Source: Parasitella parasitica NRRL 2501
Lineage: Eukaryota; Fungi; Mucoromycota
Length of the DNA stretch: 64,000 nucleotides
Direction: 5' to 3'
Assembly: GCA_025201805.1 (NCBI GenBank)
Contig: MU619313.1
Span: 34,848 to 98,847 of the forward strand
In this document: one piece after another, positions 1 through 64,000 of the stretch
How positions within the stretch are numbered: position 1 is the first letter of the stretch
How the letters are laid out: the number at the start of each line of letters is the position of its first letter
Made by a program: the position numbers and the translations under genes
The notes under the pieces: generated by a model
Databases searched by the model: none
What the model was told of the DNA's origin: nothing
The model's input: the letters and a program-made list of their open reading frames with translations, nothing else

Positions 1-457
1 TATTATTGGACAAGAAGTAATTGACAGCAATGCGGCGATGTTTATATGAACTATAAACTTATATGTAAACAACGATCGGTAGTGACAGATCAGGTTTGCA
101 GTGATAAGGATGATTTATAGATAATAGATTTGCTAATATATGAGAAATGTTTATGGTAATAAACTATAATAGCTATTACAGATATTTTCACTAGCGTTCC
201 AATATCTGGTAAAGGTTGAACCTATTTATAACAATTGGATGTTTTATGTAAAATGAGACATCATGTAATGTGAATCATTACAATGAAGATAATCAATAGT
301 AAATTGTTTTGATTTTGTCAATAAATCAGTCTTTGTAGTTTGAACTAAAGTTTCATTGGTCCGTCGAATTTCTAAAAGAAGACCTAGAATATCTTTCAAA
401 ATTTCTTTTTTCATCTACATTGATAAAAGTTATGAAACGCAAACACGAATGTTGTGC

Positions 458-1526
458 CAGTGTCAAAGGGCGCAGCGTAATGTTATGTAAAATATGATTT
501 GTATAAAGTAATAAGACTTTTTTGAATAAAACCAGATACAAAACTGAAGACTTTTATTGACATAAGATATGATCTCTATTTATACTAAAATATATCCCAA
601 TCAATGTTTATCCACATAACATCTGATGTTTGACAAGAAGTGTCAAACCTTCTTAAATCACAGCATTTCCAGGACAGACCTATCTTTCTATTTTACATTA
701 AAGAGAAGATTGGGTAGGATGTCTTCCCGACATCCCGCGATCTGATCTAGATGTATTCTTTAAATAAGCCTGGAACCTTGCAAGAGGTCCAGTTACAACT
801 TGTAGCTTATTCCTTATTTGTAAAAAAGAATTACCAACAATTAATATCATGATCCGTACATTATGACTAAGTTAGATATGACATATGTAGCCTTTATATG
901 GATACAACATGAATGTTTATTTTGTAAAGGGAAAGCACTTTGATCAGGAGTATTTTCCTTCACACGACATTCATTGATAAGGTCTTAAATTGTATTTGTA
1001 TTGCGTTTTGTTTTGTATTGTTATGCGCAGAGGATATATAAATATGATCTGCTCAAAAATGTATAACTTTATAAAAATGAAATTAGACACAAAAAACTAA
1101 TGACTTTATTGATAAGAAAATGCCATCTTTTTATACTAGTGATTATATCTATTGTAACACTATTTGTCATCATGGTTAAACATTGAATTTGGTATTACAT
1201 ACCAAGTTTATTACATGTTCTATTGTACATTAATAGCTTATTCCTTGTCATTATATACAACAAAGAATTACCAATCTAATAATTGCTTAATCTCATGCCT
1301 TTCTGGCACAACGTGTATGTCTTTGTTTGTCATGCGAACCTGAATGGCATGAATTGGGTATGCGTGACATTTGAGTCTTATTTTTCAGCTATGCGCTTTT
1401 AGCTATACCATTCCATTGCAATCATATATTGTGTCAATAAAAGTCTTCAGTTTTGTATCTGGTTTTATTCAGAAAAACTCTTTGTTACTTCATTTACATA
1501 ACATTGTGCTGCTCCCTTTGACACTG
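458..1526. mobile_element. Non-coding foldback/MITE-like relic bounded by ~110-bp imperfect inverted repeats
   Basis: 458-573 is the reverse complement of 1421-1526, including a perfect 40-bp core (523-562 vs 1432-1471, TGAATAAAACCAGATACAAAACTGAAGACTTTTATTGACA). Ends read CAGTGTCAAAGGG / CCCTTTGACACTG. No credible ORF inside and no clear TSD. Confidence 0.6.
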
Positions 1527-3358
1527 ACAAAACACACCTTAAAGATTCCAAATCAGGCTAACAAAAAAATTACCTAAATATCCAACCGTGAAACCACGCA
1601 ACATTTATACTCAATAAAAAACCGACAAAAAGAAACACATTTGGAACACATAGACCAATGTAAGGGCTGGTCCATACATATCATTTACAAAATATGTGTC
1701 AGAACATCTGATGTGTCAATTTCCCAACCGGAAATCAAACTCAAGTAAACTCAATCCTAAACACAATCCAGGAACATATCCCAATGGATCATGTTCCCTA
1801 TTCACATAACTCAAGATGCCATGTTCATGGAAAATAAACACAATCTATCGTCCTAGTCTCTGAATCACACCATGTCTCACACTTGTATCTTATCCTCCCA
1901 TCAGTCCACTTAGATTCACTAGTATATAAACCATCATTTTTTCCATGTAATAAACAAGATCTTTACCTCAACCGTTTTATTTGTATTTCTCATTCTGATA
2001 AACCAAGACATGTACTAAATATAGATTTGATAAGACTATACTAAAATGATGTACGCTTATGGATCGATAATAATAATCTTCGTATATGGAAGATTCATCA
2101 GGATATCGCGAGTAAAGTCTATCCACTCGATCGCTCAGGTAGATCTAAGTTATCTTCCGTCTGCTGAGGTGTCGTTTAGCACGACATTAAATATGCCAAT
2201 TAATCAGAATTGTCGTAGACATTAAATTATGATTATAAAACATTTATCCATAGCTTAAGCATATCAAGGATCATCTACCTGACCAGTAGATGAACTAGCC
2301 TTTACCTTTGTTTATTTAATTTTTTTCAGTGTACCTTTGTAATATTCTATGCCGATTTTACACCTCCAATAATCTGAACTTCTTTTTTGGTATTATCTTA
2401 CGGTGTCAAGAGATAGGAAACATTACCTCATCTTCACATCAACCTAGCAGGTTTTAAGAAAGGAGAAAAAAAGTGCTATGAAAATGCAAAGATTAATTAC
2501 TTTGCCACCTCTAAAAATCACTGTTCATTTAAACTTAAGGCATGGACTGGGTCGTGTTAGTGGCTCAACCAACAATATACCATATATGTAAATTAGATCT
2601 ATTACTTTTTTGAAAGCTAGTTATTTTAAGCATCAATGTAGCAATTCATTTGAGTCATCATCTAATCATAAATTATCCTACAAAGTAGTTTATTTAAGGT
2701 TATAATGCCAAAAGCACCAAGCCTCGAAATTACAGCTAATAACCGTACATTGCATGGCAATATTGTTTGTGTGATATTACACAAAATTCCTAGTGATCTT
2801 TATGTGTAACACAAAAGGGGTTTGACTGACATGTTCCGCCATCAAAATGCGTCTAGCGTTTATGCATAGCATTTTCTTAGAAAAAAAAAGGAAACCAGAG
2901 ACAAAAAAAATATAATAAAATAAGCCAAAAACGTTTCTGGTCGAATGAATGAGGTCAAGTGTACGTGACAGAATATTCCTTTGGCTTATGTATTCTAAGA
3001 CCAAACATAGTTAACATACAATCGAATGATTTGAAAGTATTATTAAACTATCGACAGATTGAAAATTTCGTTAAGTCATAATAAAGCTTTAATAAGGAAA
3101 TAAGGCCCTAAGAATAGGGGTAAAATAGTTCTGGGAGAAGGATTCGTATGTTATGATCAAGAGGAGAAAGACAAAGTCAGAGCGGAGAAAATGATTATAA
3201 TGGACAACAATAAAAATACATTCCTAGCAACAAAAGTTAATCAAACTCAACTGTAGTTAAATGTTGGTGTATATAGTATCACAAGTAAAAATAGTTGTTA
3301 AATAAGAGACCTTTTGGTCATGATAGAGCCACTTTCAAGAATTTGTTGGTTGATATCA

Positions 3359-4711
3359 TTATGCTGTCGTCGTGGAACGATAGGGCCACCAATTGCGCCT
3401 TTCATCCTGGGGCAATTCTTCAAGCTCATAAGGGGGATATGTCATGTTTGTGTTGTTATTACCAACATTATTGTGATCTGGATAACTTGTTGAAGATTCT
3501 GTTGATCGATGTTGATAATATTGCTGCTGCTGTTGTTGTTCTACGGGCTGTTGCTGATGAGAGTAGAAATGATATTGTTGTTCACTGACAGCAGATGGCG
3601 AAGCTGCATCATCATTTCTTGAAGAGCAAGTTACTTCACCATCTTCCGCAGAATCAGTTGTACTTCTTGATTCGTAGTCTGAATATACTAAATTTGGTGT
3701 GTTACTTCCATTGTATGGTTGCCTTGCAATTATGAGATCACGATCTGCCTCTTCATTCGTGGCACCGCCTACAAACGAGCGTAATAAATGTTGTTAAGGA
3801 CATTATATGCATTTGCATTGTCAGCCAATAACCATCAAATTATACAAGAAAACAAAAAAGGATATCAATCGTATACAATCGTTCGGGTGGAATCCAGTAT
3901 TCATCGCATTCTTGTTGAGATTCATTATTTTGAGTTCTTACTGTATGCATGCATAATATAACCAAAAATCAACACATATTCTTTTTTTTACTATTTCAAG
4001 CAATTGTTTACATTGTACGTTCAATTGACCCAACTCTTGTTCCAGTCTCGTGATTTTGTTCTGTACTTTTTGCACAAGATCTGACCGTACCTTTTTCCTA
4101 GCAAACTAAACGTATAAATTAGATAACTTTTCCAAATACAAAAATTTGCAACGTTGTACTCGTATTAGAAAATGAGAAAGAGTCTTCCTCATTTGAAAGA
4201 GGGAGTATTACACAGCGGTAACTCATTTTTGCGAATGCGTATAGAGAAGAACACTTACATAGAAATCATCCCAAGCCTGCTTCTTTTGGGCAGCGAACCA
4301 ATCATGGATGGATTGACGTTCAAATCTCTGCCAGTTCTCGACCCTTCGTAAGCGGTCATGTTTTGATTGATCGAGCTGGCTCATTAGGCGAGTATACTCT
4401 GGATGTTGGGAAGCATCAATTTTACCTAGAAACATTGATTCATTGTTCTTTTTTGCTTGTTGACTAATTGAAATGAATAAATTATAATATACCAAGACAT
4501 TTCAAGCTTACATATCTTCCTCATCATCTTCTTGCTGCTCTTCTTCTTTGTATTGCTTTTTTGATCGAATTTCATGATCTATATCCTTCTTGCCACCTTT
4601 TTGTTTCTTCTTTTTTATTGTAGAAGCTCTAGTTTTTTGAATGATATTATCATTCATGGCTGCAATAACCTTTTTAGTGGAGGATCTACTACGAGTAACT
4701 GAGGTGGTCAT
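3359..4711 (-). CDS. Sds3/BRMS1-like Sin3-HDAC complex subunit (multi-exon)
   Basis: Spliced exons give MTTSVTRS..., QHPEYTRLMSQLDQSKHDRLRRVENWQRFERQSIHDWF, FARKKVRSDLVQKVQNKITRLEQE and GATNEEADRDLIIA, then a Q-rich tail to TAA at 3359-3361. The helical HPEY...coiled-coil pattern fits the Sds3-like family. Confidence 0.7.
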
Positions 4712-5511
4712 TTTCTTCTGAATAAGTGCGATAAAAGTATATGTATATGCGTAAATATTATATGAAAGAGAAAAATAGGGGGATTTATGTAAATATTTGT
4801 GAATGTAACAAGAATTCAAAACTGATTTTGTGAAAAAAAAAAGCAAAAGGGGAAGGAAAAGATGCAGTAGCCACACTGATTCTAACTTTAAATAGTGTTG
4901 GGTTAGAAATGTTGTTCTGCTGTTGATGATGATGTGTCACAGGCTAGCAGAAAGCTTAACAAAACTTACATCTCCTTCCTCTTAAACCTCCCGTTTTATA
5001 ACAGCAAGTATACACCATGATTCGCATCAACAATCACTTGCTCGTTACTGAAATTATTGATGATATCATTGTCCCGTAAAAACAGTTCATATGTACTTGT
5101 TATAAAAATATTAAGTTTAAAATCATTATTTTCATAATAGCGATGATTGATCGAATGTAGCTTACGGGTATGATTGATGAAATATATGCCATCATTCTCG
5201 GCTCGTTTGAAGCTCTTTCATTGGTTGCTATGTCAGTTAATTGAGTTAACAATAAGCTCTTTGAGCAATATATCTATTGTCCATGCTCCTGTTCATTGCT
5301 TTCCACACAAATTACATGCATATGGCAAATGAGAGCTGCAGTTCCTGTATTTATGTACCGTTTAAGGACAACGAGTCACTGAAGTTCTTGATCTGATTCT
5401 GTGGAAGCTACTTTTTAGGAAGTCAGTCAGCAAATCTGCCTGCACCCCAGTTCACAAACACTAAATAAATTTTAAATGTCCCTGGCACCATATCCATAAC
5501 TCTTTGCACAA

Positions 5512-6621
5512 ATGTCTTCAATCAAATTATTATTGCGCCCCTTTGCAAAATTTGCCATTCCTCGTCGTTCGATTCACTCTGGTGGAGTGCTCCGTACTAC
5601 TGCTGAACAGCAAGAAGAAGCGGCCACACAACGTAATAATCTAGCATATTTTGACAGCAACCCCTGCTGGATAGCATTTATTTACTTTGCTTCAATATAG
5701 GTGCTGAACGTACTATGACACGTTTCTGGAAACGTGCTGGTATCAAAGAAGAAAATAGTATGATTTTGTCCAACATTTAATTTTTTAACCAATCTAACAT
5801 GTATTTAATAATTACAAGATAGCGTAACTGTTGTTCTTGATCAGCGCAATTTAAGAACACCTAGCAAAAATATCGTAAAATTTCCTACAAAGCAAAGAGA
5901 GCTCGCTTTATTAACAGCCGCTGAATGGGATGCCCAAACAAAGAATCTGAAAGCTCACACATTACCTTTGGTAAACATTTGCATAGCTCCTCGGTAGATG
6001 CTATTCTAACTTTTTTTCTGATTACCATCCAGACTTCTATTGTTGCTCGCGCTATCGATGCTTTTGATCCCGTACATGCTGAAGATCTTACTGTTAGATC
6101 AGCTGTTATCGATAAATTAATGTTATATTTTGACACAGATGCAATTTGTTACCACGAAGAATTTCCTGAAATTTTAACTAAGCTTCAGGATTCATACTGG
6201 AAACCTATCATTGACTGGGCAGAGAAAACTTACCATGTTAAAATCAACACAACTACAGATATTTTTGCAGTTACTCAACCAGAAGAAACTAAAGCTAAAT
6301 TCAAAGCTATTATTGATCAAATGGGCCCGTTGGAATTATCTGCTTTCGAAAAGGCTGTTATGAGCTCCAAGAGTTTTTTGATCGGCTTTGCCTTGGTGCA
6401 TAAGGGTATTTCTGTGGAACATGCGGCTCAAGCTGCTCATGTTGAAATGAACGCTCAAATGGATAGATGGGGAGAAGTCGAAGACAGTGAGTATATAACA
6501 TCCAAGAAAGTAGTTGATTTAACATTTTTTTTCTCCCGAATTATCAGGTCATGATGTAGAGCGTGAATATATAAGACAGACGCTCGGTTCAGTAGCTATT
6601 ACTTTAATGGATAAACGTTAA
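5512..6621 (+). CDS. ATP12: Mitochondrial F1-ATPase assembly factor Atp12 (multi-exon)
   Basis: N-terminal presequence-like segment, then TRFWK, LDQRNLRTP, AAEWDAQ, YFDTDAICY, SSKSFLIG and AAHVEMNAQMDRWGEVEDSHD motifs. Confidence 0.93.
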
Positions 6622-6984
6622 ATTAATAATTGACGCAGAATACATTTATATTCATAGAGCACACCAAAAACTTGTAATATCAGTATATATAAAATGGAAT
6701 ACTTTAATTCTGCATACATACTACCGTTCTTGTTGAACATGTTGTGATTTTCATCAACAGACTGCCATTAGCGCTTAGCATATTTAATGCACGGTTTAAA
6801 TACTCGAGTTCGTTACACTCCTTGGATGGTTCAAGGAGTTCATCAAATCGCCAGAACTCTCTTTTTACCAGAAAAATATATTAGTATGTCCTTAAGGTGC
6901 ATCTTAATGAAAGCGACGTTTTTCAGAACAGGTTTTTGCTCCCAAACTACAAATGATCTTTTATTGTATGAAAAACAAGAAAAA

Positions 6985-8069
6985 TTAAAAAAGAGATGGC
7001 TTGTGATTTACACACAAAAGGCCCATAATATCAGACATAGTGACAACGCCGATAACATTTTTTGATTCCTTCGAATCCAAAATCCAAACACGATGAGTAT
7101 CTTCTCTCATCATGATGGCAAAAATTTCTTTCAAAGTGGCATCTGGAGTAGCCGTGCTAGGAGTAAGATAATCAGATGTATACTAAAAATATGTTTCAAT
7201 ATAACGTAAAACATTCTACAATATAGAACTTGCCTTGATGTATTCTTTGCAAGTTAAAGTCAACTGATCAATATGCTCTAGATTAGCACTAGGCAAATCC
7301 TCAACACATAGGTCACCTTCAAACTTTCCATTTCTGAGAAATTGTACGTATTATTACGATAATTTCATGGTAATAAGAGGGCTTGTACTAACCCATCAAC
7401 TACTGGAACACCACTCAAGTTTTTTTCAGCCATCATGCGATAAACTTGTATAGCCGTTTCAGAATCGGCAGCCTTAACAACGTTTTGCTTTTGAATAAGG
7501 TTCAAATCCTGTACACAATCGTCTAAAACAAGTAGTCCCGCAACGGAATTTGGGTTATTGACAATATGTCGGATGATATCCGTTTGAGACAAAATCCAAG
7601 GCTCCTTGGATTCATTACCAAATTCGACAACCAATGCTCGATGCTTTCCATTAGAGAAAGCGCGTAATGTCTATTCTAAAAGTTTGGCACATACGAATAT
7701 AATGTATGTCTTAAATAGCTTTACCTCTATAAGTTTATCTTTACGATCCACTTTTTGAATTCTATAACTTTCCCTATCTGTATCTAACCCCAATACATTT
7801 TCAACAGGATCGTCCAGTTTTAGCTTTTCTTTTTCAATTGTTGAAGTACTGTCACCAACCAAATAGAGTAAGATATCGAAAAGATTGACAATGCTTACAA
7901 TATCTGTATTATTGTGAGAAAATACAGGCAAAGAAGTAATCTTATTATGTTGCATCTTAGAAAGTGCAGTCTGGATAGAGACAGTAGGACTGACTGCAAT
8001 CAAAGCAGGCTTAGTCTCGGCAAGTCTTAAGTCAATAGGTCGAATATCGGTGATGATACAAGAAGTCAT
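6985..8069 (-). CDS. CBS-domain protein (four CBS repeats, AMPK-gamma/Sds23-like; multi-exon)
   Basis: ITSLPVF...IVNLFDIL, HRALVV...ILSQTDII, LSGVPVVD and THRVWI...VIGVVTMSDIM are CBS repeat signatures. Stop at 6985-6987. Confidence 0.85.
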
Positions 8070-9195
8070 TGGTATATTAATGAGTTAATAAAAAGGCAAA
8101 AGATATCTTTTCTCTCAATTCACTGAAGGAGAAACTCAAGGAATAGATTAGTCACGGCATAAACGCATGAATTCAGCCACATTTTACTTTTTAGGATGGC
8201 TCAAACAACCCTTTTCAAAAGAACAACAAATTATCACTATTGTGGAAAATCGGGAATATAATGGTACATATTGTTAAAGTTGTGTGAAGAAAATTGCAAT
8301 CAAATTTGATAATATTTCAGGAAGATGAACTAGTAATGAAGTGCTTATTGATCACGTTTTGTATTTTTATTGCCTTTGCATATAGCTACTTCGGAAAGTG
8401 TATATAATGCAAGTATTATGTCCACTTCAATGGCCAACACAACGGGTATTCAGAATAACCTATATTTCAGGACGTTGATCTTCTTTTTTAAAGGCTTCAG
8501 CCGATTTCATATAAGGATGGTTCATAGGACATTGTAGCAAGAAGTATGCACTTGCAGGTTACTGGTTAGATCATATGTGATTATAAACGCGTTACCAAGG
8601 CGAGCATACTTATAGAAGACGTTTGTCATCAAGAACAGAGACCCGTAGCATCTGTCATAAGGTCCTTTGTTCCTCTGATAAACGAAAAAAAGTTACATCA
8701 TTAGCAAGGGAGCAAGCAACAATCAAATATCGAAAAGTCTGGGTTAAACATGTTTTTGTCTTTGACCTATAAATCTTGATCCACTAGAAAAATAAAGCTT
8801 TGCAATAGGTTTATTGACCCACTTTATGATGAGTCCCTTTTCACTTTGAAAAGTGACAGGGAATCAATGGTGTGACAAAGCATAACAGTTTCAAACGCAC
8901 AGAACCTGCACCAAGCCTTAAAAAATATCGTCTTTAAGGGACATGTATTTACAAGGCTTCCTTTATTGAAGTTGCAATAGCAACATAAATTATTTAAATT
9001 TCATTTTTTTTTTTTTTTTTTTTTTGATTTAGTTAGCATGACAAGTTATTGTTAACAAATATATTTATTTTATTAACATCAAATCTCTGAAGAACCTTTT
9101 TTATTAACCGTTTGTTGGTTAACTTATAAGTGGTCGAGCCACTAACCTCCTTTAGGCGGTCCTCCCCATTGTTTGAGTAGATTGTAGAAAGAATA

Positions 9196-9262
9196 CTTTA
9201 AATTCAGACGCTGTTAGTTTTTTTCTGGACGAATGAAAGTTAATATCCAGACGTTTAGCTTA
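9196..9262 (+). repeat. Left terminal inverted repeat
   Basis: CTTTAAATTCAGACGCTGTTAGTTTTTTTCTGGACGAATGAAAGTTAATATCCAGACGTTTAGCTTA is the reverse complement of 14454-14520 with 3 mismatches. Confidence 0.95.
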
Positions 9263-9806
9263 TAGAGATATATGTTAGACTTTTTCACCTACTACCATCC
9301 AATAATGTAGTATGCTAATTGAATAATTTCTGGTCCTGTACGACGAGAGACAGTGGATGCAGGTGGATCTCTGAGACTGAATTTATTTGAAGAAGGCTTG
9401 GTTGTACTTTGCGGTGAAATAACCTTTGAGGTTTGATGGATGATTCTTGCTATAGTATAATGATCCCGGGACAAAACCAGATATATTATAGTTAGTTGAG
9501 GATATAATGCTTGTATAGAATCTCAGCGATTAAATGACAATTTAAGTAAGAGTCCAAAATATTTTAACGTAAAGAGGGCAGGTGGGTGTGCCTAATTTTA
9601 TAATCTTAAATTAAATAATCCTTAACAACACAACTGGTGGTCGCCTCAAGCATTTGAGCCATAAGCGAAGACCGAAAAAAAAATGACAAACTCCAAGGCG
9701 GGATACCACCCTCTCATCAGTAATAATATAAATGTTGTCCGTTTAATCACATTTTTTTAAAATCTTTGATAGATTGTTTTTCTTTCACTTTCTTACTCTA
9801 TTGAAC

Positions 9807-12800
9807 ATGTCTAATGAATATTGGTCTGACATTATTAAAATAAAGAAAGAAACGGTTTTCAACAATCGATTGGTATTTAATGAAGGTCAGAACTTAATAA
9901 AAATATATATAAGAGTTTTTATTAACTGATATTACAGCAAATGCAAAGTGTACCGACTGTGAAGAAGTAGGCCATTTCAATAAAAACTACTAAAAGTGCA
10001 AGTTTTACAAAGGAGCAACCACTGATGATGGTATGGCAGTTTGATATTAGTTATACTATTTACATATAATAATGATCACATCTGGTTGGAACCTCAAGCA
10101 AGAAAAGAAAGCAAAGCAGAAGTTTGAAGCAAGATAAACAAACAGCAAAACGACAAAAGACCACAAATGATAATGTGTCCAATCTTCATTGTAAGAAATG
10201 CGGTGGTAATAATCATGCTATAGCAAGATCCTCCTTATGCCCACACAGTATAACATCCAGAGCTAAAGTACTAGAACAGAACCTTGGCACTAATTACAAG
10301 GCATTCACAAGAAAATTACCTTTTGATAGCTGCATCAATCAAGCTCACCGCCATATTAAAACCAACGTCATATAGACTTGTGCTGCTGTGAGGGATATCA
10401 TAGATAGAGCCAAAATTTTTGTGAATTACTATGTCTTGTCGAGCTCAAGTGGACAAGTCCCCGATGGTATCTTCAAGAAAAACTTTTGGTACAGCATGTG
10501 TCAACTGGTAAATAGCCAAAGAATCACAAACCAGAAGGGCATACCAGCCGATTTAATTACTGTATGGAACGATTTTCGTAACAGATACAGACATGCCAGT
10601 GTGAATATCAAACTTCTTCCAGGTGCCAGTCAGTGTATCTCTGAAGCATGCACTGAAATCGAAATGCTGTATAATAACATGATTGTCGAAACATTTGAGC
10701 TTAAACTTCTGTCTTTTCTTCACTACAAGGTCCAAATGTTATTACCGGTAAGCGTAATATTTCATTATATGACAATCACTTATATAACAAATCAATAGAA
10801 TATCACAAAACGCTCTATAATTGATTTTTTTTTTTTTTTTTTGTATTAAAGTTTATCTTTATTAAAATTTCATGATGAAACTATAGATTAGGTACAGGCA
10901 AGGTCAAGGTGCCAGCTTGAACACTTGCCAGAGGAAAGAGAAGAAAGTAGTAAACCATGTTAACACATGCCGAAGCAATCCAGGGCTCCGTGTCTATGAC
11001 ACATCGCCAATGATATTTCCAAAGTGTACTGTAAGCAGTACCAAGAGCCACCATAACCTCTTCATCGAGCATCTCCAAATCTTGAGAACAGAGACTAGTG
11101 AGAGCTTGCCAGATAGACATGGCAGTTGGGAGGAGATCCTGCAGGGACAGCAAGGATACAACATCTCGCCAATACCGGGCTTTGAGGGAACAGCCGACAA
11201 CAAAATGTAACAAGTCTTCTAGAGCAAAACCACACAGAGTACAAAGAGGAGACGGAACTTTTGCTGGAACTATACGATGGCACCAAGAGCGGTGAGCCAC
11301 ACGATCAAGCAACAATCGCCACCAAGGTGTGAATGCTTTTGCTGGCAGCTCCAGGGACCAGAAAAGACGCCAAGAAGGAGGAGGTAGTCGCAAATGGATA
11401 GGCAGACGAAGTGGAGGACCCATACGAGAGGTAATGATATCCTTTGCAGGATGCCAATACCTTCGCAGGGCGTTCAAAGACAAGCGAGCCATAGGAACAG
11501 AAGAACGAGAGGAATTGGAAATTGTCTAGTGTGAGCAATCTGGCATCCACGAAGAAGCACCATCAGAACGGGGCATAGTATGATAGTCTGCATGACACAA
11601 GACTATCTTACTATCCATGACAGGCGGGAAAACCAGAGAGACAGGACCAAAATCTTTGTTCATATCCGAAGAAACGCGACGAAGTTTAGTAGGCCATGAC
11701 AAGTGACGAGTAGTACCATCCACAATGCCAAGATCAGGACGCCAAGAGCAAATATCTGATACCAAGTAGCGAGGATCCAGAGTAGCAGGATCAATCATTG
11801 AAGAATCTGGAGGCACATTACTAAGTACATAACATAATGGAAAATCAAGAAACCACCTAGCAGACCAACTAGAGGAAGGAACTAGCTTGGGTAGTTTTAT
11901 CAGTAGATTGCTGAGATGTTTGAGAACAGGAACAGAAGATACACGAAATTTGAACTTGTCAGGAAAAGAGAACCAAGGCAAGACAGATTTATGACCAGTG
12001 TATACTTGGAAGGCGTAAACCAACCAAGCAGTGACAAAATTAGAAGGAGAAGGTGGACGCAACAAGCGTTGCAAATAGACAAGATGCAGAGCCAAGCTCT
12101 GATCTGCTATATCCACCAAACCAACACCACCAAACTTGCGAGGAAGACACAAAGTCGACCAAGCAACACCAGGACGAAACGACACCAAATACTCCCGAAC
12201 TACTTTCTTGAGAGCCATCACCCACGACTCAGTAGCAGGGCCACCAGGAACACCACGCAACAAATGATACACCTTAGGCAACAGCAACGAGTTAGCCACA
12301 AGTCCAGCTTACCGAACGGAGAGATTTCTTTGCTTCAACAAGTTACAGTGCCTTTGGACCTTTACTAATAAGTCATTTAGAAAATCACTCAGTTGACTAT
12401 CAGTATGATACAAGGGATAACCCAAGTATCGGACCGCACCACAAGAGAGAGCATTATGCCACTGGAGACCAGCAGCATGCGCCAAAGCAACCCAAGCGGA
12501 ATGCGGCCTATCAGAAAGAGACACCAGCATAGTCTTGCTAAGATTGGCCTTCGCGTTAGACGCTCGGCCATACATATCCAAAAGAGACAACAAGACTGGC
12601 CACTCATCTGGGGACGACAAGAACACTTCCAGATCATCAGCATAACTCAGAATCTTGACAGGAGACGGAGCACCAGTACGACTAACAAAGTCCAATTGTC
12701 GATTGCAGGAGCCATCACCAAGATCCTCACGAACTTCCACCGGGTTCTCTAATTGAATCAATCTCTAGTAAATACTGCTACCATATGTCAAGGGAACCCT

Positions 12801-14320
12801 ACCTGGCCTGAAGATGACTGCATAAATGAACGAGTAAAAGCAGCCATCCACGATATGTGTACACCTTTCAAGCAGGCACTGAATAGAAAAGTTAACTTGA
12901 GCGAACTTGCAAAAGATCCAGCCGTGTTTGCTCGATTTTTATTATTTCTCAATGCCGGATTGGAGCGCGAAATCGAAGAACATAATCCTTACGATGTGAG
13001 GCGACTTCCACTGCCAAAGCTCATTTCGGTGTTGCCAAAGGCATCAACACATTGGAGATCACTCACAATAAGTGTGAACGCCTTGTCATGTTTTACAAAA
13101 ACACCACTGCCACGGGGATTCCAAAGACAGCTGATGTTGTTTTATGATGTTTTCAATTTTGGGAAACTGCGATACAGAGAGTGAGTATAGAGATTGTATC
13201 AAATCAGGCTTATGTATTTCTTTGTAGCATTGCTGAATTAACACCAGATGGAAACAACCAGATCATTTTTGGAAACTTGATACGGACTGATGGTTTTGTT
13301 GTGGATTTTTTATTCTACAAAAGAAATCAAACCAATTACGGTTCTTCTTTAAAAAACTTTACCAGAAGTAGCAGAAAAATATCACCCCATTTTTGTTGAC
13401 CAAAGTCAGCATATACTGCCCGTGAGTGGGTTAAACGCGGTAAGCCACCCAATAATCCGCTGCAGTGCTAAAGAGTACTATCATCTTACTGGCTCGACTG
13501 TTATTTCTGCCCAGCAGCAATCTTTGAAAAGTCAAAACGGAATAGAGGGTATTGAATCAAGCATCCCCACAGCCAAGACATCAAACCCAGAGCGTTTTTT
13601 AGACTATGTGCAATATCTGCTTAACAACATAAATACTTTATTCAACTTTTACAATTCCAGTACTGCAAAAAAACGCTTCCAACTTTATCAAGGGAGGCAA
13701 AAAGCGCAAGAAACTATGGTCAATATGCTTATAAACAGCGACACCAAATCAAAGTAGGAGAAAAAGGAAGAGGCAGAAAAAGAAGAAACAAACGAAGAGA
13801 AGAAGAGACCAAATAAGAAGGATGCTATCAAGCACAAATATTTACTTGAGTATATTCTAACTTTTTTTAATAATATTTGTATTTTGGAAAAAAACTAAAC
13901 AAATGGAGGCCTGTCAAATACAAAGAAGACAAGACGAAGGTTTTTCTGGTAGTGTTTGGAGATAGAATGTTCAACAAAGACACCAACAAGATCAGGACGC
14001 TCAGAAGTGGGGTGACGGGTATTTTACGGCGCACGCTGAAAAAGCGAGAAGCGGCTGGACAACTCATCACAATCACAATTGACGAGTTCCGAACATCCAA
14101 AGCATGCAGTAAATGCCAAACTCTAACCTTGACGCCAGCCTCGACTGATACTAGAATGAGTGTGCTTGCTTGTTCTTCTTGTCGTACTCTTTGGCAAAGA
14201 GACATTAATGCATCCCGAAACATGATGACAATCTCTATCGGCATTTGGCAGGGACGAGAAAGACCAACACCTTTTCGACGCACCACCACCACCACCCCAC
14301 CGCCGCCGTCATCACTGTAA
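9807..14320 (+). pseudogene. Fanzor1 (eukaryotic TnpB-family RuvC nuclease), intron-containing, disrupted
   Basis: Motifs: IRTDGFVVDFLF, YHPIFVD (RuvC-I Asp 13398-13400), CSAKEYYHLTG, VVFGD, IDEFRTSKACSKC (Glu 14084-14086), CSSC and WQRDINASRNM (Asp 14201-14203). GT-AG introns at 9886-9937, 10748-10798 and 13181-13227. Lesions: TAA 9991, TAG 10373, L1 insertion, and frameshifts near 12781, 13360, 13401-13421 and 13745. Confidence 0.9.
10825..12749 (-). mobile_element. 5'-truncated L1/Tx1-like non-LTR retrotransposon (RT C-terminus plus zf-RVT), degenerate
   Basis: Minus-strand ORF pieces contain KILSYADDL, VRYLGYPL, NSLLLPKVYHLL, LPRKFGGVGL and CTLC...EDLLHFVVGC. Poly(A) tail is T18 at 10825-10842. 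TAATTGA direct repeat at 10818-10824 and 12750-12756. In-frame stop at 12309-12311 and a frameshift near 11526. Confidence 0.93.
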
Positions 14321-14328
14321 TAAAAACA

Positions 14329-14540
14329 GCTTACCTAGTGTATTTAGATGACAACGTTCACTCAACTTTTGTTGTTTGGATGCTTTATAGGTAAGCGTCT
14401 AAACATACATTTCTATTCGTCTGAAAAACTAAATATGCTTCGTCTAAAAAAGGTAAGCTAAACGTCTGGAAATTAATTTTCATTCGTCCAGAAAAAAACT
14501 AACATCGTCTGAATTTAAAGTAGAAATACTGTGCTGTACC
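14329..14540 (+). ncRNA. Candidate Fanzor omegaRNA (scaffold plus flank-derived guide); boundaries uncertain
   Basis: GCTTACCTA (14329-14337) pairs with TAGGTAAGC (14388-14396), and the stem extends inward through four G:U pairs. A second hairpin TCTGGA/TCCAGA lies in the TIR. The position between the nuclease stop codon and the element end matches known TnpB/Fanzor loci. Confidence 0.55.
14454..14520 (-). repeat. Right terminal inverted repeat
   Basis: Reverse complement of 9196-9262, followed directly by TA. Confidence 0.95.
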
Positions 14541-14797
14541 GTAGTCCAGAGCAAAGACAACATGAACCGGCCCGCTTTTATTGTTTGATGTCTGGCTTAC
14601 TCAAACCTTGTAAAGAAAAAATAAATAATTAAAAAAGCGTTTTATAGCATCTCTTCAATATTTCTTTGTTTCTTTCTCTTTTTCTCCTTTCCAATATTAT
14701 TTTTCTTCTTAAACCTTGTGATAGGGGTATCATCTAATAACATTCGTAGGCATTCTATAAATTCCATTTGTTTATTTGTCATATACCTTACACAAAG

Positions 14798-16284
14798 ATG
14801 GAGAATTTATTGGCTTTCCAATCTCAATCTGTCCTTCGACATGATGAAGGCATGGATCTTGAAGAATTCTTCAAAGACAATCTTGAACCACTTATGAAGA
14901 AATTCAAGTATAGATTATCACAGTTCGAAAATACAGTTGTCAGCAGTGAATCAATTCAAAACTATACACTTTCAAAAGTCAACAAAGCTTATCTTTTATT
15001 GGAAAGTCTCGGCCAAGAATGGGAAGAACGTCGGCAGAGAGCTTTGGAAGCAAGAAGACAAATACTGCAAGAATTATATGTTAAAAAATTGGATGATAAA
15101 ACAAGATATTACCATTTCATGACACCTCCAGATCTTATGAGCGTCATGCTGGAATTATCCAAAAAATATCATGAGCTTGAAATGGACAGTAATGGCGAAA
15201 TGCTTGATAATACAATTGACGCTTTTATGCTTAAAATGGAAGAACTAGACGGCAAAATTTCAGATGCTCTTGGTCGTGCTGATAAAATGCTTGAAAGATT
15301 CGAAGAAAAGTTAATGGTTGTTGCAGGCGTTGCAAACGAACACATCGATAAACTGAAATACGCAATGTCATTCGGCTCAAATCGCTTGCTAATGTACGAC
15401 GAACTGCCTGGACCTTGGCAAAGCAATGAGGTATGAAAATAGCAATGTAATACCAAATTAAACCTTATGTCCATAGTATACCTAAACGGTTTTATTAGTA
15501 TATCCGAACAGGATACCGCTTTTTGGATTCAGCAGCTGATTGCTGGTATTCTCTTTTCTATGTCCATAACGAAACTGGCAATATCTGGACTCATCTTTTG
15601 GGGTTTATCGCTTTATTCAGTGTTGGAGTGTATGAGCTATTCTTTTCAGAATTAATGACAAGCATTCCTGTCAAAGATCGCTTGATTTTTTTGGTATTTT
15701 TCTTGGCTGCTTGTAAATGCTTGATGTGTTCGACTGTTTGGCATACATTATCTGGAATCAATAATCTCAAGGTGTATCGTCAAGTCGCATGTCTAGACTA
15801 TGTTGGTATCTCTGTGCTTATCTGTGCAAGCATAATGCTCTGTGAATACTATGGTTTCTACTGCACTGATACTGTGCGTAATACATACATTACTGCCACT
15901 ACTACATTGGCTGTTATTGGCGTTAGTATGCCATTTCAAGCTTGGTTTGACAAACACGAACGCAGATGGCTTCGCATTGCCTTCTTTATTGCATTAGCCT
16001 CCTCAGGAGCCATTGTCATAGGACACCTTACTGTCATGCGTGGTGTAATTGAAACATTTAGTTGGTTAGCACCTGTTTTTAAATCAATTGCTTGCTATCT
16101 TGCAGGTGTTGTTATTTATGGCAATCAATTCCCTGAGAGATTCTGGCCTGGCAAATTTGATCATTTTGGGCATTCGCATCAATTCTGGCATTTATTTGTA
16201 TGTGGTGGTATATGGTTCCATTACCAAGCAGCACTCCAATTTGCATCAAGCCGTGAAAGCTTTGGCCAATGCCAATTAATTTAA
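14798..16284 (+). CDS. PAQR/hemolysin-III family 7TM protein (Izh3-like) with N-terminal coiled coil
   Basis: ELPGPWQSNE|YIRTGYRF across an intron at 15431-15498, then HNETGNIWTH, STVWH, CLDYVGI and FPERFWPGKFDHFGHSHQFWH. Confidence 0.92.
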
Positions 16285-16357
16285 TTATTTATTAGTACTA
16301 TGTAATGATATCCTCGCTTTATACAGAAAAATAAACTCGCATTCTATATATTTTGCC

Positions 16358-17556
16358 TTAAATCAAAGATATCCTTGTGCGAACAAGACCACCTCTAAAG
16401 TTTTTCATGGGCTGAGGCACTTGTTGCAGTCTTCTGAATGCTTCATGGATATGTTCAGCTAATAACGGTGTTTGTTCTGTACTTGGTAATGAAAACAAAC
16501 CGTTAGAAAACGAATCCGGTGATCCAGGTGTTTCATTTTCAATACTGGAATGTGCTTCATCTTGCTGAGGTGTGGATACTGTACCATCGGCTGACGTTGT
16601 GATAATAGCTGCTGCTGGTGGTTTAGGTGTTGTTGTGGTCTCCATGCTAGTAGCACTCTCTTCTTCTTCTCTTTTTCTTTTCAACTGTGAGCTACCTAGC
16701 GAAACTGGTTCATCCTCTTTTTTACCAGTTGTTTCCATTAAATCACGTTTAATACTGATGGCTGTCATGGTTAATTTGGAGACCATCTCATATGTCAAAA
16801 AGCCCAAACTATCAACTATATCGTCGTTTGGTTTGACTTCAACAAAGGAGCTCATATTTGCCCATTCTCGAAACCGTTTGCCTTTTCGGTACGTAAATGA
16901 CGCTTGTCTGCACTCGGAATAATGCACGTATTCCTCTCGTGTCATAGCTCTCGTAATGTCATCTGCATCCTTCAACCGTTGTATAGAATCGTTGTAGGCT
17001 TCTAATTCATCCTCATCCTCTGATTCATCGTCTCCATTCATTGATTTTGTAATCACATCAGAGAACTGGTTTACTAGTTCCCATGGCAATTTAATGATAC
17101 TACGATGGATTTTTCCTGTATTGGTTTCTTCTACAACGTCCTCTACTTGATCACTAGATGCGTCTTTAGCGTTTTTGCGTACATCCTTCCAACTAAGGAA
17201 TGATCTCAATCTGTTCACTTTGGCGCGATCATGTCGCATCAAAAATATCAAGTCTTCAGCGTTTAAGTATCTTGAATTTCTTCTATTCGCTTGCGCTGCT
17301 GCTTGGATGATCTATTTTCTGGTTAACATACGTTTAATTAAGCAATAATTTGAGCTTACAATTTCTATCACTTGAGATCGCACAATGTCTTCAACCAACA
17401 GAGTTGCTTCTTGAAGTGGGTCGGCTACTTCTCCAAATACAAACATCATTTGCTGTATTTCGCTTTGAAAACGATATTTAGACTAAACAATAAGTTGGAG
17501 TGCCTAAATTAGCCTTTATTTTATATCCTCGCACTTACTTTTTTTGCTTCAGCCAT
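16358..17556 (-). CDS. SPT3: SAGA subunit Spt3 (multi-exon)
   Basis: YRFQSEIQQMMFVFGE, EDLIFLMRHDRAKVNRLRSFLSWKDVRK, YVHYSECRQASFTYRKGKRFREW and HIHEAFRRLQ. Confidence 0.96.
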
Positions 17557-18199
17557 TTATTTTAGGTGATAAATGATATGATAATTACGATGAGTCTTTG
17601 TTCAAGAAGAAAAAAAAGCCGAGCCCAGTTCTGGGTAGCACCTAGTATAAACTGAGTTTGATGGTGAAAACCATCATAAGATTAAATGTTTAATTACAAT
17701 TTTGAAGATGCTGATTTTTTACTATTTACATAATGTAAGTATCTCTACTAGTGAACAGCTAATCAAGCTGTTAAATTCAACCATTGCTGATATCCTATGA
17801 GCCCTTCGTGAAAAAATTGATGTTTTTAAAATCCAAAATGCATTTTGTACCTGTAGGAAAATTTCATAGTATAAGGAAGGCTATACATGCTCATATAGAT
17901 GTGCTAATAAAAAGCCGGGAAGCAAGGTACAAAAAGTGCCCTTAAATCAAAAACTTGGAGAAATATAAAGCTATTATGCAGGAAAAGGCCAGTTCTAAAA
18001 AAATTGCCACACAAAATCGTAAAATGACATACACGTGTCGCGCTTAATATACTCTATGAATGATGTTCAAACCCACGGTTTTAAATAGTAGTTGATCAGG
18101 TTTATTCATAATGTATTTGTATATACAATCCAAGAATTAAAAACAGTTGAAATTGATTTTCGAGATTAAAATGTTGCTTTAAGCTGATCCACTGTTTGT

Positions 18200-20275
18200 T
18201 CATGTAGAGATAGATGCGGAGGCTGCGGTAGTATTAGATATGGCAGGATTAGGCGCGGGCATCGTTGCAGTCGGTACAGATGGTAGTGATGGTGATGGTG
18301 GCTTCAATTTTGATTCAATTTTGTCCACAATAGCAGCAGCAGAAACTTCACCGAATTCAGTTTCAATGGTAGGATACAAATCTAATGGCGAGTTCTTGTT
18401 CTTTAATTTATCGTTTTTTCTTTGCAAGGTTTGCTGAACAACTTTCCAAGCACCACGAGTTAAGAAGTTGGCCTTTGATTCAATTTCCTCAACAAGTTCT
18501 TGATTGTCATCTTGATCTAAAAAGTCCCACAAACTCTTCATGTATGCCTCGCCACGATCGTCGCCATATAACGGATAAATATAAGATGCATCAAGTGCTG
18601 TGTAAAATGCACCCGGCGGTTGGCCCCCTAACGTAGTAAATGGCCCGTAATCACAGAAATGAGCCGCATGAACCAAGTGCTTATTGTGAAAGAAGTCATC
18701 TGTAGAATGGCGGTTTAAATAGAAGGCAGAAGGCAAGGCAGCAGGGTTTGCAATTGTTAACTGAGGCGGTTCAGCAAATGTATGTTCTTTTGGTAACAAT
18801 GTATCCAAATCCGACACTAAAAAAGCCATACAAAGTCAACAATCCGTTGCCAGTTTTTTTTTCAGTTTTCAATTTTCAAGTTACCTCCTCCAACTATGTG
18901 TAATGATCCGTCAGGGCCATATATAACACCAGTATCAGCAACCTTCTTCTTCTTTTTCTTATAGGGGGAACTTAGCGAACGTATAGGTGTTATAGCACGA
19001 GAACTAGCAATGTCCACGCTTGTTTCCCGTGTATTTATTTCGGACCCTTGTCTACTATGTTTCCTCAAAGTTGGTATACTAGTGTCAATACCCATAATAT
19101 CCACATCTTCCTCCTTAATCCCAAATGATTCTTTGCGCCCTGAAAATGAAATCGACATTTTCCTGCCTGGCAAATGATTGTCTTCAGGCGCTGGAAGCCC
19201 AGAAGCCGCATTAGCTTTAGCAATTGCAGCAGCTTCTGCAGCAGCAGCAGCTTGATGTAGTTTTTCTTCCTCAATTTGCTTTTCGGCACGATCAATCAGC
19301 TTGATACCAAAGTCGTGTATTTTATCTGCACTCTTCCAATAGATAGTTTCACGAGAATTGTAAATTTTCGCATTAGAGATGATCAACTCGAAATCACGGC
19401 GAAAATCATCGCCACTGTCATATTTTCCTTCTTCCACATTTTTGCGCATTGTCGAAAAGTCCATAGGCTCTTTAATGATCTTCAGATAGTCAGGAACTAG
19501 TTTTGGGTCAACAGGCTCCAAGAAGAAACCATATGCATCTCGCCTTTAAAATTTGTTAATTGACATGACCATGGTTGAAATCGCATACTTACTTTTGTAT
19601 ATTATCCAACAGCTTTACAAGGATGGATTTGGTGTCTTTTTTGGGTACCTCAGGAATTTTGGGAGGAAGAGCAGCAATAATGGCAGCTGCCTTTGCTTTA
19701 TTGGTAGGACGGCCTCGTTTTTTGGGCTTTTCGCCATTTGCAACAACAGCAACAGCAGCAGCGCTAGCATTTGACTTCATTGACGAAGAACGTCTACCTT
19801 TTTTGAGGGACGTAGCTGCCGTGGTTGTGGATATAGCGGCAGATGCTGACCCTACTGGAGTATGAGAAGTCTCATAGTGGTCGTGATCAGTGTTGTCTAA
19901 TCTTTGTTTCTTTACATCTGTTGGATGAAAGCTATCCAACTCGGAATCTTCTTCGCGATAATGATTTTGACCGTTCTGCTGAGGCTGCTCTTGTTGTAAA
20001 GATGCGAATGGTCTTTTACCGCCAACATGGACGTGGTTGTGTTGCTGCTCGGCATATTCCTCAGCTTCAGATTCATCTTCGTCTACGTGTTTTGCTCGTT
20101 TATGTTTCTTTTTATGCTTCTTTTTATGCTTTTTTTTCTTTTTATCTTCTGCTGTTATTGTAGGAGGCAGAGGATTCAACTTTAGCTTTAATTTGATAGT
20201 AGGCGTGGCTTTAGGCGAAGACTTATCATCGTCTTCAGAATAGTGGTGTGGTGAAAGTTCTGGAGAATATGACAT
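18200..20275 (-). CDS. Bromodomain protein, BRD7/BRD9-like (multi-exon)
   Basis: IKLKLKL and KKHKKKH N-terminus, AT-hook KKRGRP, bromodomain DAYGFFLEPVDPKLVPDYLKIIKEPMDFSTM...NAKIYN, and C-terminal DYGPF...YGDDRGEAYMKSLWDF. Start codon uncertain. Confidence 0.82.
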
Positions 20276-20741
20276 TTTCGGCAACTTTTTAATTTCTTTT
20301 CTCGCTCCCTCACGCCCTAAAATTCACTAGAGAAATCCGAATGATAGCAAGATACGAAAAAGTTCTTTTTTCAACCTGCACAAAGGAAAGCAGGCAGACA
20401 TTATATGATGTCACCCAAGCGGTTGCTCATGATTATGAAAAGCGAATGATTGGTTAAATTGGTCTTGGGGCCAGAATGAGTATCAGATCAATGAGATTGT
20501 TTGTGTAGCAGTGTAGAGTAAGAGAAACAGTAAAAATACTTTGAGATAGATCATGCTTTGATATAAAAAAAAGGAGAGTTATTGTGTTAAAAGCATATCT
20601 GAATGAACCCAAATTGATTCCTTAATGTCGGACTACACTGGAAATCTGGCCAGCAGATCTTATTTTCTTTTGTGTGAGATTTGAATGTGTGTGTGTGTGC
20701 GCATTTTTCTTTTCCTAATTCTATCAAAAAATCATATTGCC

Positions 20742-23293
20742 ATGGCAACCAAACGTAAAGGGAAAACGATTCCTTGCGAAGGTAATCCCTTGCCAACTTC
20801 TGATGTCTTGTTTTTTGTAATGCCAAACAAACTTCCATTGTAGGTTGCCGAGAAAGAAAAAAGAAATGTACCGCAGGACAACCTTGTCAAAGGTGAGAAC
20901 TATGCCATAAATGCAGTATTTTTTCCCTTTCTTTCTTTTTTTAAACAAGTTGTATTAGATGCGAAAGATTAGGTATTCAATGCTATTACCTCAAACCAGC
21001 TATTCCTAGAGTGGAATGTATCGAGTTTGTAAATAACCAAGAGCTTGAGATGCATGTTGAAGTCTTGGAGGATATCTTGAAAAGTATGGAAAGAGAATTA
21101 TATCTTTTAAAATCACCATTTCGAGTCAAACAAATAACAAGTAGCAGCAGAAGCAATTCTGACGTTGACAGCTCATTTTCTGATCAAGGTTTCGATTCAA
21201 ATTACAATCGCTTTAAAAACAACAAGAACAATACGGCTTTCACTAGCAGCGCTTTAATAGGAAATACATCCAGCTGGCAATTAAAACTTAGAAAAGACGG
21301 CAGCATCACAATCGATACTGATATCTCAAGTTACGCAAATCTATTGAAACATATTGAGGCACTGGGTAATCCTATAGATGCAATTCCAATCACCAAGCAG
21401 CCTACGCTGGCATCTTTATCTGCAGGTGGTGGCTATCTTCGCCGAAAGGTTTTGTTTACTGTTGTTCGAAAAGGGAATTTTAGAGCTATTTTGGGGTCCA
21501 TTCAAAACGAGAAAAGAAAGCAAATCATTTCGGCATCTACAATGACTCCACCACAAACGCTGATGCTGGAGTTTGGTGACAAAGACAGCACACCAAGTGT
21601 AGTGTACGAGAAGAAGAACTTGGCTCTGCAATTGGTCAACACGTACTTTTCTTGCCGATTTTTGCATAGAGTTGTCTTCCACCAAAAGACATTTTATGAA
21701 ATGTTTATTGACGGCAGAACTGATTTGGAAGCCTCACCAGCTGCATGTGCCCTTTCTGCTGCAGTGTTAACAATGCACTGTAAACATGTCATGGCTTTTG
21801 TGCCTTACGATCAACAATTGGCATTGGGAGAATACTACTTTGATAAAGCTCGCTATGCTGTGTCTCTTCAATTCGATGAACCTTCCATGGAGACAATGAT
21901 TACTTATCTATTCATGGCGCTCTACAAATCAAACCTACTGCGGCCTCAAGATGCCAACATGTATCTGGAGGTAGCAATTCGCATACGGCAAATTCTAGTC
22001 GAAACTGTGTATAAAAACCCTTCTCCATCACTCATACAATCTACTACAAATAATTATAATAACAATAGCGCGACGACAAAACCTGACTCAAATAGAGACT
22101 CGCCTGCTAATACATCGCCAAAAAGACCAAGCAGATCAAAAGCAATGTCCCGATATCGAAGAGAGTACGAAACTTTCAAGCGACTTCATGCTGGATTCCA
22201 AGACTGTGTGCAGTTTATCCAGTTTGTGAATAACCAAAGAGGTGTACCTGTAAAGAGCGCAGACCTATCCAAAAACAAGCCTTCTATGCTAAACCAGGAA
22301 AATACTTCATTTAAAAGGCTGTTTCAATCCATCTGTGTAGAAACTTACGACCCAACACCTATGCCTGACGAATCCAGACAAACTGTGCGAGCAATTATGA
22401 AAGAGCATTATGTGGGACAAATTGCTAGAGTAGTCGGCCCATACTTTAGACGCGTGCGTTGGCAGGAAAGCGATATGGTTCCTCTGTCTTTTTTGATGAA
22501 AACTGAAGAGGATTTGAATGAAACTTATCATAAAAAGATACCACTAGATTTTAGATTAGACGCCTCGATTTTTGAAGATGGCATTAGCGACACAGAGTTC
22601 AAGAAAAGACTGTTAGATGACGGGAGATGCGATATTGTCTCTGTTACCATTGCAACTCGTTTTTACCAGTCCTTAATAGCACTGCATGAACCGTTTTTAC
22701 CAACAATTCGTCAATCTCGGAGAGGACCAAACAGCCTACTCACGCTTTTACAGCCAGATAATGTGGAAGATTATGAGCTTAAACAACAAAAGAAGCACAA
22801 GAGAAGAACTGATAGAGATCCACTAGGAACGACAGCTTGCTCATCCGAGGAAGAGGGAGAGGAGACGGAGGAAGATGATAACTCTACTGTGCTCTCGGTG
22901 CACGCTCTGAGGGCTCAATATGTCTGCTATAAATGCGCCATCATCGTTGTCCGTCTCTCGGAATTCCAATGCACTGTTTTGCAAGCTTGCACTATATCAA
23001 CACCCTCACTCTTTTGTGCCTGGGATATATTGCTGCGAAATTCTTGCTTAGGCATGAATGAAGACGACCTGGCTGTCTCTGGTGTTAACAACTACTTGAG
23101 CGCTAAAGACATTGAGTTAGCTAGAGAATACGCTGTTCGATGCATTGAGGTACTTCGAAAAGGATATCTGTTTAATGGAGCAGAACGTGAAGTGTTTGAC
23201 CATTACGAGAAAATCGAAAGCCAGTTGTTAACTGCATTATGTAAATCTGCTTCACCAACAGCGAAATATTGGGAGCCTGTCTCAAATTGGTGA
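20742..23293 (+). CDS. Zn(II)2Cys6 fungal transcription factor
   Basis: Two short introns split PCEG|CRERKKKCTAGQPCQR|CERLGIQC, which joins the 760-aa ORF containing a fungal TF middle-homology-like region. Confidence 0.9.
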
Positions 23294-23390
23294 TGGCTAC
23301 TGTGTGTACGTATATATAAAAACCAGAAAACTTGCATTGTAAATATTTAATACCACTAAATAATAAAGTCTACTGTGAAAAAATGGCGCA

Positions 23391-24294
<904 letters not shown>

Positions 24295-24415
24295 TTTTAT
24301 TGTTACAGACAAAGAAATTGATTTTATTTGGATTTACATTACTTATATATATATATACTCTATTATTGACAAATTTCCTCGGAAAAACCGCTTGTATCCC
24401 TGTTTGTTTGCTAAC

Positions 24416-24988
24416 TCAAGATGAATAACGGAGACTGCGTCGATTCGAATACTCTGTCCATGGAGGCGTAGGTCCTCTCCACATAGTTGCATTTAAATAA
24501 GTCTGCAGCGGGGTCATGCTTCGGCCCATTGTGCTGGTACTACAAATACTGAGGGTTCTTTCTGATGGTTTTTCAGACGCCCCATTATGGAACGGTGATA
24601 ATGAAAACAGCCTCAGTCCTTGCTGTGGGGGTCCCTCCTCACTATCATTTGACTTTTCGTGAACGATTTTGTTTGATGTTGCCAACGTCTTCTTGGTTTT
24701 TACAGCAAGTGGACGAGGCGGGGACAGTGCGGTTTGAACAGCCGAAGCGTACTCTTGCTGCTGCTGATTTATTAACAGGTTGGCATCCGGCTTTGCGTCT
24801 ATGTTTTTGATCGAGTTACTTGGTGTTGTCGATTCCTCTATTATGGTTTCAAGGGATTGCTCTTGATCGTATGTGTCGATATTTAATGCTTTGCGTCTAT
24901 TGCTCAAGTAGCGATATATCGTTGTTGAGCCAAGCACAATGAAAAAAGCTATTCCAACTCCAATCAAAGTCCACTTCCACGCTTCCAT
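24416..24988 (-). CDS. Hypothetical single-pass membrane protein
   Basis: 190-aa ORF with an N-terminal TM helix (WTLIGVGIAFFIVLG), then basic NRRK and a disordered tail. Confidence 0.7.
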   Translation of the reverse strand: MEAWKWTLIGVGIAFFIVLGSTTIYRYLSNRRKALNIDTYDQEQSLETIIEESTTPSNSIKNIDAKPDANLLINQQQQEYASAVQTALSPPRPLAVKTKKTLATSNKIVHEKSNDSEEGPPQQGLRLFSLSPFHNGASEKPSERTLSICSTSTMGRSMTPLQTYLNATMWRGPTPPWTEYSNRRSLRYSS

Positions 24989-25174
24989 TTTAAGGGATTA
25001 CAGTGCAATAAAAATAAATGAGGGAAGAACAAAAGGAAGCTGGAGCGAATACATGTTTCCTCCCCTTTTATTTACATTTGGAAAGTCTGTTTAATTAGTG
25101 CATATGTGTCTATTAGATGGTGTCTTTGTATATCTATTTTGAGCATTCTTTCTCCACACATCTCACATATTGGA

Positions 25175-26449
25175 TCATGAAGGACAAAAGAAGCCTCCTG
25201 TCGCAGGAGTCGCTATAATTGTCGGTTTGTACCCAAGCCAATCCAGACCAAAAAGATACAGTGTGAACCAGAAATGAATAGGCAGTGAATGGTGGCCCGC
25301 TTCAATAGTGCTGTTAGTATTACATGCTCTGATCAAGTTTGAAAACGTTGTATCGGTGGTATCCCGTGCTTGATAGTTCACGGAAATTGGCAGTTGAATA
25401 GTGGAGATGGCTTTACCAGGAAGATAGACTGCCGTACTGTCATCAGCATTGTTATTTAAACCCTTCCCAATTAATAAGCCTGTCATGGTATCTTTGACTA
25501 TAATCTGGATCCTGTTGAATCTTGTTGTCAAATAATTGCGTCTGTTATCCATGGTAATATTGAGAAGCCATGTACTTTCGAATGCCACGTTACTAATTCT
25601 ACCTCCTTGCTGTGTTTGTGTTACTTTTGTCGGGATCGTGTTTATCGCTCCTTCTATGCGTATCAATGGAATCCGTGGCCAAATAAAGAAGAACAATACT
25701 GCAATCGTAATCACTGTTAGAAATGTCGTTACCACCCACGCTCTTCTTCCGCAGTAACATTGATATGTCTTTTTCTTGGATTTTCGGGCAGTATACAGCG
25801 CTGCTTGCCGCTTGCTAGTCTCTCCATGTTGGATAAAGCAACAACTGCCGATCCAAACGCCAATTGCCGATTCATTTGTTTTTTCAGGCACAGGGTCATC
25901 ATTTTTTCCTGGGATTTCGATTATATTGATCTGGTTATTTCTAGCGTGTCGATGATGTCGTCTGTTCTGTTTCTCACTTGTTTTAAGCCTCCTGCTATGG
26001 TTTGCTTTGCTGTAGCCTGCTTTTTTGTCAGGATTGATTTTGCTTACAGGAGCAATATCTGATGGATAAGGAGCGGTTATATCATAGACTAAATCTACAC
26101 ATGACAAAATGATTTAATATAACTCAAATTAAACTTTTTTCCTAGTTAACTCACCTTTTGTCTGGGGATCCACCGATGATAACAAAGGAGGTACAGTTAC
26201 GGAAACCCGATCATTTTGATTTTGAGGGGCTGTTGTTGTAGCCAGCTTGCTGAGAGTATTGCCATCGACTCCTCCACCGTCGTCCTTTTCTGCAGTTGGT
26301 GTGTTTTGAAAAGTGGTATCAGGATTATAATTACTTGATATAAACCTTTCTGCAATTGACAGTGTCACTGAAGGTCTTTTTGGATCAGATGTTGCCGACG
26401 AAATCGACTTTTTTGCATGCACAGTTGATTTTGCTGATATGGTTGTCAT
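25175..26449 (-). CDS. Type II membrane protein with LEA_2-like C-terminal domain (multi-exon)
   Basis: TM helix ending FFFIWPRIP, then LNITMDNRRNY...IQLPISVNY and a C-terminal C...FFCP. At least one intron near 26090-26150. Confidence 0.7.
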
Positions 26450-26880
26450 GGTTACTTTTTAGGACGATCAAAATAAAATAAAAAAAACAGCTTAAAGAAG
26501 AAGAAGGGAATAAAGGGTTTTTTTTGTTTATCTCTTTTGTTTTTTTCTTCCCCCTTCACAACTGTTTTGCTTGAACGTCTCCTACTAGATATACCTGAAA
26601 ACAAGCATAAAGTTTAAACATAAATATAGCCCCGAGCCAATGACATTCGTATTGCATAACCCATCTTCTTCATGTACAGCACACTTGCGCATTGATCGGC
26701 ATAAGTGATGTACAAACAACTTGTCCATAACAACACCCGGTTTCACTCATTGTACTTGTTAATGTACAAAATTAACAGCATACTTTGTCAAATGACGATA
26801 ATGTAGAGGACGTTTTGGTGGAGGCTTACTTTAAATTTTTCTTTACAAAATCTCTCTGCTTTGCTTTTTCTCCCTTTTGC

Positions 26881-26913
<33 letters not shown>

Positions 26914-26941
26914 CTTCTTCCACTTTGAATTGTGAAAAGAA

Positions 26942-29582
26942 ATGACTGATAACAGCCAATCCACTGTAGAGCAAACACTATACGAAACGAATGTGCAAAC
27001 TTCTTTGGACCAAAACAAAGACCAACAGATTGCTGCAATCTTAGTAGTGGGTTTTCATCACGCTTTCGGCCCAATTGTCGAATTTTGTATACCTCCTTTA
27101 CCATACCAAGAACAGAAAAAAACCCAGCAAATATTAGAGAAATTAGAATTACCTGAAGAATGGAGCTTCCTACCATTTCTGGCTCTTCCAGGTAAGACAT
27201 ACACTCAGCAATACTTACTCAAGCGCAATAACGTTCCAATTTTTCCACATAGATGGTGCGCACCAAAAAGACGAAGATTTTGCATACTTTCATTTGCCAC
27301 CCATACCAGGATGGTCGGTTGCTCAAACGACTCTTTTTGGTATATCTTGTAATAGACAAATTGCATCTAAAGTAAGAGTAATTATGCATAAGCATTCAGA
27401 CTTGATATTGAAGATCTTGCATATAGGATCTATTAGTGAAAACGCCTGATATTACTAGATCTATTGTACAGAAAGCAGTGGTTGTATTAGCTAGACAGGT
27501 AAGATCTGCAATTATCAGCTTCGAGCTAATTCTAATACGAGTATGCAATAGCCAATATTTGGACCTTTACGACAGAAACTAGCGGTGATAACTGCTGCAT
27601 GGTTCAATCAAAGAGATTTCACAAAGCTGGACATTTTACATGTAATAGTTGTGGAAGCAGTACCCTATAAGCGCATTTTTGACTGATCAATATATTAGAA
27701 TCTTTACAACAATTTAAATGGTACATTTCATGGTCCTATTGACGACTCGACTTTATATATGGGTAATTAAAAAAAAAGTTCAAATTCATGCAAAGGTGCT
27801 TGGCTCAAATTCAATTCTGACTTTAGGAACTTCATTGCGAGAATTAGTCTACAAATTTAAATCAAAAACACTCATGCTACTGAAGATATTGCTGCTTGAA
27901 AAAAGAGTGCTATTTTACGGTTATCCTGTCGAAACATTATGCACATTTCAATATTCTCTGATTTCACTGATACCTGGACTATTGCGCAATCTACAAGACT
28001 CGGGAACACCAGAATTAGACACATCCGACAAAAATATAGCAACTGCGGAAGCAAAAGTCTTATCGGATGGCAGCAAAGAAAGTTTATTAATGTATATGGG
28101 CCTCCCACTGCATATATTTGAGAAAGGATCATTCTTCCAGCCCTATTTACCGCTTCAGCAAATCGAAATGCTTTCATCCGAACAAACAAACTCTTATGTT
28201 GTGGGCACGACGAATCAAATATTCTTTCATCATAAAAGCGATGCCAAAATTGACGTTTTGGTCAATCTAGATAATGGCACATTGGAGTTTTACAATCCTC
28301 AGCTAGCCAGTCTTGTGAACCATACACTTGCGGATCGTAGATGGATGGAAAATATTGTAAAGGTTGTCAATGATACATGGAACCAAAATGGTACGGCTCA
28401 CGGCACCGTGTAGATATGTTTGGAAAAATTGTTGACCGACTGCTTTCTATGATAGATCCTAGTAGACCTATGCAAAATACATATCTTGGATCTGATGACT
28501 ATTTGCGAGCTAGATTCGAAGAGTATATATTATCCTTACTGTCCAGCGTAAAGCACGCTCAGGCCCACAGTTTACTAGACAGCGTGTACGACAGCATGGA
28601 TAACGGAGCGAACAGTGGCGAAGAAGTAATGACAGATGAAAACGAAGGTAAACTAGTAAAAATAACAACTGTAGAGACAACCGACACTCAAATTTTCGCA
28701 GAACATAATTACTTGACAGATTATGGCATGAAATGGCTAATAGCGTGGTGGGAGACAAACAACTTTAAAAAATGGAACCAATATACAGATCATGAGATTT
28801 ACGAGATTGTTGAGCCTGGACATCCCGGAATGGGGAACATATCTATCGCCGACATCCAAAACACATTATCAAAGTAAGTTTCTGTTATTGCAGACTTTCA
28901 ACAGACATACTCAACCTGTGCTATTCCTAGCCGACTTCGAGATTTGCAACTTAAACAGAACCTAGCGCCCATCCGAAATACGTTGTCAAAAGCCATGTCC
29001 GGAGGAGCGAAAGCTGTCTTCAGCGGTAGATCAAAACTGAATGCCATGTGGAATGAATTTGAACGTGGTACTAATGACTCAACGAAAGAACAGCACTCCC
29101 CTGCGTCAACTTCACGAAATAGTCTACAATCAGAAAAGTCAATAACATCGCCAGAATCTCCTTCATCAGGGTCAGCTTCACAGCAAGCGGGTCGATTATT
29201 TTCCAATTTGTCTTCTTTTTTAAGCAGAAAAACAAAGGAGTTTTCTCAGGCAATGGAGGTATGCATATTAATATTAAAAGATGGTCTCAAGGTGTGAAAT
29301 TTTTATCAATCTTTTGTTTAATAGGAGTCTGTCTCTGAACATAGTTCACCTTCTAACAGTAGACGAGCCTCTACTGCCGCCCAGAGCCCTAGTACTACAG
29401 TTTCCAAACCTCAGACCACCCAGGCTTCTGCTTCTTTCAACACAGATGTCCTACCACCAGACGATGACGATGATGACGATGCAGGGTCAGCCGCATTTGT
29501 GGACGTTGGCCAAATGTATCCATTCGCATCAGGCAAACATGACACGAAAACCAATGATCAAGACAAAATTCTTGATGTTTGA
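26942..29582 (+). CDS. AVL9: Late secretory pathway protein Avl9 (DENN-like; multi-exon)
   Basis: VVGFHHAFGPIVEF, EEWSFLPFLALPDGAH, LFGISCNRQ, RSIVQKAVVV, FQPYLPLQQ and GSDDYLRARFEEY. Confidence 0.93.
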
Positions 29583-30005
29583 CCATTTTCAAAGATACAT
29601 AGCATTTGAGATGCATCAATAAAAAGAAGTGCAATCGCATTGCGATATCATATAAATGCCGAGTGCGTGTTATATCATTCAGAGTGTTATAAACCCCCCC
29701 AAAAAAAACGGCTGATTATTTAACCTGGCTATATCGTTCTAACAGCAACAGCATTTAGCATCTGCATGCTGATGATATCAAATCAACAAAGTTGAGCAAA
29801 CGATGCCTCAATAAAATTCCGAAGGTTGGGTGCTCTTCATTTTAAGCTGTCATGATGAAGGCTACAAGGATCATTTCAATTTGAACCTTTCTACCAGCAA
29901 AATTTACCGAGAATTTAGTCGTTTATCTTGTTTTATTTCAGATGGTTCATTTTTCTCTTTTATTTCTGTGCATTATTTTAAATAATATACATTTATATTT
30001 TAAAG

Positions 30006-31259
30006 ATGAAGGACGACATTCTTTCACCAACACATGCATTTCTTGATTTTGACTTTTCAGAATTTATTGACAAAAATTTCGACATGTCAAATGACATTTT
30101 TCCGAACACAAAACCTTTGTCTCCTTGTGCTGTCTCCTCTTCTTCCGTTGTAAGCACATCTCAGTTGGACGATTTACTTTCAGACACCACATCAACAAAG
30201 AATGACAACTACTTGCTTGAGCAAAGTCCCTCCTCTGACTATCTGAATGACCCTTTATGGTCAAGCATCGAGGAGTTGGCTTACAACACTACCAAGAAAG
30301 AAACGCCTGTTGTCACGACGCTATCCTGCATCGACACATTCATTAAAAATCCTGACAGTGATCTAGTTGATCTGGTTCACCAGTCTGAGGCCGAGAATGA
30401 ACTATTCCAGAGCTTGATCCTCACCAGCTTGATGGACACACCATTACCACCCCAACATCAGCACCGACAGTACCAGCTCCAGTACCAACTACACCAGCAC
30501 CAACGCCAGCACCAGCACCAGAGCCAGAGCCAGCAACCACAGCATGACCACCCTGATAATTATCGCTATCAACATCGGAATGATTATGACCTGCTACAAA
30601 AGTATCAGCAAGAGCCTCACCTGATGGAACTGGTGAAAGGCAAATATTTTCATAATTCCCCTCAATGCGTCAATCCACCTAGAAAAAGAAAGCAGCAGCC
30701 ATCACAATCTACAACGAAGCGGGCCACCACAAAGTTTGCTACTACTGCAGCAGGCTACTCATCTACAAACAACACCCAGTACACACATAGCGACCAAGTA
30801 AATGCCCAATTACTCAAGGAATTTATTCGCCAAGCAGGCAGAAATGCTAAACATCCTATCAGCAGTCTTGATCCCATAAGCAAACCAGGCTATCTTCCTG
30901 ATCTGCATTACACACAAACAGTGAACGGAAATTATCACCATAATCCTCCTTTATCAACAGCGTATTACAGTTCGCTAAATAGATATTCCAATATACCGTA
31001 CAAAATCCAGACAAACCACAGTGCTACCAAGAAACCCAAGCAGCCAAAGCTGGCGCAACAGCATCATCACCCATACCAGCGTTCCGCAAACAACCCGGTT
31101 GGGAAACCATCAATGTATTCATCTGATATCTCCCAAGCTCAGCTTTTGGAGATTCAAGCGATTTCACGGGCTCAACAAGATTTCATTCGTGCTCGTGAAC
31201 AGCAGGAAGCAGAAAAAGGATTATTGATGAAGCATCATTCAAAAAAAGCAGCGCATTAA
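30006..31259 (+). CDS. Hypothetical low-complexity Q/H-rich protein (single exon)
   Basis: 417-aa uninterrupted ORF with an acidic N-terminus, a QH repeat and RKRK. No recognised domain. Confidence 0.65.
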   Translation: MKDDILSPTHAFLDFDFSEFIDKNFDMSNDIFPNTKPLSPCAVSSSSVVSTSQLDDLLSDTTSTKNDNYLLEQSPSSDYLNDPLWSSIEELAYNTTKKETPVVTTLSCIDTFIKNPDSDLVDLVHQSEAENELFQSLILTSLMDTPLPPQHQHRQYQLQYQLHQHQRQHQHQSQSQQPQHDHPDNYRYQHRNDYDLLQKYQQEPHLMELVKGKYFHNSPQCVNPPRKRKQQPSQSTTKRATTKFATTAAGYSSTNNTQYTHSDQVNAQLLKEFIRQAGRNAKHPISSLDPISKPGYLPDLHYTQTVNGNYHHNPPLSTAYYSSLNRYSNIPYKIQTNHSATKKPKQPKLAQQHHHPYQRSANNPVGKPSMYSSDISQAQLLEIQAISRAQQDFIRAREQQEAEKGLLMKHHSKKAAH

Positions 31260-31486
31260 TAACCTTTTGTATCAAAAACTACTCTCTCTCTCTCTCTTTC
31301 TATTTGTCTACATAATTTACATTTATAATAAAAAGTCTACACAAACATTTACAATACGGATCATTTGCAGGATTTCAGCATGGCCGTGACTCTTTGGATC
31401 AATGATGGCTTAGTCCAAACTGCCGAGACTAATCAACCAAAAAATTATTCAAACAGAAAACCTTTCTTTACCCTACATAAATCAAC

Positions 31487-33140
<1,654 letters not shown>

Positions 33141-33204
33141 ATTATTCAATTCATTTCATGTGTGTATATAATAAATCAAGCACTGCTATAGACAACTACC
33201 TCGA

Positions 33205-35068
33205 TTACATTTTGAGCTGGTCCAACCACTCGCTAAAGTTCTTGGCTTGAATTTCATACTCTTTTCCAACTTGTTTGATCGAAACCCTGCCGTATCAGAT
33301 TCGATAATTAGTGACCAATGCAGAAAATTAAGCATTTTCAATTACCTTTCGTTTACAATTGATTGCGTTTTTTTCAGTTCTTTATTTACTTCTTCTGTCG
33401 TGTCCATCTTGGCCTTTAGTTTAAGTTGCTGTTCCTGAATGTATTGCTGTTCTGTGTGCTCAATGTGATCTAAAACAAGAGCATCATCTAGTGAAATGAA
33501 TTTGCAATACTAAACACAATATTACCTCGTAGAGCGTCGACAGATTGTATCACATTGTCAATTCCATCATGGCATTCTGGTATGTCTTGTGGTATAGGTA
33601 TATTCTGCTTATCCAAAGAAGCTTCCCATTTCTTTGCTAGTTTCTCCAACGTTATTCTAATGTCTGTACAGACGTCTTCTACTGGTTTTTTCGACAGATA
33701 GTTGACTGAATCCATTAAATTTACAATTTCAGACAAAGCTTCTGTGATCGACTATAAAAAAAAAATCCGGCATTTTCATTTAAAAAAGTCGGCAGTTTTC
33801 AGACTGGTAACTTACTATTGATGTATATGGACTCAGAGCATTTTTAATCGTTGCAGCATCGCTAGCGTTATCTAAAGGATCTGCTTTCGCCTTATGCATG
33901 TTTAGACGTTCGAGTTGTAACCTCACTTTTTCCTTTTTAATGTCATCCAGCAGCTGCTCAACCGTTTCTCTGTTCTCGTGTTTGACCTGAACTCTATTGT
34001 TCCGAATCACATCGTTCCCCTTTTCATTAGCGCTTGCCAGCGAATTAAGGTGCTCTAATATTTTCAGCTTTGACTCGAGTTAGTCTTTTAGTTATCCGTC
34101 GAAATCCGTTGCCTAAAATCTTTACCGTCTTTTTTTCGATCTCCTGGATAGTTGCTTCTCTATTTACAGGTGTCTCTGACTGTTTGGATGATTCAATGTT
34201 CTTGATTAGCTCATCTGCCTGAGACGTTAGTGATTGTAATTCAGCATCCACTTGATGGTTGGCAGCCTTTATTCGTATGTTCTTTCTGTAAGCACATACA
34301 CTGTGTTAGGTCATACAAATCGAATCACACAAAGTTGAAGACATACGCTATCGCAGATTGAACAACGGGATCTACATGAAGCTCTCTAATGCGTCGGATA
34401 AGGTTGGTTTCGGCATCCTTCGTCTCTCTTTCTAGATCATCTTTTCTTTGCAATAGCTCATGTATTTTCTCCGTTTGCGCTGATTTGTAGCTCTCGATCT
34501 CTCTATATTCTGCTTTGTCCACTATTTTATACTCGTATTTCGCTTTGTCGACTCTCACATTCTTCACTTGCTGTAACAATGAATCCACCATTTGATTTGC
34601 TTGGTGTTTATCATGTTTTTCAGGCAGCCGGCTTATCAGTTGTCTCAACTGCGAAATTTCTGTATGGTTGATAAAAGTTTGCCGCTCGTACTGCCGCTTA
34701 ATATACAGCTCCAGCTTTTTGCACACCATCTCTGGGGTTGTTGGCAATAACTGAGTGAGATCGCGTCTACCACCGACCAATGCCAATACACTTTTTGGAT
34801 GCATTTCATTCGCAAGAGACTGGTCCTGCAGATGCGCTTGTCTTGTGCTTTGAAAGTGAGTCTGTTTTCGCTTTATTTCTTGGACAGCATTTTGCCTTTT
34901 CTCAATTTGCATTCGGGTGTGTGCTATTTGTGATTCTACACATCTTTTACTATTAATTCTCTAAGAGCCTGAGCTTGATCGTATAATCAGATTACCAAGT
35001 TTTCTTATTTTTAATAATTGCTGCTCGTTTCTCTTTTTACATTCCTGGTATTTTGACTCTTGGTCCAT
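33205..35068 (-). CDS. Coiled-coil protein, possibly augmin subunit HAUS5-like (multi-exon)
   Basis: Series of helical exons from MDQESKYQECKK to EIQAKNFSEWLDQLKM*. The HAUS5 suggestion rests only on overall architecture and the terminal W-containing helix. Confidence 0.55.
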
Positions 35069-35276
35069 GGTTGAAATGTGTATTTGCAGAAGAGCTTGGT
35101 TTGGGTTGTGTAAACCTCATCTTTATAAAGATTCCAACAAACACTCCGCCAAGCAAATTTTTTTTTTTTTTTTTTAGCTTGAAGCTCTGGCACCAACTAT
35201 AAAATCCTCGCCGACATCTCAAGACACTTGCTTTCAAGACGCTAGCGGCGCAAAAGAAGCTATCTCGTTTTATTAG

Positions 35277-36644
35277 TTAATTGGCTTTCTTCCAAATAGC
35301 CCATTCCTCCAAGGTGTTGTCATCAATGTCATCGTATCTCATTATAAAAGCGCCTTCGCCAGCAGCCACAATCTGACTATGTGCATTGTATTAGAAGCAG
35401 CTGTTATTATGAGGTTAATCGGTCACTTACCGACAATCTCGATTAAAGACACAGCATCTGATGGCTCTAGTTGATTTCTTATGGCGTAGCTCTGCTACCT
35501 TTTCGCCAGTTTGAATATTGTACACATAAATGGCGCCATAAGCTGATCCAACGCACAAGCAACGTTCATCCACACTCACATCGAACCTAGATTTGTTTTC
35601 TTTACAGGCAAGTGAAAAAGAATGCAGCAGCTCTTGTGTCTTTGTATTCCAGAAGTGCAACTGGTTATCAATCGACTTTGTTAGCAGGTTGCCCTCTGCA
35701 AATCGAATACAATCAATATGATTGCTGCCGTGCATTTTCTTTAATACGCGCGCTTCGTTTTTGGCCACCATTAATGGCATATTGTCGTCAGTTGTATCCA
35801 TAATAGCGGGAATAGTCCATTCGCAGATATCACCCGTATGGCTCCCAGTTATGAACGTGGTACCTGAGGGATGAAAGCACTATAGCTTTCTTTGATGAGA
35901 TGACGTTTCTGGTGACATTGTAAACACTCACAGATGCAGTCAATGGAGAATTAGCTTCAAATATGACAAGGCACTTTCCTCGGCCGATATCCCATAAGCG
36001 TATGGTACTGTCCTGGGATGTTGATAGCATGTAGTTGTCATTCAGTGGATGCGATTGCAAATCAGATACTGCGTCTACACAATAGCCTGTGAGATTCCTG
36101 ATAAATTGGTCATTTTATATTTGAAGTTTTATTGCTCATACTCGTATGTCCTTTTAAAAGTATTAGTTCCTCAGAGTTTGCTAGACTCAATACATGAATC
36201 ATAGAATCGGCACCAGCCACTGCTAATAAAAGATCGCCTCCCCTGTCAAACCAACACATTGTATCCAGCTTATGCTTGCACTCATCCTTCACATTGGATG
36301 GAGTGATGTCGAAATTTGACATGATGTCTAGATGATCTCCACAATGTTCATTATCGTATATACTTAGCTAACCACATCAGCGCTTGAAATTTATATACAT
36401 ATGCATGTGCCCTTGATGCTTGATTTACCTCGCAGCCTCCTACAGAGCCAAGCACATTGGTTGTATCGATTGCATTTGCAGCGCCATTTTTCCTGCCCAT
36501 GAAAAAGGCGAGCTGTGAAATGCCATGTCCATGGTTTTCCTTGACGATTCTCCTCAGTCTCATATTTCCAAAGAGTCTCACTGCGTGCGTCTGTTTTGAT
36601 GGCGCAGGCAAATCTGGAGATAGTCTGCATTCTCTGCCCTTCAT
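35277..36644 (-). CDS. WD40 protein, EED/ESC-like or LRWD1-like propeller (multi-exon; start uncertain)
   Basis: LKGHT...SHPLNDNYMLSTSQDSTIRLWDI, HGSNHIDCIRF...LLTKSIDN, SRFDVS...VGSAYGAIYVYNI and AIRCCVFNRD parallel EED blades. Also contains YDNEHCGDHLDIMSNF. Confidence 0.7.
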
Positions 36645-36800
36645 CTTGGCAAGTGTGTATACGGTATATTTGCTTGATCAAAGCTTGCCTTCGTCTCTTT
36701 TGAAGTTAGCTGTGACTCTTGGTCCACAGAGGATTTTGAACGACCGGTGAGGACATATCAAAGTTGTTTCTTTCTTTTTACACCAAAAGTTGCTGCCATT

Positions 36801-38870
<2,070 letters not shown>

Positions 38871-39099
38871 ATTTTTAAAAAGGTCACGAAATTTTTGGTA
38901 TAGACTTATGCTTGAAATTTTTCAAAGATTATACAATGAACAAAGTTACTATATATACAACATGAGAAAAAAAAAAAAAAAAAGAAACTAATAAAAAATT
39001 TATATAAATTTATGGTATATCATCTCCTTTTTCTTTCTTCTTCATTTTAATATATATAAATATATATAAATATTAATCATATACAACATCAACATCAAC

Positions 39100-39563
39100 A
39101 TGTGTGATCTAAACTGGTGTCCTGTTTGCGATAAAGCCATTTCACATGAATCTGTAATGTATTTAATAATAATATAGAAGCAAGGCATCCAAGAATTTAC
39201 CATTTTAAACAGGACTCATTATATTGCTCAATTAATTGCTTCACGTTGGACACAAAGAGTCAAGTCAATCCAAGTAAATTCTTAGCATTTCTCAAGCCAA
39301 AGTCTTTAATATTGTATAAAAAAAAGCAAGAGATGAGCGTGCCAAAATTAAGCAAATCAATTTACACATCATCTACTCTATCGAATCAATTCTCTTCCGA
39401 ATTTTTCTTTGGAAAAGCCATTGATGATGACGACCTGCAGTTACCTGAATGCTGTGATTTCTGCGATAGCGTGAAAAATGAAATACACCAAGAAAACCCA
39501 CCGTTATTCTATGATAAACCATACCATACTACATCTTCTCCAATCTTTATACCCATCCCTTAA
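39100..39563 (+). CDS. Ecl1-family zinc-binding protein, copy A
   Basis: MCDLNWCPVCDKAISHES|DSLYCSINCFTLD across an intron at 39154-39212 gives the Ecl1 CxxC...LYCSxxC motif. Confidence 0.8.
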
Positions 39564-42071
39564 TTGTATACTAATATATCCATATTTTCTTTGTTCATTG
39601 GTATATTTATACATACATTTTCATTACATAAAAAAAAAAAAAAATTCATTATCAAGTTTCTTATTCTTGGTTACTTTTATATAGTCTTATCAACGAATTT
39701 AGCTTTGAGGTCTCCAAAACCTTACGGCAAGTGCGTAAAACGTTTCATATTGTAAACTAAACTATAAACACGGTTTCCAACACTGATCTAAATTGCAGCG
39801 TCTGCTGGTAAGTGACCATACATCTTACATCTAGTTTGCATTTGTTCTATGTGGAAAAAAGTCCCGTGCACCTGAGCTATTAGTAAATTTACGTACATCA
39901 ACCCCAAAATTCTCAACGAAGCTAGGTTTTCGAATATCCAGCATCTTTTCTTATACACAATAAAATATATCATGACCCTCTAGGCATCTTAGGCCGCCTA
40001 CTAAACAGATACCACGATCTCTAATTACTAAAATACGGCAGAAATTATGATCTTTTTCGGCGGGTTCAATTTCTCAAAATAGTAACTGAATGGTTTACTT
40101 ACTATATAGCGACTATCTGGTGTATTTGCAAAAAAAAAAGCGATTACTGAAAAAAAGAATAAAGAGTTTTTTATGAGGGCGCTTGGGGCAAATCGATGGG
40201 CTTTGCTACTTTTCAAATTTTGTCGCCAAAAAATGATTAAAGTCGAAAATGATTAGATTGGCCTCAAAATGTACATGTGATTGCTATCTTTGGGCAAAAT
40301 ATCCAAAAAATACATTTCTTAAGCCAAAATTTTGGCATAAAACTAAACTCAATAAGTGCTAATAGATGCAAAGTTTATCAGCGTCTATCAATATAAAAAG
40401 TAAATTTACTTGAACATATTGTTAAAGTGTGAATCTGCGAAAAATTATATACTGTATTGCGGAAATTTTAATATTTTGATTATCACCATCAAAATCTACA
40501 GGTTTCTAACGCCTGTATACGGTATACATTAAAGTTATCTGTTTAAATTTCAGAGATCACTTTCTGCTCATTGTGTGCTTGTTGTTTTTCGAGCAATAAG
40601 GAACAGGCATATACTGAAACTATAGGTTTGAGACTAAATATCAGAAAGCGAAGAGCGAAGAGCGAAAAACGAAAAGAATAGATGATTCCCTATTGCAGGC
40701 TTAACCATCATCAACCCTCCAGCTTCGTTTCTGAAGCCATCCAGTGGGATTCGAAGCAAAGTACAGTCATCCAAAGAGAAAGTAGATTACTGGAATACCC
40801 TCCAGACGCAATTTCGAATCTGTCTTCTACGCTCAATTTTGCATTACAGAAAGAAAATGAAGACTATGATGAGCAGTACATCTCTTTATTGAAAAGTACT
40901 AGAATACCCAAAGGTGTAGTGCAAGAGGCAGAAGCAAAAAGCAAGAGTCCAGAGAAAATTGCAATAATCTTAAACACCGTATATACATAGAATAAAAAGG
41001 CTGCAAGTCCAAAGAAGAATTATGAATACTGGACAGACTTTATGGAAGCTGATGTTTTTGAACACTTGATTCTACCCCGCGCTCTCGCTTTAGGCTCCAA
41101 GCAAATCAATCAAGATACCAGCTTGACTACTTTAAAAGATGAGTACAGAGTTTTAGAGATGGAAAAGAATCTTGGAAAAAAAATAATGCTCAAGACAAAT
41201 GTGCCACGACCAAGTCTCAGCACTTGCTGGTCTTGGCTGCCTTTTGTTTGGAATAACTTTCTTTTGTTTGGAATAACTTGCCCCTGTTTCGACCCAAACT
41301 CCACCACTGCCAAACGCACACAATTCAACAATTTAGCCCTATCTTTTTTTTTTTACAGAAAACAGATAATGGGTTCGCCTTTCGATGGAGGTAGTACTCT
41401 TTGAGGGTAAGTAAGCAAATATAAAAAGTGGGGATAACTCAATGTAAATCGAGCGCTGAATCTTTGGTTTTGACCTTTTGATACTATTGGGAAAGTGACA
41501 TTGGAAATCAAATAATACTACAGAATCCATGAACAAATATGTGCCTCTTGGTGAACAATGCAATGTTGTTACCAAATCTGTTTGTATACAAGTAAGTATG
41601 TGGTCATTGTGTTTGCAGCAGATGTCTATACAACCGCTTGATGAGTAACACCAACTGCTTTTCAAAATGGACGCTCGAGCCTTATTGCTTAGTACATCCC
41701 AGCATACAGTCCTTTATCAAACAGATCATAAATAAGATGTAAACAAGCGCCTATCAGATTCGTGCACTATGCGTGTATATGTATATGGGTTTGTGCCTGA
41801 CCTGAAATCCAGGATAATGTTTGCTAATGACTCACAGACTCCAAACCATTCTTTTTCATATTTTTTCTCTCTTTCTTCTTTCTTTTTCCTGTCAATACAC
41901 CATACTTTGTACGTACATTCATTTATAATAGTAATTGTAAGCGAAAGGTAGTGCTAATAACGTTACACTAACAGAGTCATACTTGCACATCACATACCCA
42001 ACACGTTTCTTTACATATATATATCATATATATGAGCCACTATACTGGCTCACAAATACATTTTTAACATT

Positions 42072-42392
42072 ATGAGCGATCTCAATTGGTGTACATTTTG
42101 CGATAATGCCGTAAGTCCCTTTTCTGTAACGATACGCTTATTTCTCTAGACGCACTAAACTTTCAACTTTATTTAGAAGTTCCTCTATTGTAGTGATCAG
42201 TGCTTAAAAGCAGATGCGCTTCGTAATCACCCTTTGTTCGGTTACAAGTACCCAGAATGCACTAATTTTTTTACTCATCGTAGTCGTAGCGCAATCATTA
42301 TCAATGGTAGTAGTCATCGCTTGCCGCCTAGTATTTTGTCTGCTATTGCTAAAGCCGTCAGCGCCCCTCTCATTCCTTCATCCAAAAATTGA
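42072..42392 (+). CDS. Ecl1-family zinc-binding protein, copy B
   Basis: MSDLNWCTFCDNAVSPFS|KFLYCSDQCLKADALRNHPLFGY across an intron at 42126-42176. Stop TGA at 42390-42392. Confidence 0.82.
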
Positions 42393-42913
42393 TCGCATGT
42401 TGCACAAACAGATCTTTTGTGCATAAATACATATGAACCCCTTCAGCTACCAACTTGAACTAAACTACAAATTATAAAGAAAAAATTATAGTGTGTTTTA
42501 TTAACCTCCTTTGTAACAAATGCCTCCCAGTTTTTTATATATAGACAAGGCTATAATCCCCTTCCTCTCCTCACTCATATTTCTGCTCTAATTAGCGCAG
42601 TACTTTTCTTGATCTGTATGATATTGTATTCTTTACCCCTTGTATCAATTCAAAATTACGCATATCCCTTTTTTTTATATACGCTTCGCTTGTAATTGTT
42701 GTTTGGGAGGCGGCTACTCGTCGTTGTTATTTATGTTGTTGTTAGTGAGACATATGCTCATGTCTCTCTTGCTTTCTCCTTTTTATACATTCAGATATAT
42801 CGTAAACAAAGACTTTTATTTTTTTCTTTCACTTTCTCTCTCTCTCTCTTCCTCCCTCCCTCCCTCTCTCTCTTCTTCCCTCTTCTTTCTTTCCTTTTTG
42901 ATAGACAAATAAA

Positions 42914-45900
42914 ATGGAAGATGAACCCACTTCACTGCAGCTGAGCCAATTCCAATATCATAAAAATACATCCGACTTAATAGATGATGGCGCCATGCAG
43001 GACTTCAAATCGTTTCATTGCCACGACAGCTTTAATAATTACACATTTCTAGTTTCCCGAAAACGAGGATCGACATTTATATATCCGTCAGAACGAGATG
43101 AATCTCTCGTTGAGCTAAAGATTGGAGCTTTGCTGCCATTTCACCAAAACAACGATCCCTGGACAAGGACCATGACGATGAGGTATAGTGATGCANNNNN
43201 NNNNNNNNNNNNNNNNNNNNNNNNNNNNNNAAAAAAAAAAAAAAAAAAAAAACAGGGCACATTAAAATTCATTTTCATTATAGTGGTATTTCTGCTATTC
43301 GATTGGCTGTAGCAGAGATAAATGCACAACGTCTTATCCCAGGCGCATACGTTACGCTGATAGAGAAGGATTCATATCCAAAAAATGTAAGAGGACAAGC
43401 TGCCATTACAGAGGCAGTGTATTCTGCTATCTCATTAATACAGGAAGGCGTGGTCGGAGTCATTGGCGATATTTCTTCTTCATGGACCTCGCTATCAGCA
43501 TTAATGACAAGCACATTACAGATACCACAGTGCTCATTTTCAGCCATAGCTAGTAAGACGATTTATGTGATGGCTTACCAACACACAGCATTAACATGAA
43601 AAACGACTGTAGCTTCCTTGTCGGATAAATCTCAATTTCGCTACTTTTTCAGAACAGCACCTACTAATTTGCTGTACTCGGATGCCGCCATTGCATTTAT
43701 TGTAAGCCAAGGATGGCCTCAGCTCGGTATAATCTATTCAAATGATGATTTTGGGCAGCAATGTAAGCCAAACACATGGCATAATGGCATACTCTATTCT
43801 TATTTCTGTTCAATACTAGTGTCCGAAAATGTTGTCATGAAAGCTCGAATGCACGATATTCACGTAAAAACTTATTTATCTTTCTACGATGATGGCCCCA
43901 AGAGCGACATCAAGAAATCGCTTGATATGCTAGTAGCAACTGGCGTTCGAGTGATATTTGTTGCTGCTGAAAACGCTGCCCAAATGGCGGTACTGACTAT
44001 TGCAGCACACAGTGGCTACATCAACGACAAAACAGTGTGGATTACAATCAACGCTGACACCAACACACTCTTTGCAGCAGTGAAAGACTATAATGCTATT
44101 TTAGGCAGACGAGCAAACAACACAGACGTCGTGCCAGCCATCTATAAAACAGCCTTCGCTGACGATGCGTCGTCCAACACAACAAAATCAGACCGAGCAT
44201 CAAGGAAGCAATCTCTGATTGACTTGATCGACCCAGTTGAATACGGTGCTCGTACAACTAACAATTTCACACAGATTGATTTCAACTCTACGTTTTCTGG
44301 CGGTGTCTTTACTTTTGATGTCTTGAAGGAATTGCCGGGATATCCTCCTTTTGACACTTTTTTGAATAAATGGTCTCATTTAGACCCTGCCATGTAATAC
44401 CTATATATATATATATATATATACATACAAAAAAAACACACATTTCGATAGCTAACCCATATGTACAATAATAGATATCCGTACGGAGGACAAAACAACA
44501 TTAGCAGCAATGAAGGTATGGCTTACTCCTGCATGATGGTCATGGCTAGCGGCTTCAATCAAACCATCAACAATTCTTCATTGCCATCTTCCCGCAAATC
44601 TGATGTGCTGAGAAAACTGGCTTCGGGCCAGCTTGGCGAATCCCTGAATCTATCGGCTTTCAACACATCCTTTGTTGGGCCAGAAGGACCTGTTGTATTT
44701 GACCAAAATGGAGACTTGACATCCGGGTAACGTTCGCTTTTGTTCAATAATAGTTTTACAATCAACTGAAAAAAAAAGTTGCTATAGAAACTTCAAGCTG
44801 TACAATCTCCAAAACGGTTCTCAAATCGAAATTGGCAACATTATCGCCGGTAATATGAATCTGACATCTCTGCCCATCTACCATGATGGCACCACAAAGG
44901 TACATGTATTTATTCGGCGCTGAAAACGGCGCATTTCTTGCTTACAATGCGTCTTATTAGTATAGATACCCACAGGTGTTCCTGATCGATTGTATCTAAA
45001 TCCAGGTTACAGCTCTCCTGTGACAATTGCTTTGCTTGTTATATCGTCAATAGGAGCCTTCATTGCGTTATTTAGCATGGTCATTGTGCTCCGGTACAGA
45101 AAGCAAGAAATTTTCAAAGCATCTAGGTATGCTATTTAGGCACACAGTGTACAGTTGACCTGTTTTAACAATATAACCGATAGCCCTTTGTTTTGCGTCC
45201 TTGAATTGATCGGATTCCTGCTTTCGTACGTCTCGCTGTTCTTTTTTGTGGGATATAGAACAAAACTAAATTGCACGCTGATCCCAATCACTTTTCATTT
45301 GGGATATTCGCTTATATTGGGGTAAGACACACGCAAATGGCTTACGGGGAATTCAAAAAAAAAGTCTCATGTCTCGTCATTTGTATAGAAACTTGATTGC
45401 CAAAAACTACCGTATATATCGTATCTTCAACAACATTTTCATCACGCGCACCGTCGTGACAGATGTCCAGCTGTTGAGAGTGTCAGGATCAATATTCGCC
45501 ACCACTTCTGTAAGGTTATACAGACATGTTGATAAAGCATCGACTGACTTGCTTTTCCCAATTTTTAGGTTATTCTGATTGCTTGGTTTGTATCTGTTAC
45601 CGTGTCAACAGTCAATGTACCGGTCTCCAGGACTGCATACTATACAGATTGCTCATATGAAGGAGGCGTAGGGCACACTGTATTTATCACGCTATTGACA
45701 TTATTCGGCTCATTCCAGCTCATGTTTGCTACCTATTTAGCGTTCAAGACGAGATCTGTGGGTCGAAACTACTCCAAGTATAGTGAATACAAGCAGATTG
45801 GACTCTCCGTGTACAACATCTTTTTTTCCGTGCTGATCGGATTCATCATCTTTTTTGTGCCGACTACAGACTACTACACTCGTCATTATCTGACAGCCAC

Positions 45901-47189
45901 TATGATTGTTTGGGCTACAACTTTTTCCCTGTTGACCCTCTTTTTGCCCAAATTGCATTCCTTCTTCTTGCCAGAAAAAGACGACGCCGCAGCCCAGTTT
46001 GGAAAGGCTTCCGATCTGAGTGGAAGGCAACGGCATAGAAACAATGCTGTCGGCAGCCCCAAATCCACCACCAACAATGACTCGTATCATGACCAGTTTG
46101 TGTCCTCAAGGCTCGACGATGATAGCATTAGCACCTACTTGATGAATTTGAATCGCATGGTCGACAATCCGCTGGAGCCTGCAGATGACTCCAAGGTGAA
46201 AATGAACAATATATCCCCCAAAGGACGAATGAATGGTATCGTGATGGAGGTACACGAGGTACGTATATATTTGTATATATACATATATATATATATACAT
46301 ATATCGCTCCTTTCGGGACACTCCTAATTGACAAATATATTAGACCGAAGTGCCCATCCAGCAGGTATTCAAGTATTTCCCGTTTTTGGCTGCATGGGAC
46401 ATGATGTCAGTTGTCTTGATGCCGAGTATATCTTATTTTAGTTTTTTTTCTGTATGTATTCCGCGAGCATAGGCCAGACAATACATGTATTCTAACCCTT
46501 CGATACAGGAAAAAACATGCAAAGGAAAGGTGTTTGCGTACTCTGGCTCCACCATAGAAACATCAAGATCAAACGAATACATTTTGAAGATCCATGGCCT
46601 TGGCATGTTCAACGTGCTAATGCAAGTAGAGTCAGAAAAGGAATTGATTAAATGGAACGACTGGTTCAACACTCGCGTAAAGTCCTCTCCTACAGCATAT
46701 TCATCTACAACATCAACTCCAACCAAAGAAGAGGGACATGCCCTTTTAAGCTCATCGCTCCTCCCTAAAATGGATCAGTCGAATGATGACAATGACAAGC
46801 TAAAAAAGTCAATAAGAAGATTGACAAGGCAATCACGACAAGACTCTGGACTCACCACACACCATTTGTTAGCTGATGACGATGGAGACTATGGCGATGA
46901 CGATGACGATGACGACGACGATGATGGCGATGAACAGATCCACGAGCAAGATGGTATGAGAGAAAGTGAACGAGCAAATCAAACAGCACTTGATGGCCAG
47001 TATCTCCACTCTATATCGTTAGATTCAGTCTCTCGAAGGTCTGATGAGGAAGAACAGAGCCCTAACGAAAGATCTTCGTTCTATGCTTCCTTTGCACAGT
47101 ATCTGAATAGCCCACATACAACAACCAATTTAGGGTCGGCAACCACAGTCGTTGTGCCTGAAAATGAAAATGATGATAGCCGCGTGTAA
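42914..47189 (+). CDS. Class C GPCR-like receptor (Venus-flytrap/ANF-receptor domain plus 7tm_3; multi-exon)
   Basis: LKIGALLPF, SAIRLAVAEIN, GVVGVIGDISS, LSDKSQFRYFFRT, GPVVFDQNGD, KASSPLF, LIAKNYRIYRIF, LAFKTR and YSEYKQIGLSVYN...LFLPK. Confidence 0.9.
43196..43230. other. Assembly gap (35 N) next to a poly(A) run in the first intron of the GPCR gene
   Basis: Run of N characters in the sequence. Confidence 0.99.
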
Positions 47190-47363
47190 CTTAATTTCTT
47201 TATGTTGCTGGTCCATCATTAAAAGACTAATTGCATGTATTGTTAATAAAATATGTATAAAAATATTGCAAAGAGAATATATTATTGTACATGTCTGGTT
47301 TATATACGTATATCATTGAATATATATGACTAGTCTAGAAATATGGAGAAGGAGCATCAGTAT

Positions 47364-49133
<1,770 letters not shown>

Positions 49134-50385
49134 GATTGAAGTTGAATTTACAGGGCAAAAAGAGAGAAAGAAAGAAAGTAAAAGAAACTGGGTAAAAGGG
49201 ACGAAACTGGGAGCTTTTATATTGTGCCATGTTGGTTTTTTGGCCTCAACTCCGTTGTATTTGCAGTTTATAATCCATCTCCACTATTGTGTCTCGCTAT
49301 AAAAGGGTAACATTTAAGGATTTTGTTTGAATTGTTCAGTCTTGCTGGTTCCTTTTTTATAGATGGAACACTGAGATATTAAGCTGCTACTGGACATGAA
49401 AATCAAAGTTTTGCTCTTTTTTTTTTAAAGGAAAAGAGATGAATTACATACAACCACCTACTTCCACTCTTAAATGTATTTAAATCAGATAAATGCGTAT
49501 GGTAGTTGATCACAAAAAAGTGGCTCTACATATTGACTGGATCGTAAGCCCCTCAGCTTTTTTCCCACATATTTTAATAATCCAGCTACTGCATCAAGCT
49601 TGGTGCACGTCAAAATAAACAAGAAGCCCTTTATGCGCGGAAGAAAACAATTGTATTGACCGTTGTTATAGTAACCACCCCCTCGTCTCCTTTCCAAATC
49701 ATCTTGTTACTTCTTTCAGTGTGTAGACGTTATCCAAAATAACTCGAAATACCTTATCTTTTTCTTTATAAAGAACACGCTAATTCAAGTAGCACATATA
49801 ATTTTATAGCACAACAGGGGGGGGGGCCCAAATGTCACACGAATAGACCACCTGTCAAAAATTTAAGAGATTTCTATATGTATTAGCTCTTATAATCTCA
49901 CCTGGTATTTTGAGATTATGTGTTGAGCATATATTTTTAAAATGATCTACTTGATTTATATCGCAGATATTTTGTTCAATTTACCCCACATTGACACTTT
50001 TTGTTGCACAAACATTGCTGTCGCTGTTTGGTGTCTACAAGAAATTATGCGGAGATCTTTAAATTTCGACACATGTAGCCCGAGACATTAACTTTTTAGT
50101 AGAGCTATATACCATACAAATACAGCGTTCCTCTTCTTGCTTATAGAGCTTTAATAACTTTTTTTTTTCTTGTCGAAAACTGATCGTGTTGTCTACAATG
50201 GATGTTATTCAGTGCTCATATATGTGATGGCTATTTGTCACAATGTAGTTGAATGCACGCTTTGGACAAAATGCAAGTTGTATGATGATATTGATGCAGT
50301 ATCGTAAGTTGCTTTTTTGACCATAATCATTACTCAGAAAGGTATATTTATTATTCTTTAAAATGCAAACAGTTGATCATTACTA

Positions 50386-53300
50386 CTAGTGTTTCTTATT
50401 TGGAGATTCTAGGCCGGAGAGATCTTCTTCCTCGTCATCTCTTTCTCTCTTTGTACCGATTACAACAACGGGTTCATTACTGATTTTGTTTGACTTGTTC
50501 TCATCCTCTGTGGCTGTAGCATTAGCCTCAGCCGTGTTGCCTTCGGAAAGATCATCCTGAGCAGCATCTGCTTCAGCGGTATTGTCTTCGGTGGCATCGG
50601 CTTCAACGGCATCAGCTTCTACAATGTCGGCTTCCACAATGTCAGCTTCAACAGGATCAGCAGGGTTAGGCTCAGAAGTAGTAGTTTCAACAGCAATAGT
50701 TTCTACAGAAGTGCTGTTGTTGGTTGCATCAGGTGCCACAACCTCTTCTTCAACATCCGAGAAATGGTCAAGAGACTCGGCATTTTTCTCTTCGTCATCT
50801 CTAGCCATTTCCTCAATTGCATCAGCTTCATTGTCAGCGGGTGGTGAGAGTATCTCTGGGTTTTCATTTTGGATATGGATCTCCACTTCAACGGGGACTT
50901 CATCCTTGTTCGATTGTTTATCCAATTCGCTTTCTTCTTCAACGAGTTCGGCATCAACTTGCATCGACGCAGCCGCTTCATCAGCGGTTTCAGCAGTACT
51001 TGTGACATCGGAAGTGGGAGGTATAGCCTCGTCATTAGATGGCTCTTCTGTTATAACTGGTTCCTCATCTTCTTGAGGGACAGGTGTGACAACAGGGGTA
51101 GTTATTGGTGTCAAAATTGGTGTATCTACTGAAGGTGGAACAGGCGTTGAAGACAGTTCTGCGGTATTGACGCTGGATGCAATAGCCTTTTTTAACAGAT
51201 TATTCTTTGAGGTTAAAATAGGGGATTTGGTTTGCACAGGAGAAACAGGACTAATGGAGACAGCAGGGCTACTGGGGGCAGAGCCAGTTGCAGCTGGAAT
51301 CCTGGGAGACGAGATGGGCGAACCGCCAACGTGGAACGGAGGAGCAGCAGGAGACAATGTCGTTGCTGGTTTTTGAGCCTTCAAGGTATCAATTTCTTTC
51401 TGAAGACGGACAGATTTGTTCTGTGCCATAGAAAGTTGAGCCTTGTAGCGATTTGCCTCAACAGATTGCTCGCTCAACTGTTTGCGAAGAGTGGTTAATT
51501 CCTCCTCCAATGCTGTGATTTTGGTAGTGGTTTCAGCTGTGTTTGCTCCACTAGCTTGAGTATTTTTCAACGCTTTTAGTTCTGCAATACATTGAGTATT
51601 CTTTTGTTGAATTCCACGAGCCTTTTTCAGGACATTGCTGTATTTTTGCTGTTCAAATCCGCATGTTAATGCCACAAAACATTTGTTTAATATGTGCTAT
51701 TAAAAATACCTCCAATGCGTCATATTCCTTTATCTTTTTCTCAAGTTCCTCTTGTCTCTGACCTAAAGATATCTCAGCAGTGGTTTTAGCCGAGTCTACT
51801 TTTTTGTTGACTTCATCCAGTTTAGCCTTGTCATCCTCTAGTTTTCTCACTTGGGCCTCAAGGGCTTCCTTTTCTTGGTTAAGTTTTTGGATGTCGGCCT
51901 TCTAGATAAAGTGTTAATTGGTAATTTGCCATCGATAAAAGCGGAGACGATGACTTACTGAGGTATTTGTGGAATTTGCAGACTCTGATTTCTTGGTCAA
52001 TTCCTCCAATTTAGAATTAGCAGCGCTGAATTTCTTCTTGAACTCCATGGCTAATCGACCTCTCTCGTAGTGTTTTTGAGTAAGTGACGCTATTTCTGTC
52101 TTATTGGTTTCAATCTGCTCTTGAAGCTCTTTGACAGTAGAATCAACAGCTGTTTTTTCCGCCGAGAGAGTTACCAGCTGTGCTCTAGCGGTCTCCAATT
52201 CAGCTTTCAAGCTCTCAATTTCAGCAGGATCGATTCTCTATGGACAAACATCAGACATCAAATAAGCAAAAGAAATAATTAAAAGGCATCTTACATTGTA
52301 TTTGGAAAGCAATTTAGCAGAGCGAGCAGTCCATTCTTTCTGGCTCTTTTGGAGGACGATAATTTCTGAATTGGCCTGGGCCAGTTCAGCTTCCAATGTA
52401 CAAACTTTAACTAAAAACGAGCAAGAAAGAAAAGAGTCAGTAGCTATGATGACAATGCACATCCAGACCACAAACCTTGAAGAGGAGAGATTTCAGCCTC
52501 CATCTTGGCTTGCTCATTGAGAGCCTTTTGCTTGGCTTCACGCAATTCTGTATTTTCCATAATCAAGGATTGGTTTTGAATCTTGAAGGCCTCGTATTGC
52601 ATCTTGTCACTAATGGCATTATCACTGGATTGCTGAGAAAGAGCTTTATTATCTTCACGAAGTCTTGATATATCAGCACGCAATGTTGCAGCTTGAGCCT
52701 GGATATTATCCAGCTCATTTTCTTTACGTCTAAGCTTGTTACGTTCATTTTGATAGTTCAACTCTGCAGCATCCTTTTCAATACGAAGGGTGGTGTTGGC
52801 TTCACGGAGCTGTTTGACAATCTCTTCAGTTGTAGCCATAAAGCCGGCGCGCTCAGGTCCGTTCTGCTTATCGTTGGCGCCAATCCATTCAGCGTGTTTA
52901 GCAATAAGATCAGCAACAGATTGAGCCAATTCTTCGTGCTGTTTGTTGAGAGTTGCCAGTCTCTGCTTCCAGCTTTCCTCAGACGTAGTTCTTTCATTAG
53001 ACTCATGCTCCAATTCGGATTTGAGAATGTCTTCTCGAGCAGAAATAGTAGCAATTGTGGCTTTATATTGCGAGATTTCAAACGTAAGATTGGACACATC
53101 GGAACGCAAAGCATTGATGGTCTGTCGCTGTTCCTCAGCGATCTTGGATTCGGCTTCAAATTTACATTCCACTTCAGCCAAAGCATTTGTCTTGGCTTCA
53201 ATAGACTGCTTCAAGCTGTCAATCTCGTCTTCTTTGGCAGTAACATCAACATCCAACATCTTCAGCTTTTCCTCCAGATTTGCTTTTTCCGCAGAGATTT

Positions 53301-56300
53301 CGGCTTGAGATGCAACAAACTTCTCCTTCAAAGCGTTGTATTCAGTAATGGAATTTTCAGCCTCTTGTTGGGCCATTTGTACAGACGCATTTCTTTCTTC
53401 AATATCCTTCAACAGCTTGTCGATAGTAGTTTGAGTATTTTTGATTAGTTGGTCGTGATCAGCATGATTGGCGGCAAGAAGCTTCTCCTTTTCAGCAATA
53501 ATTGCTTGATAGGCATTGTTGTCATCTTCTAAGGATCGAACACGATCTTCAGCTACAGCCAAGAGACGAACATGCTCCTCGCAAGTTGGAGAGGTAGTAA
53601 TATCAGCAGAGGCATTTTCAGCGCTAGACAAAGCAGATTTAAGTTGTTCTTCAGCAGTAACCAATTTTGTCTGAGCAATAATTCTTTCCTGAGTAGCATC
53701 AGAGAGTTTTTGCTCAATTTCCGCAATCTTGGACTTGAGTAAACGAACTTCAATAACAGACTCTTTGTACTTGTCCTGCATCTCGGTTTGATCAATCGAT
53801 TTGTAGTAGTCTAGTTGCTTCTCAGTAGTAACTAGCGTGTCACGAGCGTGTTGTAACTCACGGTTCAATCTTTCGATTGTTTCAAGCGATTGCTCATTGG
53901 AGTTTTTGTCGGCTGTGCTGGAGATATCCAGACGTGCCTGTAGTGCTTCTAATATCGAAACCATTTGACTCTTTTCAGACTTTTCTCTATCAATGTTTTC
54001 TTTGATGTCCTTATAAGCAACAGCAGTGGCGTCATAACGTGCCTTCAGTGTAATTTTCTCTTCAGACAGTAACTCGATTCTGCATTTTTGCTCTAATATT
54101 TCCCTACTGAGGTTTGACAATTCTTCGTCCTTTTGAGTGATGCGTTCATTTAAGAGGCTGTTGTTACGACCAAGAGATTTGCTATCTTGATCAGCGCGTT
54201 GGTATTGACTCGAAAGCTGCTCAATCTTCATCATCAAATTGCGCTTCTCTGCATTCAAATTGCTCAGGTTCTTCCTTGCTTCTCGCTCGGAATCTCGGCA
54301 AATAGACAATTCCTCTTTGAGCTTGTTCACTTCTTCTGAGGTCTCTTTACGATAAGCCTCCAAAGTGATATCCATTTCTTCATGTTGGCGTTTTTGAGCG
54401 TCTTGAATTTGGTGGAACTTTTCAGTAGCGTCCCCATCACCCAATTCACTTACGATTTTCTTGTAATTATCACATTCAGTAGTTGTGATCTGCAATTTAA
54501 ATTGTAAGTCTTTGATCTTTTCATCAAGCTCAGTGGTTGTTCGCTTAGCCTCGTCAAGAGCCGCTTTATACACATGGGTGTCACTATCTCGTGAAATCTC
54601 TGTAGAGCTAATTTTGTCTTGCGCTTCTCGAAGCTGTTGATTCAGTGTTCTAACTTCCAGAGTGAGGTCTTTGTTGATATCTTGAAGTTGTGCAACATTG
54701 TTAAACACAAGTTGATTATGAGGAATAGTGGGTTTTATCAGTGTATCACGTAACAAAGATGCAGTATCTTTGAGGCCTGCTGGAATAGGTTCGTTGCGTT
54801 TTTGAATCTCTGCCAAAAGATGCTGTAATTGATATGTGGTATCATTTAGGGTGGACGACAGATCCTCTTTCTCTTTTTGTAACGAGTTGTATCTGGTTTG
54901 CAGTTGAGTCTGGCTGTTCGAGATCTGTTTATTAACATCCTGCTGCTTCTTGAGTTCATTGGCTATGGATGAGTTCTTTTGTGCCGTTGCTTTCATCTCC
55001 TTGGACAGTCGATCAAATTTAACATTGCTTTCGTGTTGTTTGCGACTCAGCGTTTCAACAGTGCTGTTAAGATTGTTATTGCTCAGGATTGTAGCCTTGT
55101 ATTTTTCGCGAAGATCAAAGAAGTCTTGGAATATATCTTCAGGGCGTCTTTGTAGGTCTCGATACTCTTGCATCAAACGAAGCAAATTGGATGGCGGCTT
55201 TTCGCTTGTAGCCGAATCTGTAGCACCTGTCAATTGGCCAAAGTTTGCTTTACGAAGCTCTCTTTCTTGCAACAATTGTAATTCTAGCTCCTTGTTTTGC
55301 TTGATAATATCTTCCCTTTCACTGTTGATAACTTGAATCCTGGATTCGAATGTAGCAACTTTTTCATGAGTGTTAACAGTGTACTCGTTGTATATAGCTT
55401 CGAGCTCTCGGTAAGCTTTGCTGGTGCTGCCTAAACTTAATTCAAGCTGGTGAGTTTGCTGGGTGAGTTCTTCCAGCTTAAGTTCCACTTCATTCACACG
55501 GTTTCTGGCATGCTGAAGTTGAGTGCGAAGCTGGTCAGCTTGGTCAGCCAATTCATTCTTTTCAGATTGCAGATCGTTCATTTTTTCCAACAACTTTCTA
55601 CGCGAAGATTTCTAATGGCGTTATAATTCATTAGTATATTAATTAGTAGCCGAATATTAAGGTAGGTACGTACGCTGTTTTCATTGAGTTCATCATAGCT
55701 AGACTGAAGATGCTTGATTTGCGAGCTGAGCAAATTGATTCTGCTTTCTGTATTTTCAAGTTCGTTCTTCAAAGTTCGTTTGTCAGTCTTCAGCGAGTAT
55801 CAATTAGTACATGAATGTTAAATAACGCAATAACATTATGGCTTACTGTGAGCGTATTGACAAGCGAAGACATTTTCTCCATTTCGATAGACTTTTGTAT
55901 GATGGCTTGTCGTGAAGTGTTTAATTCTTGCTGTGTTTTGTTCAAAGCATCTACACATCATAACATGAGTTTCTTTTTTTTTTTCTTACGCAGGAAACAT
56001 CGAGAATTATGGCAGTTACCTCTCTGATGAGCTAATGATTCAAGATTAGAAGTCTCCCTTTCTCGCAGACGTCGTTCACTGTCGGTAAGCTCTTGTACTT
56101 TTTCGACTGCTTCCGCTTTACTTCGCTCAACTGCTGCTTTAACATCTGCTAATGTTTGCTTGTCTGATCTCTCTTTTTCCAAATCTATTACTATATAGTT
56201 GACGCTATTAATTAAAAAAAAGTTGATATGTAATCACATAATCAATTTACGTAAAGCCGCATTTCGTTTTGAAAGATTTTCCAGAGTAGTTTCTAGTTCG

Positions 56301-56451
56301 ACAATTCTCTGTTCAGTGTCATTTACACCCAAAGCTAATAGTAAAAAAAAAAAAAAAAACACAAGAGATTGGTGAGTTATTGAAGGCTGAATTGTCCATC
56401 GACATCGTTACCTCCTTTTAAGCGTTCAGAGTCTTCCTCTAAGCTAGCCAT
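50386..56451 (-). CDS. Nuclear basket coiled-coil protein TPR/Mlp1-like (multi-exon)
   Basis: More than 1700 aa of coiled coil with LVFNNVAQLQDINKDL and KEWTARSAKLLSKYN|RIDPAEIESLKAE motifs, and an acidic disordered tail ending KRERD. Confidence 0.8.
50560..50655 (-). repeat. Coding 15-bp degenerate tandem repeat (EADIV/EADAV/EADAT) in the TPR tail
   Basis: Translation PVEADIVEADIVEADAVEADATEDNTAEADAA. Confidence 0.7.
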
Positions 56452-57409
56452 GGTACACTGATTTTATTTGTATGGACAAGAAGAAGAAACAAAGAAAAAA
56501 AATCAATCAGGACGCGTGAACTCGTCCTGCTGTGCCGGATGCAGATGACATCACAAATGTGAACAAAAGAGCAACATCTAATCAATGGTAACTCAATGAA
56601 CCGCTATGCGATAAGGTTGCCATACTAAGACACGACAAAGTATGTCTTGTTGTATGAAATTTTGGAAAATCTAATGCTTCAATTCAATGTTCAAATGCAA
56701 AAAGAGACTTGACATTTAACTATCAAGACTAATCTCCAACAGCGCGCGATTCAATATAAGAAGCCAAAATCTCTTTGCATCTAAACAATTACTACTTCAA
56801 GGGGCACAAACACAATCAAAGCGTAAGCTTCAGCTCATTGCGCCAAAACAAGGATCTACTGTGAGACATCCTTTCACATTATTTTTGCTTGCCAACCATT
56901 TATAGCCGAGCGTCAACTTAGATTGATTATTCATGTCCATTTGAGACCCAACATGTAAAGAAGAAGAAATTTTAGTGACTATGGATTTACGACTAGGGAC
57001 CAATGAGACAAACCATGATCTTCAGATTCAGCGACATGGAATCGTCTATAAAAGAGAGCTTCAGCCGAGCAAACATTTGCTTTTTCCTTTAGCTTGCATT
57101 TTTCTGAAAAATAAACGTTACCAGTATAGGGCGCAGGAAAAGATTCGTTTTGTACGCTGAAAGTACTTTGTTAAGTATGAGTAACTACTGGGAGAATCTT
57201 TTCTCAATAATCTGTGCATATCCTAAGGTGACTCAAGCTTGAAAAAGTGATTGTTTGATTTTGGGCTTTGGTTTACTTGATCCTTGAGTTAATGCTTCGG
57301 CAAGCGCTCGGTGATGGTGCCTTAGCCTTCAAACTTTCTGGATGATATATTCCTACGCCTAAGGTAGATACTATGTATCCATTACCCCAGGCAAAACCAT
57401 ATCACTGCC

Positions 57410-57900
57410 ATTCTTCTTTTTTACATTATAAAGTTTAAATGAAAAAAAATTTTTTTTTTATCAAGTGTGGCTTTTTGGCTGCACATTTTGAGAGAATGAG
57501 CTACTATATTAGCGAACGATAGGTAAGACGGTGGCTCAAAAAGTTCCGTAATGGAGACGCATCTCTTGAAAATGAGGATGGAGTAATAGGACATAAAGTA
57601 ATGACTTGAAGTAATTGTTTCCCTAAAAAAAAAAAAGATTAGGATCATCTCAACTTAATGATGATAAAATGAGCGTATAATTTTACTTGTGGTGATAAAT
57701 GGTTGTTTTATATCAATAAAGCACACTCAGGAAGATGGATTGATAAAGATCTAAAGCAGTCTTTATTCACACAAAGTGCAACTTAAGATATGGTGGTATC
57801 ATGGTGGATTGATCCATTACAATCTCTTCGAAGAAAGTGAAATTATCAACGCAACTCGTTATTGCAAGAAAATGAAGTTATTCTCCTACATAAAAACGCC
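57410..57900 (+). pseudogene. Decayed Mos1-type mariner transposase fragment
   Basis: Frameshifted pieces VRRWL/KFRNGDASLENE (HTH region), TCGDKWLFYIN (cf. TGDEKW) and VQLKIWWYHGGLIHYNLFEESEIINATRYC (cf. VMLCVWW...YELL...TINA.RY). Confidence 0.75.
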
Positions 57901-59616
57901 AAACCTCACAGACTTAATGAATGATGAAAACTTAACAAATAGAATCCAAATCAGATGAAACCGTCCTAGTATTGTTTCGCATATATCTAATATGTTATTC
58001 TTTGTTGCTATGGCTACGTATTTGTAATAAATTGCTTTAATCTTTACAGAAAATATTTTACTAATCCACCAAAGTTGCAAGGTATTAGATAACAAAAAAC
58101 GTCCTTTTACATCTGCTTGATTGACGAGTAATGAAAAGCAATATATTTGGGGCATCTAATACTGGATTAGAGTGTAGATATCATAGTCAAATGTCTTTTT
58201 TTAACATTTTATACCTGATCTTGGTGAAATGAGGCCTCTGACAGCACCCAAAAGCATACCAAACGAATACTCTCGTTCCATAGACTCATTTCGAGTACAT
58301 TTCTTGGATTTTTTCAGACCTAAATTTTAACTCGAATTTTGCCTTATGAGACCTCGTCTGAAAAGCCATTTTTTACAAAAGTCCATATTTTAGCCGAAAA
58401 ACAAGATTTTTTCAAGGTGCCTTTTAGGAACCATATGTGTGAGAAACTGCCCTCTACGTTATGGTGGCTTTTATTTTAAAGTTTCCAGCCAAGTTTAAAG
58501 GCTTACCATGGAAAAACAAAAAATTATGAAATCATAAATAACAAAGGTTTTCAAACATAAAATGCTTTTTTCAAAAATAGTATCATCAAAGCTCAAATTT
58601 TCACAGAATTTTTCATTAGTATACATCCTGCACTTGACCATACCATTGGACCGTGAAAACTCTTTATATGTTTAGGGAATGGCAAATGGACCCAAAACTT
58701 GGCTGCTTTGCAACCGTGTATTAAAACTCAGGCGTTTGGCTGTTTTGAACAGATTCAACTTTTGTAGTGGTTAATCAAGCGAATAGCACATGCTTCATGA
58801 CTTGTCTCTCAGTTGCTGACATATCTAAGCAGTTGGATTAATTATAAAAAAGTGGAATTTTTAATTGTAAAGGTCAATAACTGAAATAAACTAGGCTACA
58901 AGCCTCCCACCCTTCGCACAAACAGCTACAGAAATAAGCAATTAAAGCTTTGGTTTTAATTTCACAAGATAATCATGACGAACATTCAAGTATGTCTGCA
59001 GAAGCATCATATAGAGATTTTTTTCAAGCACTGTACAGTGCTATTTTAAATAGCTTTTGTTCAACGCAAACGATTTATCGCCTAATAGCAACGCCAAAAC
59101 TGGCAATCGCTTTGACATTATTTAAAATTTTTAGGGGAACATACGCATTAAGCCTCAAAATACGTTTATTAGCTGATCAAAAGTTGAGTTAAAAGGGGGT
59201 TTTTAATGCTTTGAGCTGAACGTTATAAATAAAAATGAAATGAATGGCAGTAAAAATTACGAATTACAAGGCAAAATCAGTTGAGCAACTAGCGCAGTAA
59301 AACTTTGCGTCCTTGATAATGAGCCACACGATACTGCAAAATGTTCAAAATGGTCCTATCCCAAAGAGACCGTGCGATGGTAACTAAGTTTTACCATACA
59401 TTTATACAACGTAAGTCTTTCCCTGTCATTTTTAATAGATAAAATTCATTATTTTATCACCCACCGATCCAACCAAACATATCAAGCCATAGCAGCTTTG
59501 TTTTAGTGACTGAAAGTCCATCAACAGAAACGCCTATTTAAGGTAACATCACGAAACAGGACTAAAAATTTTACCTTTTTTTTTCAATTCTCCTTTTTTA
59601 ACAGATATACACATAA

Positions 59617-62600
59617 ATGGAGGTAAGAATATACGAACAAGCAAAAATCTGTTTTTAATCGAGAATGGCTCGGAATGAAATAGCAATATCTTGCAGGTCT
59701 TGACGACGTTTTGACAAAGTTGGCTCAAGCCCAGGATTCTGAAACTATCAGGCAGGTAAGCATTATGATGAGAAAGAGAGAGAGAGAGACAAGGAGAGAG
59801 TAATTTATCAGAGTGTATAGGCCACCTCCATCTTAAATACACAGTACTACACTACTGCTGATTGTATCCTTGCTCTTGTGGAAATCATTTCTAGATCGCA
59901 TAGTTTTCCAGTACGTCAATTAGCCGCTGTCGAGTTACGCAAAAGAGTCTCCAAATGGTGGTCTCAGGTGCCTGAAGCCAACAAGGTAAACCTGCGTGAT
60001 CAGTTGCTGAACATTGCTCTCAGTGAATCCAAGTAAGTCTTGTAAGTACATGTGTATTTGGGAGGCTAAATCTTGTCGTCTATAAACAGTGCCCCTGTCC
60101 GCCACTCCATTGCAAGAGTCATTTCTTCAGTTGCCAGCATTGACATGCCCGATGAGAAATGGCCTAATTTGCTGAAATTCTTGCATGAATCCTGTGCTAG
60201 TCCAAACGCTTCTCACCGTGAAATAGGTATTTATTGTTTGTATACCTTGTTTGAAGCCATTGCGGATTTGTTCATGAACAACATTGCTTCGCTGTTTGAT
60301 CTCTTTAACAAATCGATTGTGGATCCTGAAAGCAAAACCGTCAGAGTCACAACAGTTTTAGTCTTGGGCAGGCTTTCTGAATTCATTGATAGCGAGGATA
60401 AGTCTACCATTGTAAGTTTAGAGAGGTTTCAAAAGGATTATGCTATTAACAATGTCTTGTAGAAAATGTTCAAAGCCATTATTCCCAGCATGGTCAATGT
60501 CCTGGAACAATGTATAAACGATGGCGATGAGGAAAATTGCGCCAAGATTTTCGAAGTCTTTGATACTCTATTGATGCTGGTAAAGTACATCAACCCGCAG
60601 GAAACAAAAGTGTTTCATAGGATCTAACAGTGCGGATGCAATAGGATGCGCCTTTGCTTAACGATCATTTAGCCAACTTGGTCGACTTTTTCTTGAACAT
60701 TGGCGCCAATACTGAGCTGGATGACTCTCTCCGTGTATTTGCCTTGTCATTTTTGATGTGGACAGCTGTCTAGTAAGTGATTTCCTCTAGCTATAGTCAA
60801 GTATCACTGATACTGACACATATACCGTGCGCCTAGCAAACAAAACAAGATCAGGCATTTGAAGTTGGTTGGTCATATCATAGAGAAATTAATGCCCATC
60901 GGCACTGAAGAAGATCCAGAGGACGTTGATGACGATTCTGCATCTCGCGTAAGTTTAAGAAAGGGAGAAATCAACTGAAATCATGCGTACTCATGTTTTC
61001 ATGCTTGAAATGTGTAGCTGGCATACAAAGTACTGAACGCTTTAGCCACCAACATCCCCCCTCAACAAGTGTTCCCTTTGGTCATGCCATTTGTTTTGAA
61101 CTATATGCAAAATCCTAATCCCAACTACCGTAAAGCCGCCATGATGGCATTTGCCGTTACTGTTGAAGGCTGCACGGATATCATCGCCAACAAACTGAGC
61201 GAGCACCTCCCTCTTGTCTGCACTGGTCTTCAAGATCCCGAGATTGTTGTTCGTCGTGCTGCTTGCATGGCTCTTGGTTGTCTCGCTGAAGAATTGCCCG
61301 TTGACATCTCGGAACATCACCAAGTCTTGCTGCCCCTTGTCTTTAATCTTATGAACGACAACAATCCCGAAGTAACCAAGCACGCTTGCAACGCACTCGA
61401 TGCTATTCTCGAGGGTCTTGGTTCAGACATTGTTCAGTACCTCCAATTGCTGATGGAAAAACTCTTGTTCCTTTTGGACAATGCTGCCGAGACTGAAACT
61501 CGTGCCACCGTCATTGCTGCGATCGGCAGTGCTGCCCATGCTGCAGGCGATGCGTTCCAGCCTTACTTTGGTCAGGTCATGCCTCGAATTCTCCAGTTCA
61601 TGTCCCTGAACGAATCGGCTGACGATCAACTGCTCCGTGGAGTAGCTACTGACACTGCTGGCTCGATTGCTGAAGCTGCCGGTGCCGAGCTGTTCAGGCC
61701 TTATGTCCAAGGTTTAATGACACTAGCCGTAGAACAGCTCAAACTGGACTCTCCCCGCCTCCGCGAATGCTCGTTTGCCTTATTCTCCAACTTTGCCCGT
61801 GTCTTTGGCGAAGAATTTGCGCCCTTTTTACCCACTATCGTTCCTGAAATCTTGACTTCTTGCAAGATTGAAGAGAAGAACGAAAATGTTCTTGACGAAG
61901 AAGTTGACTTGACTACAGGCGGCATGGATGATGATTTAGATGAGGATTTCGAAAACTTTAATTTCAATTCTGCCATTGCCGATGAAAAGGAATTTGCTGT
62001 TGATGCGTTGGGCGAGCTCTTTGCCAATACCAAATCCCACTTCTTGCCTTATGCTGATGAAGCTCTCTTGGAATTGCAGAAATTGACTGGCCATCTCTTT
62101 GAAGGCGTCCGCAAATCTGCCACTCAAAGCTTGTTTACCTTCCTCAAGACCTTTTATACCATGTCTAACCCTGGTCCTTGGACTGTGGGTATCCCTGCTA
62201 CTTATGCCATTCACGATAATGTCCAAAGTTTGATAAACACCACTATCCCCATGACACTGGAGCTTTGGAAGGAGGAGGACGATCGCTCCGTAGTTGCTCA
62301 AACCTGCCAAGAGTTTGTCGCTGCGCTCCGTTTGATGGGTCCCATCCTCGTTGCCGATTGCCTTGAGGATATCTCTGGAAACCTCTTGGAAATCTTCCAA
62401 AAGAAATCCATCTGTCAGCAGGCCTTTGACGATGGCGACTACGAGGAGGAAGACGATGAATTGGAATCCGAATCCCTGTTGATCACATCTGCTGGGGACC
62501 TCGTTGCTGCTTTGTGTGAGGCAGTTGGTCCCAACTTTGTCAACTACTTTTCGGTGTATATGCCTCTCATTAGCAAATATTACAAGCCTACCAAAACTCA

Positions 62601-63198
62601 GTCTGAAAGAGCTATGGCTGTCGGATGTTTGGGCGAATGCATTAGTGGCCTCAAGACATCCATCTCACCTTATACTGCGCCTTTAATGAAAATCTTTGTC
62701 AAGGCTTGTAGCGATGAGGATGAACTTGTTCGTAGTAATGCTGCATTTGCTCTTGGTTGCTTAGCTTTGCACACCCAAGTTGATCTGAGCAACGAGTATC
62801 CTGCTCTTTTGAATGCCCTTTCGCCTTTGTTCAGCAATCAAACTTTACCCAATACCGTAGACAATGCTGCTGGCGCTACTGCTCGTTTAATTTTGGCGCG
62901 TCCTGGCTCAGTTCCATTAGATCAAGTTCTACCCACATTTACCAATGCCCTGCCTTTGAAAGCAGACTTTGAGGAAAACCAGCCTGTCTTTGATTGCATT
63001 TTCCAGCTATTCAATGCCAACAACCCTTTTGTTCTTGGAAATCTGCCTCAATTCCTGCACATCTTTACCCAAGTCCTTTCAGATGAAGATCAGCTGAAGG
63101 AAGCCACTCGTGGCCATTTAATTGAACTTGTTCGTCATTTGAGCACACAATCTCCCGAACTCAACATTGGTTCTAGCGATTTAGCTCGCTTCTTGTAG
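59617..63198 (+). CDS. KAP123: Importin-4/Kap123 (importin-beta family; multi-exon)
   Basis: 6-nt first exon ATGGAG, then QYLAGLDDVL, VRQLAAVELRKR, HEAT repeats, NSAIADEKEFAVDALGELF, ERAMAVGCLGE, VRSNAAFALG and LPLKADFEEN. Confidence 0.93.
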
Positions 63199-63326
63199 GA
63201 AAAGACTAGCACAATTATTTCCTTTAATATTCCTCTTCAAAGTTTAATTCAATATGTATCATTATAAATTATGCTCTTAATAAAGCAAACCAAAAAAAAA
63301 ACAAAAAAAAAAAAAAAAGCCGTTTA

Positions 63327-64000
63327 TTAAAGAGGAACTCGACGTAGAGCATGGATCAACCAGAAATTGGATGTCAATAATGCGAGAGCGCCTGCCTGAT
63401 GAGCAGCAGCTAATTCTATAGGAACCATATAGATTAGGGTAGATATACCTAGTGTCACTTGAACAACAACTGCACCCATCATTGTATTGACAGCCATTCT
63501 CACATTCTTAGGGAGAGGCAGTTTTCTTGAATATAGCCATAGTGCAGTGGTCAAGGTAGCGGTGGTTTCAGCAAGAGTACGATGATCAAATTGGACAGTA
63601 GTAGGGTTTTCAAGCAAATTACGCCATTTACCAGTATCATTGGGCTTTACATATTGGTCAGACCACAATTCTGCAGTAGGAGGAACAATGCCCTCACCCA
63701 TATATGGGAATTCGTTATAAATCAAACCAGCGTCTAAGCCAGCAACCAAACCACCAGACATCACTGTAATCATCATCAAAGCACCCAGACTATGAGTGGC
63801 AATGCGGAAACGCTTAAGAATAGGGTTATTCAGCATGGATGCTGTGCTGGCTGGGAACTTTCCACTGGCAATCTTGTTTCCACGTATAATATCAGCGGCT
63901 ACAAATATCGTACTGGCATAAATAGCAATGGCAGTTGCCAAATGAGCTGTTAAGCGATATTGGCTTACTCGGGGAACAGCCCCTGGCTCCTTCATAAGCG
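63327..64000 (-). CDS. COX15: Heme A synthase Cox15, 3' part (runs off the window)
   Basis: PRVSQYRLTAHL, SGGLVAGLDAGLIYNEFPYMG, ENPTTVQFDHR, QVTLGISTL and LAAAHQAG. Confidence 0.96.
   Translation of the reverse strand, partial: LMKEPGAVPRVSQYRLTAHLATAIAIYASTIFVAADIIRGNKIASGKFPASTASMLNNPILKRFRIATHSLGALMMITVMSGGLVAGLDAGLIYNEFPYMGEGIVPPTAELWSDQYVKPNDTGKWRNLLENPTTVQFDHRTLAETTATLTTALWLYSRKLPLPKNVRMAVNTMMGAVVVQVTLGISTLIYMVPIELAAAHQAGALALLTSNFWLIHALRRVPL

Follow-up and report, generated by a model that had tools for sequence, protein, structure and literature searches.

A decayed Fanzor1 transposon of Parasitella parasitica and a possible splicing route to guide RNA in its Mucorales family

Introduction

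Among the closest described counterparts of the element studied here is SpuFz1/Spu-1 of Spizellomyces punctatus, in which likewise a single Fanzor1 gene lies between inverted repeats without a transposase, two conserved bases before the left repeat complete the TAM, and some copies carry retroelement insertions (Saito 2023, PMC10432273). SpuFz1 has 30-nt repeats and a contiguous omegaRNA of 88-90 nt, whereas the inverted repeats (TIRs) of the Mucorales family are 78-135 bp long and the right one is apparently spliced out. The two also differ in TAM (CATA in SpuFz1, a predicted AATA here) and in protein sequence (identity about 17%), and the Mucorales subfamily is multi-intronic with N-terminal zinc knuckles.

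A second Fanzor1, PpFz1, comes from the same host species as our locus and has the Fanzor1 fold (Xu 2024, PMC11423790; PDB 9cf0-9cf3). It nevertheless belongs to a different subfamily, since neither P0005 nor a window exon matches it in sequence, whereas another locus, L030, matches it at 5e-123. Its reported TAM is ATN, and its omegaRNA was mapped in yeast as unspliced (PMC11423790). Compared at the FRI position, the subfamily studied here would carry no long insertion, judging by its length (720 aa).

As far as the text of Bao and Jurka 2013 goes (PMC3627910), PUl-4 and PGv-1 are likewise Fanzor-only elements with mariner-type TIRs and TA duplications; in the same text, by which alone they are compared here, the Mucorales families appear as MuDR-like or unclassified and the mariner cases come from oomycetes and viruses. 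Splicing and guide-RNA formation likewise occur at the same transposon end in IStrons, which combine bacterial TnpB with group I introns (PMC10690162, PMC13565253). In IStrons, however, the whole element self-splices and competes with guide formation, whereas in the Mucorales elements a short spliceosomal-type intron would create the scaffold.

Here, we analysed a stretch of 64,000 nt of P. parasitica DNA (the window); a neighbouring SPT3 exon is 100% identical to a protein known from the species. The element in it is dead and present as a single copy. It belongs to a Mucorales family of non-autonomous Tc1/mariner-type Fanzor1 elements, is comparable in kind to Spu-1 and is an ordinary relic in a species from which Fanzors were known before. 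At the level of the family, a guide RNA that becomes complete when the TIR is spliced out, together with an AATA TAM, is a plausible new mechanism, which we favour by a narrow measure.

Results and Discussion

Gene structure and family placement

The gene was followed on the plus strand through these features, one of them an insertion on the opposite strand:

9288..9885, plus strand: 5' UTR, interrupted by an intron (9720-9772), then the first coding exon with its ATG at 9807, from X7 splicing
9938..10030, plus strand: exon with the first CCHC-type zinc knuckle and a premature stop (9991-9993), from Cokeromyces P0001
10099..10747, plus strand: exon with a basic stretch, the second zinc knuckle, the WED/REC start and a premature stop (10373-10375)
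10825..12749, minus strand: 5'-truncated non-LTR retrotransposon (LINE) in the coding exon, with RVT_1, zf-RVT, poly(A) and TSD
12757..13180, plus strand: remainder of the REC/WED exon, 50% identical to P0166 residues 269-401
13228..13831, plus strand: exon with the RuvC-I Asp (13398-13400), from Cokeromyces alignment and organism C indels
13888..14320, plus strand: last coding exon with the RuvC-II Glu (14084-14086), C4 zinc ribbon and RuvC-III Asp (14201-14203)

The exons sum to about 770 codons, in keeping with the spliced gene of roughly 750-800 aa that a first-pass annotation had proposed, and the motifs on which it relied are in place (PIFVD 13386-13400, IDEFRTSKAC 14078-14107, WQRDINA 14192-14212), as is the C4 zinc ribbon (PF07282, E 1.9e-10). 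Indeed, the spliced protein model, searched exon by exon, retains the Fanzor1 signature D-X(125-275)-[TS][TS]XX-C4 zinc finger-X(5-50)-RD with a Glu just upstream of the zinc finger, its residues being Asp 13398, IDEFRTSKAC (14078-14107) and WQRD (14192-14203). The exon at 9938-10030 is 87% identical to Cokeromyces P0001, which has a Tyr at the position of the stop; the following exon is 45-53% identical to Mucor flavus P0166 residues 31-248 and shows a weak zf-CCHC_6 match.

The RNA-type run X7, from the same species, skips 9720-9772 and 9886-9937 at GT..AG as well as the intron 10031-10098, and from its transcript a cryptic intron at 13439-13516 is removed in addition to these three 5' introns. 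The pattern indicates that the window locus is transcribed on the plus strand, and the copy is thus still transcribed.

Nevertheless, the nuclease gene is a pseudogene, with two stops, the LINE, at least five indels, a deleted PGR and two dead splice sites; an intact frame and the DPG motif are both missing. Scored against the LINE-free sister copy of organism C (~97% identical) and the Cokeromyces copies, the exon at 13228-13831 has a 26-nt deletion at 13355, a 7-nt deletion right after the RuvC-I Asp that takes out PGR of DPGR, a +1 at 13419, a -5 at 13746 and a -4 at 13799. Both splice sites of the intron 13832-13887 are mutated (GC..GG); it is spliced in the sister run X13 and retained in X7. 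With its left tip, right TA, reading frame and DPG motif lost, the window copy neither transposes normally nor encodes a nuclease.

The LINE is 1,925 bp long, its poly(A) reads as a T run at 10825-10842, and a 7-bp TSD (TAATTGA) flanks it at 10818-10824 and 12750-12756. Its RVT_1 (E 8.7e-5) and zf-RVT (E 5.9e-6) matches both lie just below the Pfam cut-off. About 50 genome matches, up to 96% identical, complete the picture of a non-LTR retrotransposon, with an RT domain, 3' poly(A), short TSD, 5' truncation and multiple copies. The organism C sister lacks it, and its contigs join across the insertion site.

Where are the relatives of this element? No other copy of its interior was found in the P. 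parasitica genome, where the best 3' relatives are fragmentary and 75-80% identical, and the intact sisters that had been expected elsewhere in the genome have not materialised. Where the TIR recurs in the genome, the element in most cases encodes another Fanzor, whose last exon shows 31-35% identity; the closest Fanzors there that look intact are bounded by a TIR of another type. An apparent second copy, an X7 contig with another right flank, was rejected: the flank is the same as that at the left end of the C44 element, joined through the shared TIR. The nearest proteins are those of Cokeromyces recurvatus (77-78%) and M. flavus (52%), and intact-looking kin occur in other fungi, namely M. 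flavus P0166 and P0167 (720 aa) and the ~97% copy of organism C.

The grouping within Fanzor1 was tested on the subfamily through P0166, which is 45-55% identical to the window exons. In profile searches, the subfamily matched GtFz1 at 1e-15 and SpuFz1 at 1e-13, compared with about 1e-5 for TnpB, Cas12f and Fanzor2. An AlphaFold model of P0166 (720 aa; pLDDT 88) matched SpuFz1, PpFz1 and GtFz1 at E 1e-17 to 1e-20, with the next class at 2e-5 and SpuFz1 as the best fold match (TMq 0.59-0.60). On these models, the subfamily groups with Fanzor1 (expanded REC, 600-800 aa), not with TnpB or Fanzor2. The profile and structure searches that the first-pass annotation had suggested thus place Fanzor1 structures first, far above TnpB, Cas12f and Fanzor2, and together with the CAGT ends and TA targets they bear out its placement in a non-autonomous TA-targeting element.

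A possible spliced tail

Five features were defined at the 3' end of the element:

14311..14390, plus strand: 5' portion of the candidate omegaRNA scaffold, with a long hairpin and a small stem-loop (14313-14329) that is conserved
14391..14520, plus strand: 130-nt spliceosomal-type intron with GTAAGC donor, CTAAC branch (14499) and AAG acceptor, from the X13 contig
14454..14531, minus strand: right TIR with terminal ...ACTG, 78 bp as family core or ~135 bp if the subterminal stretch from 14397 is counted
14521..14533, plus strand: TIR remnant and target duplication (TG here, TA in sisters), predicted 3' arm of the post-splice hairpin
14534..14553, plus strand: predicted guide region in the host flank after the duplication, placed by the junction hairpin and PMC13565253

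The candidate scaffold folds with a z of -5.3 (14321-14400), and its first stem (14313-14329) is shared by six loci, among which a C-G pair is replaced on both sides by U-A. It has no Rfam match, and a tRNA scan was empty.

Here, we observed one contig of the organism C sister (RNA-type run X13, 1,448 nt) that tracks the window to 14387 and then continues with CAG and TAGAAATACTG, the terminal 11 nt of the TIR, before TA and some 280 nt of flank follow. This junction corresponds to an exact removal of 14391-14520, an interval that covers nearly all of the long right TIR and whose acceptor is what the first-pass annotation had taken for the right end of the TIR. The same contig lacks the intron 13832-13887. 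In this single instance, transcription in the 97% sister runs past the right end into the host sequence, and a 130-nt intron is lost from the transcript. In the DNA run X8, which bears the same organism label, the tail is unspliced, and the spliced, joined form is present in none of the DNA loci examined.

After the splice, the exon end pairs in a local fold with the TIR end and the TA duplication, giving a stem of 7 bp with a GAAA loop. The features required for this recur: in all six families with a readable tail, a TACAG or TGCAG that pairs with CTG+TA of the terminus sits no more than 2 nt from a donor. In families with unrelated TIRs this donor is 126-330 nt from the element end, and in three unrelated TIR types an AG stands 8-13 nt inside the end. 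An exact TACAG is present at 0 of 69 control AG/GTAW sites in the window, five of which pair fully if G-U is allowed. From the one contig and this conservation we infer a spliced guide, and we lean slightly towards the view that in long-TIR Mucorales Fanzor1 transposons the spliceosome cuts out the element's right TIR to produce the guide RNA, with the junction making the last scaffold hairpin and fixing the guide register after the TA duplication. The 3' TSD belongs to solved Fanzor scaffolds (PMC13565253, section 6.2), a statement that fits the register set by the junction hairpin.

Some properties of the material deserve mention. The tail splice was read from one assembled contig, and the RNA status of X13 is a guess. 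The exon end and the acceptor share 6 of 7 bases, and a DNA deletion in one copy could mimic a splice. The window copy itself has a C-to-T change 3 nt before the donor.

Could the tail instead belong to an ordinary SpuFz1-like element with an unspliced omegaRNA? GGUAAGC would then be a part of the scaffold that pairs with an upstream GCUUACC, and the intron would be a chance feature of the 3' UTR or reflect a deletion in the DNA of a single copy. An unspliced fold indeed pairs 14329-14337 with 14388-14396, but the GCUUACC partner is absent in the M. flavus, C44 and C33 families, where the TACAG-donor context is kept. The tail is unspliced in X7, although that contig is chimeric at the TIR, and the published omegaRNA of PpFz1 keeps GGUAAGC inside SL2 and is active in vitro. 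Without splicing, however, about 140 nt of shared TIR would precede any flank, and the TSD forms part of the junction stem, as it does in solved Fanzor1 scaffolds. We consider the unspliced element a possible but unlikely explanation.

The case of PpFz1 bears on the spliced guide in two ways. Its listed omegaRNA reads TGCAG and then GTAAGC, and the nuclease cut DNA in vitro with a 71-nt genomic-contiguous RNA (PMC11423790, Table S3). Splicing is therefore perhaps dispensable for activity; on the other hand, judging by sequence, the published PpFz1 omegaRNA may be the unspliced form. The pattern of that omegaRNA was not found in the P. parasitica assembly or in the loci examined.

If the spliced guide holds true, it would explain how an RNA-guided nuclease can reside in a cut-and-paste element despite a long TIR between scaffold and guide, and Fanzor activity would be linked to the spliceosome of the host. 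Where omegaRNA boundaries were determined in another organism (yeast, E. coli; possibly PpFz1), they would be those of the unspliced form and may be wrong. The model gives an exact design, a short scaffold ending on TA with the guide after it and AATA as TAM, for an uncharacterised 720-aa Fanzor1 subfamily that has intact-looking members in M. flavus. No description of a spliced Fanzor omegaRNA was found in the literature searched, to which most subscription journals do not belong.

Flank bias and the predicted TAM

At the left end, two features were assigned:

9192..9195, plus strand: AATA left flank, target site and predicted TAM, its TA merged with a TIR-internal TA
9196..9262, plus strand: left TIR remnant, outer 11 bp lost and inner part shortened

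With flanks oriented by the Fanzor gene, 13 of 15 related copies have AA before the left TA, whereas 1 of 18 right ends has it (Fisher p 2.3e-6, against a background of 11%); the copies represent at least three families from two genomes. We predict from this pattern that 5'-AATA is the TAM. In SpuFz1, a conserved CA before the left repeat and the TA together equal the measured CATA TAM, again on one side (PMC10432273), and the one-sided AA flank of the Mucorales copies mirrors it.

Taken as a whole, a dead Fanzor1 copy of a family with a guide made by splicing out the TIR and with restoration at AATA TAMs is the probable explanation in our judgement. Splicing would bring the hairpin scaffold up to the TA duplication and the 11 nt of TIR before it, so that a terminal stem with a GAAA cap closes; the flank directly after this stem would be the guide. 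A DDE transposase would excise the element in trans, the nuclease would read 5'-AATA at the left flank as TAM and cut the empty site after excision, and repair from the sister chromatid would restore the element. Such a cut-and-restore cycle would account for surviving copies in which AA stands in front of the left TA but not of the right one; we infer that the Fanzor maintains the element by driving the restoration of sites from which it was excised.

The bias could also reflect an asymmetric target preference of the mobilising transposase, with the Fanzor as a passenger. Its nuclease activity is only predicted and most Fanzor copies seen are pseudogenes, as would suit a passenger, but the bias is common to families with unrelated TIRs. 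Tc1/mariner transposases are symmetric dimers acting on both ends, so that an oriented, one-sided preference would be unexpected. SpuFz1, moreover, is biased on one side in the same way, and there the pattern equals the TAM that was measured. We regard a mere target preference as improbable.

Termini, empty site and the missing transposase

The inverted repeat reported in the first-pass annotation is present: 9194-9262 and 14454-14522 match at 66 of 69 bases (64 of 67 without the TA), an arm identity of 96%. The TAs that it placed on both flanks, however, are internal to the TIR. A search of the genome with the TIR, as that annotation had proposed, returned 20 matches, which when aligned extend 11 bp past this TA as TA+CAGT(T/G/A)TTTC+TACTTT; the Cokeromyces copies agree with the extension, and the DNA contigs of two runs part from the window sequence only after 14532. 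This places the true right end at 14531, with TG as the next two bases. The sister-end alignment and read contigs rule out the inner TA as target duplication, and a longer MuDR-like 9-bp duplication is ruled out because the flanks differ.

Family elements are about 3.4 kb in size, target TA and have CAGT ends. The 17-nt terminal pattern has 16 exact genome matches, a CAGT-type terminus lies at 14523-14531 in the window copy, and TA duplications stand on both sides of L021, L022, L024, L025, L026 and the M. flavus copies. In the window copy, the right side has TG in place of TA and the left TA was merged by deletion: the left end reads AA+TACTTT, which is probably what remained after the loss of 11 bp between the two terminal TAC trinucleotides. 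In relatives the TIR spans about 135 bp at either end, so that the left TIR of the window copy must have been shortened on its inner side too; the Cokeromyces left TIR matches window 14397-14530 over ~135 bp, and a joint in organism C connects 9275 and 14403 on opposite strands.

A complete, recently mobile unit with 67-bp TIRs, TA duplications and working sisters in the P. parasitica genome, as the 96% identical arms had suggested, is extremely improbable, given true ends 11 bp further out, a deleted left tip, 1.93 kb of LINE within the 5.3 kb, a pseudogene for a nuclease and a single-copy interior. Three features had also escaped the first-pass annotation: the LINE, the AATA flank on one side only, and the intron by which the right TIR is removed.

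The CBS-PAQR interval, where an empty single-TA site had been anticipated in relatives, measures 1.6-1.9 kb in Mucor circinelloides and M. velutinosus and indeed lacks the element. It has AGAATA at a plausible insertion point, and we tentatively take this as the empty site, a call that divergence limits. Apparent tandem excision footprints in the right flank (TG CTG TA CCG TA) were dropped, as similar host sequence stands in the orthologous Mucor DNA.

The absence of a transposase from the element was confirmed, and no autonomous DDE partner with the same ends emerged among the genome matches listed. The genome has at least 171 DDE_3 matches, and among those listed none is enclosed by a pair of these TIRs, save a nested insertion in locus L027. 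The DDE_3 reading frame there was rejected as the autonomous partner, as it is nested in a copy of another Fanzor family without paired ends.

Probable horizontal transfer

The Cokeromyces copies are LINE-free, internally deleted pseudogenes at other loci. They are 89% identical to the window element over aligned bases, introns and UTRs included, compared with 77-79% for one conserved host gene between Parasitella and Cokeromyces. The LINE-free copy of organism C, at about 97%, is a further close relative in another fungus. A neighbouring Fanzor family is 96-98% identical between Parasitella and M. flavus; a M. flavus cullin fragment gave no DNA match, and the SPT3 protein, with 82% identity, was used instead. 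These values, from a comparison with few host genes, suggest horizontal transfer of the element between fungi.

Apparent exchange of ends and cargo among Fanzor families

We noted three further groups of Fanzor elements, listed here with their terminal inverted repeats (TIRs) where these define the group; contig numbers refer to the Parasitella parasitica genome (G000):

L021-L025, L027, L028 and L041 (contigs C46, C25, C2, C188, C8, C35, C104 and C4): young 3.6-3.8-kb family sharing the window TIR
L034:1704-5128 (C8) and L035:2078-5300 (C21), compared with L056-L062: second Fanzor1 family, TIR start CAGTCAGGCTGGG
L030:3574-5160 and L031: PpFz1-like Fanzor (E 5e-123 to PDB 9cf0)

The TIR of the 3.6-3.8-kb family matches that of the window element at about 85%, while its Fanzor is only 31-35% identical to the window Fanzor, so that ends and nuclease cargo look to have been swapped between families. 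Its tail donor, the predicted splice donor near the right end, lies about 330 nt from the element end. LINE-like reverse transcriptase ORFs directly abut two copies (L022:4824-5672 and L023:4800-5690). Further DNA transposons, namely a Tc1-type DDE_3 ORF (L027:3149-3826), an 850-bp long-TIR MITE (L038:2157-3010) and a 2.2-kb TIR element (L037:1-2239), are each nested in or overlap a Fanzor copy.

The termini of the window family also bound a 5-kb interval (C12:213698-218667), for which neither Fanzor nor DDE_3 appears among the matches listed, and which is a candidate for an autonomous partner or for other cargo. Two tiny palindromic elements consist of two fused TIR ends, one of 70 bp flanked by TA (L032:1062-1131; C16:304661-304730) and one of about 34 bp (C82:75522-75555).

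In the CAGTCAGGCTGGG family, which includes intact-looking 720-aa members, Parasitella and Mucor flavus copies match each other at 96-98% identity, and identity to Pilobolus umbonatus is 94%; on these values the family is a strong candidate for horizontal transfer.

Related but distinct CAGTTTTTTAA-type TIRs enclose the PpFz1-like Fanzor. Within the published PpFz1 omegaRNA (PMC11423790, Table S3) lies a consensus splice donor whose context matches that in these Fanzor families, and the final 27 nt of this RNA may represent intron or TIR rather than flank.

Window gene and database label

In the window copy, a cryptic GT..AG intron (13439-13516), whose donor was created by mutation, is removed in a same-species RNA-type run. 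The window Fanzor carries two N-terminal CCHC-type zinc knuckles (9938-10250), only the second of which is present in the 720-aa Mucor flavus protein. For a 170-aa protein (RVS89416.1) of a Mucorales-type Fanzor cluster, encoded on a 535-bp contig, the label gives Klebsiella pneumoniae as the source, probably because of contamination.

Follow-up and report, generated by a model that had tools for sequence, protein, structure and literature searches.

A sense-strand RNA hairpin behind a decayed Fanzor1 gene in Parasitella parasitica, a putative part of a spliced guide-RNA precursor

A long, G:U-rich hairpin follows the Fanzor1 gene of a transposable element in the fungus Parasitella parasitica; it is real, unlikely to have arisen by chance and specific to sense-strand RNA. 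With slightly better than even confidence, we favour reading it as an enlarged second stem-loop (SL2) in the 3' tail of the Fanzor1 transcript and as part of a spliced precursor of the guide RNA (omegaRNA). The sequence studied is a stretch of 64,000 nt from strain NRRL 2501 (GCA_025201805.1, contig MU619313.1, positions 34,848-98,847 of the forward strand), hereafter called the window. Its features around the hairpin are collected in Table 1. A run of 35 N bases occupies 43196-43230.

Table 1 Features of the Fanzor1 element and its 3' tail, in window coordinates
Feature	Position	Strand or type	Basis
Transposable element holding the Fanzor1 gene	9194-14531	Tc1/mariner-like	Inverted repeats and family copies
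Left terminal inverted repeat (TIR)	9194-9262	-	96% complementary to 14454-14522; lacks the terminal 11 nt present in other copies
Non-LTR retrotransposon (LINE), 5'-truncated, inside the Fanzor gene	10825-12760	-	Pfam RVT_1 and zf-RVT on minus-strand open reading frames
Last Fanzor1 coding exon	13877-14320	+	Open reading frame, translation, Pfam and PDB matches
SL1, CUGU-AAUAAAA-ACAG, stop codon in the loop	14315-14329	+	Conserved in 13 family copies
Outer stem, 5' arm, GCTTACCTA = GCUUACCUA	14329-14337	+	Homologous to the linker and SL2 5' arm of relatives
Inner G:U-rich helix	14340-14383 (14340-14354 pairs with 14369-14383)	+	Fold, pair counts, alignment A5
Outer stem, 3' arm, TAGGTAAGC	14388-14396	+	Equals donor site 1 and the innermost TIR repeat
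Donor 1, UAG/GUAAGC	cut 14390/14391	+	Junctions in X2 and X3
Spliceosomal intron (right TIR)	14391-14520	+	Junctions in X2 and X3 contigs
Donor 2, AAG/GUAAGC (14450-14458)	cut 14452/14453	+	Junction in X2
CUAAC branch motif	14499-14503	+	Sequence
Acceptor AG, 11 nt before the element end	14519-14520	+	Sequence and junctions
Last 11 nt of the element, UAGAAAUACUG	14521-14531	+	Retained after splicing; flank begins after 14532-14533

Inverted repeats of 69 nt (9194-9262 and 14454-14522) bound the element. Comparison of family copies revealed that the true family termini are CAGT...ACTG, reading ...ACTG/TA at either end with a TA target duplication of the Tc1/mariner type, which places the right end of the window's element at 14531. 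The original prediction had drawn the edge of a 'TA-flanked 67-bp TIR' at TTTAAAG/TA; this point coincides with the intron acceptor described below and is not the family terminus. Copies and RNA contigs diverge beyond ...ACTGTA, and the window copy has TG at 14532-14533 where other copies show the TA duplication. Open reading frames in the element encode only Fanzor domains and those of an inserted LINE, and we found no transposase gene in it. By its TIRs, TA duplication and lack of a transposase gene, the family classifies as a non-autonomous Fanzor carrier of the Tc1/mariner type. Compared with the right TIR (14386-14531), the left one (9194-9300, minus strand) has an internal deletion of ~38 nt, and it reads TATAAGC where the right end carries GGTAAGC.

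The Fanzor1 stop codon, TAA, lies at 14318-14320. The last exon matches Pfam PF07282 (Cas12f1-like TNB, E 1.9e-10), and its translation has a RuvC-II glutamate (IDEF) just 5' of a CxxC...CxxC zinc finger, an RDINA motif and, in the PDB, weak similarity to TnpB-like nucleases of solved structure. Single exons served as the protein queries. The nearest named protein, from Cokeromyces recurvatus, is 78% identical, and a word search with the last-exon protein yielded eight relatives, four of which were used in comparisons. Mucorales have long been known as carriers of Fanzor1 (PMC3627910). The window copy is dead, as its LINE insertion (with the poly-A tail appearing as poly-T at 10825-10842), frameshifts, shortened left end and TG at the right duplication attest, so no present function is required of any feature here. 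Stretches of 4-26 nt present in relatives are missing from it, and every family copy in this genome is decayed.

Folding confirmed the core of the predicted structure. As plus-strand RNA, 14329-14396 reaches -25.7 kcal/mol (z -5.49), an energy equalled by 0 of 200 dinucleotide shuffles, compared with -13.8 kcal/mol (z -2.4) for minus-strand RNA and -7.5 and -7.1 kcal/mol (z about -2) for the two strands as DNA. These strand-specific energies support the earlier proposals that the wobble helix belongs to plus-strand RNA and that the structure is a sense-strand RNA fold rather than a DNA palindrome. The hairpin starts 9 nt 3' of the stop codon, in keeping with the position directly after Fanzor that had been claimed for it. 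The perfect 9-bp stem of GCTTACCTA and TAGGTAAGC is where it had been placed, and GTATTTAG (14340-14347) pairs with TTGGATGC (14376-14383) through the four G:U pairs described. The continuation proposed for this helix, ACAAC with GTTGT, can pair but requires a 3-nt bulge; the minimum free energy (MFE) structure prefers a bulge-free inner helix of 15 consecutive pairs, six of them G:U, set off from the outer stem by a 2-nt bulge. The hairpin as a whole has no left-end counterpart, as had been stated, but a degenerate mirror of its 3' arm motif occurs in the left TIR (TAGGTGA, 9291-9285, minus strand). When the wider interval 14321-14545 was folded, the MFE structure paired the 5' arm with the second GGTAAGC (14452-14458) and not with the 3' arm of the hairpin. 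By these predictions, the hairpin is one of two competing folds in the window copy.

We then compared the hairpin with the 3' tails of related elements, using a genome protein scan with the last exon (79 matches) together with a motif scan and the relatives. A small stem-loop, SL1, sits at or 3' of the Fanzor stop codon in 13/13 family copies. Its family form is CYGU-AAYAAAM-ACRG with five pairs, and 95% of pair cells across the 13 copies are paired, against 17-53% in slid controls. Clades other than that of the window carry CCGU/ACGG, and at pair 7-19 seven copies have CG where the five window-clade copies have UA, a compensatory change. Since SL1 lies past the stop codon in other copies, its conservation is not a coding constraint. 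SL1 is followed by SL2, a short hairpin whose stem and loop vary by lineage (UCCC-GAAA-GGGA, UCCU-AAU-AGGA, UUCUUA-GAAA-UAAGGA and others); RNAalifold identified compensatory pairs in SL2 of relatives, including the forms with a GAAA loop. On the 3' side of SL2, the family has a conserved AUUUAGAU, then UUUACAG, then GUAA or GUAUGU.

In alignment A5, the long hairpin occupies the SL2 position of this module and contains a 33-nt insertion found in the window clade. Its position, where the SL1-SL2 module common to the family has its second stem-loop, is thus consistent with the omegaRNA scaffold originally suggested. The local SL2 3' arm is lost from the window clade, which has gained ~33 nt between AUUUAGAU and UUUAYAG (~14350-14383 in the window). 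The inner helix pairs the AUUUAGAU stretch, in its 5' strand, with part of this insertion, in its 3' strand; the former 5' arm of SL2 and the subsequent GGUAAG make up the outer stem. Reverse-complementing the 5' strand of the inner helix reproduces its 3' strand except at six transitions, and at 6/6 of these a G:U pair is preserved. This pattern fits an inverted duplication that was retained as an RNA helix.

Several further elements surfaced in these scans. Locus L076 (G000:C69:67289-67306, minus strand) combines a window-type SL1 (CUGU/ACAG) with another long hairpin (GCUUC...UUUGGAU / AUCCAAA...GAAGC) and almost no TIR; here SL2 seems to have been enlarged independently a second time. A truncated 1.1-kb element at G000:C44:71003-72148 (L046, L075, L035) consists only of the Fanzor C-terminus, SL1, SL2 and both TIRs. 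Elements of ~3.7 kb (L028-L032, including L029 at G000:C25:19300-23750) have TIRs of ~135-200 nt that are ~80% identical to those of the window and bear two GGTAAG motifs per side. The SL1 motif is absent from these ~3.7-kb elements, which carry a distantly related Fanzor gene with a different 3' tail. One TIR type is thus common to the two Fanzor lineages, that of the window and the ~3.7-kb type. Four of the ~3.7-kb loci consist in large part of N. A metagenome scan for the SL1 motif gave 26 matches, all of them unrelated bacterial contigs except L120, which belongs to the family of contigs C8 and C21, and added no diversity.

Four copies retain the long hairpin: those in the window, on contigs C92 and C165, and at a locus of Cokeromyces recurvatus (L036). 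Within the 32.8-Mb genome, C92 and C165 are the two other places that have it, and ~20 more share the TIR only. Across the four-copy alignment, 86% of pair cells hold standard pairs, compared with 32-50% for slid partners. Six one-sided changes each retain their pair through a wobble, and there is no compensatory double change among the four aligned copies. Three pairs occur in the window copy alone, and the decayed C165 copy disrupts several. Variable columns are fewer in stems (7/48) than in loops (8/20) when C165 is left out (p 0.03). Between the window and Cokeromyces, identity is 88% in the coding exon, 94% in the hairpin, 70% in the spacer between the GGTAAGC motifs and 92.5% in the outer TIR; between the window and C92, the corresponding values are 64%, 79%, 65% and 83%. 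The TIR segment between the two donors is the least conserved and contains indels. Conservation across copies thus gave a divided answer on the predicted structure, with the hairpin conserved above the coding exon and the long helix free of compensatory changes. This identity pattern argues for constraint on the hairpin sequence, while leaving the helix itself unproven, and because the four copies are 92% alike, some of the conservation may reflect recent ancestry or transfer.

We found RNA evidence that bears directly on the right TIR. Logan contigs from three runs, presumed from their labels to be RNA, were compared with 12760-16400; such contigs yield no counts, ends or strand. The first set, X1, is from the same organism as the window (85% of words, 0 mismatches); X2 and X3 are from relatives, with a likeness of mostly 95-99% across the Fanzor gene. 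GT..AG joints in a neighbouring gene (15429-15496) and in the Fanzor gene (13440-13517) establish X1 as RNA, and the RNA status of X2 and X3 rests solely on such joints. Contigs of both X2 and X3 leave the window at 14387 and continue with CAG, TAGAAATACTG, TA and two different flanks, a join of 14390 to 14521. X2 has a second join, of ...GTCTAAAAAAG onto TAGAAATACTGTA, which links donor 2 (14452) to the same acceptor (14521). A single X3 contig of 1448 nt spans the open reading frame, the hairpin, the junction and ~275 nt of flank. Depth in X2 is ~152 for the exon compared with 11-16 for intron-internal contigs, and X3 has zero coverage over 14468-14589. A genome search found the joined form to be absent from this genome's DNA, and a metagenome scan for the spliced junction returned zero matches.

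These relatives, then, remove almost the whole right TIR as an intron, using two alternative donors, with GT..AG ends, a branch motif and RNA junctions in X2 and X3. Splicing leaves 11 nt of the element and TA beside differing flanks. X1 contains only unspliced RNA across 13517-14532, in a contig of 2122 nt. This contig passes from 14532 into the flank of the TIR copy in C44, the 1.1-kb element, probably an assembly path through identical terminal 31-mers. The splice signals recur in diverged copies. A donor lies directly 3' of UUUACAG in C44, C8, C21 and C152 (C33 has GC there), and a second donor is present in C44, C8 and C21. A CTAAC, TTAAC or CTAAT motif occurs in C44, C8, C21 and C33, and none was seen near the acceptor of C152. 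The acceptor stands 5-10 nt upstream of ...CTG/TA in 5/5 of these copies. C21 retains its intron signals in a TIR that shares only 52% identity with that of the window. The original proposal of an omegaRNA of up to about 200 nt through the right TIR is accordingly split: a sense-strand structure does stand at the SL2 position, but the TIR is spliced out in X2 and X3 (14391-14520 or 14453-14520), so that in those organisms an RNA running through it is an unspliced precursor.

Other joins were visible in the same contigs. A 47-nt GT..AG intron (13181-13227) is spliced in X2 and retained in X1, and an in-frame stretch of 78 nt (13440-13517) is spliced in X1 and retained in X2 and X3. A 56-nt stretch (13832-13887) is missing from X2 and X3 and has GC..GG ends in the window, whose splice sites are probably mutated there. 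X1 contigs also join 12748 to 12803, and the 54 nt skipped (12749-12802) have GT..AG ends on the minus strand, a pattern suggestive of splicing in an antisense or LINE-derived transcript where the LINE and the Fanzor gene meet.

Spliced forms of eight copies were joined computationally and folded. In 6/8 copies, the predicted folds comprise SL1, SL2 and a junction helix of 5-6 bp; Cokeromyces and C92 fold differently. In the junction helix, the UACAG that closes exon 1 (in the window, UAUAG) is paired with CUGUA, formed by the element terminus and TA. In the window the pairing joins 14384-14390 with 14529-14533, and it also occurs in L075, L071, L072, L079 and L073. The strands of this helix are also constrained as a splice site and a transposon end, so covariation cannot serve as a test of it. 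In unspliced RNA, the same UACAG/CUGUA pairing would bridge the two ends of the intron.

The hairpin itself overlaps the first donor. The core of its 5' arm, CUUACCU, is complementary to the donor site and presumably resembles the 5' end of the U1 snRNA, which reads donors; U1 snRNA genes were located in this genome by search. The predicted energy for opening donor 1 is 8.6 kcal/mol in the window, 7.1 in C92, 4.4 in Cokeromyces and 2.5-5.3 in other clades. Masking of the donor at the level modelled here fits the intron retention in X1, but it may be peculiar to the decayed window copy and not a conserved switch. After splicing from donor 1, only UAG of the 3' arm is left, so the outer stem would exist before splicing or in the donor-2 product, whereas the inner helix persists.

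These observations can be assembled into a candidate route to a guide RNA. The tail common to the family consists of SL1 over or just past the stop codon, a short SL2, the conserved AUUUAGAU, and UUUACAG with a splice donor. In the window clade, the 33-nt insertion pairs with AUUUAGAU to form the inner helix, and the old SL2 5' arm pairs with the donor to form the outer stem. Removal of the TIR intron sets the SL1-SL2 scaffold beside the last 11 nt of the element, TA and flanking host DNA. Such a layout is the one a Fanzor guide RNA needs, and we infer that the spliced RNA serves as the guide and is bound by Fanzor. The outer stem, before donor-1 splicing or after use of donor 2, may lower donor use.

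Several features of known Fanzor1 omegaRNAs are recognizable here. The hairpin is on the sense strand, 9 nt past the Fanzor stop, in a tail that extends to the right end at 14531. Its SL1 is 95% paired with a compensatory pair, SL2 covaries, and the long hairpin is 86% paired without a compensatory change. A guide would carry ~14-21 nt of non-conserved flank as its 3' extension; the X2 and X3 contigs enter different flanks, and as contigs they show no mature 3' end. We also entertain a wider proposal, which we hold to be possible but doubtful: that across this Mucorales Fanzor1 group the TIR is a spliceosomal intron, that the spliceosome and not a nuclease joins the scaffold to the element end and target flank, and that in the window clade the U1-like strand, by pairing with the donor, determines how much RNA stays unspliced as messenger and how much becomes spliced guide precursor.

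An unlikely alternative is that the omegaRNA is unspliced, running ~200 nt through the whole right TIR into the flank, with the splicing in relatives a side reaction. It draws on the X1 contig, which carries unspliced RNA across the hairpin and TIR, and on published Fanzor guides, which overlap the right inverted repeat (PMC10530073, PMC10432273). Yet the X2 exon contig is at ~10x the depth of intron-internal contigs and X3 is empty over 14468-14589; the inter-donor segment is the least conserved part, which is unexpected of a scaffold; splice signals are retained in strongly diverged TIRs; and a scaffold of >200 nt would exceed the 75-150 nt known. Quite unlikely, in our estimate, is a functionless local inverted duplication, in which a 33-nt insertion in one clade folds by chance and appears conserved because its copies are young or horizontally transferred. 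All six transitions between the strands preserve G:U pairs on plus-strand RNA, the hairpin is conserved above the coding exon and far above the adjacent spacer, and its stems vary less than its loops, all of which weigh against a chance fold, even though the hairpin is clade-specific, lacks compensatory changes, has only decayed copies in this genome and has an inner 3' strand that is the reverse complement of the 5' strand save for the six transitions.

We give little credence to two remaining readings. The structure lies in a transcribed transposon and has 68 nt, ~24 bp and numerous G:U pairs, so it could in principle be a Dicer-type, microRNA-like precursor that feeds RNA silencing, and Mucorales have active RNAi; a guide RNA is indicated instead by its position and by the homology it shares with SL2 in the module at Fanzor tails, and we consider the Dicer reading highly improbable. 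It seems to us just as improbable that the structure acts at the DNA level, as a cruciform or a transposase binding site formed by one more inverted copy of the inner TIR repeat. The 3' arm is indeed the inner TIR repeat, which recurs at 14452-14458 and in the left TIR. But folding as DNA is weak, and equally so on either strand; only 9 nt of the repeat, without its GTCT part, are matched by the 5' arm; the left end has no counterpart; and the inner helix relies on G:U pairing. We rejected the cruciform or transposase-site reading because of the fold energies and the extent of the motif match. An IStron was rejected as well: across 14150-14700 no Rfam family came near threshold (chance-level matches only), none was a group I intron, and the junctions are spliceosomal GT..AG.

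The spliced-precursor reading bears on the route, not yet settled, by which Pol II transcripts of eukaryotes are turned into Fanzor guide RNAs. The long TIR between scaffold and flank is an obstacle in mariner-type carriers. If the spliceosome removes it, guide formation would be tied to host splicing, and the persistence of donor, branch and acceptor motifs in diverged TIRs would be explained. It would also offer a shorter natural scaffold for genome-editing tests. In the literature searched, we found no description of a spliced Fanzor guide; the guides there are continuous with the right end.

Solved Fanzor1 guides measure 75-150 nt and have an SL1 of 7 bp and a variable SL2 (PMC11423790). 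The tail studied here resembles the Fanzor1 omegaRNAs of SpuFz1, GtFz1 and PpFz1 (PMC10432273, PMC11423790) in its order of SL1 and then variable SL2, in a transcript that enters variable flank, and in a TA-flanked, mariner-type carrier without transposase. It differs in that known scaffolds are continuous with the right end, whereas here ~130 nt of TIR intervene and are removed as an intron in relatives. SL1 is also shorter, at 4-5 bp compared with 7 in solved guides. Donor-masking hairpins of cellular genes, such as the terminal stem-loops at tau exon 10 and SMN2 exon 7, pair a 5' splice site with a U1-like strand and can lower its use; here, the effect is a prediction from opening energy, and the window copy alone shows it strongly. 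Splice sites are also built into the ends of introner elements and of further DNA transposons; introners are spliced whole from host genes, whereas in the window family the downstream TIR alone is removed, and from the element's own transcript. The nearest concept comes from bacterial IStrons, where a group I intron and the TnpB guide are in conflict (10.1101/2023.11.20.567912). IStrons, which combine a TnpB transposon with a group I intron (10.1101/2023.11.20.567912; PMC13521648), likewise encode intron and guide scaffold at one end and have RNA structures that overlap and compete at a splice site. They are bacterial and self-splicing, the whole element is removed from host RNA, and splicing destroys the guide; in the window family, the intron is spliceosomal and covers the TIR only, and splicing would create the guide layout. 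The window's element brings together two alternative donors in a Fanzor TIR and a hairpin that overlaps one of them.
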